DNA from: a virus
Lineage: Duplodnaviria; Heunggongvirae; Uroviricota; Caudoviricetes
Direction: 5' to 3' (one strand)
DNA length: 17,360 nt
Virus record (IMG/VR): IMGVR_UViG_2645728010_000005
The notes beneath the pieces were generated by a model. That model made no database searches, was not told where the DNA came from, and worked only from the letters and a program-made list of their open reading frames with translations. Numbering within the stretch: position 1 is the stretch's first letter; every line of letters begins with the position of its first letter. The translations under genes were made by a program, and so were the position numbers. Of this stretch, positions 1-17,360 are shown piece after piece.

Positions 1-273
1 ATGTCAACCGGATTACGTTTCACACTGGAAGTGGACGGCCTGCCGCCGGATGCTTTTGCGGTGGTTTCCTTTCATCTGAACCAGTCACTCTCTTCGCTCT
101 TTTCCCTCGATCTCTCCCTGGTCAGCCAGCAGTTTCTCTCCCTTGAATTTGCGCAGGTGCTGGACAAAATGGCCTACCTGACGATATGGCAGGGCGATGA
201 AGTACAGCGCCGGGTGAAAGGCGTGGTGACCTGGTTTGAACTCGGGGAGAACGACAAAAACCAGATGCTGTAG
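1..273 (+). pseudogene. 5' fragment (~90 codons) of a VgrG-like gene (T6SS spike / Rhs-associated Vgr family)
   Basis: ORF 1..273 translates MSTGLRFTLEVDGLPPDAFAVVSFHLNQSLSS..., which I recognise as the conserved N-terminus of enterobacterial VgrG proteins (normally >600 aa). The frame stops at TAG 271..273, where tail-fibre homology on the opposite strand ends. Confidence 0.45.
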
Positions 274-718
274 CTGCATTCGTTTCTGAGGTTTTCGCCG
301 CGTTCTTCGATGATGCCGCTGCAGTTTCGGATTTCTTTGCCGCCGCTGCGCTCTGAGAGGCGGCTTCGGCGTTGCGTGCCGCTTCTTCCACCATTGCCTC
401 AAAACGACGCAATGCCTCCGGCATGACATCATCTTCCGTCATGGCACCGAGAAAATCATTCAGCGTACCTGGTCTGGAACCTTCATAGACGGTAATGGTT
501 CCGGCATGTGAAGGCGGAAAACCTTCAACCAGCAGGGTGACGCTGTACTGGCCATGCTCAACATCCATGCTGTAACGCCCGGCTTCATCCGGATTTTCAG
601 AGGCCACCGTGTTCACCAGTACCGTGGTGCTGTTACGCTTTGCCTTCAGTTGAATAGTGCAGTTCTGTATTGGTTTTCCCGCACCATCTTTCAGCACACC
701 TGAAATCTGTACTGCCAT
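122..718 (-). pseudogene. stf: Side tail fibre Stf, N-terminal fragment only (~155 codons of Stf-like sequence, 718 down to ~274, then out-of-frame read-through to the stop at 122)
   Basis: ATG at 718..716 with SD GGAGTG upstream. Translation MAVQISGVLKDGAGKPIQNCTIQLKAKRNSTTVLVNTVASENPDEAGRYSMDV... matches the lambda Stf N-terminus as I recall it. Full-length Stf is several hundred aa longer and no tfa follows. Confidence 0.6.
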
Positions 719-733
719 ATTCACTCCACAAAT

Positions 734-758
734 AAAAAAGGCGCCATTTCTGGCGCCC
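734..758 (-). terminator. Intrinsic terminator between J and stf (tJ-like)
   Basis: Hairpin GGCGCC-atttct-GGCGCC (740..757), followed on the minus strand by a T-run (complement of aaaaaa at 734..739). Confidence 0.5.
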
Positions 759-776
759 GTATCTGGGTTATAAAAT

Positions 777-2752
777 TCAGCTAATCATGATGCCTGCAGT
801 GGCTTTCTTCATCACCACAACCAGCAAATCGCTGATACTTGCTGTGGGATACCAGCCATTTACCAGCCATGCCGATACAGAAAATTCCAGTGTCATTACA
901 CCACTGCCTGCAGGCATATCAATAACACCCGTATATATCAGCGTATTATCCAGAGCCGTTCGGTTATAAATTTCAGCACCGTTTTTTCGTACTATCAGAC
1001 GGCATGAGGAGTAGATATCAGTATGATCTTGCTCATGTTTAGCGCCACTGAATGCCACCGCCGGAATAACAATTTGCCGGTCAAACGGCTGATCGTCATA
1101 AACCCTGACGGTAATGGTCCCTGATGGCCACCGCTCCGGTGCACGGGAGTCCCGGGGGAAAGCTTTGCCCACTGTTTTAACGAGATCGCCTTCAATCTGG
1201 TTCGCGGACAGTTTTCCCAGAACCCGGCAGTTCTCGTTAATCGTGACGTTGTTGAGCGTCCCGGAGTTCGCATTCACGTTACCGCTAATATCGGCATTTT
1301 TCGCCGTCAGCCGCCCGTCCGGTGTCAGGGAAAATGCCGGAGGATTACCGCCGCTGGTAATGGTGGGAGCCGTCAGATATTTCAGGAACACTTCGTTCAT
1401 GAATATCTGATCGCCCTGACCAACAAACATCGGCTTTGTGTTGCCATTCGCAGGATTAATCATCGCAATCCTGTCCGCCGCCAGCAGCACCTGACTCTGC
1501 ATACCGTCAGGGGTATTCTCAATACCGGCACCAATACCCGCGATATAAAGGCGTCCGTCCTGCATCTGCTGCAGCTTCACAGCCCACATGCTGTTCAGGT
1601 TATTATTTGTATCAACCTGAACCTTCTGTATCTGCTGGATTGCCGCACTCTGGTCTTCCAGTTTCTTATTGACGGTCTGCGTGATTTCATTACTGACATC
1701 CGTGATGGACGTTCTGATTTCCGCCAGGTCAGGCGCAAGCTGACCGTTATCAATCTGCGTCCACAACTCCTGAGCCAGATGGGTTTTCCCTATCTCTCCT
1801 TTGAAAAAATTCAGATAGCCGGATGCATCATCACTCGGCTGGCCAACAGCCTCCACGAATGCCGATTTGCCAACGGTGTTCACACTGCGGATGTAAAAAT
1901 AATAATCATGGCCCGGTTTGATATTGATACTGGCGGCTATCCAGTACAGCGCCGTGCCAAGATAGCGTGCTGTGGTTTCAACCTGCCTGATATCCGCAAT
2001 CCGCTTTTCCGAGAACCAGAACTCAAACTGTACCGTCGGATCATAAACCGCAAGATGCGGCGTGGCGGTTATCTGAAAATACCCCGGTGTCAGCTCAATC
2101 TGCGACGGCGCTGCCGGTGCGGCAATCCGGAACGATACCGACGCCGGCTCGCCCTGCTGCCCCCACGCATTTACTGCCCGGACTGTCAGCCTGTAGTTCC
2201 CCAGAGCCAGTTGTGTGAAGCGGTAAGTGGTTTCCGTCGTCCGGGCCGTGCTGACCAGTCGCTCACGGCCGTCATCCGCTGCCACGGTCAGGCGAAGCAG
2301 GAAGCTCACGCCCTTCACCACCTTCGGCGTATCCCAGCGGGCCAGCACCTGGTATTCCCCGCTGTCTGCGGTGACTTCTGCGGTCAGGTGCTGCACCGCT
2401 GGCGGCGTGACACCATTTACCGTGCCGCTCTGGTCGCCGTCAAAGTGCGCCCCGTTATCCACGATGGCCTCTTTTTCCGGTACATGCTGCACGGCGGTGA
2501 TGGCATACGTGCCGTCGTCGTTCTCACGGATACTCACGCAGCGGAACAGGCGCTGGCGCAACGTCGGCAGCTTCAGCCCCCATATGCCGGCTTAAACGTT
2601 CCGTCCCAGATACCGCTGTATTGCCGCGTCTGCGGGTTATAGTTCGACGGCACCTGCAGAATGCGCCCGCGAAGATGATAATTACGGCTCACCTGCTGGC
2701 TGCCGAACTGCTCCGAGTCCACCTGCACGCCGACCAGTGCCGTGTTCGGGTA
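777..2752 (-). pseudogene. J: Tail tip / host-specificity protein J remnant: C-terminal ~600 codons (777..~2582, track ORF starts at a TTG) plus a ~55-codon internal J segment in a different frame (~2582..2752)
   Basis: Minus-strand ORF 777..2561 (594 aa) contains [45 protein letters not shown]... and downstream blocks typical of lambda J (fibronectin-like region, [20 protein letters not shown]). A second minus-strand frame over 2583..2752 reads [57 protein letters not shown], which matches a more N-terminal part of J. Lambda J is ~1130 aa. Confidence 0.7.
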
Positions 2753-3257
2753 TCAGTTCATCCAGCGCGGCTGCTTTGTTCATGGCTTTGATGATATCCC
2801 GTTTCAGGAAATCAACATGTCGGTTTTCCAGTTCCGGAAAACGCCGCTGCACCGACAGGGGGATCCCGTCGAGAATACTGGCAATTTCACCTGCGATCCG
2901 CGACAGCACGAAAGTACAGAATGCGGTTTCCACCACTTCAGCGGAGTCTCTGGCATTTTTCAGCTCCTGTGCGTCGGCCTGCGCACGCGTAAGTCGATGG
3001 CGTTCGTACTCAATAGTCCCTGGCTGGAGATCTGTCTCGCTGGCCTGCCGCAGTTCTTCAACTTCCCGGCGCAGCTTTTCGTTCTCAATTTCAGCATCCC
3101 TTTCGGCATACCATCTTATAACGGCGGCAGAGTCATAAAGCACCTCATTACCCTTGCCACCGCCTCGCAGAACGGGCATTCCCTGTTCCTGCCAGTTCTG
3201 AATGGTACGGATACTCGCACCGAAAATGTCAGCCAGCTGCTTTTTGTTGACTTCCAT
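2682..3257 (-). CDS. nohD: Terminase small subunit Nu1 homolog, Nu1-like for ~170 codons then 21 unrelated codons (J-derived sequence read out of frame)
   Basis: ATG at 3257. Translation MEVNKKQLADIFGASIRTIQNWQEQGMPVLRGGGKGNEVLYDSAAV... is near-identical to lambda Nu1 up to ...AALDELIP, then diverges (EHGTGRRAGGLGAVRQPAGEP). Confidence 0.8.
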   Translation of the reverse strand: MEVNKKQLADIFGASIRTIQNWQEQGMPVLRGGGKGNEVLYDSAAVIRWYAERDAEIENEKLRREVEELRQASETDLQPGTIEYERHRLTRAQADAQELKNARDSAEVVETAFCTFVLSRIAGEIASILDGIPLSVQRRFPELENRHVDFLKRDIIKAMNKAAALDELIPEHGTGRRAGGLGAVRQPAGEP

Positions 3258-3460
3258 TGTTCATTCCACGGCCAAAAACAGAGAAAGGAAACGACAGAGG
3301 CCCAAAAGCTCGTTTTCAGCACCTGTCGTTTCCTTTCTTTTCAGGGGGTATTTTAAATAAAAACATTAAGTTACGACGAAGAAGAACGGAAATGCCTTAA
3401 ACCGGAAAATTTTCATAAATAGCGAAAACCCGCGAGGTCGCCGCCCCGTAACCTGTCGGA
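3258..3460 (-). other. cos site: cosN cohesive-end sequence GGGCGGCGACCT (complement of 3435..3446), with the cosB region between it and the Nu1 start
   Basis: The reverse complement of 3258..3446 reads GGGCGGCGACCTCGCGGGTTTTCGCTATTTATGAAAATTTTCCGG... and continues into the Nu1 ATG, as at the lambda left end. The sequence to the right of 3446 reads like the lambda right end. Confidence 0.75.
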
Positions 3461-3645
3461 TCGCCGGAAAGGACCCGCAAAATGATAATAATTATCATCT
3501 ACATGTCACAACGTGCATCTACGCCATCAAACCACGTCAAATAATCAATTATGACGCAGGTATCGTATTAATTGATCTGCATCAACTTAACGTAAAAACA
3601 ACTTCAGACAATACAAATCAGCGACACTGAATACGGGGCAACCTC

Positions 3646-3840
3646 ATGTCAACTAAGAACAGAACCCGCAGAACAACAACCCGCAACATCCGCTTTCCTA
3701 ACCAAATGATTGAACAAATTAACATCGCTCTTGAGCAAAAAGGGTCTGGGAATTTCTCAGCCTGGGTCATTGAAGCCTGCCGTCGGAGACTAACGTCAGA
3801 AAAGAGAGCATATACATCAATCCAGAGTGATGATGAATAA
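3646..3840 (+). CDS. Small conserved lambdoid right-end protein (64 aa), possibly DUF3950 / ribbon-helix-helix-like
   Basis: ATG 3646, 64 codons, MSTKNRTRRTTTRNIRFPNQMIEQINIALEQKGSGNFSAWVIEACRRRL... I recall an almost identical small orf between bor and cos in lambda-like phages; its function is unknown to me. Confidence 0.5.
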   Translation: MSTKNRTRRTTTRNIRFPNQMIEQINIALEQKGSGNFSAWVIEACRRRLTSEKRAYTSIQSDDE

Positions 3841-3937
3841 ACATCCCGGTTTCTTCCACCATCGCACCGGAAAAGCGACTATGAGGGTAACCCTGCGTCT
3901 GTCAGCACAGTAAAACCCGGTGTGCATCGTTTTTGAT

Positions 3938-4002
3938 TATTCCCGCACACTCACGCAGAAGGAATTCCCCGTCGGGCTACGGTCATGGTTAATGCGGGAA
4001 TA
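3938..4002. repeat. 10-bp perfect inverted repeat TATTCCCGCA (3938..3947) / TGCGGGAATA (3993..4002) with a 45-bp spacer, upstream of bor
   Basis: Read directly from the sequence; lies in the non-coding stretch 3841..4200. Confidence 0.6.
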
Positions 4003-4200
4003 CGGCGACGATACAGCGCAGCTAAAAGGGTAATGGACAGAAAGAGCGGTTTATTTCATTCCACAGGATTCTGAGTGCCCCCCCTCCTCCAATAGGCTGA
4101 GCATCCACCTATATAGTTTTAATTTTCATCAATCCATTTAACTATCGTTTAATTGTTGTCACATAGGATTCTGCCGTTTTTAACAATGCAGGATAATAAG

Positions 4201-4494
4201 ATGAAAAAAATGTTGTTTTCTGCCGCTCTGGCAATGCTTATTACAGGATGTGCTCAACAGACGTTTACTGTTGGAAACAAACCGACAGCAGTAACACCAA
4301 AGGAAACCATCACCCATCACTTCTTCGTTTCGGGAATTGGACAGGAGAAAACTGTTGATGCAGCCAAAATTTGTGGCGGCGCAGAAAATGTTGTTAAAAC
4401 AGAAACCCAGCAAACATTCGTAAATGGATTGCTCGGTTTTATTACTTTAGGCATTTATACTCCGCTGGAAGCGCGTGTGTATTGCTCACAATAA
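4201..4494 (+). CDS. bor: Bor lipoprotein (serum-resistance, lysogenic-conversion protein)
   Basis: ATG 4201 with AGGA upstream; 97 aa MKKMLFSAALAMLITGCAQQTFTV... with lipobox LITGC. Near-identical to lambda Bor; opposite strand to the lysis genes, as in lambda. Confidence 0.9.
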   Translation: MKKMLFSAALAMLITGCAQQTFTVGNKPTAVTPKETITHHFFVSGIGQEKTVDAAKICGGAENVVKTETQQTFVNGLLGFITLGIYTPLEARVYCSQ

Positions 4495-4525
4495 TTGCAT
4501 GAGTTGCCCATCGATATGGGCAGCT

Positions 4526-4987
4526 CTATCTGCACTGCTCATTAATATACTTCTGGGTTCCTTCCAGTTGTTTTTGCATAGTGATCAGCCTCTCTCTGAG
4601 GGTGAAATAATCCCGTTCAGCGGTGTCTGCCAGTCGGGGGGAGGCTGCATTATCCACGCCGGAGGCGGTGGTGGCTTCACGCACTGACTGACAGACTGCT
4701 TTGATGTGCAACCGACGACGACCAGCGGCAACATCATCACGCAGAGCATCATTTTCAGCTTTCGCATTAGCTAACTCCTTCGTGTATTTTTCATCCAGTG
4801 CAGCAACATCACGCTGGCGCATCTGCATGTCAGTAATTGCCGCGTTCGCCAGCTTCAGTTCTCTGGCATTTTTGTCGCGCTGGGCTTTGTAGGTAATGGC
4901 GTTATCACGGTAATGATTAACAGCCCATGACAGGCAGACGATGATGCAGATAACCAGAGCGGAGATAATCGCGGTTACTCTGTTCAT
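4526..4987 (-). CDS. rzpD: Spanin, inner-membrane subunit Rz (i-spanin)
   Basis: [55 protein letters not shown]..., 153 aa with an N-terminal TM helix. The ATG overlaps the endolysin stop (ATGA). Confidence 0.85.
4585..4767 (-). CDS. rzoD: Spanin, outer-membrane lipoprotein subunit Rz1 (o-spanin), embedded in the +1 frame of Rz
   Basis: 60 aa [24 protein letters not shown]... with lipobox VVGC and a proline-rich core ([15 protein letters not shown]); lies entirely inside Rz. Confidence 0.8.
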
Positions 4988-5481
4988 TGCTGACCCCACA
5001 AACAGATTTCACGCTCAATCTCACGACGAGTCATGAGACCTTTCCATTGCTTACCGCCAGCATATGTCCAGCGACGTAGCTGATCACATGCGCCTTTGAT
5101 ATCGCCCTGGTTTATTTTGCGAAGAAGCGTCGATGTTCTGAAATTGCCAGCGCCCACGTTGTAAACGAACGAGTAAAGAGCGCCGCGCGTTGTTTCCGGT
5201 ATATCAACTTTTATGTACGGGTTAATTTGTCTGGCGACCGTGGCAAGGTCTTTATTCAGGAGGGCTTTGCATTCTGCTTTGGTATACGTTTTACCGAGCA
5301 TGATGTCTTTTCCTGTATGCCCGTGACATACAGTCCATACACCAACAATATCTTTGTATGGTATGTAGCTGACACCTTCCAGACCATCGTTACCACTTGG
5401 GCCAGTGATTAACACTGATGCTATAGCAATTGCTCCGCCACCAATAGCAGCAGCAACGGCTTTTCGTAATGATGGAGGCAT
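4984..5481 (-). CDS. rrrD: SAR endolysin (phage 21 R-type lysozyme with N-terminal signal-anchor-release domain)
   Basis: 165 aa; the N-terminus [27 protein letters not shown] is a weakly hydrophobic Gly/Ala-rich SAR segment, followed by a lysozyme-like body. Matches DLP12 RrrD / phage 21 R as I recall them. Confidence 0.9.
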
Positions 5482-5696
5482 TATTCACCTCTCGCAGCCT
5501 TGCGCTTATCTTCTTTAATCTTGAAATAAAGGTTTGTCAGGTACGTCAGCAGGCCAAATACCAGGCTACCCAGCACACCTATTGCTGCCCACTGTGAGGG
5601 CGTGACTTTATCGAGCAGCTGTAAAAACCAGTAACCGGCACTACCTGCTGAGGTGCCATAGGCGACACCCGTTGTTAACTTATCCATGGATTTCAT
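5481..5696 (-). CDS. essD: Class II holin / pinholin (phage 21 S-type) with dual-start motif M-K-S-M
   Basis: ATG 5696 with SD GAGGTG; 71 aa [71 protein letters not shown] with two TM segments. The track ORF start at 5741 is a TTG extension. Confidence 0.85.
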
Positions 5697-5911
5697 AACC
5701 CCACCTCGCAGACAAAGCGGGTGTAAATTGAGGGAATACAACGTATCGCAAAAAAGCAGAAACGTAACAGACTCGGAGTCAGTGAATAACTCAGGTATTG
5801 AGTTATCAGCTAATATCGAGACTCAAAAAATGGAAAAACCAGCTCGACGGCGGGTTTAAGCTGTGTGACGAAGTAACCACTCTTAACAGCATAACCAATT
5901 TTTTACGTACG

Positions 5912-6048
5912 TAAACCACTGAATGATATTTATGAGAATGCTACCGAGTGTTCAAAACACCACCACAAATATATAAGAAAACCTCAACAAATAACCAATA
6001 AATAATTTCCGGCGTTATTTTTAGTTGATTTAAATTAAACCACTGAAT
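5912..6048. repeat. 13-bp direct repeat TAAACCACTGAAT at 5912..5924 and 6036..6048 in the AT-rich porin upstream region
   Basis: Read directly from the sequence; both copies lie in the non-coding region 5742..6284. Confidence 0.6.
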
Positions 6049-6918
6049 TATAGAACCCCCATAAATAACAGCCATTAATATAAATTAGCTAATAGGTTTA
6101 TTTTTGTTCAAATAAGAGCCATAAATAGGTTTCGATAGAAAAAGTTCAGATAAAAATAGAGATCTACTTCACAAATTAAATGAGAAACTAAAACTTACAT
6201 CTTGAAATAATCACATTGATTAGATGAATATTTATCGCGCAGTGACATCATTTTTTAATAATAGTTCAAAAAAAAGGGCTCACGATGAAAAAATTAACAG
6301 TGGCAATTTCTGCTGTAGCTGCATCAGTACTGATGGCGATGTCTGCTCAGGCAGCTGAAATTTATAATAAAGACAGTAACAAGCTGGATCTGTACGGGAA
6401 AGTTAATGCCAAGCACTACTTTTCCTCTAACGATGCAGATGATGGTGATACTACTTATGCCCGTCTTGGCTTCAAAGGTGAAACCCAAATCAACGATCAA
6501 CTGACTGGTTTCGGTCAGTGGGAATATGAATTCAAAGGCAACCGCGCTGAATCTCAAGGTTCCTCCAAAGACAAAACCCGTCTTGCATTTGCAGGCCTGA
6601 AATTCGGTGACTACGGCTCAATCGATTACGGCCGTAACTACGGTGTAGCATACGACATCGGTGCGTGGACTGACGTTCTGCCAGAATTCGGTGGCGATAC
6701 CTGGACCCAAACAGATGTGTTCATGACTGGTCGCACCACTGGTGTTGCAACCTATCGTAACAACGACTTCTTTGGTCTGGTCGATGGCCTGAACTTTGCT
6801 GCTCAGTATCAGGGTAAAAATGACCGCACTGACGTAACTGAAGCCAATGGTGATGGTTTCGGTGGTGATGCTGCCAACTTACTGATTTAGTGTATGATGG
6901 TGTTTTTGAGGTGCTCCA

Positions 6919-7194
6919 GTGGCTTCTGTTTCTATCAGCTGTCCCTCCTGTTCAGCTACTGACGGGGTGGTGCGTAACGGCAAAAGCACCGCCGGACATC
7001 AGCGCTATCTCTGCTCTCACTGCCGTAAAACATGGCAACTGCAGTTCACTTACACCGCTTCTCAACCCGGTACGCACCAGAAAATCATTGATATGGCCAT
7101 GAATGGCGTTGGATGCCGGGCAACTGCCCGCATTATGGGCGTTGGCCTCAACACGATTTTACGTCACTTAAAAAACTCAGGCCGCAGTCGGTAA
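6919..7194 (+). CDS. insA: IS1 InsA (transposition inhibitor / N-terminal part of the transposase)
   Basis: 91 aa [43 protein letters not shown]... with a zinc-finger CxxC...CxxC; canonical InsA. Confidence 0.9.
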
Positions 7195-7616
7195 CCTCGC
7201 GCATACAGCCGGGCAGTGACGTCATCGTCTGCGCGGAAATGGACGAACAGTGGGGCTATGTCGGGGCTAAATCGCGCCAGCGCTGGCTGTTTTACGCGTA
7301 TGACAGGCTCCGGAAGACGGTTGTTGCGCACGTATTCGGTGAACGCACTATGGCGACGCTGGGGCGTCTTATGAGCCTGCTGTCACCCTTTGACGTGGTG
7401 ATATGGATGACGGATGGCTGGCCGCTGTATGAATCCCGCCTGAAGGGAAAGCTGCACGTAATCAGCAAGCGATATACGCAGCGAATTGAGCGGCATAACC
7501 TGAATCTGAGGCAGCACCTGGCACGGCTGGGACGGAAGTCGCTGTCGTTCTCAAAATCGGTGGAGCTGCATGACAAAGTCATCGGGCATTATCTGAACAT
7601 AAAACACTATCAATAA
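7113..7616 (+). CDS. insB: IS1 InsB reading frame (expressed as the InsAB' transposase by -1 frameshift)
   Basis: 167 aa ...[28 protein letters not shown]...; canonical InsB, overlapping insA in the -1 frame. Confidence 0.85.
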
Positions 7617-8153
7617 GTTGGAGTCATTACCGGTTTCGGTTTCTCCACTACTTATGAGTATGAAGGATTCGGCGTGGGTGCAACCTATGCTAAATCAGAT
7701 CGCACTGACGGTCAGGTCGCCTATGGTAAGAGCAAATTCAATGCCTCCGGCAAAAATGCGGAAGTATGGGCTGCAGGCCTGAAATATGATGCGAACAATA
7801 TCTATCTGGCTACCACATATTCTGAAACTCAGAATATGACCGTTTTTGGTAATAACCATATTGCAAACAAAGCACAAAACTTTGAAGCAGTAGCACAATA
7901 TCAGTTTGACTTCGGTCTGCGACCATCTGTTGCTTACCTTCAGTCAAAAGGTAAAGACCTTGGTGTTCATGGTGACCGAGACTTAGTCAAGTATGTCGAT
8001 GTCGGTGCTACTTACTACTTTAATAAAAACATGTCCACTTTTGTTGATTACAAAATCAACTTAATTGACGATAGTAAGTTTACCAAAACAGCTGGTATTG
8101 ATACCGACGACATCGTCGCTGTAGGTCTGGTGTATCAGTTCTAATCTGATTAC

Positions 8154-8194
8154 GAAAAAGATATGTTGCGGGAGGCTTTGCCTCCCCAACATAT
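8154..8194 (-). terminator. Intrinsic terminator on the minus strand (candidate tR' of the late leader); its hairpin also sits 17 bp after the porin stop on the plus strand
   Basis: Stem ATATGTTG-(C)-GGGAGGC / GCCTCCC-CAACATAT (8161..8194, loop ttt), followed on the minus strand by CTTTTT (complement of 8155..8159). Confidence 0.5.
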
Positions 8195-8282
8195 AAGTGG
8201 CTCCCTCAAGCCACTTCCTTTAGAAGCACAACCTTGCTTCTAACTATATAAACCTTCTGTTATATATTACCCTTTATTTTTG

Positions 8283-8316
8283 GGGGCGTCTCAACGCCCC
8301 ATTTTTAATAATTTTT
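8283..8316 (+). terminator. Plus-strand intrinsic terminator
   Basis: GGGGCGT-ctca-ACGCCCC hairpin (8283..8300) followed by ATTTTTAATAATTTTT. Confidence 0.4.
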
Positions 8317-8333
8317 AGTAAACAATTGGCATA

Positions 8334-8717
8334 TTAATTAGAGTTATTAACAACGATATCCATCTCTAACCGGATATCTAATGCCATTAACATCCCTTCA
8401 ATTATGCCCTCAGCCTTCTGTAACCTTTTCCCGATATAACCATCAGAGCAGCAATGCTTACCTGCCAGTGACATGAATGTCATACCGACTACATAATAAT
8501 CTACTAATAAATCATGCAAATCGCTGTTGTTCTTTTTCAGACGGGCCATGCACCCGCAAATGATCATCGCGTCATCGTCACAACATTGTGGGCGAGATTT
8601 TACTTTTGAAGGAATTAATCCCTTAAAACCGGCGGCAATGGACGACCAGGTCACATCTTCATGATTATTAGCCGCCCACGCTCCCCAACGCTCAAGAACC
8701 ATCTGAATATCACGCAT
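8334..8717 (-). CDS. quuD: Late-gene antiterminator Q (short, DLP12 QuuD-like)
   Basis: ATG 8717; 127 aa [24 protein letters not shown]... with a Cys-rich zinc-binding region ([16 protein letters not shown]). The track ORF has a 5-codon upstream extension. Confidence 0.85.
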
Positions 8718-8802
8718 CAACTTACTCCACAAAACTCAGACCAGAACGCCAATTACAAGCAAAAATCAACAAAACAGTATTAGTTGATTGTTATCTCTGA
8801 CT

Positions 8803-8925
8803 TCATACTCCTGCTCCTGTCAGTGTTTTGGCGTAATTCTTCAGTATTCGGTAATCGGTCAAAACAGAACCGGGGAAACGATATAAGCGCAGGCGCATCC
8901 AGCGGTGGCGAAGAAGTTCTGCCAT
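8803..8925 (-). CDS. Small basic ORF between rusA and Q (ylcG-like), 40 aa
   Basis: ATG 8925, MAELLRHRWMRLRLYRFPGSVLTDYRILKNYAKTLTGAGV, stop TGA 8803..8805. Position corresponds to ylcG in DLP12; coding status is uncertain. Confidence 0.35.
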   Translation of the reverse strand: MAELLRHRWMRLRLYRFPGSVLTDYRILKNYAKTLTGAGV

Positions 8926-8939
8926 ATAAAACTCAAACA

Positions 8940-9302
8940 TCATTCATCTCCCTGTTCAGTGATGGTCAGTTCCAGCTTTCCACCTTTGACAACCGGCATC
9001 TTCACAACGCGGTAATCAACGACCTGAGCATCATCCAGCCAGAAACCTGCTTTGGTGAGTGCGTCAAAAGCGGCCTTTTGTAGATTATCCAGGTCACGGC
9101 GACGGCGATCCGGCATGTGACACTCAATGCGGATTTTCACAGGCATAGCCAGGCCGATATCCAGCATTGCGTTTTTAATGATTCGGGCGACGTTTTCGCG
9201 GTATGCCTGCCCCTCTGCGCTGATGTGCGTGCGCCCGCGATTATGGCGGTAATAGCGATTATTGCTCGGCGGCCAGGGTAATGTGATATTGTAGGTATTC
9301 AC
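8940..9302 (-). CDS. rusA: RusA Holliday-junction resolvase
   Basis: 120 aa (GTG start) [50 protein letters not shown]...; matches E. coli RusA. Confidence 0.9.
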
Positions 9303-9589
9303 GCCTTAATTACCCCCTCTTTCAGCCAGATAACCTGCGTTCTCGCCATACCTTCCAGCGCGCATTCTTTTGCATATCCAGCGTCAACAAAATGCGTGCG
9401 ACGGTCGATCTCGTCGTGACAGGCAGAACATGCAATGGTGGCAATCAGGTCTGGCGGTTTGATACCGGTACCGCACAATCCAGCCAGCCGGATATGTGCC
9501 AGTACAGACGTTTCAGGATTGCCATTACATACGCCAGGGATTCTTACCTGGCATTCCCGACCACGCGCTGCTTTTCTCAAATCAGCCAT
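9299..9589 (-). CDS. ybcO: YbcO-family protein (DUF1364, putative nuclease of the nin region)
   Basis: ATG 9589 with SD AAGGAGG; 96 aa [42 protein letters not shown]... The track ORF has a 13-codon upstream extension. Confidence 0.7.
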
Positions 9590-9752
9590 GATTCCTCCTT
9601 GCTGCCAGTCGCAACCATTTTTTATCAACCAGGCTGGCGGTATATCCGAGCAGTGTTGGTATTTCGGATGGTTTCAGCTCAGGCTTACGCTTACGACGAT
9701 TTGGTACTTTGTAGATGTGTCCGTTCATGACACGAATAAGCGGTGTAGCCAT
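9582..9752 (-). CDS. ninE: NinE-like small protein (56 aa)
   Basis: Below the track threshold. ATG 9752..9750 with SD AGGAGG, overlapping the ybcN stop (TAATG); [56 protein letters not shown]; stop overlaps the ybcO start. Confidence 0.6.
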   Translation of the reverse strand: MATPLIRVMNGHIYKVPNRRKRKPELKPSEIPTLLGYTASLVDKKWLRLAARRNHG

Positions 9753-10207
9753 TACGCCTCCTGCTTATCACGCAGCAGCTGGAACTCGCAGCTCTGCGGA
9801 ATAGTCAGGTGGCAGCCAATATTCATCGCCCAGGCTTCAACCTTACACAGGAAGACATACATCTCTCCGGTATCAAGGTCGGAGGTATGGCGTAACGACT
9901 GGATAGTGGTGATATCACCGGTTACGACATCAACCAGGTCTTTGGTTTCATAACCGAGATATGTGTGTTTGAGAGCATCTTTTACCCAAGCTGGAGTGGC
10001 GAACGTTTTACCCCTGCTGATGAGGTATTCACTGATTTCGCTGTACCACATGTGGCTGAGTGCATTCTGGGAAAGACTGCGTTTCTCACGCCACGGTTTA
10101 AGCACCATGCGAAAGCATTTGCCCTCCTCCAGATAAGGCTGGATCTGCCGACCGATAGCGGTGAAGTTGCCGCGATGTAATTTGATGCCGTCTTGTGAGA
10201 GGTTCAC
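9752..10207 (-). CDS. ybcN: NinB-like recombination protein (DUF1367, YbcN)
   Basis: 151 aa, GTG start preceded by GGAGGTG; contains ...[23 protein letters not shown]..., resembling the NinB family. Confidence 0.75.
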
Positions 10208-10305
10208 GCTTCACCTCCGCAGAGGTCAAACGCTAGATGCAAAGAATTGCAGGTGCATTTCTGCATCTGTGAAGGGAGAAGAGAGTTTGGATTGTATGTG
10301 CGCAT
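10204..10305 (-). CDS. Small ORF (33 aa) between ybcM and ybcN, ylcH-like
   Basis: ATG 10305, [33 protein letters not shown]; its stop overlaps the ybcN start. Coding status is uncertain. Confidence 0.3.
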
Positions 10306-10421
10306 AAACGTCCCCGTTTAGCGCAGAAGTCACCGGAGTTGTTCAGGCTCCGGTGACATAATTATGCCGTGTTGATTTCCCAAAATCAAAATCGATAGAA
10401 TTGCTCCTTCTTAAAACACTT

Positions 10422-11219
10422 TTACTCTCTGGAAGCTTTTCTTATCTCTCTTGGTGTTATATTAAAACGATTATGAAATCTTTCAGTAAAACGAGAAGGA
10501 CACTTATAACCATTTTCTCTGGCAATCTCGCTTATAGGTTTTACCGTCGTTTGTATAGCAGACAACGCATTATTTAACCTCACATCGTCCAGTATACTTT
10601 GGAAACTTACCCCCTCGCTTGCTAGACGGCGATGTAATGTAGAAACAGAAATGTAGAGATATCGAGCAACCTTGTTTGCTGTCCATTTTGTGCCGGGTTC
10701 GGATAGCAGCAGGTTATAACAACGACTTATCAATGATTGTTTACTATATGATAAAAGTAAATGATTAACATGATTCACTCCTAACGAAAGTAGAACGCCC
10801 ATTGCTAAGTGCTCCTGAATTTTAGTTGAGAAGCCTCGGGAAACAGATGTTTTTAGTTGCTCCCAACAATATATTAACTCAGGATTCTGAGGTAAAAAGA
10901 AACTTGTTTTGTTACGTATTTGATCAGTTACCGTATAAAGTTTTTGGAAACTCTCAATTAAATCAATGGGTAAGTAAAGCATTTCTGCAAGATAAAGCCC
11001 TGCTTCAGGATAATTCTCAATATAAAATTCATAACCACAAGGAAATAATATTATTTGATTATTATCAACAGTTAAAGTATGCGTCTCCCAATTGATAACT
11101 TTCTTTCCCTGACGGATACGACACAAAGCTGGCATAAGAGGCTTAACCCTATGAATCTCATGATGTTTATGCATCCGTATTTCTTCGATCTTTAAGTTAG
11201 TCTTACCTCTTGCCAGCAT
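10422..11219 (-). CDS. ybcM: AraC/XylS-family transcriptional regulator
   Basis: 265 aa; C-terminal dual-HTH AraC signature (...[42 protein letters not shown]...[21 protein letters not shown]). Confidence 0.85.
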
Positions 11220-11228
11220 ACTCTCACC

Positions 11229-11780
11229 CTACTTTATCTCATAAACTGGTGTTATCTCAGCGGTTGCGATTTTATTAGCATTAAGCATATAACCAACTAA
11301 CGCTCCGCTGGAGTTAGAATCTACAGGAATCTTTTCAGTTTTTAGAGCCCATACTTTAAACTGGTAATGATGTGGTTTATCTCCTTTAGGAGGACATGCG
11401 CCACCAAACCCAGCATAGCCAAAATCATTTCGGCCTTGAACAGCACCAGTCGGCAGTTTTGTTCCATCACGTCTCCCTGCATCAACGGGCAAATATGTTA
11501 CTGTTGCTGGAATATTAACAACAGTCCAATGCCACCAACCACTGCCTGTAGGTGCATCTGGATCATATACAGTTACGGCAAAGCTTTTGGTACCTTCAGG
11601 AACACCAGACCAGGTTAATGAGGGCGATGTATTACCACCTTCACACCCAAATCCAGAAAAGACATGAGACGTTGTAAGTTGCTCTCCTGTTTTTATTTCA
11701 TTACTAGTGACCTGAAATGCTGCAGCCTGCGCAGAAAATGTTATGAATGCCAATACAGTTGAAACGATAAGTGTTTTCAT
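11229..11780 (-). CDS. ybcL: Periplasmic PEBP/RKIP-family protein (YbhB/YbcL, UPF0098)
   Basis: 183 aa with signal peptide MKTLIVSTVLAFITFSAQAAA and PEBP motifs (DPDAP...GWWHW...HHYQFKVWAL). Confidence 0.85.
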   Translation of the reverse strand: MKTLIVSTVLAFITFSAQAAAFQVTSNEIKTGEQLTTSHVFSGFGCEGGNTSPSLTWSGVPEGTKSFAVTVYDPDAPTGSGWWHWTVVNIPATVTYLPVDAGRRDGTKLPTGAVQGRNDFGYAGFGGACPPKGDKPHHYQFKVWALKTEKIPVDSNSSGALVGYMLNANKIATAEITPVYEIK

Positions 11781-11996
11781 AAAAACCTCTTTGTTATGAC
11801 CTATCGTTATTTTATTTGATATTCCTTTATCTCATTATGCATAAAGGCGCAATGTTCATGCAAAAGCAATCACAATTGTACCCCCAACCCAATTATTTGC
11901 CACAATATACACAAAGCACATTGATACTATCTAAAAACTCTGCTTTATTATTAGTAATACCTACGAAAGTCGGTGTTATTTTTTAACCTACCATTC

Positions 11997-12046
11997 AAAA
12001 TACGTGACATACACCATTTTGCTCATAATAATTTGTCACGTATTTT
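11997..12046. repeat. 13-bp perfect inverted repeat AAAATACGTGACA (11997..12009) / TGTCACGTATTTT (12034..12046) with a 24-bp spacer
   Basis: Read directly from the sequence; lies in the ybcK-ybcL intergenic region about 200 bp below the ybcK stop. Confidence 0.65.
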
Positions 12047-12244
12047 CAGTATTTGAATCTGCGACCAAGAGTTCTCACCTAACAAATGATTAAGATTGTA
12101 TAGCTCATTTACTACCCCAATACAGCCGTACAAAACTCGCTTGTGGGAGCAAACAAAGTAATTACCCATTAAGTTTCGTTAAAGATAATTAATTCTGTCT
12201 TGCACTTTATCACCATAGCATAACTTAAAATCCGAGATCATTAT

Positions 12245-13771
12245 TTAGAAATAAATCTCACCATCAACCATATATTTGAGAGCACTTATCGCCTGCTGGG
12301 CGGATATTACTTTCATTAAAGGATAGTGTTTAAAAACAATGCCATTCATAAAATAGATATCACAGGTTTTATTATCCGTATTAATTATGATTTTTTCGAA
12401 TGTTTTATAGGCAAGTGTACGGCATAACTCTCGTCCATTTTTACTGGTTAAGTCAATAGCATAAAAATCACTGAATGAATTTACACCTTTACTCTTCAAA
12501 GTTTTCAATGATACCGAAGCCCTTCGTAATTCCTTATCTAATAGTCTTATTTTCTCTGCTATAGCGGTAACTTCAGGCGCGACAGACAATGCAACGATTA
12601 AATTATTAATTTTCATCTGAAGCTCAATAATTTTTAACTCTAAAGTTTCATTAGCATCTTTCTTGTTTTCAACTGGTTGAATTTTGCTACAATTAAAAAG
12701 CAATTCATTAATGATATTATAATCAACCAAATCTCTTTTTATTGATGGCCTGTCACATCGATGTAATCTTCTCATCGGACAAACATAATAGCCATGCAAA
12801 CTTCCAGATACCGCATGAACAATCATGGTATTACCACAAGCCTCACACTTCATAACTGTTCGAAGTAGATTTATTAGCATAGGATTCTTGCTACTATTGC
12901 TAATACCAAAAGGTGCCAACCGAATTTCCTGTACAGCGTAAAACAAATCATCTGATATGACTCTGGGATAATAGCCAGCGATTTCACTTATCCCTTTCCC
13001 TCTTGCACGATATGAAGGTACGCATATACCTATCAGAGCTTTATTCGCTAATAATTTTTCAATTACAGAAGGTCCCCATGCACTTTCTTTTCCTGAGAAA
13101 TTCTTTACAGCATGATCATTTAAATACTTGGCTATTGCATTCAATGAGCGCCTTTCCATCCTGAGTTTAAAAATTAGCTCAATAGTTTTCACCCTGTCGG
13201 GGTCTGGAACAAAAGCCGTTCTTTTGTCATCTAAGGAGAGCCATCTCGGACAAGACGCCGTCATAATCGTACCTGATTCCAGTGCATCCTGCCGTTTTTT
13301 CTTCCATGATAATTTAACCCGACTTGACTTTATCTCGCTTTCTTCATTTGCCCTTTGTGCTATAAGTATGGCTTTTATTAATGAATATGGCTCATTCAAA
13401 GAGTCAATATTATAGACTGTATTGTCGCAAAGAGTTATAACATCAATACCGTGATTCAAAATCAATTTCAGACGTTCAATCGCTTCACCGACTTTTTCTC
13501 TTGAAAGTCTGTCCAGACTTTCAACTAACAATGTAGTTCCTGGCAATATATAACCATGCTCTATAGCATCTAAAAATTCCGAAAAAGCTCCTGATTGTGC
13601 ATGCTTTCCTTTGAATGCACTTAATCCTAAATCTTCATATGTTATGGTATCAAGATAATAATCACTATTTACCTTTAACCATTCAGCAATAAGTCTTCTC
13701 TGTCGGTTTAATGAGTCGCCAGACATCTGACCTGGTGATGAAAATCGCATATATGCTATGGCTTTTTTCAT
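12245..13771 (-). CDS. ybcK: Large serine recombinase (resolvase-like catalytic domain, recombinase domain, Cys-rich zinc-ribbon region)
   Basis: 508 aa; N-terminus MKKAIAYMRFSSPGQ carries the catalytic-serine motif of serine recombinases; Cys cluster CEACGNTMIVH...YYVCPMRRLHRCDRP; coiled-coil-like C-terminal region. Confidence 0.85.
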   Translation of the reverse strand: MKKAIAYMRFSSPGQMSGDSLNRQRRLIAEWLKVNSDYYLDTITYEDLGLSAFKGKHAQSGAFSEFLDAIEHGYILPGTTLLVESLDRLSREKVGEAIERLKLILNHGIDVITLCDNTVYNIDSLNEPYSLIKAILIAQRANEESEIKSSRVKLSWKKKRQDALESGTIMTASCPRWLSLDDKRTAFVPDPDRVKTIELIFKLRMERRSLNAIAKYLNDHAVKNFSGKESAWGPSVIEKLLANKALIGICVPSYRARGKGISEIAGYYPRVISDDLFYAVQEIRLAPFGISNSSKNPMLINLLRTVMKCEACGNTMIVHAVSGSLHGYYVCPMRRLHRCDRPSIKRDLVDYNIINELLFNCSKIQPVENKKDANETLELKIIELQMKINNLIVALSVAPEVTAIAEKIRLLDKELRRASVSLKTLKSKGVNSFSDFYAIDLTSKNGRELCRTLAYKTFEKIIINTDNKTCDIYFMNGIVFKHYPLMKVISAQQAISALKYMVDGEIYF

Positions 13772-13950
13772 GGTGACACCTGCTAACGTATGCTTTTATA
13801 AACCTTAGTGGTGGGATATAATTTTTGTTTAATTTTTATTTAAAAAGACAATTAAGGTCACATTATCTTGAATATACAACAATAATCGTATTGCAATTTT
13901 CTTACGCCATAATCTTGAAAGCACAAAAGAATACATAAAAAATAAAGACA

Positions 13951-13996
13951 TTAACAAAAAGCATAAAACGAGGCTCATATAAATATAAGAGCCTCC
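13951..13996 (-). terminator. Putative intrinsic terminator downstream of emrE
   Basis: Stem GAGGCTC/GAGCCTC (13970..13976 / 13989..13995) with a 12-nt AT loop, followed on the minus strand by a T-rich run (GTTTTATGCTTTTTG). Confidence 0.35.
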
Positions 13997-14025
13997 ATAT
14001 TTTAGTCGTTTAGAAACAAATTATT

Positions 14026-14358
14026 TTAATGTGGTGTGCTTCGTGACAATAAATTAATAACCAACACACCGGCACAAATCAACATCATGCCTATAATGGC
14101 TGGCAGGTCCAGCCGTTGGCCGAAAAATCCCCATAACAGTAAGCTAATCAGGACAATACCGACTCCTGACCAGATACCATAAGCAATCCCTGTAGGAATA
14201 TAAGCCAGCGTCTGAGCTAATAACCAGAATGATGCACAATAACAAATAATTGTACCAACAGATGGCCATAACCGTGTAAAACCTTCTGAAAACTTCATTA
14301 AGGTTGTACCAATGACCTCTGCAAGTATTGCACCACCAAGATAAATATAAGGGTTCAT
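14026..14358 (-). CDS. emrE: EmrE small multidrug resistance (SMR) efflux transporter
   Basis: ATG 14358; 110 aa MNPYIYLGGAILAEVIGTTLMKFSEGFTRLWPSVGTIICYCASFWLLAQTLAYIPTGIAYGIWSGVGIVLISLL..., four TM helices with the conserved membrane Glu14. The track ORF has an 18-codon upstream extension. Confidence 0.95.
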   Translation of the reverse strand: MNPYIYLGGAILAEVIGTTLMKFSEGFTRLWPSVGTIICYCASFWLLAQTLAYIPTGIAYGIWSGVGIVLISLLLWGFFGQRLDLPAIIGMMLICAGVLVINLLSRSTPH

Positions 14359-14697
14359 AGCATATTCTTTCCTGTTCAAACTGGAGAGAATTGTACTACA
14401 GTTTGAACTCAACTCACCTGTTTCATCATTGTGTTCCCATTGATGTTCTTTTATATACCCTCAGTACCCGTTTCATCGCGGCACTCTGGCGACACTCCTT
14501 AAAAATCAGATTCGTGCTCACCTTTCCTTCCCGTTCTTCTCTGGTAGCGAACCGGTAATACACCGTTCGCCAGACCTTACCATCAACGACCAGGATTCCT
14601 GCCCGCGCCATTTTAGCCGCAGCCTGATTTATGCTGGTTACGGTTGCACCTGTTGGCCCGCATGTTCTGGTACAAGTTGGTAACCAACCAGTAAGCA

Positions 14698-15063
14698 ATG
14701 GGATATGCCTCTGGTTATGTCTGGTTGAATCCACCATACAGCAATATTTCCCCTTTTGTGAAAAAGGCAGCCACTGAAAACAAATTCAGCAGTGTGGGAT
14801 GTGTAATGTTATTACCTGCTGACACATCTGTCGGATGGTTTCATGAAGCGATACAAACCGCCAGTGAGGTCAGATTCATCACGGCAGGACGACTGGCATT
14901 TATTAACCCACTCACCGGGAAACACGTCAGTGGAAATAATAAAGGCTCGATGCTCATTATCTGGCACCCATACCCCCGTACACACTGCCACTTTACGACC
15001 GTTGATCGTGGAGAGTTGATGGCGTTCGGCTCAAGGATTCTTGCCCGTCGGGAGGCTGCATGA
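14698..15063 (+). pseudogene. Phage Dam-type N6-adenine DNA methyltransferase, probably a 5'-truncated remnant
   Basis: 121 aa MGYASGYVWLNPPYSNISPFVKKAATENKFSSVGCVMLLPADTSVGWFHEA...; the NPPY catalytic motif sits at residues 11..14 and an in-frame TAA lies 4 nt upstream of the ATG. In the phage Dam family as I recall it, about 60 aa precede this motif. Confidence 0.5.
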
Positions 15064-15139
15064 CAACCACGGAATGCATTTTTCTGGCAGCGGGCTTCAT
15101 ATTCTGTGTGCTTATGCTTGCCGACATGGGACTTGTTCA

Positions 15140-15355
15140 ATGACACCTCAGCAGGAAAACGCCCTTCGCAGCATAGCCCGTCAGGCTAATTCTGAAATCA
15201 AAAAAGCCAGACAGCAGTTTCCGGATAAAAACGTCGATGACATTTGCCGTAGCGTACTGAAGAAGCACCGCGAAACGGTAACGCTGATGGGATTCACACC
15301 GACTCATTTAAGCCTGGCGATCGGCATGTTAAACGGCGTCTTTAAGGAGCGATGA
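15140..15355 (+). CDS. Hypothetical small early-left phage protein (71 aa from ATG 15140; the track ORF starts at 15041)
   Basis: Open frame MTPQQENALRSIARQANSEIKKARQQFPDKNVDDICRSVLKKHRETVTLMGFTPTHLSLAIGMLNGVFKER; start site uncertain; no family recognised. Confidence 0.3.
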   Translation: MTPQQENALRSIARQANSEIKKARQQFPDKNVDDICRSVLKKHRETVTLMGFTPTHLSLAIGMLNGVFKER

Positions 15356-15453
15356 ACATGAAAAGCAAAATCATCAGGGAGCTACAGGCTCCTTTTTTAT
15401 TATTCGCATTCACCCTCAAGCGTATTAACCAACAATTCAGGGATTAATGGAAG

Positions 15454-15672
15454 ATGGCAGACATCATTGATTCAGCATCAGAAATCGAAGAATTACAGCG
15501 CAATACAGCAATAAAAATGCGTCGTCTGAACCACCAGGTTATATCTGCCACTCATTGTTGTGAGTGTGGCGATCCCATAGATGAACGAAGACGCCTGGCC
15601 GTTCAGGGTTGTCGGACTTGTGCAAGCTGCCAGGAGGAGATCGAACTTAAGAACAAACAATGGGGATTGTGA
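15454..15672 (+). CDS. TraR/DksA-family C4 zinc-finger protein (phage-encoded)
   Basis: 72 aa with two CxxC pairs (HCCECGDPID...GCRTCASCQ) at TraR-like spacing. Confidence 0.6.
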   Translation: MADIIDSASEIEELQRNTAIKMRRLNHQVISATHCCECGDPIDERRRLAVQGCRTCASCQEEIELKNKQWGL

Positions 15673-15719
15673 TGGCCTCAAAGCAGCAAATTTCAACATC
15701 GTCCAACTGAGGTGTAAAA

Positions 15720-15998
15720 ATGTTCAGAATCATTTTGCCTAACACCTGGTACGTCGACCACCACGGCACTCCCTGCAAAATCCTGCGTTCTACCCACAAC
15801 AAAGTTCACTACATCCGAAAAGGCAGAACATGTATCGCCAGCATGTTCCGCTTTAATCATGACTTTGAACCTGTGAATAAAGCTGATGCAGATCGGATAG
15901 CAGAAGAGATCGAAACGGCAGAACACATTAAGAAGTTACGTGACATGCGTTCAAAAAGCAGAGGTAACCATGGAATCATACAGCCTCACACTCGATGA
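15720..15998 (+). CDS. Hypothetical early-left phage protein (92 aa)
   Basis: ATG 15720 with SD GAGGTG; MFRIILPNTWYVDHHGTPCKILRSTHNKVHYIRKGRTCIASMFRFNHDFEPVNKADADRIAEEIETAEHIKKLRD...; no family recognised with confidence. Confidence 0.4.
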   Translation: MFRIILPNTWYVDHHGTPCKILRSTHNKVHYIRKGRTCIASMFRFNHDFEPVNKADADRIAEEIETAEHIKKLRDMRSKSRGNHGIIQPHTR

Positions 15999-16341
15999 GG
16001 CCTGTCAGTTTCTTAAGATATCCAGACCAACCGCCACCAACTGGATACGAACAGGCCGCCTACAGGCAACACGTAAAGATCCAACCAAGCCAAAATCTCC
16101 TTACCTCACAACACGGCAAGCCTGCATTGCGGCGCTTCAGTCTCCGCTGCATACTGTCCAGGTGAGCGCGGGTGATGGCATAACAGAGGAAAGAAAATGT
16201 CACTCTTCCGCAGAAATGAAATATGGTATGCCTCGTATTCGCTCCCGGGCGGGAAACGAATTAAGGAATCTCTTGGCACAAAGGACAAGCGGCAAGCTCA
16301 GGAGTTGCACGACAAGCGAAAAGCAGAACTCTGGCGAGTAG
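15970..16341 (+). CDS. xis: Excisionase / AlpA-like HTH DNA-binding protein (extent uncertain; overlaps the integrase start by ~145 nt)
   Basis: ATG 15970 with SD GAGGT; N-terminus [36 protein letters not shown] is a typical AlpA/Xis-type HTH; the C-terminal ~45 codons overlap int in another frame. Confidence 0.5.
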
Positions 16342-17360
16342 AAAAGCTAGGGGATTTACCTGATGTCACTTTTGAAGAGGCCTGCCTAAGATGGCTTGAG
16401 GAAAAAGCTGATAAAAAATCTCTCGATTCAGATAAAAGCCGGATTGAGTTCTGGCTTGAACATTTTGAGGGTATAAGGCTTAAAGATATCTCGGAGGCAA
16501 AGATTTACTCTGCTGTAAGCAGAATGCATAACAGAAAGACGAAAGAAATATGGAAACAGAAAGTTCAGGCCGCCATCAGGAAAGGTAAAGAACTGCCTGT
16601 TTATGAACCAAAGCCAGTACCAACTCAGACAAAGGCAAAGCATCTTGCCATGATAAAGGCCATTCTCCGTGCTGCAGAACGCGACTGGAAGTGGCTGGAA
16701 AAAGCGCCTGTCATCAAGATACCAGCGGTCAGAAACAAGCGAGTCAGATGGCTGGAAAAGGAGGAAGCAAAACGCCTTATTGATGAGTGCCCCGAACCAC
16801 TGAAATCTGTCGTCAAGTTTGCGCTGGCAACTGGTCTGAGAAAGTCGAACATCATAAATCTGGAATGGCAACAAATCGACATGCAGCGACGAGTTGCCTG
16901 GGTGAATCCAGAAGAGAGCAAATCAAACCGCGCCATTGGTGTGGCGCTGAACGATACCGCCTGTAAAGTGTTGCGTGATCAAATAGGCAAGCATCACAAA
17001 TGGGTGTTTGTACATACCAAGGCGGCTAAGCGAGCAGATGGAACATCAACGCCTGCGGTCAGGAAGATGCGCATCGACAGCAAGACATCATGGCTATCAG
17101 CTTGTCGTCGTGCAGGAATTGAAGATTTCCGTTTCCATGACCTCAGACACACCTGGGCAAGCTGGCTGATTCAGTCAGGCGTCCCATTATCAGTGCTTCA
17201 GGAAATGGGCGGATGGGAGTCCATAGAAATGGTTCGTAGGTATGCTCACCTTGCGCCTAATCATTTGACAGAGCATGCGAGGAAAATAGACGACATTTTT
17301 GGTGATAATGTCCCAAATATGTCCCACTCTGGAATTATGGAGGATATAAAGAAGGCGTAA
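16197..17360 (+). CDS. intD: Tyrosine-type phage integrase (DLP12 IntD-like)
   Basis: 387 aa [46 protein letters not shown]...; C-terminal catalytic box ...[42 protein letters not shown] (conserved H-x-x-R and Tyr). Stop codon is the last 3 nt of the window. Confidence 0.95.

Follow-up and report, generated by a model that had tools for sequence, protein, structure and literature searches.

We propose that the three small plus-strand genes lying between a truncated Dam gene and xis in the window (the whole 17,360-nucleotide stretch that was analysed) are the preserved end of an early-left (pL) operon, that the second of them encodes a TraR-type RNA polymerase (RNAP) binder, Orf73, and that the genes are orphaned, an explanation that as a whole we regard as highly probable. 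The block would derive from a lambdoid phage resembling PhiR30_1, as the distal part of its pL operon on the int side, and would have survived intact within DLP12, a decayed prophage of E. coli strains of the B/C type, with the gene order being 27-aa membrane peptide, Orf61, short ORF with a terminator-like hairpin, Orf73, DUF4222, xis and int. The features of the region, with positions in the window, are as follows.

14698..15063, plus strand: remnant of Dam (DNA N6-adenine methyltransferase), 121 aa, without about 59 N-terminal residues; left border of the block
15057..15636, plus strand: mosaic module with about 98% DNA identity to lambda orf61-orf73, from alignments (179 phage records at 95-99%)
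15060..15143, plus strand: hydrophobic peptide ORF, 27 aa, MTTTECIFLAAGFIFCVLMLADMGLVQ, GRAVY 1.62; probable small gene
15140..15355, plus strand: Orf61 homolog, 71 aa, the intact form of lambda orf61, from phrog_303 and the lambda alignment
15352..15447, plus strand: candidate ORF of 31 codons, or 29 codons from ATG 15358, between orf61 and orf73
15376..15404, plus strand: intrinsic-terminator-like hairpin from the terminator scan, with an 8-bp stem and a 3-nt loop, then TTTTTTATTATT
15454..15672, plus strand: TraR-family protein, 72 aa, lambda Orf73 ortholog, with N-terminal helix, zinc site and Arg pair
15720..15998, plus strand: DUF4222 protein, 92 aa, a distant subfamily of the RgdR family; its last 29 nt overlap xis
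15970..16341, plus strand: xis, excisionase-like HTH protein, sharing 145 nt with int; bounds the block on the right
16197..17360, plus strand: intD, the DLP12 integrase (REL606 annotation), 99.8% identical to K-12 intD

Judged by its sequence, the window is the int-proximal end of the cryptic prophage DLP12 in its E. coli B/C version, being 100% identical to the DLP12 of REL606 except for a 272-bp deletion that lies away from the three-gene block. In the source genome tRNA-Arg argU comes after intD. In REL606 PGAP annotates exactly three CDS here, corresponding to the 71-, 72- and 92-aa ORFs; it labels the Dam fragment as 'incomplete, missing N-terminus' and shows xis merely as a 66-nt pseudogene fragment. 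The Dam fragment, which adjoins a P/ren remnant of the opposite strand, matches Pfam PF05869 at E 4.9e-35 over profile positions 60-168 of 169. For xis, residues 1-77 match PF12728 HTH_17 (E 4.4e-09), phrog_2907 excisionase (E 4e-33) and TIGR01764 (29.3 bits vs a cut-off of 28.8), and its ORF reaches 16341, into int, which corrects an earlier reading. The first-pass annotation had described three intact plus-strand ORFs of 71, 72 and 92 aa between a truncated Dam and xis, and the list of ORFs bears this description out.

The same annotation took the genes to be early-left accessory genes of a lambdoid phage, which agrees with the equal gene order of phage PhiR30_1 (PV340558), namely cI ... kil-gam-bet-exo-orf60a-Dam-orf61-TraR-DUF4222-int. 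The order Dam-orf61-TraR-DUF4222-(xis)-int is thus common to the two, and window positions 15041-15460 have 98.6% DNA identity to PhiR30_1, where the homolog of the 71-aa gene is annotated as orf61 and the DUF4222 gene as 'FIG00639352'. The difference is that PhiR30_1, being a complete phage, has Dam at full length in the equivalent position and has exo, bet, gam, kil and cI upstream, whereas the window retains the last 121 Dam codons and nothing farther upstream. A non-prophage origin of the locus is ruled out by the REL606 annotation and the PhiR30_1 gene order. It is noted that the module shared with lambda has its left joint at the ATG of the 27-aa ORF and its right joint within the last ~12 codons of orf73.

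That the three ORFs are genes is argued by several lines of evidence. All of them match curated families, above threshold or at very low E; the searches of family profiles proposed in the first-pass annotation have thus given each a family (orf61, TraR and DUF4222, respectively). Among about 100 phage variants, third codon positions hold 24 of the 45 variable sites in the 71-aa gene and 25 of the 48 in the 72-aa gene (P ~0.005 for each). Together, the family matches, the CDS called by PGAP and the third-position excess of the 71- and 72-aa genes imply that the ORFs did not arise by chance. The Shine-Dalgarno sequence is weak for the 71- and 72-aa ORFs, and the good one ascribed to the 92-aa ORF is there, as GAGGTG located 5 nt upstream. 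The earlier statement that the role of the genes was unknown and that the neighbours of the zinc-finger gene had no assignable family does not stand, with the 71-aa protein being orf61 (~98% DNA identity) and the 92-aa protein belonging to Pfam DUF4222.

From sequence comparison, the 72-aa protein is a true TraR-family member and the ortholog of lambda Orf73, with which it shares 64 of 71 residues (90%). It scores 35.2 bits on PF01258 (cut-off 24.9) and E 2.8e-25 on phrog_54, and PGAP names it 'TraR/DksA family transcriptional regulator'. By HMMER its residues 1-69 align to residues 1-71 of the F-plasmid TraR chains 5w1s_M and 6n57_M, and it is, as in TraR, a single short chain (72 aa) without the DksA coiled coil. 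Its cysteines are at 35, 36, 38, 53, 56 and 59, among which C35/C38/C56/C59 form a C4 site, CxxC-(17)-CxxC, that aligns to the zinc ligands C37/C40/C58/C61 of TraR, in line with the TraR-like zinc finger that was noticed at first. The absence of the conserved acidic tip residues had been named as a finding that would count against the family; the DxxDxA motif is present as M-A-D3-I-I-D6-S-A8, so that the TraR assignment stands. The pair R46/R47 aligns to R48/R49 of TraR and lies in an ExxRL motif as in lambda Orf73, ExxRL being the form in lambda Orf73 and ExxRK that in F TraR (PMC8614690). The residues D3, D6, A8, C35, C38, C56, C59, R46 and R47 are all invariant in the alignment with lambda Orf73 and F TraR. 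The protein misses the cut-off of NCBIfam TIGR02419 (C4_traR_proteo), with 54.6 vs 59.7 bits, at E 1.2e-14 and over profile positions 1-64 of 64; this near miss, which concerns a subfamily model, does not outweigh the 90% identity to a tested member.

The likeness to lambda Orf73 extends to the neighbourhood, where orf61, the 27-aa ORF and the 31-aa ORF lie upstream in both, and to the DNA, which is about 98% identical as far as codon 61. By contrast, the mosaic joint being inside the gene of the window, the last 12 residues read EEIELKNKQWGL here and EDLELISKQRGSK in lambda Orf73, with 7 of the 12 positions differing. Residues 60-72 have the right length for the C-terminal helix, and since this predicted helix, which would contact beta Si1, differs from that of lambda Orf73, the potency may differ too. 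Two further differences from lambda are that the downstream neighbours are DUF4222-xis-int here and ea22 there, and that the prophage holding the copy in the window is defective and lacks pL. F-plasmid TraR (PDB 5w1s, and 6n57/6n58 with RNAP) is similar in length (73 vs 72 aa) and architecture and aligns end to end, with D3, D6, A8, the four cysteines and the Arg pair in common; it differs in having only 32% identity, in having K50 where the window protein and lambda Orf73 have L48, and in being encoded in a plasmid tra operon rather than a phage pL operon.

That phage TraR homologs bind RNAP and reprogram the host, as the first-pass annotation stated, is known experimentally for lambda Orf73, which inhibits rrnB P1 with an IC50 of ~50 nM, competes with DksA for RNAP, slows host growth, raises phage yield and burst size and complements a dksA deletion, and which requires DxxDxA, with either D3N or D6N abolishing the activity (PMC9239242). 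Since the 72-aa protein is 90% identical to lambda Orf73 and has kept all functional motifs, we infer for it the mechanism shown for lambda Orf73 and F TraR, by which it would bind the RNAP secondary channel, inhibit rrnB P1 and complement dksA. In this mechanism, Orf73 would bind RNAP without DNA, with its N-terminal helix entering the secondary channel so that D3, D6 and A8 come near the active site, with its Zn-ribbon (C35, C38, C56, C59; R46/R47) docking on the beta-prime rim helices and Si3, and with its C-terminal helix touching Si1 of the beta lobe. The outcome would be a ppGpp-independent mimicry of DksA plus ppGpp, with promoters of rRNA and ribosomal-protein genes being inhibited, host growth being slowed and, in a live phage, burst size being increased.

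The 71-aa protein matches phrog_303 at E 4.7e-36 and has a pI of 10. In lambda, orf61 is broken by one extra A (A7 vs A6 at window positions 15199-15204), and the two lambda fragments when joined give the 71-aa sequence. Among 121 sampled variants, the window counted, the frame is intact in 113, and A7 occurs in lambda and three others. The DNA of orf61 is 95-99% identical in 179 phage records, and in lambda and the Stx phages Phi24B and 933W the gene lies directly upstream of orf73 as it does here. The Stx-phage form is intact as in the window, whereas the lambda form is frameshifted; both differ from the window in having orf63, rather than Dam, as the upstream neighbour. The AF2 model (pLDDT 87) has three helices, at residues 3-26, 32-49 and 54-64, and Orf61 is accordingly described here as a predicted basic three-helix protein. 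In Phi24B, orf61 has a mild pro-lytic phenotype in lysogenisation, induction and adsorption (PMC6213356), and the phenotype is greater in Phi24B, where the gene is intact, than in lambda, where it is truncated (PMC6213356, PMC8614690). As a guess, Orf61 would bind to nucleic acid or to another protein as its partner.

Many proteins with the same or nearly the same sequence carry the source name 'cell division protein ZapA', including some PGAP records, and there is a weak Pfam match to ZapA at E 0.014 over residues 3-35. Yet this match reaches 16.1 bits against the cut-off of 23.8 for PF05164 and covers 33 of 88 profile positions, and the gene is the homolog of lambda orf61, so that we hold a ZapA-like cell-division role to be hardly credible. 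The sole PDB sequence matches of the 71-aa protein, to ankyrin/DARPin proteins, stem from one G-x-TP-x-H-L-x-x-A-x-G-like motif summed over repeated targets; they are taken as coincidental, since a lone ankyrin repeat cannot fold and the model of the protein is a three-helix bundle.

The start of Orf61 deserves separate consideration. The ATG of the 71-aa ORF sits within a longer TTG-started ORF, 15041..15355, and the published 93-aa or 61-aa versions of Orf61 begin upstream, unlike the 71-aa start that the codon positions favour here. The region upstream of this start contains the 27-aa ORF, which is identical in lambda, has ATGA overlaps on both sides (that on the left with the Dam stop) and has GGAGG 4 nt upstream. 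In 22 unique variants its variable sites are distributed over the codon positions as 4/5/11, and the changes comprise 13 synonymous, 8 non-synonymous and 1 stop-gaining, the frame being open in 21 of the 22. In the overlapping frame, annotated as an N-terminal extension of orf61, the sites are distributed as 11/4/5 (P = 0.038). Gene callers report the 27-aa ORF as 'hypothetical protein' on 981 contigs. From these sequence features it is probably a real small gene that is translationally coupled on both sides. It may be that the N-terminal extension annotated for Orf61 of the Stx phages and lambda is noncoding and that the DNA encodes the conserved 27-aa membrane peptide instead.

The short ORF between orf61 and orf73 is a different case. 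A 29-codon ORF at 15358..15447 had been said to fit in the gap, and it does appear in the list of ORFs, there with 31 aa from 15352. AAGGAG is present 8 nt upstream of ATG 15358, the 31-codon ORF is identical in lambda, and 24 of 25 unique variants keep the frame open; the ORF is present in databases, with a CDS in some phage records, and ribosome profiling in lambda is cited in a review for a 31-aa peptide gene in the conserved region (PMC8614690). Of 102 unique variant sequences in the alignment, 64 have GTG as the first start codon of the 31-codon ORF. The variable sites show no third-position excess (7/6/9, P = 0.29), and since this codon-position test is without signal, we do not claim the ORF as a gene. 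The terminator-like hairpin lies inside it; the hairpin is found in the MFE structure of 15356-15453 (-17.9 kcal/mol, z = -1.9), and its stem is nearly invariant among 102 variants. No Rfam family was matched at E <= 1 over 14300-16400, the hairpin included.

We now consider the 92-aa protein, which has a pI of 9.9 and which scores 69.6 bits on PF13973 (cut-off 27; residues 3-53, profile positions 1-53 of 53) and E 7.7e-38 on phrog_285. A Pfam scan up to E = 1 returned DUF4222 alone and no RNAP-interaction family, and a PDB sequence search gave no match. Its subfamily is tiny: a profile of it searched against 1.84 billion representatives found 48 proteins (cluster representatives), all of at most 171 aa and with no domain fusions. 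In the model, the protein is a small five-stranded SH3/Tudor-like barrel (~10-52) followed by a long basic helix (54-81). Foldseek with this model gave nothing at E <= 0.001, with PWWP, TnsB, ribosomal eL21 and SH3 domains at the top, a list that amounts to the generic signal of small barrels.

The sole DUF4222 protein to have been studied is RgdR (ECs1581 of EHEC O157:H7, prophage Sp7/OI-51), which activates LEE1 and represses motility and whose DNA binding is non-specific, properties published for RgdR and its close variants (PMC3378721). The RGD tripeptide of RgdR matters for T3SS activation. RgdR scores 82 bits on the DUF4222 profile and resembles the 92-aa protein in its Pfam domain, in length (99 vs 92 aa), in being basic and prophage-encoded, and in its layout, with the barrel region first and a basic segment at the C-terminus. 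It differs in its location, ahead of a primase gene within a P4-like element, and in sequence, the two aligning over 75 residues with 24% identity. The RGD (RgdR residues 20-22) is missing from the window protein, which has P-N-T-W at the aligned place, just before Y11; in an alignment of 30 sequences of the subfamily, RGD never occurs at this position, where PNTW, PGSW or similar is found. With RGD absent and the identity at 24%, the function of RgdR may not transfer to the 92-aa protein. Moreover, LEE is not known from the B/C-type E. coli that harbour this DLP12 variant, so that the readout used for RgdR is not applicable there. By analogy, the most likely role of the DUF4222 protein is that it would modulate transcription pleiotropically by touching nucleic acid without sequence specificity, or by such contacts with the machinery of transcription.

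A more specific proposal is that the DUF4222 protein is a Tudor-like factor that binds RNAP as CarD, UvrD-CTD or Mfd-RID do, acting as a partner of Orf73. In a sample of 120 orf61-containing viral contigs, 48 carry both orf73 and DUF4222, and in 36 of these 48 orf73 is followed by DUF4222 after a 51-nt gap, which places the latter directly behind the gene of an RNAP binder; RapA and Spt5 are among the Foldseek matches, and RgdR, like CarD, is pleiotropic with non-specific DNA binding. Nevertheless, the protein has no sequence similarity to the Tudor/SH3-like RNAP-interaction domains (the C-terminal domain of UvrD/PcrA and the RID of CarD), the structural matches to them are non-significant with unrelated small barrels scoring nearly as well, and neither the sequence profiles nor the fusion-free set of 48 representatives points to RNAP. 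The likeness to these domains is thus a resemblance, not a membership, and we consider the proposal unlikely, while noting that DUF4222 proteins, including the EHEC regulator RgdR, may be RNAP-binding small-barrel factors.

Alternatively, the 92-aa protein could serve not transcription but site-specific recombination, as an auxiliary of Xis and Int, as could be read from the 29-nt overlap of its 3' end with the start of xis, from the order DUF4222-xis-int, and from SH3-like barrels being known in the C-terminal domains of integrases and transposases, with HIV integrase and TnsB in the Foldseek list. In the sampled contigs, many of which are short, DUF4222 is however often found with no detectable xis/int homolog nearby, and RgdR is encoded away from xis and has transcriptional phenotypes; a recombination role is therefore very unlikely in our judgement. 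We retain the pleiotropic modulation of transcription as the most likely role.

The question then arises whether the block is expressed. In the window, pL, N and cI are missing upstream of it. All three sites found by a promoter scan are on the minus strand, and their number is that expected by chance, without excess over shuffles. With pL, N, cI and the upstream genes gone and with no plus-strand promoter consensus, the genes are probably silent or only weakly read, that is, functional in sequence and orphaned. The block may also be read via read-through from the ren/P side or from a non-consensus promoter.

A further reading is that of dead cargo, by which the three ORFs would be decaying, pseudogene-like leftovers of a cryptic prophage, with neither activity nor selection in the host. 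The prophage is much decayed, with Dam truncated, P and ren as remnants and the pL/N/cI region absent; the missing plus-strand promoter consensus is consistent with this reading, as is the DLP12 of K-12, from which window positions 14695-16101 are missing entirely. A recurrent orf61'-'DUF4222 fusion protein, P0015 (27 contigs), implies that orf73 has been deleted in other strains, and databases hold many truncated or frameshifted variants of orf61 and DUF4222. On the other hand, every reading frame in the window is intact, each of the exact proteins is present on at least 1000 contigs, and the block is near-identical to inducible phages, the TraR protein having 95.8% identity to that of PhiR30_1 and 98.6% to that of phi458; besides, a lack of expression in the host does not imply that the proteins are non-functional. 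We find dead cargo less likely than not. The reading that we prefer remains that of a preserved operon end with orphaned genes.

It was also suggested in the first-pass annotation that the region may hide host-takeover or anti-defence functions. The anti-defence part finds no support in a PADLOC scan, which gave no credible match for the block; the single weak match, of the 72-aa protein to mREase_II (E 0.0024, 15 bits), seems fortuitous for a protein so rich in cysteine. The block being cut off by decay from pL, N and cI, host takeover refers to the ancestry of the genes rather than to an activity demonstrated in the present host.

Finally, we note that the main claim is largely known already, namely that phage TraR homologs, notably lambda Orf73, bind RNAP and redirect host transcription. 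What is added is that the E. coli B and C lineages (with DLP12 of the REL606 type) carry intact chromosomal orf73, orf61 and DUF4222, whereas K-12 is without them. If the genes are expressed, strain-specific physiology could differ, as an active TraR mimic would depress rRNA synthesis. If the 27-aa peptide is real, its early-left gene has for decades been wrongly taken for the N-terminal part of orf61. The DUF4222/RgdR family provides a link to virulence regulation in EHEC and, if its members do bind RNAP, orf73 and DUF4222 would together form a two-component phage module, by which host RNAP is reprogrammed from two sites, the secondary channel and the beta lobe.

The three small plus-strand ORFs between the Dam remnant and xis lie as the first-pass annotation had described them, in agreement with the ORF list and the sequence, with the features of the region as follows.

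Features of the three-gene block and its flanks, in window coordinates
14698..15063, upstream of the block: Dam methyltransferase fragment of 121 aa (Pfam Dam positions 60-168 of 169)
15060..15143, plus strand: 27-aa hydrophobic ORF, MTTTECIFLAAGFIFCVLMLADMGLVQ (sequence, variant comparison)
15140..15355, plus strand: 71-aa ORF (ORF list)
15352..15447, plus strand: 31-codon ORF, 29 codons from ATG 15358, between the 71-aa and 72-aa ORFs
15376-15404, plus strand: conserved hairpin resembling a terminator, with a T-run after it, inside the 29/31-codon ORF and between orf61 and orf73
15454..15672, plus strand: 72-aa ORF (ORF list)
15720..15998, plus strand: 92-aa ORF (ORF list)
15970-16341, plus strand: excisionase-like HTH gene, xis (ORF list, family matches)
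16197..17360, downstream of the block: integrase (ORF list, family matches)

The main element of the block, the 72-aa protein, is already known, having been characterised via its 90%-identical lambda ortholog. It matches Pfam zf-dskA_traR with 35.2 bits (cut-off 24.9) and PHROG 54 'DksA-like zinc-finger protein' with E 2.8e-25, while NCBIfam TIGR02419 gives 54.6 bits, slightly below the cut-off of 59.7. By HMMER it aligns end to end with F-plasmid TraR, for which RNAP co-structures exist (5w1s, 6n57), by tblastn it matches 488 records among the phage genomes, and it shares 64/71 residues with lambda orf73, an unannotated ORF between ea22 and orf61. It had been proposed that this zinc-finger protein is TraR-like, with the acidic tip as the residues to check. 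In the three-way alignment of the 72-aa protein, lambda Orf73 and F TraR, the tip residues D3, D6 and A8 are invariant, as are C35, C38, C56, C59, R46 and R47, and thus the proposal stands on the tip, the family matches, the TraR alignment and the lambda ortholog. In the work of Gopalkrishnan et al. (2022, PMC9239242), lambda Orf73 was shown to compete with DksA for RNAP and, without ppGpp, to inhibit rrnB P1 (IC50 ~50 nM), D3 and D6 being required. The lambda protein also complemented a dksA deletion, slowed host growth and raised phage yield.

The 72-aa protein differs notably from lambda Orf73 only in its C-terminal tail. In the DNA alignment, a mosaic joint falls at ~15637, inside the last ~12 codons of orf73, with the tail being EEIELKNKQWGL where the DUF4222 gene comes next (the window, PhiR30_1, ev087, Turner) and EDLELISKQRGSK where ea22 comes next (lambda, 933W, phi315). 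The tail thus co-varies with the downstream gene; in TraR the same helix contacts RNAP beta Si1.

The first-pass annotation could assign no family to the neighbours of this protein, which proves wrong for both. Sequence comparison identifies the 71-aa protein as the unbroken version of orf61. Over window 15057-15636 the identity to lambda is ~98%, 15041-15460 is matched at 95-99% in 179 phage records, and the 71-aa sequence combines the annotated orf61 of lambda (61 aa) with the 60-codon ORF that follows it. The split in lambda arises from one additional A in a homopolymer, A7 (lambda locus L002 ~3375, minus strand) versus A6 in the window (15199-15204); among the window and 120 viral contigs sampled, A6 is present in 113 of the 121 variants and A7 in just 4. 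This agrees with the remark that Orf61 of lambda looks truncated when set beside that of the Stx phages (Donaldson 2021, PMC8614690) and with the deletion phenotypes of orf61 being weaker in lambda than in Phi24B (PMC6213356). The name 'cell division protein ZapA', carried by many database entries for this protein, is rejected, with Pfam ZapA scoring 16.1 bits against a cut-off of 23.8, and the ankyrin/DARPin matches in the PDB sequence search look spurious, involving an ankyrin-consensus-like C-terminal motif, GFTPTHLSLAIGMLNGV, at residues 50-66.

Three ATGA overlaps connect the Dam stop with the ATG of the 27-aa ORF, the stop of the latter with the orf61 ATG, and the orf61 stop with the earlier of the two starts in the 31-codon ORF. 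Among 22 unique variants, the variable sites in the 27-aa frame fall 4/5/11 at codon positions 1/2/3, with 13 synonymous, 8 non-synonymous and 1 stop-gaining changes and the frame open in 21, versus 11/4/5 in the overlapping frame, the Orf61 N-terminal extension annotated in lambda and Stx phages (P = 0.038). This codon-position pattern is moderate evidence that the 27-aa peptide is probably a real gene and that the extension is probably not coding. It is likely that the 27-aa ORF encodes a small membrane peptide and that the start site of orf61 has long been mis-annotated. For the 29/31-codon ORF, a perfect AAGGAG lies 8 nt upstream of ATG 15358, and no codon-position signal is detected in this ORF (P = 0.29). 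According to a review (PMC8614690), ribosome profiling of lambda detected a gene for a 31-aa peptide in this region, which may correspond to the ORF at 15352..15447. This segment, with the hairpin inside it, could terminate the pL operon, act as a small gene, or do both.

The 92-aa protein, with GAGGTG read 5 nt upstream of its ATG, is a DUF4222 protein (Pfam PF13973, E 1.7e-19; PHROG 285). The sole DUF4222 protein studied is RgdR (ECs1581) of the EHEC prophage Sp7/OI-51, an activator of LEE1 and repressor of motility whose DNA binding is non-specific (PMC10877973; PMC3378721). ECs1581 carries PF13973 and is 24% identical to the 92-aa protein over 75 residues (E 4e-6). The RGD motif is absent from the 92-aa protein. 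A search of PDB sequences returned no relatives. The AF2 model (pLDDT 85, alignment of 30 sequences) predicts a small five-stranded barrel at residues ~10-52 and a long helix at 54-81, the protein having a pI of 9.9, and we call this predicted fold an SH3/Tudor-like barrel plus basic helix. Binding of the protein to RNAP is no more than a lead. With 48 cluster representatives, and no domain fusions among them, the subfamily is very small. The gene is present in 48 of the 120 orf61-carrying viral contigs, starting 51 nt past orf73 in 36 of these 48. In 27 contigs of other E. coli strains, an 83-aa protein (P0015) joins the orf61 C-terminus, MGFTPTHLSLAI, in frame to DUF4222 (LRSTHNKV...), corresponding to window ~15320-15780, which implies a deletion taking out all of orf73.

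The complete arrangement is seen in PhiR30_1, where the order is cI, kil, gam, bet, exo, orf60a, Dam, orf61, TraR, DUF4222, int, and the label 'early-left' is thus correct as ancestry. The window lacks everything upstream of the final 121 Dam codons, the adjoining P/ren remnant is on the opposite strand, and no promoter on the plus strand emerges from a consensus scan; from the sequence, we infer that the three genes are orphaned in this host. An anti-defence role, as had been suggested, is unsupported.

By megablast against complete E. coli genomes, the stretch is 100% identical to REL606, E. coli C, ATCC 8739 and others, and in the REL606 annotation it is the int-proximal end of the cryptic prophage DLP12, with the order emrE, ren, P remnant, Dam remnant, 'hypothetical protein', 'TraR/DksA family transcriptional regulator', 'DUF4222 domain-containing protein', HTH pseudogene fragment, intD and tRNA-Arg; the remainder of the window is likewise DLP12. 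The xis-like ORF runs unbroken for 123 codons and shares 145 nt with int; the PGAP annotation of REL606 has just a 66-nt HTH pseudogene fragment there. The sole difference between the window and REL606 is a 272-bp deletion at 14653/14654, within the ren/P remnant and outside the three-gene block. These 272 bp (4256-4527 of locus L001) are kept in REL606 and in 15/15 of the best-matching genomes listed. With their loss, at a junction with just 2 bp of microhomology, the start of ren and the greater part of the P remnant are gone, and a chimeric ORF of 103 aa has arisen on the minus strand (14426-14737).

By comparison with the MG1655 locus (L132), the DLP12 of K-12 lacks the whole of window 14695-16101, and a short 'exoD' pseudogene segment stands there in place of the block from Dam' through orf61, orf73 and DUF4222 to the 5' part of xis. 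This makes the three genes a feature of B/C-type strains, which a chromosomal TraR homolog sets apart from K-12.
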